Positions 1-64,000 of a stretch of DNA of 64,000 nucleotides are shown in pieces; the first letter of the stretch is position 1; every line of letters begins with the position of its first letter. A program made the translations under genes and the position numbers. The stretch covers positions 1 through 64,000 of the forward strand of contig ADNK01000533.1 of the NCBI GenBank assembly GCA_000320545.1, written 5' to 3'. Under the pieces are notes generated by a model. That model was not told where the DNA came from, made no database searches, and worked only from the letters and a program-made list of their open reading frames with translations. This stretch comes from Bigelowiella natans CCMP2755 (lineage: Eukaryota > Protista > Cercozoa).

Positions 1-57
<57 letters not shown>
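1..57. repeat. (GA)n microsatellite
   Basis: Pure AG dinucleotide run at the window start. Confidence 0.95.
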
Positions 58-60
<3 letters not shown>

Positions 61-531
61 ACGCTTGAGCGCAGCTGTCATCGGATGAATTGCATAGGGC
101 TTCAAATGTTTCTTCTTCAGTTTCACCATCATCATCATCACCACCACCACCATCTGTTTGTTCTTCTTCTCCCCCATCACACTGACTACTGTAAGGCGGG
201 CATTGTAGATGAACAACACCCACACAGACAGACCGATTTCCTCCGCACAGCCTTCATATCTGACAGCAATATCCGCCGCCGCAGTCGCCCGTTACATATC
301 TGACCAACAGACCTGAAGTAGTTCTCTGTGAGTAAGCTGCTATGACGTTGCAGTAACGATTCTCAAATAATCACGATCAACGATTATAGTATGGGTTGAT
401 GGATGAAATCTCTCCCTTCTCCTTCGCCGCTGATGCTAATTTCCTTTTCTGTTTCTTCTAAATTCCTTCTTCTCTTTTTTCTTCTTCTCGCTGTACTCTT
501 CCTATCTTCCTCCTCTAGAATGGCAAAAGTA

Positions 532-684
532 CTACTCGGTAGTAACGAAGATGCAGTCTTGCGTAGGCTTCGGTCGGCGGAATTGCTTGTATCACAACAA
601 AACAGTGGTTACATTGTATATTATCACGTACGAACAAACCTCACAAATAAATCAAAACGAGCACGCCAGAGACATAAACACATA

Positions 685-774
<90 letters not shown>

Positions 775-1776
775 GTAATTTAGTATTAAAAAACGAAATA
801 AATCAATAAATTTTTTTAACCTATGAAAAATACATATGCATGAAATATGCGCGTTGCTAGCTTCTATCTCTTGATATTGTCCCTCACTAATCTACGTGTA
901 TTCCCCTCTTCCTTACTCATCTATAGCAGCTAACAGTACCTTGACCAGTGGGAGATCGTAAATATAATGTGCCTGAGTGTGCAGGTAAATTAGCCCCTCC
1001 TTCCTCAGCTCAGGGACGATCTTGGAGAAACGTTAGAAAACCAAAAGAGCAACGTCAACAACAGCAACACAACAATGATAAACATTACAACAACAACAAC
1101 AACAGCAACAACAACAGCAACAACAACAACAACAGTAACAGCAACAGTATTAAACTCCGTCATCGTCTTTCACCACCGCACTGCTGCGGCGCCAGATCAC
1201 ATCGTTGTTATCATCGTCGTCATCACCTTTCCAAAGAGTGTCTTCTCCAAGGCTTCCATGGACGATAGATAGCAGCAGTGCACATTGCGCGGGACAGCCT
1301 GCGTACCCCCATACACATATGGAGCACACCGAAGGATCGATCACCATACAGACGTGTCCTCGCAGGCCAGCAGCAAGTACAAAGACACACATGTGCACAC
1401 CACTAAGCACATACATCACTTTGTTCATACAAACACTTGCGGACAGGCAGACCGACCCCCTGTTCGGCGTGGCGCTTTGCTATCTCTTCCATTACGCTCA
1501 GTTCTGGTACTGGATGACTGGGAAGAGGAAGGGGAGGAGAAGGAGGAGGAGGAAGAGGAGGAGGAGCAGGAAGGCGACAAAGAAGAATGAGAAAAGGATT
1601 ATGCAGAGAGGGGGGAGGACAAAGTATAGACTCGACTACAATAACACAACTCCTTCTCCACCTGCTACCTGAGGCAATCAACGGTTGGGGGAACACCGAG
1701 CTGGTACAACTTGTCCTCAGCACGCACAACTTGCCACAGCGAGAATATCTGATGACAATGATAATGGATATTATTG

Positions 1777-1810
<34 letters not shown>

Positions 1811-3208
1811 AATCACAATAGGAATATATGCGCAGCACACACGATGTTGACGCCAAATCGCCGAGGTGTACGCATTGTCCATACGAAAAGGTGTAGGGTG
1901 GTTGTTGATGCTGATGCCGTGCAAAGTAGATGTTTCCAGCACCTCTGTCATGCGTCCAGAAGGCTGTCGCTGCCCCTCAGAGTCCACCACGATGTCATTT
2001 GGGAAGTATTCCTTGAGGAAAGGGGAGGAGAAGACGTGAAGAATGAGTAATGAGAACGAACGATAATATTTCGATTGACATTAATCGTCTACGCACGTAC
2101 CTCCATGAAGTGGATAAAATCCCCTTTCGGGTGTTCCCTCTTGAACCCGATCATCTTATTTTCTACTCGTTATAATGTACAGAACGACAGGGGTTAATTG
2201 CTTTATTTAGGAAAGTATCGAGACTCGCGAAGGGTTGTGCTATCAGAAACGTGCTTGCGTGCTTAGGAACTGTCTGTGTGATTTCAAACCCTCATATCTT
2301 TTAGTTGTCGTAAGGAGAAAAATACGACGACAAATGATACTACAATCCATCAAGCTTTCCCACTCTTCTACTTGTTAGCCCTCCCCCACAACACTCTCTT
2401 ACGTGAAAAACGGATGGAGATATCGTTTACAGGTACAGTTGGATCAATCTTTACCACATCTTTTACGACTATTGTATCTTTTCTTCCTCTTGACCCCCGC
2501 TCGATTTCTGCTTCCCCCCCACCCCACATCTTTTTCTGTCTTTCCCTTGGTACACCACATACCAAGATCTTTCTGCATGTACGCTGCGATTTGCTTCCGG
2601 AACGAATCTTCAAGCGCATCTGTCCAGCATACACAAAAGAATCTATATTATAATCGAAGATAAATGAGGGCAATCAACAAATTGCGACGGAATAGTTCCT
2701 GCTCTCACATGCCATTATCTTGAATTCAGAACGAGGCAGATGTTTCTCCAGTAACCTCAACCTTCTTCTGTTCTCTCCCATTCCATTTTTTAAAGTTGGA
2801 GGCGAAAGATCATGCTTTCAATGTGCTGAGCGCAATTTTCTTCTTTTAAGTGTGACCAACACCTCGGACATGGCCGTGTCGGCTTCCCGTCGATTCCGGA
2901 GGTTCTTCAAAGTTTCCTTTCAATGTGGGACGAGGGGGACTTGGCCGCGCTTTCTCTTCAGGTTTAGACTTCACTTCTGACAGCGATGTGGTAGCGATTT
3001 TGCTGCTCAGGTTAGAAACTTCCTGCTCCCGGTCCTGCTCCCTCTTTTTCTCCTCATCCTGCTGCTGCTCCTGCTCTTTCTTCTCCCCCCCATTGTGTCT
3101 TTGCGGAATTTGGCCTGTGGAATCTGATACCTTCTTGACGTTCACATCACTTCCATTATTTCCTTCGAGACAATTAAGCTGCCCAGCTTTGTCCGAACTT
3201 GAATCCAT
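532..3208 (-). CDS. Multi-exon hypothetical protein with a weak Rab3GAP1-like motif
   Basis: GT-AG-bounded exons join into continuous protein: MDSSSDK... / YALEDSFRKQIAAYMQKDL|VVKDVVKIDPTVP / MIGFKREHPKGDFIHFME|EYFPNDIVVDSEGQRQPSGRMTE / IFSLWQVVRAEDKL / IVPELRKEGLIYLHTQAHY / QFRRPKPTQDCIFVTTE*. Confidence 0.6.
686..772. repeat. Compound microsatellite (CT)n-(TG)n-(GA)n
   Basis: Visible directly; the CT and GA arms are mutually complementary. Confidence 0.95.
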
Positions 3209-3641
3209 CGCTTTCCTTCCTTCTTTTCTCTTCGGGAACTCTCACCCTCTTTTTGAAGGGATACCACGTACTGCTCCCGATTCACAAAGTACCAATTCAG
3301 GCGAAAGAGAAGCCAAGGAATGAGTCCTTCTTCAACCCTCAGGCACAAATAAAAAGTGAACCCTCCTGGGAACGCTCCTGAAACTCGATTCGGAGGGGGG
3401 CCGAGTCAAGCGACGAGGAGAGATGTGAGCAACTGAGAAGATGAAGGCATTTTCACCAGAAGACAAGATTCTTAGCATGTCGCATCGTGAAAAGGGATCC
3501 AGCCCGATACCCTGGCAGCTGCGAATGGAAGGAACGTCTCACGCCGAATCGCGAAAAGGTGTTTTTTGTGTGCGACTTCGATCTAAGGCTTGTCGCACCA
3601 ATAATGAAGAAACCAAACGAGTCCCGAACGTGAGGAGTGAA

Positions 3642-5116
3642 ATGTTAGAGGGGGGTTACGTGTATGGGGCCTCCTACGGGGAGCTCATGCTTAAAGCCCT
3701 TGCCACCACTGCAACTATGCAGATAACTATGACTACGGTAAGGAGATATGTTAATTCTGACTAGGGAAACGAGGGCGGAGAGCGTTGCCCCACGGCCCTT
3801 CGAACGAAATACATTTACATGAGATGCCGGAATAAGCTTTGTCTGTGGCAGAAAGGATGCCTTGATTATAAGAATGTTAGGATTTTGTGCATATATATTT
3901 GTTAATAAATTTCTTTAATAAAAGGTCTGCAGTATAGTTAGCCAGGTGAAGCTTGGAGTTGGGGGAAAGAGGCTGGAGTGGTGGGTTCACCAGGTGAGAT
4001 GTGAGTACGCGTCAACGTAATTCCCCCCGCCCTGCCCCGCCCTGCCCCGCCCTGCCCCCCTCCCCCCCTCCCCCCCACCACACACACACGGTACAGACCT
4101 TACTCAAGAGTCTTCTTTTTTCCGTGACAGTTCCTCTGCCTGACTCATCATGCTGTGGTCGGAGTATGGGCTCTTTATGCACTCATTTATGACCCAGTAA
4201 GAACTCCTTGAATACGTAACGTGGTAGAATTTAAAACATATTCATTTTTCATCAACTTTAAAGGTCTGTTGGGCAGTTGTACGAGGAGTTTGTAATAAGA
4301 CTGTCGAAGGGGCGCATAGGCTAAATTACGAGACCTCGAGATATTACATGGCCATTCTTCTTCCGTTGACTATTGGCTACATGTTCTTCGACATGGTTGA
4401 TATCGGCAATAGCCTCCTCATGGGTTTTCTAACATTTCTATTAATACCTATCAGATACAACTATATAGAACGAAAGAGCTCAATATGCTCATAACTGTAC
4501 ACCACGGGGTGTCCATAATCTTGTGGCCATTGCTCGTCCACTTCGATGTCGCACACATGTGGATTCTGTAAGAAGATATTCATGCTACAAAGAAGAAAAA
4601 TGTCAGCAACCTCGTCTTACTGCTGACAAATTATGCAGATACTTCTTATCGACTGAGCTTACAGGACCATTCAATGTCATACGAAAGGTTGTTCCTCCCA
4701 GTTTTCACCTTAGTTCAATTGAAAATCACTGTTGCTAACAGATGCTTTCGGAGGCAAAGTACAAAGAATCGAAATTGTATATTGTAAATGGCCTAATATT
4801 TACCACACTTTTCGTACTTTGGCGAATTGTTCCGATACCTACGTTGGTGTCTGTCGGATGGCTGGCGAATCCATTCGAGTACGGTCCCCATTTATGCTGT
4901 CGGTCATCTCCTTTTAATTATATTTTTGTCTCAGTTCATCCACCGTCCCGACTTCTCTCACTCCCAATATTGTGATCTTGCTGAAAGTGGCGTACCTGTT
5001 CAGTTATCTTCCTTTGGCCTTCAACATGTATTGGGGGTTCTACGTTGTAAACGGAGCTTGCAAAGCTTTGTTGTGTTCCCAAAAAAAAAGGAATAAAACT
5101 TGCTAGGAACATCTGA
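3642..5116 (+). CDS. TLC (TRAM/LAG1/CLN8) domain membrane protein, TMEM56/TLCD4-like, multi-exon
   Basis: Exon peptides LTIGYMFFDMVDI, ITVHHGVSIILW, YFLSTELTGPFNVIR, LYIVNGLIFTTLFVLWRIVP and LAFNMYWGFY match the TLC signatures (GYxxxD, HH, ExSTPF, F..R, N..W). Confidence 0.85.
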
Positions 5117-5283
5117 TGGAGTTGGGAACAGTACACTGGCTGATGTACAAGTTTAGCGCATAGTTTTATTTAGCGACGATAATGTAATTTAAAAAGATCT
5201 AGGAGCATTGTTACTAGAATATTCTTCACAGACATACATCTAATAGAAATATATTCCGATATAATTATGTACCATGTATTAAT

Positions 5284-5333
5284 TATGAGACGAATATAAT
5301 GAAAAAATTAAAAATTTCAATGGTCACTATGTA
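5284..5333 (-). mobile_element. Degenerate 3' end of LINE-like family (copy A)
   Basis: Reverse complement ...gaccattgaaatttttaattttttcattatattcgtctcata aligns to the 3' end of the 13288-13947 element. Confidence 0.6.
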
Positions 5334-5924
5334 TTAATTATACATATATTTAAATATATACAAATGAAAAAATGTATCAGATACCGTTAGTCTTTATATG
5401 GGTGAAGCTAGTTTAATATTGCATAGTAAATATATATATATATGTATATATGTGTATAAAATACATCATGCTAGCATTATTTGGTGGTGGTGCATTGCTG
5501 CATGCATCTCAAGGAGCGGCGATATATACGATCTAGATAAACGATTCTACTTCAATAAAGGCAGAGCTAGCAGAGGCCATGGCTTCATATGATACCTGCA
5601 CAGCTATAAATGTATGCAAATAGGTAGCATTCCGCTGCCCAATTATGCTGGCCGCGCGTGTTAGGCGCTTATGCATTTAGCAATATGCGTTACGCACCAC
5701 CTGAACAGTACAGCGAATGCGTATGATGATCTTGTCGCAAAAATATAAACGATGCGAATTGTAATACATAGCATGTACATATATTAGAAACGTTTAATGC
5801 ATTGATAATAATTATGAGCTGATAATCGATCGTGATAGCACGATAGGCACACAACGTAGCATCGGAACGCAACTGTGCAAATGCCTCATCTCCTTTGAGG
5901 GAGTGACAATTCTTTGAGCTTGAT

Positions 5925-7074
5925 TCATTCCTTATCCAGAGGTACGACAGAGTTGTAATGCTGTAAAATTACCACAGGTATATTTCTCAGATTTATAGGT
6001 GTCTAAACATAAATAAAATTGTACCGCTCCGAGTGAGTAATAGTGTTGATGGAAGGATATTTGAAGCGGTGCGAGATCCGAAGGGACGCCCATTTTTATT
6101 GCTGTAAATTCACACATAACTCTTTATAACTATCGATAGCAAAAATGTAATAAATTTACCATCAGCATATGCTGAGTGTACGATTATTTGGCGCCCGAGC
6201 AGTCGAGAGAGAGCTGCTATCTCAGCCTGACCCCCCCAAGCAGATGTCGATCCCATTTTCTCGCAATACTTTTGGTACTCCTTTATCACCATATTTAATC
6301 ATATACTTTTGCTTATTCGGAACGAAGAAATAAAATCACCTCTTTGGACATGAGAGCGCCGTCCTCTTTTAATAAGTAAGGCATATAATCTTGCGCGTTA
6401 TTAGCAAGTAGTTCTGCTGTCCGTTTCCGTAATTCGGAATGGGAAGGTATTTCCCCCTTTTCGTCTTCTTTCACCGGAGCAATTTGCAGCTGATGTTCAC
6501 ACGCGCGGAAGAGACAGCTTCCATCAGCTTCAACATCCGAAAACGTAAGGCCACTAGGCTTCAACCGTTGACCCAATCGTTCGTTCTCTCTGGCCTGAAG
6601 CACAAAATGAGATTAGTTTGGTTCCTTCCCAAAGAGGGTATTTAAGAATGAAACCATCAAAACCTTGTAATCAGTCATATTAGCTGCCTCCTCCTGGTAC
6701 TTCTTTCTTTGCTCTTCCTCTCTCGCCTGCTTTCTCAGCCTCCGACGCTGCGCTTTTGAAAGTCTTTTTTCAGCTGGTTTTGCTGCTACTTGAATGTCCC
6801 CAACTCCTTGCGCTAAATCTTTAACATCCTCGCTGTCTCCCTGTGCCTCGGTAGATTGCTTTTCAGATTGTGCAACCTCGCTACTCGAATTATGGGATTT
6901 GAGCTCTTTTGCGTGGCGTTCTTTCATTTCCTTCTCCGCATCCTTCTGCTGTTGCTTGAGCTCCCGCTTTTTGTCCTTACCCTTAGCAGCCTTGATCCTG
7001 GCCCGAAAATCCTTCTCGAGATTCCGGGCCTCAAGCTTATGCCGGGTCTTCATCTGCCCAGCCGTCTCAGTCAT
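5925..7074 (-). CDS. OTUD6B: OTU-domain deubiquitinase, OTUD6B/OTU2-like, multi-exon
   Basis: N-terminal RHKxE coiled coil; catalytic DGSCLFRA; WGGQAEIAALS; HYYSLGA|HYNSVVP*. Confidence 0.92.
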
Positions 7075-8084
7075 GATGCTGTGTGGGTTCCCGAGTGTTC
7101 GAGTAGGTCTGGAACGGACGGGGCAGGGATGCAGTCTGGAATTCGAAATATGAACTTCTTCTCTCTTTCATCCTCCTTCTTCTTCTTCTTCGTTCAGTCG
7201 TCATCTTTTGTGCTCAAGATAGGGAATTTTCTGCATTTTCTACACTTTAAAACTTTTAAGAATTTTGACTAAAAGGAATACAGTGTATAGTCGCAGGAAC
7301 GCAGTGAACCTGTGGTCATTTGCTTCGGGAACGTGACAGCCGGTGTGGATTACTGAGAATCCTGCCTCCCTTTTCTCCAAAGTTCAGTCATTGCCGGTTG
7401 CCAGAAATTCACGGTCAGCCTTAGCTTACAGTTTCGATTCCTTATACTTTCTTGTACTTTGAGAAAGCGTAAATAGTCTGCGATTATTTTTGCGACATGC
7501 CGTTTTGACGACAAAAGTCAATAAATAAACCTTTTGCTTTTTTCCTTAGGATCACACTTTGGTCTGACAAAGGCGCGATTGCGATAGCACACGAGGAGAC
7601 AGAAAGTGAGGCTGTGGTCGCCTGGAGAAAACATCATCTTTCTCAGCGCCCTCTAGCGACTGCTGGAAGTGGAAACTTCGCGAAGGTAGTCAAAGTTTGT
7701 CCCTTCGAAATCAGCAATCTGTTTCAAGCTGTATCATTAAATGTTAGGCCGAAAGGGGGACGAGTAAGAGTGGACGCAAGCCAAGGGAGGGCTGAAGAAT
7801 TGGTGAAGCGAGCTGGAATTCTGTGCTCAACTGAGTTTCAACCGAAAGCTACACAGGAGAGGGAAATCAAAGTAATCTCTGAGGGCCATCGATAGACGTT
7901 GTTGAGAATAAATTCATCAAAGAAAGAGTAAAGGTAGCAAACGATTTTCAAGAGTTCATTGAAAACATTTTTTCATCCTTCCCTTCTAGCATAAAATATA
8001 CTTTCAGAAGTAATAAACTCAAGGAAAATTGGTCTTATGGCCTTTATGATTTTTTCCGACCACTGAAAAAAATCCTGTTTTCAG

Positions 8085-11000
8085 ATGGAAGTGGCAAGAG
8101 CTACTGATGTTACACTCGTCGATGAAAAGAAGGATGTCTCTCGTTTCGACGATTTCAACGGCGAGTCCTTTTCTGAATCAGATACGAATGACAAGTCATT
8201 CATGGACTTTAAGAATGACTGTGAAGTAGATGAGGAGATTAACAGTAGAGGAGAAACTGAAATTAAGACGGCATGTGACGAAGAAATCGCCGGCGAGACT
8301 GATGAATCAAGTGTTGCATCGACCGATAGCAACTCAGAAACGGAACAAATCCGTTGTAGAATCTGTCACTCATCTTCCGGAGTTTTGTATCGGCCATGTG
8401 CGTGTAGCGGTTCAATAGCTCATGTTCACCAGGAGTGCTTGTTGCAGTGGCTGTCAATGAAAAACATTCGAGAATGTGAGGTGTGTCATACAACTTATGT
8501 TTTCACTCCGATTTACTCTACCGATGCACCGCGTGGAGCTAGTATTTTAGATGTTGCTCATTGGCTGGTGGAAAAGGCAATGTCCCTTTACCCAAAGCTA
8601 CTAAGATGCAGTCTAGTTCTTGTATCGTGGTTGTTACTGGTACCCCTAATTACGGCGTTCATCTGGAGATTATGCTTTGTCGCATCTATTATGGATCTTG
8701 TAAAAATTGCTGATGTTAGTCCTGAGCAAATCTGGCGGGGTCTACAAACGGGTGCTATAATATGTTTCGTTGTTTTAATGGTGACCGTAGTCGTGGCAAC
8801 ATTCCGAGAGCTGATGCGCGAGGAGCATCATATGGCTGGTGGACAAATCGGTGGACAGGGAGAAGGTTTATTTATGGGTGAAGATGAGCTGCTTGAAGGT
8901 GATGAGCCGGCCCTTGACGATGTCGTCGAGGACGTGCCATTTTCGACTTGGATCGGATTTACAGGGCCAATCAAGTTTTTCTTTGTCCATATCACCTCGG
9001 TGGTATTATACAATGCAGTATTCTTGGCTGTTGCCATATTTATCCCCCTTCAAGCTGGCAGGTTGTTCCTCTCCATTGCTCATGTTGATACGGATGCATT
9101 TGCTCGCTGGATATTTGAGCGATTCGGGGACGCACTGCAAGCAGGGATCATCGGAGAGGCTTACACGCCGACGCCGGAACGATACGCAGCAATGTACGAT
9201 ATGATGCCCGTGAAAGATGCGTCGCTGTTAGGTTGCGGATACCTATTTTTAATGGTATTGGCGACAGTCTGGGGGCCCCTCTCTGCATTTTTTAGATTGG
9301 ACGACCTCCCTTTTGTTGGATTCCTGTGTGGATTGCTTCGGTACGTAATGACTGGTTTTAAATTTGGAGCGTTGGTTGGGTTTGAGCTTGGCGTTTTCCC
9401 TGTATACCTGGGTTGTTGTTTGGATATTCTTGTCCTTGACCTAGTCGATTCCACCTTTGAGGAACGGAAGAAATTCTTCCACGATGCGCCGTTGACATCA
9501 GTAGCGATGCATTGGTTTCTGGGTATTAACTTCATCTTATACGTCTCTTTCATTGCGTCGCTTTTGAGGCGTACGATCAAGCGAAGGATTTTGTCAAGGT
9601 TTCTCCGGTATCCCGACGATCCTGACTTTCAACCGTTTCACGACTTCATTTATGTGCCTCTACATAAACACTGCAAGCGACTCTGTGTTTCGGGACTCTT
9701 ATACACATTGTTGGTCATTCTCTTCATACACGTTCCTGCAAAAGTTTTCACCCGGCTTTTCCCATCTGTGGCACCATTGAGGTGGCGATTTGCTGAGAGA
9801 AGTGAAGTTCCAGTTGATCTGCTTCTTTTTCATTTTGCTGTTCCAGCTATCATGGGTCATGTGGACCTTCGGGGCGTTTGCTTGGGCGGAGTGAAAGAGT
9901 GGTTCATTTTTATAAGTAGTACTCTTGGAATCGACACTTATCTGCTTAGGGAAGATGTTTTCAGGGAAGCCGAAGAAATTGAGGACGACGATAATGATTG
10001 GGATGGGGAGGAGAATGATGGAGCTATTGAAAATGAAGAGGACGGCAAAAACAATACTGATGATAACCAAGAACTCAACGATGAAGAAGATACTGATGGT
10101 GTTAACGATGAGCCTCGGGATCACAAAAAGGACTCATCTAAAGATGTCTTTGGACAGTTGCATAAAGACAATAGTGAAGGATGCACAGCAATACCCAAAA
10201 TAATAGACTCCAGTACACAAAGTGCTGCTCACTCGCGGTCCGATTTTATAGATTCGGGAAAGTATTCGGACCGAAAACACTCATCAAATGAACAAAGGCA
10301 TACACCTGTCTACGCAAATGACCCATCCGAAAGCACAACCAGCGCCTGCACCAGCAGCAGCACTGATGATAGCACCAATAGCACCATCACGACCACAGCC
10401 CCCACCACCATCGCTGCGATTCTCCTCGACAAAAAGGAATGTTCGCCTGTACAGACCACAACTCCCACTGGTGACCCTGAAAGAAATAGCTTCCAGGGAG
10501 AACCGCTAACCCTCGATCCCAGCCCCTCCGACACAACACAGGAGGTACATGGAGACGACGATCTTCCGGGATCCCCGCTCCAATTGGGTGATTTTGGGTC
10601 AACAACACAGGAAGAGCGTGAGCCTCCATCTCCATCAGAGGGAAAAGAAAGAGGTGACGTACTTCCCAAGACCTCCGATTCGAAGTTGGCGGCTGCGTTG
10701 AGCAAGGCTACGAACCTAGTGGCAAGTACACCGCCTCTGGAGCCCATAGCATACCCTCTAGATGACGCATTAGACAGCGCAGGAGAGGTTGGGAATGTGG
10801 CTGATGATGAGATACCTGAGCCAAAAAATGCCGCATTAGAAGAAGAAGAAGAGGAAGAGGAAGAAGAAGAAGAAGAAGAAAAGAAGAATAATACTGCTGA
10901 GGATACTCACGTGCAGCCCCCAGACCCTGAGGCTGCCTTAGCTGCAGCCATTCCAAGATTTACCTTGAGAGTCTTTCTGCTAATTCTTTCTTCGTGGGGG

Positions 11001-12567
11001 ATGCACACGCTAGTCCTTTGTGCTTGCGTCCTCGTGCCTGTGGTAGGAAGCTAACAAACTAGTTTGAACCTCATTTGTCAATCGTGATAGTAGGAAGTTA
11101 ATACGAAGCGAGCCGATTCCAAAACCTCGAGATTCTTGTTTATTTTACCTCAAACAGAGCATTTTATCATTGTTTTCTCAACACATCATTTTCCCTTGGT
11201 ATTTGGCTGCGTTTGAAAAGTATGTAATCCTTTCTAGGTTGTGGGAAGACTCTTGCTCCAGATGGTCAATACGGCATTAGGTGAGACATTTGACATTATT
11301 AAGTGTTTTATCGTTATATGCGGGTTCTAATGATTATCTCTTATTGCCATCATCAGCTCGCCACGACCTCTACACTGTAGTGGTAGGGTTGTATGCGTAC
11401 TTGGGTGCCATGGTTATTGGAGGGCGGCTGATCTCGTACCTGCGGCTGCATAATGTTTGGGAAGGGCTTTCTCTTGTCCTCAAATGGCTGTTCGTGGTAT
11501 GACAATGCGATTCAACGTTTTTATCGATTTTCCCGCCCCGCCCCCCCCCAAGAAAGACCCATTTGTCTGTCATAATTGCATCATCAACAACTACAATTGC
11601 TGCCTCTTAATTATACAGGCTTTGCGCTATATGGTTCTCGGGGTCTTTGTCCTAGGAGTGATACCGCTTCTCATCGGCGTATTGTTTGACCTGACGCTCA
11701 TGACACCTATGCGAACGCCTGCTGACGAATCCCCAAGAATCTTTCCTGAGAGGGTCAGTACGTACCACAAAATTCTTAAAACGTGCTTGTTTGACTTTTC
11801 CTCTCCTCTCCTCAGGACTGGGTAATGGGGGTGATATTCCTGAAAGTGTGGTTCCAGTTGTTAATTTCCGGGGTGCTGGGTGACAACGAAATTAAGGCGG
11901 TTGTCCAACAGGTGGTAACAAACACTCCCTACCAACGAACGAATAAAACTCTAGCTTTGTTGTTTCTCACTGGCCTCTTTGCCTTTAGATTCTGAACGAT
12001 GGGTTGGAGAACATCAATCTGTACGATACGATGAGACGCGCCGTTCTTCCTTGTGTACATAAACTCCTGTTATATCTGTGCTTACCCGTAATGCTGAGCA
12101 GCGGCTGCGTACCTATGTTCCTACGAGCAGCGCGTGCTTTTGTTTTGCTGTCCAAAGATGGCATTATGCTTTCCATGAGCCGAATGGTTGTGGGGATTGT
12201 TAAGAGTTTGCAGCCGGAACTTGATCTAGCAAACACCACGGATGCTGTGTTCGAAGTAGAGACCATGTGTGCGAGAAACTACTGCTTCAGATTAGCTTTC
12301 CTTGCCATGGTGGTGTTTGAGCTGTGTTCAATAATGGGAAGTCTTTTCGAGGGATGGTATAATTCCGTAAAGCAGTCGATGTTCGAGGAAAGATACCTGA
12401 TTGGGAAGCGTCTTCATAATTTTGGCGAGACTGTAAAGCCAGAGAGCAAAGTGTCTGTCGAGACTAAAGAAAGCAAGCTTGCTGTTGATAGCAAGGATGA
12501 TGATGGCAAAACAGGGGAGCAACACCAAGGTTCAACCGAAGTTAAGAGCCAAAATATAACAATGTGA
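8085..12567 (+). CDS. MARCHF6: RING-CH E3 ubiquitin ligase, MARCH6/Doa10/SUD1-like
   Basis: RING-CH CRICH...PCACSGSIAHVHQECLLQWL...CEVC; TD-domain ELGVFPVYLGCCLD and HWFLG; C-terminal EERYLIGKRLHNF; ~3 kb first exon followed by several short exons. Confidence 0.93.
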
Positions 12568-12932
12568 AATCCGCATTTCTTTAAATCAATAGGCACCGAA
12601 TAGAAAATTCAACAAAAATTATTAGATTTAAAAAAGTAAAAAATTAATCTAGTCTAATATCGGCGTTAGTTAGTCATCTGCCGAAGCAAAAAATTAGAGA
12701 TAAAAGAAACAAACAAAATAAATTTGCTTATGTTGTATCTGAATTCCAGAAAATAACATTGATACATCTTAAAGTTCACATTGTTTCGTTCGTGTCATGG
12801 CCACACATCTAGATATTGCGCGTGCGCCGCCATGTGCTTTTACGATATCTGTTCAGCTATGCTGCATCTACATCGATATCTCTGAAACTACAAATCGTAT
12901 CATATCTGTCAATCGAGCTCCTCTAGCTCCTC

Positions 12933-12983
<51 letters not shown>

Positions 12984-13287
12984 CTAGCTCTCTCTCTGTG
13001 TGTCTGTACGTTTTTCTGGGACCGCACGATCTTGCGATGCAAGCAGCGTAGCAAAGATGTCAACCCCCGATGGCATGTGGCGTAGATGTTTGGCCGATGT
13101 TATGCTGCGCCTGACACGATGTACATGCATGCCATGATGCTACAATAATAATTGCGGCCCTAGTTATAACAGAAGTCAATTCAAATGTATGTTATATCTA
13201 GCTAGCTAGGTATGACATTTAAACCAAATTTATCTAGGCTCGTCATAGCATCTGTGTGTAGCTAGATATAGCTGCCAAATCCATGCG

Positions 13288-13947
13288 TTGTTCAGCGGAG
13301 TTTGCTATATAGTTAAGCAACGTTGCTATGCTAAGGTTGGTTTTACATGTTATAATAACATATATTTGAAAAGGAAACTGAAAGCACACAACAAAACAAT
13401 CATGCGGAACGCCGAATTGAACTTCAAAACTAATGCGAAGAAAGAGGGAACCAAGGCCATGCATTTGAAAAAACTTGATTTCATGCCTGGCTCTCGGACA
13501 ACAGGAATCACATTGAAGCTGCCAAGAATTGCCACATCATGGATGCGCGCCATCTGTGGTGTTGGCAATCTTGGTGCATTCATGCTGTCCAGAGGACAAC
13601 GCACAAAACTGGAAGCAACATGCGATGTGTGCAACACATTGCAAGACATGGACCACATTCTGCAATGCAGGAAATACGGACCACACCGACTCAGAATCAA
13701 CAAACAACTGACAGCGATCATGGATCGCAATGACGAGACCACGCGTCTCACAACCGCAGAGAAAACAAGTCGAGAAGCTGCGCGCAAAGCGCGCCATGCT
13801 AGACCAAAACAGGATGCATTTTCATGCATGCGCCATGTGACCAAGGAAACAAATAGATACAATTTAAGCGCTGTAGCCGCTGCATTGCACAGCTACATTA
13901 GGATGACCATTGAAACAATTTAAACATTTCATTACATCCGTCTCATA
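13288..13947 (+). mobile_element. 5'-truncated non-LTR retrotransposon (LINE-like) 3' fragment with CCHC zinc knuckle (copy B)
   Basis: Intronless 211-aa ORF with CDVCNTLQDMDHILQC (Cx2Cx7Hx3C), typical of LINE ORF2 C-termini; its 3' end recurs five more times in the window. Confidence 0.7.
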
Positions 13948-14173
13948 TTTGATTAGCCTAGCTATGCGAGTTACACGACATCCAATTTTGCTTCATAAAG
14001 TCAGGGGTGATGCTAGTGACGTGAAGTCGGGCACCCGTGTAGACATAAATAATAATAAACAGCTACATTAGAGCTTCGATCCAATCTATAAAGAAGCCAT
14101 CAGACAGAACCATTTTATCTAGCCTCGAGACTGAAATTGCCGCATGCACCAGTCAAAACCCTGTACCCATTGA

Positions 14174-15983
14174 TTATGGCTGTAGCAGAAAATCAATTCG
14201 AAACCAAAACGCATCTGTTAGGGAACTAAATTTATTGAAATAATTCGCGAAAAAATTCCTATGAGTGCTGTTAAATACTCGATGTAGTGGCCCATCCGTG
14301 GTACTAATCTCATCTCAACGTTGAGACCATAGCTCTTTAGTTCCTTCATTCCCGCCAACGCGAGCTGAGGCCTCACGACGTCGTCATCTTTGCCATGATA
14401 AGCAAGAATCTAAATGAAAAATAATAGCCGTTCGTGAAGACCAGTCTCTAAGCTCCAGAGCATCATTGTAACGAATATAACTTATATTACTTTAGTTTCC
14501 TGGTTCGCTTCGGCGAAGGCCTCCGGATATCTGTATCAGAGAACAGTCAGAAAAAACACGCTTACACATTCAATCAGTTTGGGTTAGAGGTGGACAGTGC
14601 CGATTACATACCTCTCAAACTCAACCACATAGCCAGCCCACATCATTACCGCACACAACTTGACCGGATAACGCAAACTAAAAAAGATTTCATTTAACCT
14701 CAGTCGAAGGACAACGAAAGCAAAGGCGGCGGCGATACATACGCTGCATGAAGTGCTAGGGAAGCTCCTTGACCAAAACCCTGAGCCATATTATTGGAAG
14801 AGCAAAAAGATAAATAGTGAGGTCCAGCGTGCAGATCATAGTGACTGCTGAAGAAAAGTACCGCAATTATTATATTTTCTGAGCCGATGATTGCTTCCTC
14901 GTGTTCCAGAATACGTATGACAGCCTGACCGTGTTTACCCAAACGTATCACAAGTTAAGTTTTCCCCATTTTTTAAAAAAATGTTTGGTCCACATGGCCG
15001 ACCTGGTGACTCTCGCGGATCCCCGCTGCGTCTTCTTCATCCGCTGGGTTTCCTTGAGAGTCCTCCTGCTCAATATCCCACCTATCGATACAATGAGAGA
15101 AGATTACCACCAAAGCATATCTCAGACAATTCTGCGTGTATTAGTGACCATGCTCGAGCCTCTCGTTCATCCAGAGCTGTCAGTGGAATCTTGGGGGCGT
15201 TTGGAATTACAACTTTCACATCTGCAGAAATGGCATGTGGGAAAATATGTCATAATCGAAGAACTCTTCTTAATTTTTTATTTTTGCAGTACACACCATC
15301 TGGAGATATCATCGTCATCATTGTCTTGGCTTTTGAATTGCCCTCGTCGATCCTGAGGGGAACCCGTTGTTCATTATCATCATCATCATCAATTATCTTC
15401 ATCATCATCTTCTTCTTCTTCATCATATCTTCATCATATCTCAGATAAATCTCTTTTTGAGATTTTCATGCTCTCTTACCCATGCAGCCAAACCAGGGTG
15501 TACTTGTGGTGCTCCGGATCGATGATGTGGCACGTGTCAAGGATATCATCTAACGTTTACATCTAAGTCAGGGCACTGATCATATATCTTCTCTGGTTTG
15601 TTCGAGAGAAGCTATCTCTACTAATGCACGCACAACCTGGCTCTTCGTCATCAGGATCCACCAATGGCGAGCGATAGAGGTTTCTTTCAATTTTCTTTGC
15701 AAGTCTAGAAAATAGGGCAGCAACAGTAGCATAATCATCGAATAGACGGACATCACTCTTTCGGGATGGCATGCAAGTTTGAATCATACCCCTTCCTCTC
15801 GACACGCTGTCGCTCCTTTTCCTGGAAGATCTCCATAATTCTGCGTTTTCGTTCCTCCGCGTCTGCATCAGATGTGCTTGCGAGCCACCGCTTCTGCACC
15901 ATCTGTGCGAAGATTGGTGATCTCCGGGCGGCGGCCGGCAAGGCACGTCGCCAAAGCGCAACGGCTGCGGCGTTAAGTGCCAT
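14174..15983 (-). CDS. Phospholipase/carboxylesterase (APT1/LYPLA-like alpha/beta hydrolase) with a mitochondrial-type presequence; nucleophile Ser absent
   Basis: Exons give TLVWLHG, VKVVIPNAPKIPLTALDEREARAW|WDI...EDAAGI, SENIIIA|GFGQGASLALHAA and ILAYHGKDDDVV...MGHY; the N-terminus is Arg/Ala-rich; last exon uncertain. Confidence 0.85.
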
Positions 15984-16227
15984 TGCGAGCGGTCGGTCCG
16001 GTTCGACGATTGCCTGTGGGAACGCTGGTCGTTTTAGAGGTGCGACGTACGGTATTGGGAACGAATACTTGGCGTTTTATACATGCGACATGGTATAAAT
16101 ATCTCCTTCCGGACACTCCGAAGCAGTAGTACTCGAAGAGGGGATAGAAAGAACAACTTCCGGGAGGGGAGGGAGGCACTTTCGAAGCGAGAGAAGAAAA
16201 GGACTCAGCCAGCGCCCTGTCGCAATC

Positions 16228-18911
16228 ATGTGGCGCTCCTCCTCCAGCAGCTTCGAGAAGCAAAGGGACAAGGTGGGATTGGGATAAAAAGAAGGGTATT
16301 TCATGACTCGACTAAGCGTTGTTCGTGTTTTAGGCGAAGATTGAAAGACTGGAAAGAGAGGTAGATCTGTTAAGCTCACTCTTTCGCTCCGCTTTGCTAG
16401 TTTATTTCGTTTCCATACACGGCGGAGATAATCTCTAGCTTCATATCTTAACTTAGAATCGAAGGGAGATTTAAAATTGGGAGAGCAGTGAAAAATAGTA
16501 ATCCTCAAAAGTTAAGACGCTATATTGTATATGTTTGGATGCAGGTCGCCTCCCTACGAGCTGAGATGGCAACAGTCAAGGTGCGTGAGGCGCTTGCTTT
16601 TTACATAGCACGCATAGCAGATTGCAGATTCGTATTTTGATTCGAATTTTAAATAATATCCAGGAGACATGCAAGCTTCTCCTGAGAACGTTTTCCCCAT
16701 CTCTACCTGCGGAGTCTCAACAGCTTTTGCAGCATCTCGACTCGGCTGGGGGTACCTCCGGAAGGCAGCAAAATTTCGCCCAAAGGAGAACGGCGCCGCC
16801 TGTGCGGGCAGCTCCTCCATCGCATCAACAGCCAAACGTTAGACAAGCAAGAACGGTGACACAACGAGCTCCGAAGAATGAATCACCCAAAGCAGGTCAG
16901 AATGTGCATAGGAAGCAGTGAGTCAACGCTGTTGTTTGATGAATATCGACGCCTAATCACAGCTCCCGAGGGAGTCGTTGGCGCCTACAATAGCTCTGTT
17001 ATGGGAGACGGCCAACTGATCTCCCATTTCGAACAGCCTTCTGTTTTGGTCGTTAAGGGGATCACTGGGTATTCGTCTTTCTCTCTCTCTCTCTTTCTCT
17101 CTTTCTCTCTCTCTTCCCTCCCCCCCCCCCCCTTATCTCTCCCCCTCTCTCACAAGACGTTGTCTAGAGCCATTCATCATTATCATCATCATCATCATAA
17201 AAACATCAAATATCCTGATTTTTCCCATCGGATGACACGTTACCATCTTTCATCGTCAAGGTTCAAGAGTCTAGTCATGCATGACCCGAAACTTGCTGCA
17301 CAGGGGTAACAATAGCTTCAGCACCTGGCATGAAAAGAAAGATTGGTTGATTCGTGTATGCAATCACGCCATATGTAAAGGGGTCGGTTCTACTACGCGG
17401 TCGAGTTGCGCTACGACGCCCAGAAGGGCCCTCGCAGGAAGATACTCGGGCAGGTGTGTTGCAGGATATCTAAAGATGCTGCTGCTACTGGTGGAGACGG
17501 CATGAGCGGTGGTTTGGTTGTGGTGGTAGTGATGATGGTGATGAGGATGACGATGATGATGATCGAGGAAACAAAAGTTTGCAGGCTGGGATATCATGTG
17601 TTTATGTTGGTTACATCTTGTAGCACGACGCTCTTTTTCAAAAAATCGTGGTGCCTTAAACGAAGAATATAGCATTGATGGTGTGGAATTTTTTGTGTGG
17701 TGTTTGTGCAGTTCGGATGGGTGGCGTCTTCCTTCGTGGCCCGAGCGAAGTGGTCCCGTGGATACGGCGTTGGTGACTACGACGACTCTTGGGTGAATCA
17801 CTAAAATGATAGCCGCATTGATACGGATAGATCGAGACTTACGAGGATCGATCCCCCCCGCCCCCCCACCTCTGGCTGAGATGCTGCTCACCACCACTGT
17901 CAATTCCTCATTCATCAGGCGGTGGACTTCTCGAGGCAAGAGGCCTTCCATGCCGCGAAGTCGAAGAAATACGGCCTTAAAGCGAAAAGGGGGGATATCG
18001 TTGGCTGCGGCATCGACACGATCCAAGGTGATGATGATGAAACAACAGGAAACAGACCCAAAGCGAACGATTCGACATCGTGAAGGGTACATGAGGAGGG
18101 GGGGGGGGGAAGGAGAAGCATGACAATGGTGATCTGACCCGTATGTTAGCACCGGCGCTAGCTCACTGACTTGTGCTTTCTTTCCTCTCTCTTTTTGTTG
18201 TCGTGCACGTGATACGTAGGGACCATCGAGTTCTTCCATAACGGAAACCCTCTGGTAGTAGTGTAAGTGAGTGAGTGTTTGACGAGTGGGTGCGAGAGTG
18301 GGGAAGGGGAGGACCACGCCACCCCCTTCGCGTCATCGTCATCATCAATACAATACAATCATCTTTCTTCTCCTCCCTCTTCTTCATATCATCATCATGC
18401 GAAAACGATGAAGGATATGATTTTTTATCCAACAAACAGAGACGCCATCTTTCTAATCTTAGAGACGCTGAAATTAGCCATGCTCGTAATGGGAACATAA
18501 TTGTCATTCACCTCTTTTCCCATCGAATTCGGGATGCCCCCCCCTTACCGTAGGGTCTTGCTTATGAGGTTGAATTCCGACACAAAAATAGCAGCCAAAA
18601 GTTCTTTCCCGGCGTTACTGTCCAATCTGCGGCTGGTAATACCGACGACACACGCTCGCCTCATATTGTGTACAAACGTCTCATGTGTGGTCGGGTTTCA
18701 GTAAATGATTGCTGACCCCCCCCCCCTTTGCTTGCTCGTTGGCGGTCTTCTTCCATTCCCTAGTTGTTGCTGTCTACGTTGATGCGGATAACATGCCGAG
18801 GGGTGTTCCCCCCGGTTATAAAGCTGTTGGGAAGGATCTTAGGTATGCTGGGCTGGCAGTAGTTGCATACAATGGAGAGCCTTCGATTCTCTCTCTTCCC
18901 CCTTCCCCCTC

Positions 18912-18949
<38 letters not shown>

Positions 18950-19506
18950 CTCTCTGTATTTGTGAGTGTGTGTGTGTGTGTCATTCTGTTCTCTGGTTCT
19001 TTGAATCTTGGAACTAGCGATTTGGTTTCTGAAGTTGGAACAGAGCCAGGAATAGTTTTGCATCATTCATCTTCCCATTACCTCCTTCCCCCAACCCCCA
19101 GACCCCCGGATGTGAGAAGAGATGCAACCTACCAAGGTTGAAGAGGAAAAAAAGGGGGAAGAAGGGAAGGGAGAGGGATGATGACTATCATCACCGTGGA
19201 AAAATACTAAGTACCCGTCGAAAGTATCATCTTTTCCCTTATTCTAGTATTGTACGCAACTTACTCTCTCTATCCTCTTCTTCTTCTTCTTCTTCTTCTT
19301 CGTCTCTTCTCTACTCTCCCGCGCTCCCCATTACCATTATCTTCCTCGTTGTCTTCATCGCATCATCGCCATTTATTGCATTTCTTTCCCTTAGCGTCGC
19401 TGTCGAATAAGGCTTCTTCCCCGTCCGATGTGAAGCAACTCGTGACAGAAAACAGGGCGTTCTCGACGCTCGTGCTGCAGAATAACATCAATCGGAGAAG
19501 TGTGTA

Positions 19507-19541
<35 letters not shown>

Positions 19542-19792
19542 AAGAGAGAATGGAACCCAAAAACAAACCAGATGCACAGGGAAAGACACGATGAAACGAG
19601 AATTCTTTGAATAGATTGGTTGAAATCAAACAGGCCGAAGGCATTCCGATGCCCTGCTATATTTTGCACCACCCCGCTTCTTCGCTCATCCCCTTTACAT
19701 TTATCCCCATCATGTGGCTGGTGGTGGCCATTCGGATTTCCCGTCACACACACACACATCCACACACACACACACACACACCTACATATATC

Positions 19793-19836
<44 letters not shown>

Positions 19837-19975
19837 CATGTATATTTATGTTTGCATATATTTACTGGAACAGATGAAGTGGCCTACAGCATGTACGGCA
19901 GGAGCTTAGTTCCAGCAGGATGCAGCTCTTACGATTACTATGGTCGTGATTTAAGTAGTAGTCAATTTGTACATA

Positions 19976-20006
<31 letters not shown>

Positions 20007-21163
20007 CTCTATAATATCGGCAAGAACGGTTGGAATAAGAATAGTTGTTAGTACCGACTAGAATTAGTCGCCTTCTTTCGTCTCACACACCGGCGGAAAG
20101 CGGGCGACATGTTCCTTGTGGAACTCACACACGAGTCTACGCGTGGAAAGATAACATTCGTAGATTGACCGCCATATGGCGAGGAAAACTGAATGAGAGA
20201 GAGAGAAAGAGAGAAAAAAAAAATCAAAACTAATACTACAACCCCCTTCTTCCCCCCCCCCCCCCCCCTTTCTCTCTTTTCCTTGCTACTGCCACGCCGC
20301 CACAGTGAGGGTGGCGTGCGAGGGCACGGTACTGGTGGAAGGGCAATACTACTACGAGATATTCTTCGCGTCCGTCGATAGATCGTACTTCGGCTGGCGC
20401 GTGATTCCGCAGCAGAAGGCCACATCCCCCTCGCAAAAGGTGTTTCTTCCTGGAGAACCGGTGATGATAACCGACGGCGGCAAGGATCTGACGACGCCGA
20501 AGATCAGCAAAGGGGCTCAGCTGTTCATTGGTTGGCGAAGCAGCAAGGACTCTTACGCTGTGCGGGTGATGAACCCCTCCGACCCCATGCACCGCGTGGT
20601 AGAAGTGCCCGCCTCCCGACTACGTGCCGTTCTCCTCGCTAGCCATGGCGACTACAGGGTCACGGTTAAGCCGGAAGAGGACAAGCTTTCGTTCCTCCTC
20701 AAGTTTGATACCAATGACCGGAGGGTTAGTTCTTCATCCTCGTCGTCATTATCGTCATCATCATCATCATAATCATCGCTATCACCATTGCCTCCTCCTC
20801 CTCCTCCTTGAACTATATAAAACGGATCGTTTGATTGATTCTTCACTGCTGGCGCTGTTATGTATGTTTATATATGTGTGTGTGTTGTATTGGCGAGCAG
20901 CTGTATCCCGGAGCAGGAGGCGAGGTGGTGATGCTAGACAACAAGACCGATTTCCGGAAGAATGGGAGAGAGCTGCATGGCGTCACCATAGGCTCGTTAA
21001 TAGATATGGAGAATCACCATATATCATGGTTTTTCGAGGGAAAGCTGGTATGTACTGAAAGTGATACATGCACACGCACTCTCAGCTTCTCACAATCACT
21101 GCCACGACAACGGACGCGGAACTAATTTTAAAAAACCTTTAGCCCAGCGCCCTTCTCCATGAC

Positions 21164-21199
<36 letters not shown>

Positions 21200-22108
21200 A
21201 GTGGTGGTGATGGTGGTGATATGATGTGATGGACAGTTCGGTACGGCAAAGATTCCGCCTGGAAGAGCATGGGCCCCACAATTTCTTACGAAAAACAAGC
21301 CGGAAGTGTACTTCTGCTTTGATAGGGCTACATGGAGATTCCCCCCTCCCCCCCCTCTCGGGGCAAGAGCAGGGGCACAAGTGAAATGGCTTCATGACCC
21401 CCACCCCGTACCTTCTCCAGAGCCGTTCCTCGCAGGGAACGTGATGGGGATGACGGACCCGATTGCCGAACAGAAGAGGGAGGAGCAGCGGCGGAAACAG
21501 AGAGAGGAGGAGGTGGAGGAGGAGGAGAAGAAGAAGCGCTCGCAGTCGATCCATCCGAAGCCGTCTCCTCCATCATCTGCAGGATATGGGCATGCGGTAG
21601 GAACCAAGGCGTCGAGGGGGGAGGAGGAGGAGGGGTATGAAGAGAATGATGCGTTCGGTTACCAGGAAGCAGAAGAGGTGGATGCGGCAGCAGGAGCAGG
21701 GGGGGGGGAGCAAGCCACAGCGGCTGCAAGCTCTAACAGCGCGTACGCCGACATTGCCAGCTCACTCAACTACGACAACCCGGAAGAGGCGGAGGAGCTC
21801 GTGCAGAATGCGTATCAGGAGCTCCAAAAAGACGGCGAAGCAGCAGCCGCAGCAGCCCCCGTCGAGAACTTCTACGCCGGGGCCGACAACTACATAGATC
21901 TGGGAGAGGTGTACGCCGATGTGGGAGAGGCGTCTACAGTCGATTCCGCCGCTGCTGCTGCAGAGGCTACGGCAAGCGACGACCCGGAAAGGAAAGGAGG
22001 AGGAGTGACAGAAGAGGAGAGGAAAGACATGGAGGCGAAGCGCAGGAAGCAGTTGGAGGCGCAGCTACGCATCCGGGAGGAAGGGCTCAAGAGGGGCGAC
22101 TGGGTATT

Positions 22109-22139
<31 letters not shown>

Positions 22140-25100
22140 CTTTATGCCACCACAAATATCAGTAGTAGTAGAGGTGGTGGTAGTAGTGGTAGTAGTAGTA
22201 GTAGTAGTAGTAGTAGGTGATAGAAAGTACAGCAGCACATTACTCTTTTCCTAAGATTTGCACGATGTCCCTCGGAGATCTCCTGCGGGTGGGCGCTGCT
22301 GCTGCCTGCTGTCCTTTGCTCAGTAGTCGCTGTACAGCCCACAGTAGAGAGCAATGACACGAAATAACCTATAATTTACCCAAGAACGGAGCAGGGTGCT
22401 AAATAAGAGTTGTGCGTGTTTGCAATTTTCATGCTTTGTTTTTTTATCGAAGAATTCAAGGTTCCAAGCCATATTGGAGACGCTTCCAGGGTCCACTGTC
22501 AAGGGGAGAGGGACAGTGACCGTCGAGGAAAAGGGGGCGGACGAGATCGGAGAAGAGGTCGATGATGATGATCCGTACGGCGTGCCTGCCCAGGAAGACG
22601 AAGGTATTATTGTTATTATTATTTTATTACGTCAGTGCCACGACGGGAGAATGAATGCCGTCGATGTTTGTGAGGAAGAAGAAGAATGATGATGGTTATA
22701 ATGATGATGATTGCTTGAGATTTAAGTGTGTATGGCCTTCCCCCATCCTAGCTCCAGTCTCTTCCTCCTCCTCCTCCTCACTTTCCTCTTTTTCATTCTT
22801 CAACCCTCCACCCATCCCCTTTTGCCAGGTGGCAGTATGGCTACAACGGCCCCTGCTCGAAGAGGCAGCGTTATCCTGTCGGCAGAGAAAGGCAAGGAGA
22901 GTGAGAGCGCTATGGTGGAGATATCCACGCTCATCGCCAAATTTTGGGAGGAGGCAGCGCCAGTCGCGCGCACGATCATCGAGGAGTAAGCAACCCTAGT
23001 ATTAGAAACACCAATCAACGGCAGAGCCAGCAAGGATGATGGGGATGATGATGACGACGAGGACGATGATGATGATGATATGCTTCGATGGCGGTTCTTC
23101 GCTGCTACGCTGCTGCTCTATTGCCACGTAGCTGAGTAATAGTCTGACAACAACTCTCTGCCCCCCGATCCCATGATAACAGGTACTCCGTGAGTCCGGC
23201 GGAGAAGACGTACAAACCATTCGGCGCGGGGGGGCTAGCCGGTGGCGAGAAGTACAAAGTTGGGTCGCTGTTTATGAAGTTTGCGAACGACTGGCAGGGG
23301 ATATACAAGGCGCACGAGTTTGCTCTCAAGGCCGCCAACCGGGAGATGCTCGGCCTCCGTGCCTACCTTGACCTAAGAGTGAAGGGACTGCACTTTCCGC
23401 TGGTTATCCTAGTTGACTACCTCGGCCACCGGCTCATCTGCTCCTCGCTCCTCCCCATCGACAGTTCTTCGCTCGTGTACGGGTCAGACGACCAAGGCCG
23501 CACCGTCCACATGAGCGACGGGGAGTGCAACCGCATTATGGAGGTATAGACGATGATGATGATGCAGACGCTATCAGCTCACGTCATACATGCATATAGG
23601 GGGTAGGGAGGGGGGGGCGGGCGGCAGGAGAAAGAGTTTCTTTCGGTGTCATCGTCGTCGTTGTCGTCGTCGTCATTATCATCACATCATCACCACCATT
23701 ATCGTCGTTGAATACGCCGCACATTATCAATGCCGTAACGACAATAACGATTTCATCTATTGCTGCCTCCTCTTGCTCCAGGCGGCGGGCAAGGCACTGA
23801 ATCTTAAGGGACACGTCGTGGCGGGAAAGACGATATTTTCGTGCGGAGATATTGAGGTGCACCGCGGACAAGATGGACGTCTGTACCTGCTAGATACGGC
23901 GCGTGTCTTTCCGCCCGAAGCCCCTGCCCCGATGATCTCGGCGTTGTTGATACCTCCAGGCGGTGGGCACCGTCAGGCCCGCGACATCACCCGCGAAAAC
24001 TCTAGGAAATGGAAGATCTTAGACGTCGAGAAGCGCACACTCAAAGAGAACATTCACTCGCTGCTCGGCGCTAAGGCAGAGGACGTCGTTGGCATCCCCT
24101 GCGAGTCGTTCATGGCCTTCTGCAGCCGCAGCGCCACAGAAGTCAACGTCCGCGCGTCCAACACCGTCTCCAAGCTGCTGCGGGGCACCGTGTGCTTCGT
24201 CCCCCGCACGGAGAGCCGGCACCTGTTTGAAATGCTCCGTCCGGAGCTGGTCAAGAGATCGCCCAAGCCTCTCTCGAGCGACGCCTGGAGCCGTTTCGGG
24301 CTGCACAATCACCAGGAGCACAACCTCGAGGTGCAGAAGGCTACTTCGCTGCTGCCGCAGGAGGCCATAAACGCCTTCATCGCGCGCTGCGGACGGGGCG
24401 AGATCGTCGCGTCACAGCAGGAGCTGATCCACGTGCTGCACAGCATGGGCATTAATTGCCGCTTCCTCGGTCGCGTGCGCAGCGCCATCAATGCAGAGAT
24501 ACAGACGATAGAGCGGGGCAACAAGAGCGTCCAGCTGAGGGAGCGGCTCAAGTTCATTGGCCAGATGCTCCTCACGCAGATGGTGGCCCGCGTGCACAAG
24601 GCCAAGATACGGAGGGAGCTCCGTGAGCTGGGGACGTCCTCCAAGCAGGCCGTCATTGCTCGCATCGTCAAGAGCCTGAACACCGCTCTTGGGGCCAAGA
24701 TGGCCCTGGAGAACCTTCCGATGTACATGCCGCGGAAGAAGAAGGCACTGAGACCCATGAGCATAGGCGGTGATAGCAATGAGGGGGGGGGGGGCGAGGC
24801 CGACGGCAACGGAGACCCCCTCGACTACCGGGCCGAGGTATTCGATGACAACACCTACAACGACATGCTGAAAATCCGCGTGCAGATGAAGTACGGGATG
24901 CGATCGAGCGCCTTCGCGCGCGAGGAGATGGAGCCCACTTTCTTCCTCATGGACCAGATTCCACGCCTGGGGCTGCTCTCTGCGTTGACCCTCAGTCTGG
25001 GGGTGCAAGTCAGGCTGGAGCGGATGATCGAGCTGGCCAAGCTGGACTCGGAGATCCTAATGGAAAAGCAGCGAAGGTATCGTCGATCCGGTGCCTTCAT

Positions 25101-28100
25101 GGAGCGACTTCAAAATCCTATCAAGCCGCAAGATATCGTGGCTGTGGAGCCCATCTTCCGTTCGCTTACGACGCCCAACGATCGGTTCCAGAGGGTCTAC
25201 GGCTGCCATGTAGGCGTGTATGAGGCAAAGTTATTAGTACGAGAAGCCCGCAAGTTCAACCCCCTCGAGCCCCTCCTCCACCGCATGATTAATCGCCAGC
25301 AGCGACTCCTCGCTCACTTTGAGGGTGTGCATGACAGGACGGTGAAGCTGACAGGAGAACGCTCTCTGGAGGCTGCCATGTCGCATATCCGCGTCTCGCG
25401 TTGTTACGCCACGCTGGCCTACTCTCTCAGAAAGCTCAAGCGGAAGAAGAACATGCAGAAGGGAGAGGGGGGAGCGGAGGAGGAGGACATCGATCCCTCC
25501 TTGTGGAGAGACCTGGCGACCCGGGCTGTGCAAAGAGTACAGATGGGCTTCAAAGCTTGCTCCAGTGTCCACGATAGTGACGACGGAGACGAGAAGGAGA
25601 GGGAGAAGGAGGAAGAAGTAGTTGAGGAAGATGAGGGCGGAAAGCAAGGAGGAGGACGCCGCGTCTCATACCCCTTGCCGGTGCTAGTGAATGCAGAGGT
25701 GGTGCTAGGCCTTGTTTCCCTGACTCGAGGGGAGATTAACGTGGCCGTGGCCATGCTGCGCAACGCATACGAGAACCTGCTGGTGGCGTTCGAAGACCTT
25801 CCCGATGATACAGATAGTCGCCGCAAGGAAAAGGAGCAGCAGATCGGTGGGCTGTGCCCCGCGATGATTCGCGTGGCGAGCCTGCTGGCGGAGGCACTGT
25901 TGATCCAGCAGTCGGACGTGAGGAATCCCCTGCTGCCCGGGAAAGAGAAAGAGTTCATCGCGGAGCGCTTCTCCCGCTCGTTCCGCATGTTCCAGATACC
26001 AGTCAAGTCGCTTCTCTCGCCGGCGCTCGTACTGGGTTTCGAGGAGGCGGTCCTCACCTCGGGTATTCCCGCGGCGTTCGGCTTTGAGGCCGAGCGGGGC
26101 GGTAGCTCCCTCGACCGATATTCATCAAACAACCCGCAAGCCACTGCCTTCATCCGATCCATATACAAGGTCAGGCTAGAGAAGACCAGGCTTATGGCTA
26201 CCAGGGGCGATCTAGGGCCGACGAAGTACCAGAGCTCCTCCTGGCTCAAATATACTAAAGGAGTTACCAAAAACTCACAGCAACAGGAGGCAGAAGAAGA
26301 AGAAGGGGAGGATTCGGCAAAGATCGCCGCGTGGCTAAGGAAGCTCGACATGGCCCATTTTGTCAGCAGCGCTCGCGGCTATGCGACGCAGGGTTTGCTT
26401 GACAGCGTGCATGTCGATTGGAAAGAAGACGGGGAGGAGAAGGAGGGTGAAAGCAAGCTCCCTCCATCCTCCCCCTCCTTCTCGAAAGACTCTCTGCCCA
26501 GCTTTGACATTGCTTCGCCCAGAGAGCTTTGGTTCTGGGGGGCAGAATCTGCGGCCCAGCGATGCTACCTCGTTGAGACCTGGGGCGAGGAGGCCCTATC
26601 GGAGCGAAGGCCTGCCACGGGCATCATCTCAGTGTCTAATGGAGACTTCGGGACGCTGGCGGCGACGGAGGACGGTGGCGTGTACATGTCCGGCGCCATG
26701 GCCACCCAGCCCGTTTACGTGGAAGAAGTCAAAGACCACAGCGACTATAAGCAGATGATATACATGAACAGTAGGATCCACACTCTCATCAGGCTCTCCC
26801 CTATGAAGATGCACCGAGTTATGGAGGTCAGCGTCAGCAAGCGCCACGCCGCCATGCGAACGCTCAAGGGCATGGTTTTCACGTTCGGCGAAGGACGGCA
26901 TGGGCAGCTAGGCCATGGAAACCTTATGTCAGAAGCATCGCCTCGCTGGGTAGAAGGTCTCCGCTCCTTTCCTGCGGCACAGATAAGCTGCGGTGTGGAC
27001 TTCACGCTAGTCAGGACGGCCAAGGGCGAGGTGTTCGGGTTCGGCGAGCAAGAGAACAGCCTTGCGCTGGGCACAGGGACGGGCAAGAAGATCGAGTTCT
27101 ACCCTACGCGCGCTTTGTATCCGCAGCCAATCCGAGACGTGTCGGCGAGCAAGGGCTATCACGTCGCTGTTGGACGGGATGGCACTCTCTACTGGTGCGG
27201 TGACATTACTTGCTTCGCCAACTCCTTTACGGGCAAGAGAGCAATTCCCGTCAGCGTGATGGTGCCCACACGCTTCGTACACTGCAGCGCGTACGAGGGT
27301 CATTGCGCTGCCGTTGACGTGGACGGGCGGCTATTTACATGGGGGAGAATCGATGCTGCCGCAGCCCGGTGCTCAATCTCGCAGTATAACTCCAGTGAGC
27401 TGTGGGCGCCACCTGACAACGTGTCCGCGTATCGAGGGCATTGGAAGAAGGCCAAGATATCACAGATATCCACCGGCCTGAGGACGACCATGGCAATCGC
27501 CAAGTCCGATGGCATGCTGTTCGGTTGTGGCGGGAAGCTTCCCCTGTACCGCAGATTCGTCAAAGTGACAGAAGGCAGGTGGCCGGTGAGGGCGGCTCCG
27601 CGCCCAGAGAGTCCTATCATCGACTTCATCGTCGCCTACAGCGGCGGCCGCGACACCCCCATCTGCGTGTTCGAGGAACGATTCACCAAGCACGTAGAGC
27701 TCGAGCGCGGGGGGCAAACTCGAACTACCTCCTGGGTGCGATGGATGAGGCATTCTATGGGGTGGTCGCCAGATCCGCACAAATGCTACCGTGTGAAACA
27801 AACGCATGAAAGCACCGGCCCCCAGGTCCAGATAAAAGAGGTAAGTCAGTATGGTTCGCACAGGCTCGTTCCATTGCTTCCGCCCTCGTTCTGCCATCAA
27901 GTTGTGTCTACTAGATGCGATAGCATGCTGGCCATCCTCTCGCCTCCCAGCAAGCCACAGCAGCAGCAGCAGCAGGAGCAAGAGGACTTCCTCTACGCAG
28001 CAGATGAGATCCTAGACCTCAAGGGTGCCCCCCCTGGTGTGAAGATCACTCTGATCGGCGACGAGGTTGAGCGCCCACCCGACAAGGACGCGAAGCTGTT

Positions 28101-29190
28101 CCACCCATACATCATGCGGCGCGAGACGCGTCGCTTCAAGAAGGGCACCACGCTCAAGATCAGGATCGAAGCGCCGCACTACCTGGAGAAGGACAGAGAT
28201 ACCATCCTCATCGCCTATTGGGAGGACAGGTCTAGATCGTCGCCGTGGTCGCTCTACCGCGCCGTGCCTCTACCGTTAGCAGGCAAGGGTAAGCTGGTGA
28301 AGGAGTGCGAGGTCGAGGTTACGCTCCCCAACAAGCCGCAGCCAATGGTTCTCTTCCACAGCAACTGCTGCCACCGAGCAGTAGACCTGATGAAGAAGGT
28401 GCTGGCCTGGGACAGCGAGTACATCGGGTTCGGCCTCGCGCATCTGCGCTACTTCGCGGTGTGCGACGACTATGCGGCGAAGCGGAAGCTGGAGCAGGCG
28501 GTGGAGAAACGGCGGTTGGAGAAGGAAGCGGCTAAGGAGAAAAGGCAACAGGAAATGCAGAGGAGGAAAGAAGATCGTAAGAGAGCGCGCGAGGAACGGA
28601 AGAGAATCACCTCGGTAATCCATGCGCGGATCAAGGCCGGAGAGAAACCGCCACCGGGAGGGTGGGCGTCGCTAATGAAGACGCCGCAAACTGCTCAGAA
28701 AGCTGTTGTTTCGGAGAAAAGTAAAAGCGATGCTAGCAGTACTGTTGATGACACCCAGAGTAAGCAAGGCACGGCGGAGTCTGAAACAGCACTAAGTCCA
28801 GCAGCCGCCGTCGATGCCGTGTACATGAAGGGCGTCGCGGAGCTCTCAGCAAAGGGATTGGAAATCGAAACAGAAATGGATGAAATTATCATGGCCCTTG
28901 CCGATCCCGGACTCGACGCGCCGCGGCTTGCGGAGCTCAAGACGCGTTCGAGAGAGATCCAAACGACTTCCTTCCAAAAGATGGGAGCAATCTTCCAGAA
29001 CACAATGAAGTCCGCTGCCGACATCTACAAGAAGCATCTTCATGGGGTGGACAAGGATACACGCAAAACCGTGATAGCGGCGTACAGCTCAGGTGCAAAA
29101 GAAGCAGGTGCAGAGTACCGAGACATCGTACAAAAAATCCAGCCCAAACTGCAACAGATGGCGATGGCTGCGGCAACAAAGCAGATATGA
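16228..29190 (+). CDS. Giant multidomain protein: coiled coil, 2x SPRY-like, acidic linker, Clu domain, CLU-central/helical, RCC1 repeats, coiled coil
   Basis: SPRY motifs GRFYYAVEL, FGWV...GVGDYDDSW, GDIVGCGID, IEFFHNG, GQYYYEI and VTIGSLID; Clu motifs GGEKY, VDYLGHRLICSSLLP, LVYGSDDQG, DIEVHRGQDGRLYLLDTARVFP and MLRPELV; RCC1 motifs FTFGEGRHGQLGHG and ISCGVDFT. The single-gene model is inferred from exon continuity. Confidence 0.75.
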
Positions 29191-29402
29191 GAAGAATATG
29201 CTGCACAATACCTAGAATCATTTTAATACGGCGACTGGGCGACTGGGTAGTATACCGTGAGATGCTGCTAGCATCGATATAACATCTCACAGACACGACC
29301 TATATGATGCGTGGCTTTGCAACTGAGCTCGAGCTTGCGGTCATTTATAGTATCAGGCGAATCTGACGCAGTATAGCAGAACGCACCCTATTTCATGCTA
29401 AA

Positions 29403-29460
29403 TATGAGACAGATGTAATGAATGTTTAAATTCTTTCAATTGTCATCCTAATATAGCTAT
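29403..29460 (-). mobile_element. 3' end of LINE-like family (copy C)
   Basis: Reverse complement agctatattaggatgacaattgaaagaatttaaacattcattacatctgtctcata closely matches 13891-13947. Confidence 0.8.
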
Positions 29461-30299
29461 CTAAATACGCATATGTAATATTTAACAAGGATGCTGTGAC
29501 TGTTGATATATAATGTTAACAGCATGACTGTATTTTCTCTAATACACGACGCTTTATTTTATACTACAGGAGTATGTGCAACACGTACAATTACTATTGC
29601 ATTGCAGCAGATACATGCATGTGCACACAGATATAATAACTCATACGCAATGGGCGAATTTACATTCCTCTGCTAATAATCAATATGCGTCATCCCAAAA
29701 AAATCAGCGAAGCAAAGCGAGCACAGGACGTTGGTCTAGTACAGAGACATAGTAATAAAGTAGTACTTTGTCTCTATGTGTGTGCACCCTGCTTAACAAC
29801 ATCTCAACTTTCATGTGTTTTGTTCAACATGTACGTGTGCCAATTGCTCCATGTGAAGCATGCTGCACACATGTACCAATGTGGTCACTTGTTCTTTGCA
29901 TGCATGAGCATCATGTGCACACATTTTGCTGCATGCTTGCGCCATATCGAAGAACACTAGGCCATGTTGCACATGTGTACGTGCTAGCGATGATATTATT
30001 GCATGCGAATTGCTGGCTAAGCTAGCTAAGCTAGCTACGCTGCAAATATAGCAGGCATGCGTACGTGCGTAGTTGGTGCATGCTAGCGTGTTTGAGATGT
30101 GAATGTACATGTGGCCCTGGAGAGGATGCACATACACAGAGAGACACAGCAACATATGGATAACTTTGTCAGGCATATCTAGATACAGTACTTTGTCTCT
30201 ATATATGTGCTAGAAGTATTTGCGTACAACAGAGCAGGTAATGCATATACACAACTTAAGCATGCCGCTCTACTAGCGCTGAGCGTGCTGGTTTATGCA

Positions 30300-30496
30300 T
30301 TACAGATTGCAGCAGAGCAAGAGATCGTCAAGCATGTGCGCGAAACAGATGCGAGAGGATGATTTCACATGCATGAAACGCCTGACAATGGAAACAAACA
30401 GACAGACACAACATAAGCGCTGTAGCAGCTGCATTGCACAGCTACAATAGGATGGCCATTGAAAAGATTTAATCAATTCATTACATTCATCTCATA
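30300..30496 (+). mobile_element. Decayed 3' fragment of LINE-like family (copy D)
   Basis: ggatgatttcacatgcatg...gaaacaaacaga...taagcgctgtagcagctgcattgcacagctacaataggatggccattgaaa...ttcattacattcatctcata aligns with ~13810-13947. Confidence 0.85.
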
Positions 30497-31092
30497 CGCA
30501 TCTTACAAACAAAGGATATGGAATATAGTGCCAAGACTTGGTGTAAGCGATATTCAATACAAAATAATCTGCAAAAATATTTAGACAGTATCGAACGCGC
30601 GTACGATGAAAATTCTGCCGTACAGCGGGTGCAAGCACGAGCAAATGTACTCTGTGCTTCCTGTGCTTATTTTATACACAATAGCTATTCGTTATCATTT
30701 TTACAACACGTGGGAACTATGTGTCTGTGTGCGCCCACGACCTTATAATATATATGTATCTTGACTGATTGCTGTAGCCCACCATAACAATGTCAAGACG
30801 TTTTTCCTCGACTTCTGCTACCGCCACTCCCCAAGAGCATTCGAGAAAGAATACAGTAGTCAATTATAGAAAGGTGCTTGGCCGGCCTGGGGAAGGCTGT
30901 ACTGAAATTCCCGAGATATTTCCCAAAAAATTTGAAGATTATATAGGATAGTGTCGCATGCTTCGATATGCGTGCACCACCGGAAGAGAGAAATGTGTGG
31001 AAGTACGAATCGGAGCTGCATTTCGAATGCTTTCGTCGCTAGCATTGAGGCAAAGTTGCGCGTTATTGTATCATATCCATCGCTCTGCCACG

Positions 31093-31989
31093 CTATGACG
31101 GTCGTTGCATCAAGCACGCATTCTTGCAATCGATGAGCAGATCCAAATCTGCAATCGCATCGTGTCCTATGATGGCATCGTCTTCGCACTCCGGGTCATC
31201 CCCCTCGTATGCCTCGTCGGGGACAGCGCACAGCAGCACCTCAGCTTCCTTTCCCATGCACGAGATGAGCGCCCTGTACGATTTCGTCTTCAATGTTCCT
31301 GCCGCAGTCTCATACTAACACGGAGAGAGGCAAAGACACATAGATTAGAGCAATTCGATGGATGGAGTAATAATGTAAAAACCATTAATCGTCTTCACCT
31401 CCTCCTCCTCATCAAAGACAGGAAGGTCTAATTTCCTCACGAGTGCCGCACGCAAGTCACAGTCTGTGCCTCCAGTGTCCACAAGTCCCCTCACCATTAC
31501 CCTTTTTGATGAATTCGTGGGATTTATGAACTCGACATCCGCGTAGGTGTGAGTCTCTTCATAATCCTCCTCATCATAATCTTCCTCTTCGTCGCCATCT
31601 ACCTCCTCCTCTTCATATTCGGGTTCATCCTGCTCTCCAGCAGGGGTCTTCTCGGTGTCCTCGTCTTGCTTCTCTCCTCCTTCTCTCTCTCCCGGTGCAG
31701 AACCAGCTGGCACCTCCCCCCCTCGCAATCGTCGGATCGAGCTTCCGCCTAACCCTGGAAATCGCCGTGCACCCGCCGATGATCTACTAAGAAAGAGTGC
31801 TGCAATAGCTGGCCTAGTCCTCGAAGGATTATGCATGAACCTCCTCACAGGATAGCGCATGTTGGCGGCGAGTTTAGTAGTAGCAGCGCCACCACACCGC
31901 ATCGTCGTCGAGCTTATAGGTACAGTAGCCAACGAGACCACGGCGGCGACGAGCCCCATGCGCGCCATTGAGCTGACAGTTGCAGACAT
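31093..31989 (-). CDS. Clan AA (retropepsin-like) single-domain aspartic protease with a bipartite leader, 2 exons
   Basis: Catalytic GLVDTGG, flap YETAAG and DAIIGHDAIADLDL (hhG motif); hydrophobic N-terminus followed by an R/S/A-rich segment, RLRGG and an acidic tract. Confidence 0.85.
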
Positions 31990-33008
31990 CGTGGTTGTGC
32001 TAATGCTGTTGAAAATAATAGGAGAACAGGAGGCATGGAACAGCGGTAGGGAACGATGAGTGCTGATGAAAATTAGGTTGAGTGCCATCCATTCACCATT
32101 CTCACATCCAATATCACACCTATCGCCACCATAGCTGTCATCTTCGTAATTATTCCCTGCCCCATCCTCGTCCCCACCCATCCCACCCTCTCCCCCCCCT
32201 GATCGCCACTGTCAAGATCCTCACGCCGAACCAACCGTTGTGTGTTCTGTCCTTCTGCTTCTTCTCACGGCTGTGTGTGAGAGCTTGCCGTTCCGAAGAT
32301 GATCCGATTAAGACCCTATTTCACCCGGCGAATATCCAAAAATATCTTGGCCTTCCCTATTCTATCATCTTACGCGCAATTTCCATGTCGCGCGTATTCG
32401 ATTCAGACAAATTCGCACAGTCTTTTCCTTGATTCCAAGCGACTTTTTAAAAAAATTTCCGATGTGGCCAGCTGTTCCTGCTTCCGCTGCCAGTGGTTCG
32501 GGGATTTTGACTTCGGCTCAGAATTCTCCCTCCGCACCCCAAATGCGCTGCGTTTTTTTGCTTATGTGTCTAGGAAATATTGTCGCAATAAAAAACCTCA
32601 GTAGCAGCGAGCTCAGAAAAAGGTTTGAGCATCACACTTAACCAGCCAAGCACAACGTCCCACCGCCCCCCTGGAACACCACAAGAGGTGAGCAAGCATG
32701 CCAATCGAATTACGTCTTTCCAACCAACATCCAGCCCAGAGGGTGATTTGTTTTTCTTCGGTGGAACGTCATTCGTTCGGTTTGATCTTGGCGTTTGGGG
32801 GTGATTAGATCTTTATGGATACTTCCGAGTCTCGGAGGATAGATAGATGACGACTCGGCGAGGGAGACAGCTCTCGCTTATCGTCGCGAAAGCGCTAACG
32901 CTTTCTGTATTTGAATTTGAATGACCGTAGCATTTTGACTCGTCGGTTACCTCGTGATATAACCCACTACCGTCGTGATCAACAATCAGGTCCAAGAATT
33001 ATTGAAAG

Positions 33009-34311
33009 ATGGGCTTCGGAAACAAGAAGAATGTGCCTTTCCACTCAAAGGTAGCAGCGGGCGGCGTATCAGGTGTGATGGAGCTTTGTTTTTTCCATCC
33101 GGTTGATACTGTGGCGAAGCGCCTGATGACTAACCGGGGAGGGGCCTCGCTTAGCACAGTGGCCTTCGGTGCAGGGCTGGCAGACGCGCCCGTTGTTACC
33201 AAATGGATGTCTCTTTACCCTGGGTTCCAGTTTGCGACCGCATACAAAATCATGCAGAGGACATATAAATTCAGTATGCAGCCAGTCGCGTTCGAATTCC
33301 TGCAGAAAAGGCTCGACCAGCCGAAGGTATCCTCTTTTGTATGCCGGTTGGCAGCTTCGCCGGTGCTGCGGAACAGGCACCTTAGCACAGCCTGATAGTC
33401 AAAAAAATCCAGAATGCGCGTAGTAGTTCACAGCCTGATAGTCAAAAAAATCCAGAATGCGCGTTGTAGTTCACATCCTATTGTATTATTTTTGGTTGGT
33501 GGAAAGGTCCTCACTCAAGCACTTGCCGGTGCATGTGTCGGGGCTGGGGAGGTAGTTCTCCTCCCATTTGACGTGCTGAAGATCCGTTCCCAAACGAACC
33601 CCGAATCTGTAAAAGGTACCAAACGTGTAAAATCCCCTCCCCTCCCCGCCCCCCTTAAACGCGGATCAGTTCTATGAAAAATAAGAGTTGAGATGCCGCT
33701 GTGGTGGTGGTGATGGTGGTGGTAGTTCTCAGCAGCAGCGCGCTGAGATGATCCACTTTCGTGCGATAAGTGATGCGCCTATGTGAGGTTAACAATTCGC
33801 TTGTCGCGGGGATGTACTGACGATGGCTTCTCTCTACCTTCCTCCTGTCACACACGCGCCACCGCGCTCATTAGGAAGGGGAATGCTCCAGATACTGGTG
33901 AACGAGAACTTGACTCTCTACAGAGGCTGGAACTGGACTATCGCGCGGAACGTTCCTGGATCGTTCGCCTTGTTCGGGGGAAACTCTCTCGCCAAGGCTA
34001 TGCTGGGCTTAGACCCTTCCATGTCGGGACAAGCAACGGTGGCTCAGAACGCCTTCGCGTCCATCGCCGGCGCGACCTGCAGCATTACTGTCGCGGCGCC
34101 GATGGATGTAATCAAGACACGAATTCAGCAGAACTCGATGAAGGAGATATCAGGCGTGAAGCTTGTTACTGATCTTGTGCGCGAGGAGGGTTTCTCAGCA
34201 TTCTTCAAGGGGTTAGGGCCTAAGATTTTAGTCGTTGGACCAAAGCTCGTGTTTTCAATGACCATTGCGCAGAGCGTTCTCTCCTGGTTCGCACGGAGAC
34301 AGGAGGCGTAA
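33009..34311 (+). CDS. GGC1: Mitochondrial GTP/GDP carrier, 3 coding exons
   Basis: FHPVDTVAKRLM, YKIMQRTYKF, LLPFDVLKIRSQTNPES, LYRGWNWTIARNVPGSFALFGGN and GPKLVFS closely match yeast Ggc1 motifs. Confidence 0.93.
33386..33475. repeat. 43-bp tandem duplication in a GGC1 intron
   Basis: cacagcctgatagtcaaaaaaatccagaatgcgcgt(a/t)gtagtt occurs twice with one mismatch. Confidence 0.95.
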
Positions 34312-35121
34312 TTCTTCGCCTCAGCTGTGTAGCCGTTCCAGCTGTGGTGGCTTTCATCTTCGTTAATTGCATCTTCTCTGTGATTTAATACTCACAATAA
34401 TGTAGATGTTTATTTCGCGCATACACGCTCTACACATGCGGCGTGCGAATAACTGTCTGTACTTAGGTTTGGCATAGGCAGTCATTCCAGTACGCACATC
34501 TAAACATGCAGTAGCGTAGCTATTTTACACTTTTTGCAAGTTATGTCCCAACATATGATGGCCACACCATTCTGTACGACTTAGATAATTGTTTAGTAGC
34601 TTTTTGCTTTGCTATATGTGTGCTATACGCTACGATGGCCTACACATCAGCACTAATAAGCGCATGAAGTCATTTCAAACAAAGGCTAGTCACTCCGATA
34701 CTGCTGTACGTGCGTTCATTAATTTACGGACGCTACTATTGCTGATCCACGTGACAGTGCATTTTTGATGTATGTGCGTTTCATTTGTTTTTCTAGAATG
34801 TGGTTCATGCATAGCTACGATTCATGTTTTGGACTGCTAGCTACAAGTGCACGTAGCGTGTACATCGATGCAATGTGCACAATGATTGGCTATGCACGCT
34901 TTGACATGCTATATGAAGATTCACCAGCACTATAATGTGCAAGCTGCGGGTACGTAGCGCTTTCATTCTGCCCTTGTTAGCTTCCAATTATGTCATTTAT
35001 ATATTTGTAAGCGCATTCCCTAATTTTGCTACGCAATCTGCCACACGCTCGAGTGTATACGTGTCTTTTTCTCTTGAGCAATTAATATTATGTATGTGTG
35101 TTACATATACATATATATAAA

Positions 35122-35180
35122 TATATATATACGCTATGCTACGACTAAGTTATATATATACGCTATGCTACGACTAAGTT
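35122..35180. repeat. ~29-bp tandem duplication
   Basis: tatatatatacgctatgctacgactaagt occurs twice; a related tgctacgacttaag lies near 35331. Confidence 0.85.
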
Positions 35181-35381
35181 GAGCAGCAACACCATGAACA
35201 GCCCATCCCCATAATGTTATATGCATGATATACTCACTATTAGACTTTTTATCAGATGATATATGTCTTACATATCTACATAACAAAACAGGAATCATGC
35301 ATGCACCTAATGACATGTCTGAGCAAGCGATGCTACGACTTAAGCCCAGCATTAGGGTAAAATTATAATCATATAACGCTA

Positions 35382-37331
35382 TCATTCTTTAATTTTGTCT
35401 ATCTTCCTATCATTTCCCTCATTATTTCTTTTCCGAATCGCCTTCCTGGCGCGGGCGAGCCATTGCGCCCCTATTTGTTTGCAGGCCATCCAAACCCAAA
35501 GTTTGAGTTTGGGCGCTTTCGCAAGGTTTTTCGATTTTGCCTACCAAATCATAGAGATATGTGTGTGTGCTTCACTCGCATGCGGAGATAGAAATGCGTG
35601 TGTAAGACGGACACAAGCGGTGCAACTATGTATGTGCAATATCTAGAGCGCGCTTGCACTACTTTCGCATCAGAGCCGAATTCTTGTTCCAGAAGCCTAG
35701 CCTCCTCTTCCGAAAAATTAGCGAGTACGGACCTGCAAACGGATCGATTGGATGTGAGGTGACGGGCCATAACAAGTGGCTAGTGGTGGATGAGTGATGA
35801 AGTTGAATTCCCAGCCCAAAAGCAACCATAGAAATAATGATACGTCCATTCACATTTTTGTGTATGTTATATTATTTTTTTGAAAGCAAAAAGATAGGTT
35901 ATCTGGGGTTTGGGGAAGGGAAATAGTGGATGGTATCCTACTTGGAGATAATCCGAAGGGTGGCCTCATAGTGACACACCCAAACAAGATCGTCCTGGAT
36001 GGTAGTGGGAGAGAAGGGAGGGCAACCAAGGGCGAAATCAAACGATCAAACCATAAGCAGGGGAGAGGAAGTGGGATGGAACATCAATAAGTGTCATCAC
36101 ATAAACGTAAATGTGGGTTAGTTGCAATTAGCTGCTGGCAAATTAGGAGGAGCGGTCGATAGTGCATACCTTTTCGTCGAGAGTGACCTCTAATGGTGAG
36201 ATTATTCTGCATTCAGAGAGGAAACGGGGAGGGGGAAGGAATTGCTCATTAGCTCGAACATGACATGACAGTAACAATAATCTTCTAGCTGATATGACAT
36301 TCTTCCCCCATTCTTCCTCCCCCCCCTTCCACTCTCTGCTCCTTTTCCCTTCCAGTCCTTATCCGAAACATTCCTCCAATCGGAGCCATGATAAGACCGA
36401 CAACAGCAACAATGATTTCATAATAACAGAAGTGTCATAGTAAATATAGCATTCCCGGCAAACCTATCACCTCGAATTCTTTTTTGAAGAAGCGGCCTTA
36501 TACTCTTTGTATTCACGGGCCCGCACTTGGAAAACACAGAGCGGCAGATTGGACTTGAGGTGCGCCATCACAATGAGAGCCTTAAACACATTGTCGTTCT
36601 TCCCGTCGCCGCCGCCCTTGTTTCTCAACGCGTCCGTGCTGACCCCTATGGGCTGCCCGACGCTTGAAAGGAGGTGTATCACATCCGTCGCCGGTAGGAA
36701 CCCGGTGCCTTGCGGATCAAAGGCGCTCCAGATGTCCCGCCACTCGTGGAGGGACTCCAATGAGCTCTCGCTGTCCTGCGTCGCGGTACTGAAGCTTTCC
36801 AGAATCACGGCGATGAACAAGTTGACCTGTAGTGTGGAGAGAGGAATGGAAAGAGAATCGAAACAACCGTTGGCGGTCGAGGCATTTCCCATCGCTGCAC
36901 GCGCGCTTTGCATATACGACTTTGTGTGAAGATATGTACTCATATTATGACCCTCCCGCTGAACGCCCATTTATTAGGATGGTGCCCGTGCTCTTACCAT
37001 AACGAGCGCGACGAAAATCATGAAGGAGATGGTGTAGACCGGCGACCACGGATAGCCACAGTTGCCTTCGGAGTCGGAACACTGGCCACTGGATTCATCG
37101 AGCGAGAGCCCCGTTTGAATCTCTTCCCAGGAATCGCCCGTCGCTAGCCGCCATAGCGTGAGGATGGAGCTGGGGAAGCTGGAGAAGTTCTCATACTGAG
37201 ACAGCCCTGCAGCAGCAGCAGCAGCAGTCATAGGAACGGAGCAAACCGACAGCAGAAGGAAGGAATGAAGGAAGGGAGAATGCTACGTCAGAGATGATAC
37301 ATAGAGCTCTGCACTCCTCAGCCATGCAGAA

Positions 37332-37369
<38 letters not shown>

Positions 37370-39687
37370 CGCTCGCTCGCGCGACGTATGCACCTGGGTC
37401 CGCCCACGCGATCTTTCCGAAGAGGTTGACGCCCAAGATCGCATATATGTAGAAGATGATGAAGATCAGCGAGCCGACATTTATCAGCGAGGAACTCGAC
37501 TGCAGGAGCGTATCGAAGAGGCTGCGCAGCGCCTTCACTCTTGCCACCACGCGGAAAAGCCGCGCTAGCCGAAACAGCCGGAGCGCGCTCAATCCACCCC
37601 CATCTGCGAGACCGTAGGAGCCGAGCGAGATCAACACCACAACGAAGTCGAAAATGTTCCATCCGCTGCTAAAGTACATCCTACAGCCCTGCTCGCCGTA
37701 TCAAGAGAGGGGGAGAGAGAAGGAGCGGGAGGGGGCCGGGGAGAGTGAAAGGGAGAGGGAAAGAAGGAATAGATTAAGAAATAAGTGGCAAATCTTGAAA
37801 GCAGCCGCTGTGCGATGTTGGATGTGTGCATTGCCCATGGTGTAATATGGGCTGAGACGAAAGCAACTTGGTGGTTAGTGATTAACATTCTAGGTCTGTG
37901 AGGGGAGGGGGGGTTGGAGGGGAGATCGAACTGCTACAATTGCTTTGAGAGCATATCTACACGTCCCTATCCTTAATCATCACTTGCGCACGGCACAACA
38001 CATATGAGAACCAACCCAGGCGGAAAGTTTGATGACAACTTCGAGGGAGAAGATGACGTTGAAGAAGATGTTCGACATGAACACGAACACTGATAGCCTG
38101 GGATATGCAGATGACATTCGTATAAATATGCAAATCTTGAACGTAGAGAACAAGCTGCTGATGCGAAATGCCCATCATCATCAACAGCAGCACGCACAAA
38201 CACACGCATAAACACATATACGGGCTTCGATGACCACCAAGAAAGATCTACGGCTGCCACCGGAGCATGGCAACGGCTACGACTAAGGAGAAGCACTCAA
38301 AAAGACACTTTTTGGAAAAAATAACCCACTCCTGCGGCTCCTGATAATGCTGGGAGGCGGTGATGAGCGCATTCAGGCCAATGCAGGTCAGAATGAAGGA
38401 CTCGAACATGAACTCAGGGTTGTTTGGCTGCCCAACGAGCCGATAGAAATACTTGCAGAGATAGCCGTGGTTCAATGGGGACGTGTTCTTCGGGAGGCGA
38501 GTCCTGGACGCCAGCTTACTGTCCCTCTTCATTCGCCGCTGTGTCGGTAGAAAATTACTCGTCAGTTGTAGTAGTGATAGTAGTAGTAGTAGTAGTAGTA
38601 GTAGTAGCAGCAGTAATGAGCATGCACATGACACAAACAGCAGCATATCGCTGCAACCGCCGAGTATTTGGAACGGATAGAAAAGCTTCTTTCGCTGCTC
38701 TACGGACCATGTTGGCCATGTAAGAGAGCAGCAAGAAAGTAACGATTGTGTTTGTCTCCCCCTAAGCTATGCAAAAAGTTGTTGTTCATGCTGCTATTTC
38801 CCCTCATTTTCTTCTCGATGAAGCTCCACCTGTTCCTCCGTGAGGAATGCCGAGCCGTTGAACTGCTGGTGTAACTTATTGAACTTATCGATGAGGACGG
38901 CCACGAATAAGTTCATCGCAAACATGGAGGACAAGAAGATGAAGATGATGTAGAACAGGCCCCAGGCGGGCGCATGATTCCGGGAAGGCTGCATCTCGAC
39001 GCCAACCTTTGTACGCACACGTGCAAGTCTCACATTCAGGATTTGTTCCACCAACATTTCTACTTGTACGGTGGCCAGGTCTCGCAATCACATACGCGTG
39101 TTCTTAGATATATTGATGTATTGGTGGTAGTAGTAGTAGTAGTAGTACCGCATCTATGCTCGCATACATAATCACGTTCCAGTTGGATGTCGTTGCCACG
39201 CGGAAGAGCGTCAGAAACGCCTCGTACATGTTGTCGAAGTTGAAACTGTTACACACATCATTGCAAAAACACAAAAATTACAAAACACAGCCGTTTGAGC
39301 GGTGCGGCGAACAAACGGATGGCTCATCATATGTCATCTCCAAGCATCAACACCGTCCCCGTGAGACGACGGCACGTACTCGGCATTTTTCCACTGGCCG
39401 CCGCGCGACAGGCATTCCGCCTTGTCCCTGACGTCAGGAATGGTGCAGGAGAAGAATTTCCCCTTGAACTCGTCCACGCATAGAATAGCGAATACCACGA
39501 ACAGCACTACAAGAAACAGGGCGATGTTGGCAACAGAAGGCATGGCTTCAGCCGTCGAGAGCAAGACCACCCTCGTGTTCCGCATTCGAACCTAGGAGAT
39601 GGGAAGGATGAGGGCGAGAAGAGAATCTATCGATGGAAGCGATCGCGCACAGCCTACCCATCTTCCTGATGATCATGCTGTATGTGG

Positions 39688-39732
<45 letters not shown>

Positions 39733-42140
39733 CAGCAGCAGCGGCAGCAACGTCAAAATCAAACAACGAACCAGAATGCGCAGGGGCCTGAAAGCACGAG
39801 ATATCCTCAGGAATTCAGCTCCAGGAAGGAACGAAAGGACGGAGAGGATGACGATCAGCCCGTCGATTCGATTGAACGCGTCTCCGAAATATGTCCCATC
39901 TATGGCGTACGCCTCAATGACCTCCTTCCTCGCATCTGTGAAGGTAGCATAGTGCGAACTGTCAGAGAGATTCCAAGAGAAAACCCGTTGACGTAGTCAA
40001 AGCTTGATGCTGTCTTGTATATAAGAGCTACTGCAGCATCATCATCAGCATCATCATCATCATCATCATCATTCTCGTCATCGTTATTTCATACTTAATG
40101 GGGGGAGAGGAGCCCACGGCATCGTCCTTGGGCCCGGACCCATTGCGACAATCTTGATGAGCATCTCCAGCGCGAAGACGATTGTGAATGCAATGTCCGC
40201 CCCGAAAAACGCCTGGATTATTTGTTATTTTGTTTTCGCTTTTTTTTTCTTCAGAAAGTTCGCCCCCTCGCTCCTCTCACAAGTTCCCCATGACCCACCC
40301 CGGCTCTTTCCGTGTAATATCTCTCGTGATTAGTGTTGTGGTGATGTGAATCTGAAATCATGCTGCTAATCATTATAACCACGACAACGACGTCGACTAC
40401 TACTACTACTACTACTGCACAACTGCTACTACAAATACCGGATTCGGCTCGTTCGAATGCGGGTCATCAATAGCAAGGATGATGCAGTTTATGGCAACCA
40501 ACATGCTTACGCCGTTCTTAAACCACCGCTTCTCTACGATGGCTATCAGCCTCTTGCGCAAAGGGTGGTCCGGCCTCATCCCAAACGACGTGATCATCGC
40601 TTTCTCCTGATGAGTTTTATTTAATTTGTTCAGATATACAGGGTGATATATTTTGTCAGGAGAGGGATGGCGGTGGTGGTGGTGTTTTAGGCAACGACGG
40701 CGGTGGCGCCACCACGCACTGCTACTGCTGCTAATACTGCCATTATTACTGCTGCTGCTCAAATTCTTACCCGTATCTGCTGCACCTCGATATTCGATAA
40801 GACGGAGGACTGCCGTCTCCTCATTCGGTGAGATGATGGCGAGTCCATTGACCTGCTTCTCCTTATGCTCTGCAGATGCGCTGTGGGCGATGGTGTTCCT
40901 ATTATCCCTGCAACTTCTCCTTGATGTTTCGTCTCCCCCCCCGCCAATCTTGAGGCTGTCCCCGCTTCTGTTGTTGCTTTTGCTGATGTTCGAAGAGGCA
41001 TTAATTCAATAGCCCTTGTAGTATTCTTTTTATTCTTAGGGGTATTTCTCCGATAGCCGTCCTTGTGGTCGTTATTACTCCTTTCGGGTGTTTTTGTTTC
41101 TGGAAAAAGACTTGCTGCAGAGGAAAGTCCACTAGTACCTCCTTCGGATATTGGTTTCCGTACTCCTCCTCCTTTTAGTATCATCTCAGGGATGTTTGTC
41201 TGGAGAAGATTGAGGCTCTCAGCCTGCTTTGGTGACCTTGGTGACGACATCCCGGAGAAAGGTTTCGCTGCGGAGATCGAAGGACTACTGTGGCCGGGTG
41301 AAAGAGATTTGCGTCTGAAGATATTTATTTTGGAGAGAACGGAGTGTCGCTTTTTCTCCGCCTTCTCGAGTTCCTTCCGGTCCTTCTCGCCCAAGTAGTA
41401 CTCATACTGCATGCGCTTGATCTCCTTCTGACGGTCCTCAATTTGGGTCTGGCGTTTCCCCTGAGCAGGATGTAAAATAAGCAGCATTGCACACAACACG
41501 CACGCATAAGGAAAGACATATGCATTCTAGAAATTCGATACTCATGTACGACGATCGACACCGCGTGTTACTATTGCCGTGCTAGTACGCACGCACACTG
41601 CATCATTTTGCAAGAAGAAAGTGCTATCACTATTGCACCTCCACCAACACTGCTGCCATAACAGATTCAAGAAGGAGCAGCTAATGTACTACTCACTCTC
41701 ACCTCGACGACTTGAATCTTGATGATCTCCTTTGGATCTGTGTCCTTGAGCATTTCCCGCATCGCTATGTCCCTGGCTATTGATACCTAGAACGAAGGTG
41801 AAGGGAAGAGACAAAGAGCGACAGCAGGACGTGTTTTTACAGAAAAGGTAGGCGACTGCTCGCTATTGTTATTTCCGTTGGCGTCTCCTTCCCCTCCTCC
41901 TCTTCCTCCTCCTTCTCATCGTCGTAGCAATCCAAATTTTTTGCTATAGTCGTGGTGGTGTTACTACCTGTAGCTGCTCATCGTCTTGGAACTGGATCAG
42001 CAGCATGGCGATGAAGAGGTTTACGATCATGAAGTCGCCAAGAACAATCAGCGACACAAAGTAGAGGGGCGTGATGCGGGATGTTTTGGCCGTTATTTCC
42101 CACATCACATCTGGCCACGAATCGCCACTGAAAGAGTAGA

Positions 42141-42183
<43 letters not shown>

Positions 42184-42257
42184 AAAGGCGCCAGAATGCA
42201 ATTAAGATTCAGATAATTGCACCAGCGGATGGCCACATATGCACTTATTAATATATA

Positions 42258-42300
<43 letters not shown>

Positions 42301-44169
42301 ACACGTGTATAAATGCTGTCTCTGTGTGCATTATGAACATGTGCGCGTGATATATTGTAGTAAAATGCTTGTGTTTGTCTCCTTGTCGCTCCGGACGAAG
42401 AGAACCTCGTTATTGTACCTGACGCATTGAAAGACGAGGAGGAACGATGCCCATAAGTCGTCAAAGCTCCACCGTGATGTCGACTCGGTTAGTTTCCCGG
42501 CGAACAGCTGCACGCCTAGCACCTGATGTGTGTAGAGGGTGGAGAAAGTGAAGGCATTGTGTTTGCATCGTTGACACACGTTTTCAAGATGGAAAGAATC
42601 TTCCCCCATCCATCTCGACGATGACAAAGAGGAAAGGCGGGACGACTGATGAAGCGGACCAACAACTTCTTACCGCGAACATGAAGAGGAACACCATTAC
42701 GAGTAGAATCAAGTACATCACCTTCGAATCACAACATCCAACGTGGTAAGAACGGGGGGGGGGGGGGAGGCGAAGGGTACACGGGTACAGAAAGCCCACA
42801 TCTCCATCATTTACGCGACTATCGCCCCTATGCCATATGCTAGCCGCACATCAGCAGCAAAAGCTACAGCTACAGCAAGTACCTGGACCAAGCAATTGAT
42901 GATGACCACGAAGAGTTTTCTCAAGTCGCGCACGTTGTTGAACAGCTTGAAGATCCGCAGCAGCCGCAGTGTCCGCAGGCCCGAAACCTGAGACAGAACC
43001 GTGTCGTCAAATGGTATTGGAGTCTACTTCGCGATATCTATTTCGTGCGTTGCGGGTGCGTGGCGGGTGCGGCATGCATGCATACATGCAAGCGTAGGCC
43101 GTAGTATGGGTGAGGTACGATTGGCTTATTCTTTCTCTAGATTCTGTCGTGGTGGCATAAATTCTAGGACTACTACCTGGTTGGCGTTCGGGATGAAAGA
43201 GATTAGCACGATGAACGCATCGAAGCGGTTCCATGGGTCGCACAGATATCCACGTAGCCCCAGCCCCGCCAGCTTGAGCAGCATCTCCACCAGGAACACC
43301 AATGCGCATGCCTGCACAGCGGATGACAGCAGAGAGACAACGAGAATGGGTGGAGGTAGGAGCATTGCGGTAGCGGAAAGGGGAGGGGGCGGAAAAGAGA
43401 CAAAAGCCACTCATCAATCGAGTAGTTTAAGTGTTCATTCGATTGGTTTTGGTTTTGGTTTTGGTTTTGGTTTTGGGTGTGGGTGTGGATGTGGGTGCGT
43501 GTGTAGTCGTTTCTTCTTCCTTACAAAATTGATTTCCTCAATGAATTTCTCTTCCGCCGTGGAGATTCCGTAGTAGTTGTACGAGAGTGCGGCTGTGTTG
43601 AGCAGGATGACAAGGTTTACAAAGATCTTCATCCACATCGATGAAGTCACAACGACAAAGATGCTTCGAAACACGGCCGGCTTGTTCTGAAGCCAGAGGG
43701 TCGGATATCTACCAATGCCAACCAGCATCACCATGGGGAAAAATAAAACGGATGAGGAAATTGTGATCGTGTGCGCGAGTGAGGGTAAGTGCATGCATTT
43801 GTTCGTGTGCACGTGTTTTGCGGGTAGAGGTGGGTTGATGGTGAAAGCAGGCCACGTCTCGCAGAGCCGTCGATCCGCAATTTATTGAGACGTTCGAGGA
43901 CCGCAGGAAAAAGACGAAAAGGTTCGGGCGACGGGGAGGGAGGAGGGGGGGACAGACGGTGGAAATCCCAACCTCACGCTCCAGAAGGAATGTATCATCG
44001 AGAGCGCGTTGCGCTCGGTCTCTGTCGTTTTTTCCAGCCAATTCTTGAGAAACTCGAGTCGGATATTCTTCAGCCTGCCCTGTATCTACAGGTGTCATGC
44101 AGCAGCAGCAACAACAATCAAAACGAGAAAAATCAATGATTCCGACGAGAGTGGTAAGATAAATCAACA

Positions 44170-44210
<41 letters not shown>

Positions 44211-46754
44211 TATGTATGTGTGTGTGTGTTATTTATATCTTCTTACCTCTTGCGTGTGTGTGTGTGTGTGTGTGTGTGTTTATGTTTACGTGCATGCGCA
44301 CAAGCATATTATACCTTGTCTACAATGACCCTGTTATGCAACAACAGCATTTCGTTGTACCCGATGTGCTCGCTAACCACCATGTTAATGTTGTTCTTCA
44401 GCTGGAGAGCTTCGCGGTTACTATACTTATTTTCTCGAGCGAAAAAGGTCGATTTGCTCCCCCCCTTGCGCGCTACGAGGCCGCTGTTATCCAGGTCCCT
44501 GTCCGAGCGACTAGCAGTGATGGCGTTCTTACTGCTGTCCATCCTCCTTCCTGCTACTTCTTTGGCGTATTTTTGGCTAAACCACTTCCCACCTCCCTCC
44601 GAGGCTTCAAGTGCGCTGAACGCCGGTACCTGGAAGAATTTTAGCTCGAACTCGTCGAGGAATTCGCCAATTATATGATCATTGACGGGCCAAAATCCGC
44701 GGTGCTCAAGGAGGAGTTGTTGCAATGGCCCTCCGCTCGTCGCAATCTTCTGTTCCCCTCTGCTGCTGCCCTGTCTGCTATGGCTCCGCAATCGAAAACC
44801 GGCGGGCATGACCTGTTCGAAAGTAATACGTTGGAATTGGGTGACGACGGCCCCATGGGCAAGCAGGATAATATTGATGGAAGTGGAATGATGATGACGA
44901 CCATGTTGATGAGGATTATCATGATAATAGTGATGATGATGCAAATAACATCAGTGATGGAACAACAGTCAAGCCACCCCCCAGACGGCTTACTGCAAAT
45001 ACAGCTGCTAGTCAAACATGCTCTCACTTCATTATCACATCGGGAAGTCACTCACCGGGCAGCCTTCCGACCGCAACCAGAGTCTATACTTCAGCTCTAT
45101 TTGACGCTTTTGTTCGATGATCCACAGCGTAATATCCTCAGACACTGCGGCCAAGACCTGAATTTTGAAGGTTTCCTCCGGATCTTTGGAATCATCCGTG
45201 CTAGGGGCATCTTCAAAGGTATCCTTCTCATCATCAGCGTCCAGAACTTTGCCACACGATTCAGTGGGTGCAGAGCGAGGAGAGGTGGTGGGAACGCCGT
45301 CTCCGCTCGCATTGTCATCATCTTCTTCACCGCCATTCACCCCGCACTTTTCCTCCTTCAGCTTCTTCTTCTCCTGCATCTCCTGATGTTGCATCTTCGC
45401 CTGAGGAAAAATGGTAGATGGATGGGAATAACGACACATGGAAGGGCATCTATGTGTGTGTATGCGTCTCCTTGCGTGTCAGATATTCACTAGAAAATAA
45501 CGAAAACCAGAATGTAACAAAGACAGAGGCCTTGTATGTGAAAGAATGACATATAGCATATCGTTGTCACTTTTCTGCTTTTTACACCCCGCGGGGTCAC
45601 AAATAGCCCACTTCTCGGCGCTACCTTCTCATTCTCTGCCCCTGTATGTAGCTGCCGGAAAGCGTCCTTGATGGCCGCAAGCATGAGGTTGAGGGCGAAG
45701 AAGGACACGAGAAGGATCAGGAAGAAGAAGTAGAACCAGACGAAGGGGGACACTCCATCCATCACCGTGTGCAGGATGCTGCCCCACCCGCTCATCGTAA
45801 TCGTTTGAAATATCTGCGCATAGGAAAGACACAACAACAAGCTTATGCATGCTTCCGTGCGTCTTGTGCGCCGAACGAATCGTTATCGTCACCCGAACCA
45901 CCACAGCCATCAGCACATATAATGTCGTCCTCGTCATCATTACTACTACAAACTACTTCTCCTTAGACCTGTAGCAACGCAGACGGAAAATCGTCGAAGC
46001 TCACCACCCCATAGAAGGGGTTTCCGGCCTGCGAAGGGGGAGAGAGATGGCAAAAGGAGATGATCATGCTACGCTGCGTGCACTACTCTAAGACACAACT
46101 GAAGTAGCACTACTATACTTCTAGTAGTAGTACCCATGCTCTCCACCCCATCCCCCCCCTTACCTCGGGTTTGCACGTAGACCCATGCGGACACTGAAAG
46201 AGCCCTGCGGACGTCAGGCTACAAATGCGATCCAGTGGCAGAGTCTCCCCGGACGCATCGTCGAAGCAGCGCTGGCGCAAGATGCCCTTAAACAAGGTCA
46301 CCCCGGTGATACCGAAGAAGAAGAGAAGAAGTGACAGCACGAGCGATACACGGCCAATTGCCGCGACGGAGTAGAGAAGGACGGTCACCAGGGCTCGGAG
46401 TTGTGGGACACGCTTGACCGCCCGGAGCGGCCTCAACACTCTCACCACGCGAATCGCTGAGACGTTCGGCACGCTAGGGATGGCTCCCAAGCAGCCAAAC
46501 ACAACGACGACGAAGTCGATATAGTTCCACCCGTCGCGGAAGTAACCGGGACTCGATGCGTAGTATTCCTCTGGCATACCTGTCCATCCGTTCCATGGAC
46601 AGGGAAAGGGGAGGGGGAGAGAGTAAGAGTTGTGCTTGCACAACATGAACACAATGGAGGGTCGTGTGATGGTAGTAATAACGATGATAGTGTGCTTGTG
46701 AAACCCGCGTCTGTATGTGAATGCGTGCGTGCATGCATGTGTGTATGCGTGTTT

Positions 46755-46791
<37 letters not shown>

Positions 46792-47280
46792 TGAGCATAG
46801 ACTGTCCTTATATATTTTTCTGTGGAAAGTCATTCTTGTTATGAACTCATTAGTTTACTACTAAAACGACTACTAAAACAACAACAACATTAACAACAAC
46901 TACTGCTACTACTACAAAAGTCATTGCCAAAACCATACCGGGGAGCTCCTCCTCACTTTTAGTCTCACGCCAAAGCCCAAGCGCCAGTATTTTTAAGAAC
47001 ATCTCTATGATGAAGATGGAGAGGAAGATAGGGTCCAGAATTCGAGAGACCTTGACTTCCCAGTGGGTCTCAGGATTCAACGGGTTTGAGAAGGCAAGCA
47101 GCACGCAGTTGAAGAGAATTAAGATCAAAATTACGTTGTCGAACCACGCCTGTGATGGTAATAATAATGATCACGATTATCATAACTATCCTCCATTGTG
47201 AGGTCCAACGTCATCCGCATAATTTCACACAACATGGAGCTTTGCAAGGTGCCATGAGATCACTACTTCTTCTTCTCCTT

Positions 47281-47313
<33 letters not shown>

Positions 47314-48117
47314 TTTCTAATCCCCACCTTTGAAGTGATATTCACACGTGCCCAGCGGCTCATGTATTCATACCAGCCCATCGATTGATTCAGGGCCCTT
47401 CGCTTCTCGCTCCTATCTTCCTTCGGTGTTCGCGGAGATTTGCCGCCATGACCAATCCGCAGCATTTGAAAGATAGAAGGCTCTTCTTTTCGGAGCTTAA
47501 CGTCAACAGTAAGCTTAGGTGCGTCCTTAGTGTCGGGCAGGTTGCTGCCGCTGCTGCTATTGAGAGCTTTCTTCCAAGGCTCTCTTCTTCCAAGCGGGGT
47601 GACGCCGAAAGCAAATGTCTTGTCCTTTGCTCTGTTCTGTTTCATTAGATTTAGGGAGTAGCGCCGTTTCTTTGTATCCCCCTTATCCAACATCGTGGAC
47701 GACGAGGACGATACCCCTGAGAATGACTGTCTTCGTTCACACCTCAACTTCTCGTCTGAAGATCTCCTGCCATGTTGTGTTTCTGAATAGCAAATTATGA
47801 ATGTAGGGGAATTCAGTTCGATGACTCAGGTTTGACCTTTACTCCGGGCCACATACTCTCTCCCCTCCTTTCTCCCTTTTGACATCTCATCTATCAGTAG
47901 CAGGACAACTTTGAATACCTAGTGAGACGTCCCTCTGCTCCGCCCGGAAACCCGAAGGGGTGATGCTGCGGCTAGATTCGAGACAGGACTCCTCCAATAA
48001 GCCAGCAGAAGATCTTCCATCCATACCTGTTGTTTCAGAAGATTGTCCACTCCTGTTCTTCGATGAAGTACTCTTTCGTCTGCCATTGGGGATAGCCAAG
48101 GGCGAGGTGTAACTCAT
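35382..48117 (-). CDS. Four-domain (4x6TM) voltage-gated Na+/Ca2+ channel alpha subunit, many exons
   Basis: Four S4 segments (IRVVRVLRPLRAVKR; LRTLRLLRIFK; LRISRAFRPLRIL; LRLFRLARLFRVVAR), four P-loops, S6 NLFIA/NLFVA motifs, C-terminal EF-like WSAFDPQGTGFL and an IQ-like tail. Confidence 0.93.
43446..43499. repeat. (GGTTTT)n grading into (GGGTGT)n intronic hexamer repeat
   Basis: Visible directly. Confidence 0.9.
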
Positions 48118-48686
48118 ACTTGAGAGCGGGCTAGTATCGAGGGAACAAGACCGCTCCTGCTACTACTACTATTACTACTGTGAACTATCTTGGAGGAAGT
48201 TGCCTCTCCTTATTAATTGGCACTGGCAAGATCTAGTACTTGGGGGCAGGGATGGGCCAGCCAGCTGCGGCCATCCACTTAACATGCTGCCGGCGGCTTC
48301 TGGTAACCGAATCCGTTTCAGTTTTCGCAGCTTTCACGGGAAAACTTCTTGACGGGAGAACAACGCGTAGTCTTGAAGAACGACATAGCTTGCATACGCT
48401 ACCTGCATCGCGGTTGTCCCGAGGGTTTACCTCTCTGCGACATAAAAAGGGTTGTCGCTGTTGGGATATGGTGGCTGTTATACAATTTTCCTTTCCCGCA
48501 AAATCTTAGAGGCCTTGTCTGTGGTTGTTTCCCGCCTGAAAAATATTCCAAATTCGGAACAAAGTCTGACAACAGTCTGACAACACTCGCCCTTAACGAA
48601 CTCTTCATCTTCCGAGCGATCCCTTCGCTCAGGAACCCCACCCAGGCGCGGGAGGTACGCGAGCCTCAGCCGCTGAGGCTGGAAAA

Positions 48687-50877
48687 ATGCGACGGAAGCA
48701 GGGAAGAGGACAGCTCTGGCTACTAAGATGTCGTAGGTTGTCGTCGTCTGCCCTTGTTATGACCCTCTCCCTCCTGGTGCTCCATTTTGTGGAGGACATC
48801 TCCGTGTTCCAGGCTCCTTCGCGTATTAAGCACCAGAGGAATCGACATTGGTGTGTGTGTGTGTGTAATATTAGCTATGACGTAGGAAAGAATTATCGTA
48901 GAGAGGGGCTTACGTTGGCTTTGAAACATACACGTGTGTCGCCTGTTTTGCAAAGGAAAAGTAGATAAAAAGAATGTAGCACCGTCAACATCGAGTTCCA
49001 CACGTATTATTTTTGCTTTAGGCTCTCCTCCAAGCTCGATCTCGTCGGAGCTCGCGATGGCGGTCGACACAGCGGTCAAATGCTAATATTTGATGACAAA
49101 AAGCCGACAAAAGCACATTCAAAGTCAAAGAAGCATAATCAACACAACCAAGATGGGCTGACAGCCTCTAAGAGCAAGGAACCTTTCGAGTGGTACGCGC
49201 AGGCTATCCGGAAAGCAGCTCTCATCGAAAACTACGAGGTTGGTCGCTGCTGCTGGCATGAAGTAGTTATGGAGAAATCGCATTTTCTCCTCAAAGCAAC
49301 TTAACGATACCCAACCGTGGCTTTTCCTTGTATTCCACTATTTCTCTTAAAATGGTTGAAACACTTGTATAGGTATCAGGTTGCTACGTCCTGCGCCCTT
49401 GGGCTATGCAAATCTGGAGGACGATACGGAGCAGGCTAGACGCCAATATTACCGAGCAGCTCGGTGCTGACGAGGCCTACTTCCCGCTCCTCGTGTCGAA
49501 CCAGACTCTATCGAAAGAGGCTGACCACCTGGAAGGCTTTGCTCCTGAGGTGATCGAGAACGGGAGGAGTGTTTTAGATGAAGAAGAAGAAGAAGAAGTA
49601 TATCCCACGCAAGCAAAGGGACAGATGTGGGAACGTAGATGTGACGGAGTATCGTATCCTCCGCACTTTTTTCAGGTTGCGTGGGTGACGCACGCTGGCT
49701 GCACCGAGCTGGACAGGCCTTTGGGTATGTGCTCCTGTATTCCATTCACATTGTTGGCTTCCATCGTCACGCTTCTTTTCGTCGCTGACGATGATGTCAT
49801 AACCCTTCATCTTCCCCCCCCCCCGCTCAGCGTTACGGCCAACGTCGGAGGCTATCATCTACCCGTAAGGAGAGACCAAATCCAATTGCAGAGCAACCGC
49901 CGCACATCAAAACACACTTCTGATATCATCTCACGTTAGGTACTTTGCGAAGTGGATAAGATCGCATAGAGATCTGCCCTTAAGGTGCACTTTTTCTCCT
50001 CCTCTCTCCGTCATTCGATGAATCCAACCCTCGCGTTACACTCCACACTCAGAGTAAATCAATGGTGCAATGTCGTCCGATGGGAGTTTTCATGCCCCAC
50101 CCCCTTCATCCGCACACGCGAGTTTCTGTGGCAGGTAAGCGGCTACAACGATCCGTGAAGTTGCTTTGCGTGTTCTCTGTATGGCCAGATAATTCGGCGG
50201 GGCGGCATGGGAAAAACCTCAGTGGTGGCCTCTACTCCTATCGTCCTTGCTTGCTATTGTTGTAGGAAGGGCACACCGCACATGCGACAAGGGAAGGGGC
50301 CGAGCAGGAGGTAGCCGAGGCGCTCGAGGTGTACAAGAATATATACGAAGATGTCCTGGCCATCCCTGTAAGTGGCTGTGAGTATATCTCTGAAGGGTGG
50401 GGGGGTGGGTAGCCCTCTATACGCTGCTCCTGGTGGTGGTGGTAGTGCTGCTGCTGATAATGACGATGATTGTGATGAGTACTGCTGTTACGGCTCCAAT
50501 CCGTCTCTTCCTAGGTGATTCCCGGGCGCAAGACGCAAAAGGAGAAGTTCGCAGGCGCTTTGTACACGTCGACCATTGAGGTTCGTCTGTGGTTTGACTA
50601 TGATTTCCATTTTCACAAGCATCCCTTATACAGGCGTTTGTTCCCTGCACAGGACGTGGGATTCAGGTCCTTTCTCCTCCTCCTCCTCCTCCTCTCCCCT
50701 CTTTTTACTCCTCATCTCTTAGCAAACATAGTCGTTCTGCGTTTGCACAACCACCGTTACCGGATTGAGCGGTGTTCTTTTGTGCAGGCCGCTACTGCGC
50801 ATTGCCTCGGCCAGAACTTCGCACGTATCTACAACGTCGAGTATGAGGACCAGGACGGCAGGTGTGTTGTTGATAGG

Positions 50878-50916
<39 letters not shown>

Positions 50917-51648
50917 AGCGCACGCACACTCCTACTGTCACACATAAACTTTTCTTCTCCTAGGCGCTCGCTTGTATGGCAGAACAGCTGGGGATTCACG
51001 ACGAGGGCAATCGGTCAGTAGTCAGGCGACGATAGTATGATCGATGACGACGACAACAACACCAACCGCATTCTCGAATTGATGCATAGCATCGAGGGGC
51101 GGGGGAGGAAGTGGGAAGTATCCTTCGCTAGAATATTTGCATCGGAGAACTTTTTCCCAAGAGGTCTTTTGGTTGTTGTCCAGTAATACCTAGCCCCATA
51201 TCATCTCCCTTGCTTCAGGAATAATGATTCTTGTTCACGGGGACGACAATGGGTTGATTCTTCCTCCTCCAGTGGCCCCGGTGCAGGCCATCGTGGTGCC
51301 GATCCCCCCCTCGAAGGCCTACGTCAAGAAGCAGTTGCTTCCTCTGCAGGATCAACAGCTAGGCGTGGGAGGAGGAGGGGAAGGAGAATCCAGATCAGAA
51401 CGTAACAACACAGCAAGTCGGAGTGCTACAAAGGGCGATGACGATGGTGGAGAGGCAGTTGCATCTGCATCAGCGCGGGTGACAGCTCGTATACTGAATG
51501 CTGCGCGCGCCGTCCAAGACGCTCTTAGGCGCAACGGTAGGATATTCGAATGGGTAGCACTCGATGATGGCTAGGAGTTATAAAAGCCTTTTTCTTTTCC
51601 CCCCCTACGAAAGAGGGGAAGGAAGAAATAAAGGGATTTCTCTCTTTA

Positions 51649-51700
<52 letters not shown>

Positions 51701-51960
51701 GCATGCATACACAGCATGCGGTAGCATTCATTTCAAATATCTGCAGGGCTGAGGGCAAAGATCGACGACGATCCCACGCATAGTCCTGGCTGGAAGTATA
51801 ATTTCTGGGAGCTAAAAGGGGTTGTGATATTCGTAGAGCAGCGCGGTGGTGATAGGGGAAATCGGCAGTATCGTTGAAGCTCCACTTCGAGTCCACTTAA
51901 GAGGGAGACCACAGAGAGAGGGCGGGGGAAAAGCTATACCCACATCTCCGGACAACAACC

Positions 51961-51995
<35 letters not shown>

Positions 51996-53112
51996 GTCAT
52001 CGTCGTTTGCACGCGTCACAATGCATATCAGGTTCCGATAAGGATCGAGGTAGGGCCACGCGACGTGGAAACGCAATCGGTGAGGAGAATAGCCATCACA
52101 GTAGCAGTGGGACCGCACAGCTATGTGGCTTAGTAATCCTTCCGATAACATTTTGTTCTACACGCCAGAGGGGGGAAAGCGGTGAAAAGGAGGGGGGGGG
52201 GGGGATGGAGGGTCCAAAGATGCCGCGGTTGTCCTTGAGAAGGGCCGGGTCGAACGAATCCAAACGGAATATCTGTCATCATCATAATTATTAATAACTC
52301 TTGCTGTTATAATCAACACTACCACCATAGGCGGTTCTTGTGAGGCGAGATACCGGGGAGCGCCGCACAGTAGCGATGGCGAACATCTCCACTGAGGTGC
52401 TGCGGGTGTTGTGCCGACGCTGTCATCATATAGAGAGTAGGAATGCTGTAAAGGATAATGCAAAACCCGAAGTCTTCGTGTGTGTGTGTGTGTGTGTGTG
52501 CGTGTGTGTGTGTGTGGTGCGTGCATTCGTGCTTACTGATATGTTCTTTTTATTTTTATTTTTCTTCTTTTTCTCGTCCGTGGTGTTCTGCTGGAGAAGG
52601 TAAAGAACGAGTGCAAACGGATGCATGATTCGATGCTTGCAAAAGCTCGGCATCAGCTGAAAGTAAAAAATAAATCTCCATTAGAACCTGTAGCTAGTGC
52701 GGTGCTTTTTTGCTTGCAACCTACAAAGCGTTACGTCTTAGCGTGCTCGCCATCTACAAGCGGGATTTCAGCATAGATACAACTGAGTAATGAACATCCA
52801 TCAGAATCAGCACAAGCATAACTATCATCGTCGTCATCGTCGTCATCAGTGCCATCCACCATAATTTCTCCCAGTATAATCATTACCTCAACCAACACCG
52901 CAGTCGCGTATCCGCACCGTGACCCGCTGGGAGGATTTCGTACTCGCATTGCAGGAGAGCTGCCTCGTCCTCGCTCCTTGGTGAGATATATCTTGAGATC
53001 ACTGTCGTCATATCTTTTGGCAAAGCCGATGTGCATTTTTTGCCTCCTCTAAGAATTTCGAACGGCGGAATGCGGAATTGGGCGCGGACCATATGATGGA
53101 AAATTCGCTCGG

Positions 53113-53151
<39 letters not shown>

Positions 53152-53545
53152 ACATGAGCCACCGCTATAACTTAAATTGTTCCCATAGGGAAATGTCGAA
53201 GTATACGCTATCACTGTAACGCACAGCAAAATTATGATACTTGATTTATACAGGTGTGGGGATAGCATTGTAGAAGAGACAATCAAAGCTAGAACGGCCA
53301 CCGCCTCCATAGCTGTCCCTGAAATTAATGACCAAGATAGAAGTATTCCTAATAACGAGAAAGATGCATCCGCAGTGAGTTCCAAAACAGCAACTGCTGC
53401 AAACACTACCACCACTTCGTTGACAGGAGCGGCAAAAGCGCTATGCATTCCTTTTGACCAGCCGCCGCTCCCCCCGGGTACAAAATGCATTGGAGATGCT
53501 TCTCGTGAGGCCAAAATGTGGGTATTATTCGGACGATCGTATTAA
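48687..53545 (+). CDS. proS: Prolyl-tRNA synthetase (eukaryote/archaeal type) with a ~100-aa bipartite leader, multi-exon
   Basis: [86 protein letters not shown] and LFGRSY*. Confidence 0.96.
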
Positions 53546-53755
53546 TGTGCGGCCACACTCAAACAAACTTAAATTATAATTATTATACATTATAAGTTAC
53601 GAGCTGTGCACCTGCTATGCGCTATGCTAAGCATACTACAAGTCTAATGCTATGACAGCTGTACTGCCACATATATTAAGATTATATATTTCGCAAATAT
53701 GCTAGAGCGAATGTTCATGGCGCCATTAAATCAATATTAGTCATCATCCCACTTG

Positions 53756-53791
<36 letters not shown>

Positions 53792-53795
<4 letters not shown>

Positions 53796-53822
53796 TTAAT
53801 TCTTCATTACATCCGTCTCATA
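53792..53822 (+). mobile_element. Ultra-short 3' end of LINE-like family inside (TA)n (copy E)
   Basis: aaatttaattcttcattacatccgtctca flanked on both sides by (TA)n. Confidence 0.75.
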
Positions 53823-54239
53823 TATATATATATATATATTCATATGTACAGCGGATACACGGATTCCACCGTTAACATATACATGCTGCTGCATGTCATC
53901 ATCGACGACGCACGATAAAAAATTATGCGATGTATTAATGTTATAATGTAGCAAATAGCTTGTGCAAATAAATTACTTACACATCTTAAGACGTGTGTGA
54001 TTATCAAAGCAATAGGCAGCATCAGTAATAAAACCCAATACCTAAGCATTAGTCTAAAATCTAAAAAAATAGCAAGTTCAGTCACTATAAGATCATGTAT
54101 ATCTAGATATGCCGACCAGTAAGGGCTATTTGATGAGGCACATGCACAGGTATATGAATTCGATCGATAGCACAATGTATTAGCGGAACGGCTTAAGCTT
54201 GCCAAATATCTTATCGTTATGATTTACAGGGCTGAGAAC

Positions 54240-55246
54240 TACTCCCTTCAAGACGCTTCGAAATTTTATGCATTGGAGCCTTCCACTGGCTATGTGGTAA
54301 ATTGATTCGATCACGGTACACAATCAAGATGTGCTTTCTATTTAGTATCAACCAGTTGAAGGAGTACATACGGTGCGGCAACAACCACCACTTAATAACT
54401 TAATGCTCATAATATCTTCGTCAGCATCCGCAAGCCGAATCATTCAAGATCTTAAGAAAGAACCAACCTATAAATATGAAATATAAATTTAAATAATGAT
54501 CATGGCGACAAGTTTCAATGGTAGACCTCATTAGATCCCCGAGAATTCTTACCCAATGATTCCTCTCTTTTATTTAATTGCATGCTGATAGCAAAAAAGT
54601 ACAATAGGCCATCATGATCAATTGCATCTCCATGTTTCGAATTTCAATTGATAGACGGGCGTCCTCAATGATTTTGCTAGTGCAGGTATTGACACAAATA
54701 GGGTGCTGCCAGCCAAACTTTGCTTGTAAATTTCAAAGGGTTTTTTCAAAAACATTTCTGGCCATATACAGTTGGCTTTCTTATCCAATAAATCTTCTTG
54801 TATTGATGATTGACACTGTGTGTTAGGTCTGGGAAATATTGGTATTTGCCTAGGGTTATGATCGATCTCTATTTTATCTCTACAATGCGACTTGTTCTCA
54901 TTCAAGGGAGGATACATCAGGCTTTGGCATAAGCTGTGACTCTGCTTGCATTGTTAAGAGAGGGGAAGAGTATTTCGAATGCTTGTTTTGGGGTACAACA
55001 CAAAATTCGTCCGCACGTTCTACTCTGCTCAGCAAAAAGCTTTAAAACTGCGAATCTCCAGAAGAGCTTTCTGAACGTATTGCTGGGGCAAGCAGTTGAA
55101 CAATTGCCGAGCAAAGCGTTAAGAATCACTCCGTGCAGGCTGCCCGGAGCTAACTGCCACGTGACTCTATTCCAGCCAGCAACACACGTACGTAGCAGTT
55201 TCGGTTTTCGAGTGGTGTTGTGCAAAAACGGGGGATGTTTCCCCAT
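54240..55246 (-). CDS. Probable small multi-exon hypothetical protein
   Basis: Short GT/AG-bounded open segments on the minus strand (MGKHPPFLHNTTRKPKLL, NTFRKLFWRFAVLKLFAEQ, KKIYWIRKPT, KIIEDARLSIEIRNME); no recognised domain. Confidence 0.4.
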
Positions 55247-56084
55247 GTCGCAAAGACACATAGGATTCGGGATTGCATCATTGGTCGCTGGCAGGATGAT
55301 TTCCGGTAATTTTCTTCAGAAACATCGCACAAACACCCTATACCAAATTATTCAGAACATCTCTCGAAGAGAGGTGCCGGGACAAACTCGCACTTTCTCG
55401 CTTGACGACAGGCGGAGAGGCTCAGGATATCGAAAATTGGAATGGTTTTCGGGATCCTCTCTCGATGGGGATGGAGGTGCATATTTTGAGATTTACAGAC
55501 CCTAGTCAAAAAATTAAAACTATGATTCGGTGGAGGTCGGCAAAAAAGTTTCCATTAATTGACTTGCGACTTCAAATTACAAGAAATCGGGAAGGAAATT
55601 ACATGTTTTTCGGTAATTAATAAGAATTTGTGGAGACTCATTGTTTTAAAAATTTTTGTACCGTAGCTTTAGCGTGCAGAAAACTGGGCAAGGATCGCTT
55701 GGATGATTTCCGTGTTATTTTACCAGGAACTGGCCAGTCGTTTCCTCTGGCATCAATTGCTGTTGTGCAAAACTAAGAGAGCGAAACTGCACATTCGCCT
55801 GTTGCAAAGGCAAACTTCACATAGATCTAGGGAATCCTGGCGAATCCTAGGGAATGACACGTTCCCCCACAACAAAAAAGACAAAAAGACACGGCGTTCA
55901 TTTCGCTACTATTTCTCGTTTTAATTCCCGAATGCTTTTAGTGCAATCGCGCTCTACGACTGAATACGGTGTAAAGTGAGTGTCACAGGTGAGAAATCGG
56001 ACCCAATTTTGGTAAATCAGACAGGAGATACCGTGAACAAACGGAGAGAAAAAGGTCCCACACCACCCCCAACCCCCCTTCGCC

Positions 56085-57068
56085 ATGCAAGCATTTCGGC
56101 ACGTCAGGCAGTTCAGCCGGCTAGCACCCAGGCAGATTAAAACTATCGTACCTCGTAGCTTCGGTCGGCGTGGCTTTGCAGCTGTAGTGCTCGGTTCTGC
56201 CGCAACTGCTGGACTGGGATTCCTGCACTTCGGGTCGTCCGTTGCACGAGCTGAGGCAGTTAAGGAGGAGCAAGCTGAAAAAGCAGAGCCCACCTTGATG
56301 GATAAATGCATTTCAGAGGTTGTGGGCACAGCTTCTCTTATTACTATTGGTTGCGGGGTCGTAGCCGCGCTCAAGTATGCTGCCTATCCTATCAGCCCAT
56401 GGGGTGTTTCTGCTGTCTGGGGCTCCACAGTCGCATTGATAGTGTATGGAACAGGAGACATCAGTGGGGCGCATATTAACCCTGCGATCACATGCTCTAT
56501 GGCGATTAATAAGCCTGATGAGTTCCCTGTCTCTCACGTGGCTCCTTACATCGCCTCCCAGATGATCGGGGCCACTGTAGCGAGTGGTGCTGTTTATGCG
56601 TTGTTCCGCGATGGAATCAAGGCTGTGGAAATCAAAGAAGGGATTAAACGAGGATCTCTAGCCTCGGCAAATACTTTTAATGGAGCATTCGGTTTGATCC
56701 CAAACGCTCAGCTATGCAAAGGGCCTCTGTCCGTCCTTGCAGTCGAAATCTGGTGCACGTCTCATCTGGCCTTCTTTGTGTTTGCTCTGACCGATGAAGA
56801 CAATTCCGTACCCTCCGCCGCTGCTCCAGCTTTAATCGGGACTACTGTTATGACTCTAGTCAATGTGTTTGGCCCCGTGACAGGATGTGGAATGAATCCT
56901 GCTCGTGATATCGGTCCACGGATTGTGACCGCTTTGACAGGATGGGGTAAAATGTCTTGGCACTCATGGATGCCATACACAGTTGGTCCTCTAATTGGAG
57001 GTACTCTGGGAGGAGCATTATACAACGTATTTGCTGGAAAGAAGAAAGTTACAAAAGCACGAGTATAA
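56085..57068 (+). CDS. Aquaglyceroporin (MIP family, GlpF-like), intronless, with a mitochondrial-type N-terminal extension
   Basis: ISGAHINPAIT and TGCGMNPARDIGPR NPA boxes; six hydrophobic segments. Confidence 0.95.
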   Translation: MQAFRHVRQFSRLAPRQIKTIVPRSFGRRGFAAVVLGSAATAGLGFLHFGSSVARAEAVKEEQAEKAEPTLMDKCISEVVGTASLITIGCGVVAALKYAAYPISPWGVSAVWGSTVALIVYGTGDISGAHINPAITCSMAINKPDEFPVSHVAPYIASQMIGATVASGAVYALFRDGIKAVEIKEGIKRGSLASANTFNGAFGLIPNAQLCKGPLSVLAVEIWCTSHLAFFVFALTDEDNSVPSAAAPALIGTTVMTLVNVFGPVTGCGMNPARDIGPRIVTALTGWGKMSWHSWMPYTVGPLIGGTLGGALYNVFAGKKKVTKARV

Positions 57069-57162
57069 CCATCCTTAGGGTATAAACGAAACATAGAAGA
57101 ATTTTGTGTCCCTGGCTTTCTCTCTCTCTCTCTCTTTCTCTATCAACACAGAAAGAATTCCT

Positions 57163-57186
57163 TATGAGACGGATGTAATGAAATGT
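57163..57186 (-). mobile_element. 3' terminal motif of LINE-like family (copy F)
   Basis: Reverse complement acatttcattacatccgtctcata is identical to 13924-13947. Confidence 0.75.
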
Positions 57187-57995
57187 ATTCTTATACATAC
57201 ATCTTCATAGTTTAATCTACTTTCAAAGACCTACTGCAGCTCATCTAATGAATAGATCTATCCTAGCTGCGGTATCATCAATTTTATGGCAAAGTACGTA
57301 CGTGCGTGCGAGCGTCGCGCAGCGCTTACCACGTGCATTTGTTCTTGCTTGATGCTACGTCGCGCATTCTCGTACCATCAGCCGTGCTTAATCTACCGCC
57401 TCCATAGCTGCTATTATAGACACGTTATATTTAAGCTTGCTTAAAATCGATCAATTATGCTACCAATTATCATTCACAGCTGCGCACGATTTGTCAGTCA
57501 ACACAAATCTAGCACGCACGCATATACATCACATCACATAAGTAATACAAACCGCGAGGCCTACTACAGTTACATAAATACGTATTAGGGCTCATAATAG
57601 CAAGTGAATTAATATCTACATAAATATGCAGGCTGCCTTGTTACGTTATGTCACATCTAGTCATACCAAATGTACAATCTATAGCATGCATATGCAGTTG
57701 ACGAACGCACAGTATCGATCGCCATCGATCTTCCTTGCGAATTAAATCGCGATCCACATATTTGTCTTTGTGTTCCGGGTGTCTCTGTGCTAGTGGTATA
57801 CTTGTGATGGCTGCGTAGCATATAGTAGACGTGCAACTCAATGTCAGCGAGCTAACAGGCAATAATTGACGATACGTGAGCATTTAGATGAATGGAGGAT
57901 TTCCACCACAGAAATGTGGATTCCCAATGGAAGTTTTAACGTAATGATACATATATCCCATCCGCACGGCGAGAAACCTTTGCATAAAATCCCTT

Positions 57996-58982
57996 CTATG
58001 ATCTGCGACCGCCTTTATTCGAGGACCTTAGATACACATCAGGAAGGAACTCTGCGTCCCCGGCAAGCGGCATTTTGTCCGGTCTTAAGAAGTGCTTAGG
58101 GACATACTCTTTCGCATGGGGAGTGTCCTTTGGAATCACCCCAAGACACGCTAAAACCTCCGCAACAGCAGCGGCCGAAGGGAAGATTGCGTCGCCGGAG
58201 CGGAGAAGTCGAACCTGGTACTGCTGGAGCTTATCCTCTGGGTTGTTGAGCTTTTCCAATTGCTCCTTGCACATTGCAAGTTCTTTTTTGGAGGCTCGGT
58301 AGTCAGCCACGTAGGTCTTTAGCCTCTTCCTCCGTATGAACTCGTTTTGGCGGCCTTGCTTTGAACTGAGATCTCCCGTAGAGGCTTTATAACTATCCCA
58401 CTTCTTCACGTCCTCCCCTAACCGAGTGATGGCGCGACCTAGATGTTCAATGCGGCCCATTACGACAACCCTCGAGTTGGTAGTAGGGTTGGTAATGACA
58501 CCAGATAAGACCCGATTCATGTTCGCACTCCACGTATACTCCGCGTCACATGCGTTGAGTTTGGCCGAAACCAGCTCGTCGACGGCGGTTATATTCTTCG
58601 GTTCGGGTTTGAAGTTGAGTCTTTTTACGACAATCTCTCGAGCGGAGGACCGAATGATAGTCTAAGGGGGTGGTGATGTCAGAAGGAAGGGTCTGTGGGT
58701 GGCAGAGAAAAACCAGAAAAACTAACAATCCAAGCTCAGTCTGCTTGGAGAAGTACAACACATTTAGGACATGGATTTCCATCTTTCAGGAAAGGATATG
58801 TAACACTTGAGTTGACCTCATCATATGGGGTTAGGCTGGGGCCCGATGGAAGTACTTGGAAAATGTAAGGATAGTCGTCTTCCTTGTCCCGAATCACCAC
58901 AGCCACGTGATCGAAGCTGTACGTTGAGGATGTACTTAAAAATGGGTTTCCACGGACAAGTGTGTTACTCAAATGGCACGCA

Positions 58983-59018
<36 letters not shown>

Positions 59019-59700
59019 AACTGAAAATTTACTTTGATCCATTGACATATTTTGCTAGAACCCTCAAGGTCCATTTCCAAGGATCCATTTCATAAATCTG
59101 GTTGGTAGATGAAACGCGAATATTTATGGTGTCACACTTCTTTGACGAGAACAATTGCCTTACATTCCTATCAAATATAAGCACATCGCCCGTCTGAAGA
59201 GATCGACTGATCTCAGCTTCCACCGAAGTATCCTCGTACTGAGATAAGCGTGTGTTGCATCAGTGAGCATGGCGAACTACCCTTCACTTTTACACCCTCA
59301 ATTTCGTCTTCCATCTCTACTCTTTGAGTTTTTCGCGTACAGTCTATCACAATATATATTTCTGAAATTCTTTCAGCACTTTCATTTCACCTCGTCCAAT
59401 GGGGAATCGTCGTAATCGTTTGGACCCGAGCTAGCTTCTGCCTTAGAGACGACGGGGGCTACGGTCCTAGCGATGTAATTCGGAATCTGGCGTGAGCCAA
59501 AATCCCTCGTATTTGGGGTTTGCTGTCCTTTTTCACAACTAGAATATCGCCCGGCACCATAGAGACAACCAGCCTACCAAAAGGCAACAATAATAACCAC
59601 ACGCATTCCGACGCCAGACTGGACTGCGGAGCCCCACCGCGGCGGATATTTCACAGACTGCGGTGTTAGAAAAGCGCAGCGCAAAGCTAAGGGATTACCC
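57996..59700 (-). CDS. Permuted papain-like NlpC/P60 (YiiX/YebB-like) protein with a coiled-coil insert; start uncertain
   Basis: LQTGDVLIF, FDHVAVVIRD, YIFQ, REIVVKRL and C-terminal IFPSAAAVAEVLACLGVIP...EYVPKHF follow the permuted order GD...H...(C)SxxVA. Confidence 0.7.
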
Positions 59701-60244
59701 CGATGATAGCTGCAGGGGCAACCCGAGACCACTTGTGGACCCTCCGCCACATCGATCGACGTATCCCTCAGAAGGAATTGTGAGCAGGGATGGTCGCCGT
59801 CCACAGAAGCAAATTCGCGGACAGATCGTAAAATCGCCCAAAAAACGACGATCCAGGTTCAACAAGATCTATCGTAGTCCTTTTTTCATCGGGGGTTTGA
59901 CCAACGCTCCTCAGCTCTTCCCCTGGTCGTACTTGGTTTTCGCGAGGATGCTTGCTGCTGCTGCTTTTTCGGGTTTTCCGTTCGAGAGAAGAACTGCGAA
60001 CTTCCTTATTCGTTTTTCCTCCGGCCGAGACAGAAGGATTCAGACACAAAACCGCCATCTGTGTCGCAGCATGGAGTTGGGAATGCAGGCCTTCTTATCT
60101 TGGAACATCCTGTCAAATCACGTCTCAATCGACAAATGGCGTTACATTTTGACTAATCCAATCCCCCCCCTAACATTAATAAAAATGAAACGAGCGACTT
60201 AACGGAAGGAAAGCGTCCCCCCAATCCCCTTCTCTGACCTTACA

Positions 60245-62059
60245 ATGTCCTGGAGCACTTATTTCAAGCGACTAAAAGAGGTTAGCGATCCTCCAGTGGA
60301 ACCCCTGGATCCATATACAGGCAATCCAAAATGTTACGTCCCTAGAGACACTCTGACGGCGAAAGAGCTTCGTGCAATGGGGAAAAGAGCTTTTTCGACC
60401 AGCTTCCACCTTCCAGACCGGGCATCGGGGATCGGCGATCACAAAAGGTTTTTGTGTTCGATTTAATATATATGAGCAAAACATTAAGTAATAACTGTGC
60501 TATGATCGCGTCTGTTTGTAGGGGAAAACTTACGTGAATCTATATTACTAATTACTGTATCCTGGTCTGCTTTATTAATTCCCCCTCCCTTCATATGTCG
60601 TACGCGCGCATGTGCTTTCAGGTTGAAAGAAATTTAGTAATACTTCTGAAATCGAACAATATTGTTAATGGAATCTGATTGACACCTATAACCAACTGTT
60701 TGGCCATGAATCTGTAGGCCAGAGCTTATAAACACCACCGAACGCCTGATCAACGAGCTAGACCCTCCGGTTGAGGAAACCAAGCGAAAATACAAGCCCT
60801 TCTACACGGCCTTTCATATTAAGAGGAATGATGACATGCGTAAATATGCCATGGAACACTACTCCCTTCGGAGCTACAGCTATCTGAAGCATTGTAGGGA
60901 CAATAAACAGAGCCAGAAGAGAAGATTAACGAAACTCAAGAAGGATTCTGAGAAGAAACGGGCTGCCGAGAAAGAAGCTGCTGAAGAGGCTATGTTTGAG
61001 GAGGCTTTGACCCAACGCCTTAAACAGCTTAAAGTTAATGCATTATTGGACACCTTCAGGAGGTCAGAAATACGAGCAAATACATGCTGATGCACAAAAA
61101 GAGGATTGCCATATTATTGGACCTGTTCCATGTATCCCGCCCCTTGTTGATTCTTTCTTAAACTCTTTGTTTGTTGATTCTCCAGATCACCTGTCCCCCG
61201 TCTTGCATGGGAAGGAACAAGAAAAGAAGAAACTATGGGAACAAGGAGAGAAGAAACTATAAAAGAAGAAGCTGTCGGTGATGATGACGATGCTACTACT
61301 GCTCCTGATGATGATGAAGCTAGTGAATCAGAAGATGATGTAAAGCCTGAGGGCGTAGCGTCAATTTTGTCCCGAATGATCGATACTGAAAACTTCACAC
61401 CAAGGTCCAAAATGTACAAAACGCCGGACGCCAACGATTTTCTCGAGGCACCACCAGTAACGCATCGCACGCAACGATCGACTCATTCTGGAAGACAAAG
61501 CGAGGCCCAAAATCCAAGGTCCGCAAGATCAGTGAGAACAAGCGACAACTTCTTTCAAACTGCGGCCCCACTGTCAAGTAGAACTCACGGCAGTAACATA
61601 GTCAGCAGTAGAACGCACGGCAGTGGTATGGTCAGTAGTAGAACGCAAGGCGGTGGTAGAGTCAGTAGACTCCGGATAACGAATATGGGATCAACCACAG
61701 GACTAAGATCCGCTAGAACGAGGAGCAGCAGTCGGGGTTACACCGGTCGCACTCCAAGAACTAGCAGGACAATTCGCACGTCTAGAACTACCATCAGCAG
61801 GGAACCGAAAGCTAGAAAATCTAGTTTAAGGCTACCCCAGTCCGCGCGCCCACTTAGACCCCAATCTGCACGACCGCTGCGACCTCAGTCTGCACGCCCA
61901 ATCCACAGAGGACCACCGATATCAGCCAGACGGCAGCAGAAATTCAAAAAGTTGCAACTTAGCCCAAGATCGAGATCTAACAGTGCGTGGTCATGTGAAA
62001 CAGCCATTGTGGAGGGTTCTGATAGCATTAATCTCAGAGAATCTGATTGGGAGCGCTAG
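60245..62059 (+). CDS. Hypothetical protein with a coiled coil and a basic S/R-rich tail carrying PQSARP repeats
   Basis: Collinear ORFs 60245-, ~60718-61035 and ~61186-62059 separated by GT-AG introns; repeats SSRTHG/SSRTQG x3 and PQSARP x3. Confidence 0.7.
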
Positions 62060-62611
62060 TGTGAAAAATGAAGTTCAATGCAACCTGCTCCATGGTGCTA
62101 AACGCAAAATCTGAGGAAGTGATTTGCAACAAACGGGTTTTTTTGGCAATTTGCAAGATCAGCAGTGTGATCCATTGCAGACATCAGTAGATCACTCCTG
62201 CATTGTGAATGATGGAGTGCAAGACACGCAGCATCAGGTGACGTGATGACGGAGCCCATGTTGTTCACAAATGCATGTGCATTAGATGTGTCAATATCAC
62301 AATTTTAACAAGCTAGCAAGGGCATTCAATGTTGCGCACTCTCGCGGGCACTCATCAACTTGTGCAACTAGTTTGTGAGTGCTTTTAGCAACTTTTATTT
62401 TTCACACGTATTTATACATTCTTCGCAGCGTTGATGAACGCGTGCGTAGATGATGACTGCAACATAACAATATGCGTGACTAGATGATCACATTGAGCAT
62501 GCGTCCAACGTGTTGCTTCGATATCCACCAGCCACGCATGATCCATAAATCATGCTATACAATCTACAACTTAATTTATTCTTCTACATCGTATCTCATA
62601 TGACAAGCAAG

Positions 62612-64000
62612 CTAGGATGCACGAATTTTGAGCACATGTGCGCGGAAAAAGCGGCTGGTAGCAAATCGTCTAGCAACAGACACAATATGTCTAGACCTTG
62701 TGAGTATTGATGCGACAAATGCCACTGGTAGGGCGATAAAGTAGAGGTAAAATGGAGCAAGAGCCTTCTGATGAGCCTCAGAAACGACATGATCGATGAC
62801 TTCCTCGGCACCTTTTTGAATCAACTTCTGCGAACGGCCCATCAGATACATCTTACGACCTTCGATAAGATTTAAATATTCTGTGGGCCCACCCTCAATG
62901 GCGCTCGTAGCTGCAAAAGTGGCCTTCGCGAGTTGTACATGTGCCTTGACATCGATACGAGGCTCCATGCGAAGGGGAGAAAACTCAAGAAAAAATCCCA
63001 GACCAGAAGTTTTGGCGTTCTTCATGTGCTGTACTGTCTCGTTAGCAAAGGAGCAAGCATCTGCTAATATCTCCCAGCCCTGATGGCACTGTTCTAGAAG
63101 CGCATCGTATTCCAGATCGCTGTCCCCTTCAACATCGTGGAAACGTGCGAGTTCGTATGCAGCCACTCGATTCTCCCAAGCCTGTGTTCCTGGAACAACG
63201 TGTGATCCCGCAACAAACATCGTAGCCTCGAATCTTTTAACAACTGAACAGGGCCCGTCGACAAAGATGTGGAACTCGGGGCGCATGCGATGCCTTTTTA
63301 CCTTGTTCGGAGAAAAGTAGGCTTTGATTTGGCCATTGAGGTGAATGATTGGCGCAACTTTCCCGGTGGCCTTGTTTCTCCATACAAGACTGAAATTGCC
63401 ATACGGTGCTGTCTTCTCAGATTCCTGGTCTTTTTTCTTCTCTGCCGCGTAAAGAACGTTCCAGTTTCTACGATGAGGTCCGTGCGCGTAGAGAAACATG
63501 TCTCCCCAGGGGTGGTGTTCGGAGTAATCATCATGCGTCGCAATACTCGTAAATATGTGGCTGCAAGTATCAATTCCTATACCAAATTTCTGGGAAAGAT
63601 AGGCCTGCATAAAGAATCCTTGGTCGCTTCCAGGATAGCGCTCTATGAACCAGGTCGGTGCATTTTGGATCGCTTCAAGAATCTCTAGGACAGCGTCTGC
63701 ATATCCCACGAAGGCGCCTGAATTTAGCCACCTAGGCGATCCAGGCCTCCCTGGAGTGTCTGCAAACAGTTTTCCACATATGTGATAGCCATTAAAACGA
63801 CCTTCCGCCTTGTGAGGGATGCTATGAGTGTTGTCGCCGAGCATCATGTGAAGAGGAAAGTAGCTGTACGGGTAGCAGTTGCCTTCTGCGTTGAATAAAA
63901 CCTTCACTCCGCTTCTCAGGAACCCATTAATTATAAAATCAGAGCTAGCTTGTACTATTACATCCCTTGAATCTGTGAATAACAACAGGGTATTCTTTCT
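62612..64000 (-). CDS. PLOD/procollagen-type glycosyltransferase domain protein with a C-terminal TM helix (5' end outside window)
   Basis: LFTDSRDV, VLFNAEGNCYP, WLNSGAFVGYA, DQGFF, IDTCSHIF and PIIHLNG are the PLOD N-terminal GT motifs; TM segment FYLYFIALPVAFVASIL. Confidence 0.85.
   Translation of the reverse strand, partial: RKNTLLLFTDSRDVIVQASSDFIINGFLRSGVKVLFNAEGNCYPYSYFPLHMMLGDNTHSIPHKAEGRFNGYHICGKLFADTPGRPGSPRWLNSGAFVGYADAVLEILEAIQNAPTWFIERYPGSDQGFFMQAYLSQKFGIGIDTCSHIFTSIATHDDYSEHHPWGDMFLYAHGPHRRNWNVLYAAEKKKDQESEKTAPYGNFSLVWRNKATGKVAPIIHLNGQIKAYFSPNKVKRHRMRPEFHIFVDGPCSVVKRFEATMFVAGSHVVPGTQAWENRVAAYELARFHDVEGDSDLEYDALLEQCHQGWEILADACSFANETVQHMKNAKTSGLGFFLEFSPLRMEPRIDVKAHVQLAKATFAATSAIEGGPTEYLNLIEGRKMYLMGRSQKLIQKGAEEVIDHVVSEAHQKALAPFYLYFIALPVAFVASILTRSRHIVSVARRFATSRFFRAHVLKIRAS

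What the first reader, a model, noticed from the sequence alone, without database searches (positions are those of the whole stretch)
37133..45792. Four-domain voltage-gated channel with an unusual S-D-S-D selectivity ring
Seen: the four P-loops (T/S-x-X-x-W) read DI FQTITM-S-GW (Ser 45790-45792), DII FQCVSG-D-SW (Asp 42121-42123, motif spans an intron), DIII FRVATT-S-NW (Ser 39185-39187) and DIV WRLATG-D-SW (Asp 37133-37135). All four S4 sensors keep their R/K arrays. Established: known rings are EEEE (Cav1/2), EEDD (Cav3), DEKA (Nav1), DEEA-type (Nav2) and EEKE/EEEE (NALCN). Inference: a twofold-symmetric ring with two Asp and two Ser, and no Glu or Lys, is not one I recognise. It implies a wider, less charged filter, possibly an independent route to Na+ or non-selective permeation. 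The two Ser use different codons (AGC, TCC), which argues against a single sequencing error.
Basis: partly seen in the sequence, partly recalled or inferred. Interest (0 to 1): 0.85.

Follow-up and report, generated by a model that had tools for sequence, protein, structure and literature searches.

The report
Protist voltage-gated channel, Ser-Asp-Ser-Asp filter
This expressed gene of the marine alga Bigelowiella natans encodes a nerve-type four-domain voltage-gated ion channel whose pore ring reads Ser-Asp-Ser-Asp, and it belongs to a widespread but untested protist channel family with a conserved Asp-Ser-Asp signature that may pass sodium rather than select calcium.

Summary
All four P-loops are at the stated codons on the minus strand. 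In an alignment where Nav, Cav3, NALCN and Cav1 controls read DEKA, EEDD, EEKE and EEEE, this protein reads S/D/S/D.

Spliced transcript contigs from three studies confirm the exons carrying the DII, DIII and DIV filters, and show no variant bases. No alternative P-loop exon exists in the locus.

The gene is the public model JGI Bigna1 69667 (Bigelowiella natans), so the sequence itself is not new.

The ring is not a one-off. It is a derived variant inside a well-supported clade (SH-aLRT 97) of channels from Rhizaria, a stramenopile and dinoflagellates. That clade keeps Asp(DII)-Ser(DIII)-Asp(DIV) and varies only DI (E, D, A, T or S). B. natans has at least four further paralogs of this type and two EEEE-type genes. 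Symbiodinium reached SDSD independently.

A Lotharella relative, probably the orthologue, was in a 2018 survey, but no paper I could search discusses this filter or tests it. The scan also noted an A/D/S/D paralog elsewhere in this genome.

Sodium-permeable or poorly selective conduction is plausible: only two carboxylates and no Asp next to the ring. It remains untested.

The parts
35385..48117 (-). Whole gene for the four-domain channel: public model JGI Bigna1 69667 = P0167, 2156 aa, 32 coding exons
   Evidence: P0167 maps exon by exon onto the window. It has four Ion_trans repeats, E 6e-203. It is named by EukProt/JGI as Bigelowiella natans.
36996..42522 (-). RNA-verified block of 14 exons: 42419-42522, 41968-42127, 41703-41786, 40771-41460, 40439-40606, 40095-40212, 39772-39935, 39380-39591, 39149-39245, 38830-39006, 38330-38538, 38016-38097, 37394-37688, 36996-37206
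   Evidence: Spliced contigs of 6704, 5615 and 2406 nt from three studies cover it. All 13 introns are GT-AG. The joined exons give one open frame of 923 codons.
45784..45810 (-). DI P-loop FQTITMSGW; filter Ser = AGC at 45790-45792
   Evidence: Exon 45625-45813 has canonical splice sites. Homologs read FQTITM-A-(S/T)W here. Not covered by the reads call.
42419..42432 (-). DII P-loop, first half: FQCV plus the first two bases (AG) of the split Ser codon, at the end of exon 42419-42522
   Evidence: The exon is in the transcript contigs.
42115..42127 (-). DII P-loop, second half: T of the Ser codon, then GDSW; filter Asp = GAT at 42121-42123
   Evidence: Exon 41968-42127 is in the transcript contigs.
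39179..39205 (-). DIII P-loop FRVATTSNW; filter Ser = TCC at 39185-39187
   Evidence: Exon 39149-39245 is in the transcript contigs.
37127..37153 (-). DIV P-loop WRLATGDSW; filter Asp = GAT at 37133-37135, followed by EE at +3/+4
   Evidence: Exon 36996-37206 is in the transcript contigs.
46389..46460 (-). DI S4 voltage sensor SAIRVVRVLRPLRAVKRVPQLRAL
   Evidence: Nearly identical to Lothag1 S4-DI in PMC5824947 Table S2.
42928..42984 (-). DII S4 SGLRTLRLLRIFKLFNNVR
   Evidence: Its first 16 residues are identical to Lothag1 S4-DII. The exon comes from the public model only.
39571..39813 (-). DIII S4 FLRISRAFRPLRIL|VRMRNTR, split by intron 39592-39771
   Evidence: Both exons are in the transcript contigs.
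37515..37580 (-). DIV S4 RLFRLARLFRVVARVKALRSLF
   Evidence: The exon is in the transcript contigs.
38839..38850 (-). III-IV linker motif AFLT, in the context FNGSAFLTEEQ, at the position of the Nav IFMT inactivation particle
   Evidence: It has the hydrophobic-hydrophobic-hydrophobic-Thr form described in PMC5824947.
36641..36745 (-). EF-hand-like / GPHH region after DIV S6
   Evidence: Weak Pfam hits below the gathering score: GPHH E 1.9e-4, EF-hand_6 E 3.3e-3.
38260..38329 (-). Stretch treated as coding in the public model but spliced out in RNA; it adds 23 residues (1715-1737 of P0167) to the DIV S1-S2 loop
   Evidence: The RNA joint runs from 38097 to 38330. Alignment of the RNA-based translation to P0167 shows a 23-residue gap.

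Best explanation
The locus is the expressed Bigelowiella natans gene for a four-domain (4x6TM) voltage-gated cation channel.

It belongs to a protist clade, so far seen in Rhizaria, a stramenopile and dinoflagellates. The clade's pore ring keeps Asp in domain II, Ser in domain III and Asp in domain IV. Domain I varies (Glu, Asp, Ala, Thr or Ser). In this paralog domain I is Ser, which gives S/D/S/D.

Shown:
- gene structure, expression and splicing;
- the ring register;
- membership of the clade;
- paralog content of the genome.

Inferred:
- Depolarisation moves four intact S4 sensors and opens the pore.
- A hydrophobic AFLT motif in the III-IV linker gives Nav-like fast inactivation.
- The ring carries only two carboxylates, on the diagonal pair DII/DIV. 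None of the four positions next to the ring is Asp (they are G, S, N, S).
- For these reasons the filter should bind Ca2+ weakly and pass monovalent cations.
- In sea water the channel would then carry mainly Na+ with some Ca2+, acting as a sodium-permeable or poorly selective excitability channel rather than a Cav-type calcium-selective one.
For: - Four Ion_trans repeats. The protein aligns collinearly with solved Cav3, Cav1/2 and Nav structures at E 5e-138 to 1e-109, and with NALCN only at about 1e-45.
- P-loops and codons confirmed. Register controls give DEKA, EEDD, EEKE and EEEE in the same columns.
- Spliced transcripts from three studies, with 13 GT-AG introns, one open frame and no variant letters. 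The 6704-nt contig length fits the full public CDS plus UTRs.
- No other P-loop-like ORF in a six-frame scan of 35000-48500.
- Clade support: FastTree 100; IQ-TREE LG+C20 with the filter columns removed, SH-aLRT 97.
- D/S/D is kept in about 25 further sequences and in B. natans paralogs.
- S4 arrays and the AFLT motif.
- A published classification links absence of Asp at HFS+1 (the residue next to the ring) to sodium permeability. In single-domain channels, Asp at the ring plus a small neutral neighbour goes with non-selective Na+/Ca2+ conduction (PMC10120453).
- Chlorarachniophyte members have lost the DII neighbour Asp that other clade members keep (D-D-W versus D-S/A-W).
Against: - No member of the clade has been recorded electrophysiologically, so selectivity is inferred from sequence rules derived mostly from animal and bacterial channels.
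- Two Asp plus Glu-Glu at DIV +3/+4 and Asp at DII +4 could still give useful Ca2+ affinity.
- PMC5824947 notes that extracellular turrets also shape selectivity.
- Strict conservation of D/S/D shows constraint, but not which ion it serves.
- The DI exon was not checked against reads.
- Subcellular location is unknown.
- No 3D model was made.
Confidence: 0.6

Rival explanations
1. It is a calcium channel after all. The two ring aspartates, helped by the acidic residues just above them (DII +4 Asp, DIV +3/+4 Glu-Glu), bind Ca2+ well enough to make a Ca2+-selective or Ca2+-preferring voltage-gated channel. It would be functionally equivalent to other protist Cav homologs used in flagellar signalling.
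For: - The best-scoring solved relatives are Cav3 and Cav1.
- Cav3 works with Asp in two ring positions (EEDD).
- Basal clade members keep Glu or Asp in DI and Asp next to the DII ring residue. The family may therefore have begun as calcium channels.
- The post-S6 EF-hand-like region resembles Cav.
Against: - Only two carboxylates remain in the ring, and none of the four neighbouring positions is Asp.
- B. natans keeps separate EEEE-type genes that could serve Ca2+ entry.
- The published rule links loss of the neighbour Asp with sodium permeability.
Confidence: 0.25
2. The protein no longer works mainly as an ion-conducting voltage-gated channel. It would be a leak channel, or a voltage sensor coupled to other proteins, in the manner of NALCN or skeletal-muscle Cav1.1, and the odd ring would reflect relaxed need for selectivity.
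For: - The terminal branch is somewhat longer than those of its nearest relatives: 0.46 versus 0.28.
- DI differs from all close relatives.
Against: - All four S4 arrays are intact. By contrast, voltage-insensitive NALCN, Nax and Cch1 have charge-poor S4 segments (PMC5824947).
- D/S/D is strictly conserved across distant lineages, which argues for a working pore.
- The protein is far from NALCN in sequence.
Confidence: 0.07
3. The ring is an artefact. Possible causes are an assembly or annotation error, a pseudogene, or unseen alternative P-loop exons that supply Glu or Lys.
For:
- The public model does contain one wrong donor site.
Against: - Three independent transcript assemblies match the genome at DII-DIV with no variant letters.
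- One open frame runs through 14 verified exons.
- No second P-loop-like ORF is found in the locus.
- Homologs from other species show the same D/S/D, with Ala, Thr or Ser at DI.
- The two Ser codons differ (AGC, TCC).
Confidence: 0.03

Closest known systems
Lotharella globosa FVCC 'Lothag1' (MMETSP 120725_1) in Pozdnyakov et al. 2018, PMC5824947
   Same: S4 segments are almost identical: DII matches over 16 of 16 residues and DI differs at one residue. It is probably the orthologue or a member of the same chlorarachniophyte subclade.
   Different: Its filter is shown only in that paper's Figure 3, which I could not read. The text never discusses an x/D/S/D filter. It comes from a different genus.
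Chlorarachniophyte, Paulinella, Cafeteria and Symbiodinium x-D-S-D channels (P0001, P0002, P0005, P0040, P0111, P0057, P0004 and others)
   Same: Same clade, same D(II)-S(III)-D(IV) signature, and Trp at +2 in all four loops except DI of Paulinella and DII of Cafeteria, which have Phe. The Symbiodinium members also read S/D/S/D.
   Different: DI is Ala, Thr, Glu or Asp in most members. Non-chlorarachniophyte members mostly keep Asp next to the DII ring residue (D-D-W); a few have Ala. Here that residue is Ser. All are uncharacterised. The Symbiodinium one is auto-named 'CACNA1A, partial'.
Cav3 (T-type) calcium channels, EEDD ring
   Same: Best solved-structure match (9ayg_A, E 5e-138). Four-domain architecture, and Asp used in the ring.
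   Different: Cav3 has four carboxylates plus an Asp next to the DII ring residue. This channel has two carboxylates and no such Asp. It does not group with Cav3 in the trees.
Nav1/Nav2 sodium channels (DEKA, DEEA)
   Same: Four intact S4 segments. The III-IV linker has a hydrophobic triplet plus Thr (AFLT versus IFMT). The DIII-DIV half of a basal clade member (P0039) scores as well against vertebrate Nav as against Cav.
   Different: No Lys in the ring. DII has Trp at +2, whereas Nav has it at +1 (one residue shorter). It is not in the Nav clade.
Green-algal SESE channel (Pleodorina starrii P0131; SESE listed in PMC6259924 after Verret et al. 2010)
   Same: Alternating Ser/acid/Ser/acid ring with Ser in DI and DIII.
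   Different: It has Glu, not Asp. It sits inside a green-algal EEEE clade, far from the x-D-S-D clade, so it is an independent origin.

Membership tests
[quoted passage not shown] | Four tandem 6TM Ion_trans repeats in one polypeptide | tested here: met
   Pfam PF00520 with four stretches, E 6e-203. Collinear matches to solved Cav and Nav chains.
[quoted passage not shown] | R/K at every third position in S4 of all four domains | tested here: met
[quoted passage not shown] | Re-entrant P-loop with T/S-x-[ring residue]-x-W in each domain | tested here: met
x-D-S-D protist clade (defined here) | Asp in DII, Ser in DIII and Asp in DIV at the ring position | tested here: met
x-D-S-D protist clade (defined here) | Groups with the other x-D-S-D sequences when the filter columns are left out of the tree | tested here: met
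   SH-aLRT 97, IQ-TREE LG+C20 PMSF, 58 rows. FastTree 100 on 168 rows.
High-voltage-activated Cav1/Cav2 | EEEE (or EDEE) ring with Asp at DII HFS+1 | tested here: not met
   The ring is S/D/S/D and DII +1 is Ser.
High-voltage-activated Cav1/Cav2 | Alpha-interaction domain in the I-II linker and an IQ motif | not tested
   Only a weak GPHH/EF-hand-like hit after S6. PMC5824947 reports the interaction domain only in animal HVA Cav.
Cav3 (T-type) | EEDD ring | tested here: not met
   Not in the Cav3 clade.
Nav1 | DEKA ring with Lys in DIII | tested here: not met
   DIII is Ser.
Nav1 | Hydrophobic inactivation motif in a short III-IV linker | tested here: met
   AFLT in FNGSAFLTEEQ. The motif is widespread outside Nav (PMC5824947), so it is not diagnostic.
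NALCN / Cch1 | EEKE, EKEE or EEEE ring, charge-poor S4 segments, and close sequence kinship | tested here: not met
   S4 segments are charge-rich. NALCN structures match only at about 1e-45.
Sodium-permeable four-domain channels in the 'beacon' classification (PMC10120453, Class I) | No Asp at HFS+1 in any domain | tested here: met
   HFS+1 is G, S, N and S. The rule is quoted. It is a sequence rule, not a measurement.
Sodium-permeable four-domain channels in the 'beacon' classification (PMC10120453, Class I) | Measured Na+ permeability | not testable with these tools
   Needs electrophysiology.

The most novel reading that the evidence does not exclude
The x-D-S-D clade would be an unrecognised family of voltage-gated sodium (or sodium-preferring) channels in SAR (stramenopile, alveolate, rhizarian) protists. 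It would have reached Na+ permeability by stripping charge from domains I and III and from the residue next to the ring, not by inserting a lysine as animals did.

Chlorarachniophytes, with at least five paralogs in B. natans, would be the most derived case. These channels, not EEEE-type Cav homologs, would carry the fast inward current of marine protist excitability.
Probability: 0.3. Interest if true: 0.8.

Novelty: new variant of a known kind. Interest (0 to 1): 0.55.

Why it matters
How four-domain channels tell Na+ from Ca2+, and how often sodium conduction arose, are long-standing questions answered almost entirely from animal channels. This family offers several things.

- **A natural charge series.** One conserved family runs from E-D-S-D with a neighbouring Asp, through A/T-D-S-D, to S-D-S-D without it.
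- **An in-genome comparison.** Several states sit side by side in one genome, next to ordinary EEEE channels.
- **A direct test.** Expressing two or three of these paralogs would test current selectivity rules on a filter nobody designed.
- **A possible physiological role.** The work could identify the channels behind sodium-dependent excitability in marine protists.
- **A correction to annotation.** Automatic names such as 'CACNA1A' or 'T-type calcium channel' for these proteins are probably misleading.

Tried and rejected
- **Alternative P-loop exons.** A profile of 21 P-loops run on the six-frame translation of 35000-48500 found only the four known loops and their split halves. Rejected.
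- **Register shift.** Rejected by the control rows in the 168-sequence alignment.
- **Sequencing or assembly error.** Rejected for DII-DIV by transcript contigs from three studies.
- **Uniqueness of SDSD.** Rejected: Symbiodinium channels share it, and about 25 further sequences share D/S/D.
- **Kinship of SDSD with the published SESE ring.** Rejected: they fall in different clades.
- **P0001 and P0002 as B. natans paralogs.** Rejected: neither matches any paralog locus closely.
- **Literature searches.** Searches for SDSD, ADSD, the same letters spaced out, dinoflagellate or chlorarachniophyte four-domain channels, and Verret 2010 found no discussion of this filter. The supplement of PMC5824947 gives S4 and inactivation tables but no filter table.
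- **Not done.**
  - Structure prediction: the protein exceeds 1200 residues and a sub-range has no reference.
  - Searching with my own joined spliced model: exons were searched one by one by reference, then the public full-length model returned by the database (P0167) was used. The RNA-corrected joined CDS was translated only locally, to check its frame.
Full report
**Observation.** Translating the minus strand at the stated places gives these P-loops:
- DI FQTITM-S-GW, Ser AGC at 45790-45792.
- DII FQCV|SG-D-SW, Asp GAT at 42121-42123.
- DIII FRVATT-S-NW, Ser TCC at 39185-39187.
- DIV WRLATG-D-SW, Asp GAT at 37133-37135.

The DII motif is split by a GT-AG intron (42128-42418). The Ser before Gly-Asp is a split codon, AG|T, so the motif reads the same after correct splicing. 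The DI P-helix is also interrupted by an intron just before IFQTITMSGW, with canonical sites.

**Expression and gene model.**
- Runs of the same organism hold about 45% of the words of 36900-42700, as expected for spliced RNA.
- Laying four runs on that stretch gave spliced contigs of 6704, 5615 and 2406 nt from three studies, with no variant letters.
- After resolving ambiguous cut positions, all 13 introns between 36996 and 42522 are GT-AG.
- The 14 joined exons form one open frame of 923 codons holding the DII, DIII and DIV filters.
- The raw-read RNA run added only ten reads.
- The DI exon lies outside the stretch laid. The 6704-nt contig length fits the full coding sequence plus short UTRs, which is consistent with the upstream model exons but does not prove them.

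**Identity.**
- Exons searched one by one are Ion_trans pieces.
- The DI S3-S5 exon, searched against 1.84 billion representatives, found collinear four-domain proteins.
- A search with the best of these returned P0167, the JGI model Bigna1 69667 (EukProt Bigelowiella natans P004329, 2156 aa).
- P0167 maps onto 48117-35385 of the window in 32 exons. The protein is therefore public.
- It differs from the RNA only by a wrong donor site that adds 23 residues to the DIV S1-S2 loop.
- I did not send a joined model of my own to any search tool. The joined RNA-based CDS was translated only locally.

**Register.** In a 168-row alignment, the four columns where P0167 has S, D, S, D read DEKA in Nav rows, EEDD in Cav3, EEKE in NALCN and EEEE in Cav1. 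All four loops have Trp at +2, as in Cav. A P-loop profile run on the six-frame translation of the locus found no further P-loop-like ORF, so there are no alternative filter exons.

**The family.**
- Among the best 150 representatives, about twenty do not read EEEE-like but x-D-S-D.
- They form one group: support 100 in FastTree on 168 rows, and SH-aLRT 97 in IQ-TREE under LG+C20 with the filter columns removed.
- Named members:

| Organism | Ring |
|---|---|
| Gymnochlora | ADSD |
| Amorphochlora | TDSD |
| Paulinella micropora | EDSD |
| Cafeteria | ADSD |
| Symbiodinium | SDSD |

- A further search added more EDSD and x-DSD sequences from environmental assemblies.
- DII-Asp, DIII-Ser and DIV-Asp are nearly invariant. 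The exceptions seen are Thr or Ala at DIII, and one Glu at DII. DI is E, D, A, T or S.
- P0167 is nested among ADSD chlorarachniophyte sequences, and the Symbiodinium SDSD group is sister to Cafeteria ADSD. Ser at DI therefore arose at least twice.
- The neighbouring clade in both trees is made of D-rich channels (DDEE, DEDE, DDDE) of diplonemids and a kinetoplastid. Only FastTree places it as sister. The Thecamonas (apusomonad) channel groups with it only in that tree, at sub-threshold support.

**Paralogs.** In the B. natans genome:

| Contig | Ring |
|---|---|
| C3151 | A/D/S/D |
| C3642 | A/D/S/D |
| C1679 | ?/D/S/D |
| C1167 | ?/D/T/D |
| C3708 | E/E/E/E |
| C3424 | ?/E/?/E |

This gene is therefore one of at least five x-D-S-D paralogs, and the only one seen with Ser in DI.

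**How it probably works.**

Shown:
- four charge-rich S4 segments;
- a short III-IV linker with AFLT at the place of the Nav IFMT particle;
- a weak EF-hand-like region after S6;
- best solved relatives Cav3, Cav1/2 and Nav at similar scores, with NALCN far behind.

Inferred:
- The channel is depolarisation-activated and fast-inactivating.
- By the established clockwise I-II-III-IV arrangement, its only ring carboxylates sit on the diagonal pair DII/DIV.
- The positions next to the ring are G, S, N and S, so it lacks the Asp that a published classification ties to Ca2+ selectivity or strong Ca2+ block. Neutral non-glycine neighbours go with sodium permeability in that scheme (PMC10120453).
- Within the clade, non-chlorarachniophyte members mostly keep D-D-W in DII, while chlorarachniophytes have D-S-W or D-A-W. 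Charge has been lost stepwise.
- I therefore favour a sodium-permeable, poorly Ca2+-selective channel (about 0.5-0.6) over a Ca2+-selective one (about 0.25).
- From my own knowledge, not checked here: neutralising ring glutamates in Cav1.2 lowers Ca2+ affinity by orders of magnitude, and Nav mutants with a two-carboxylate ring (DEAA) are non-selective. Both point the same way.

**Literature.**
- The 2018 survey of 277 four-domain channels included two Lotharella globosa sequences. The S4 segments of 'Lothag1' match this gene almost exactly, so it is probably the orthologue.
- That paper's text discusses lysine-, arginine- and histidine-containing filters, DDDD and TEND. It never mentions x/D/S/D. 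Filters are shown only in its Figure 3, which is not held.
- A 2018 review lists SESE among odd non-animal rings. I find SESE in Pleodorina inside a green-algal EEEE clade, unrelated to this family.
- No paper in the searchable library mentions SDSD or ADSD rings.

**Verdict.** The finding is real. The gene is expressed and the ring is correctly read. It is not a singular oddity but a derived member of a conserved, widespread, undiscussed and functionally untested channel family. The sequence is public, so the novelty lies in recognising the family and its charge series. Its function remains an inference.

Noticed in passing
window 38260-38329 (-): The public JGI model (Bigna1 69667) uses a donor 70 nt downstream of the one seen in RNA. 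This adds 23 residues to the DIV S1-S2 loop.
   Followed up: yes
G000 contigs C3151:14461-23112, C3642:60794-66457, C1679:117782-121285, C1167:204-3300, C3708:157370-162116, C3424:139046-143000 (loci L005-L011): B. natans carries at least four more x-D-S-D type four-domain channel genes (two A/D/S/D, one ?/D/S/D, one ?/D/T/D) and two EEEE-type genes. C1679 and C3708 have very long open frames (1468 and 1681 aa) and so appear nearly intron-free, unlike this 32-exon gene.
   Followed up: partly
P0131 (Pleodorina starrii) and P0151 (Symbiodinium sp. KB8): Automatic names mislead. The SESE four-domain channel of Pleodorina is named 'Caveolin-2' in NCBI, probably from the gene symbol CAV2. A fragment of the Symbiodinium SDSD channel is named 'CACNA1A, partial'.
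   Followed up: no
P-loop alignment: Within the x-D-S-D clade the residue after the DII Asp is mostly Asp in the non-chlorarachniophyte members (Symbiodinium, Cafeteria, Paulinella and several unnamed environmental sequences), with Ala in a few, but Ser or Ala in all chlorarachniophyte members. DIV almost always has Glu at +3 (D-x-W-E).
   Followed up: partly
The DIII-DIV half of a basal clade member (P0039) scores about as high against vertebrate Nav channels, Nav1.9 among the first named hits, as against protist EEEE channels. Yet the whole-protein trees do not join the clade to Nav.
   Followed up: no
window 33009-34311 (+): A neighbouring gene encodes a mitochondrial carrier family protein (Pfam Mito_carr, E 9e-20 and 2e-5 on two exons).
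   Followed up: partly
window 37251-37390, 38563-38622, 39114-39155, 42140-42320: The introns of the channel gene are full of di- and trinucleotide microsatellites: (CA)n, (CT)n, (TA)n and trinucleotide (GTT/AAC-type) runs. The reads tool skipped several of them, which hid one joint (39007 to 39149).
   Followed up: partly
window 37050-37120 (-), DIV loop after the filter: An insertion of about 20 residues (LSLDESSGQCSDSEGNCGYPW), acidic and with two Cys, lies between the DIV filter and S6. It is probably a disulfide-bonded turret.
   Followed up: no
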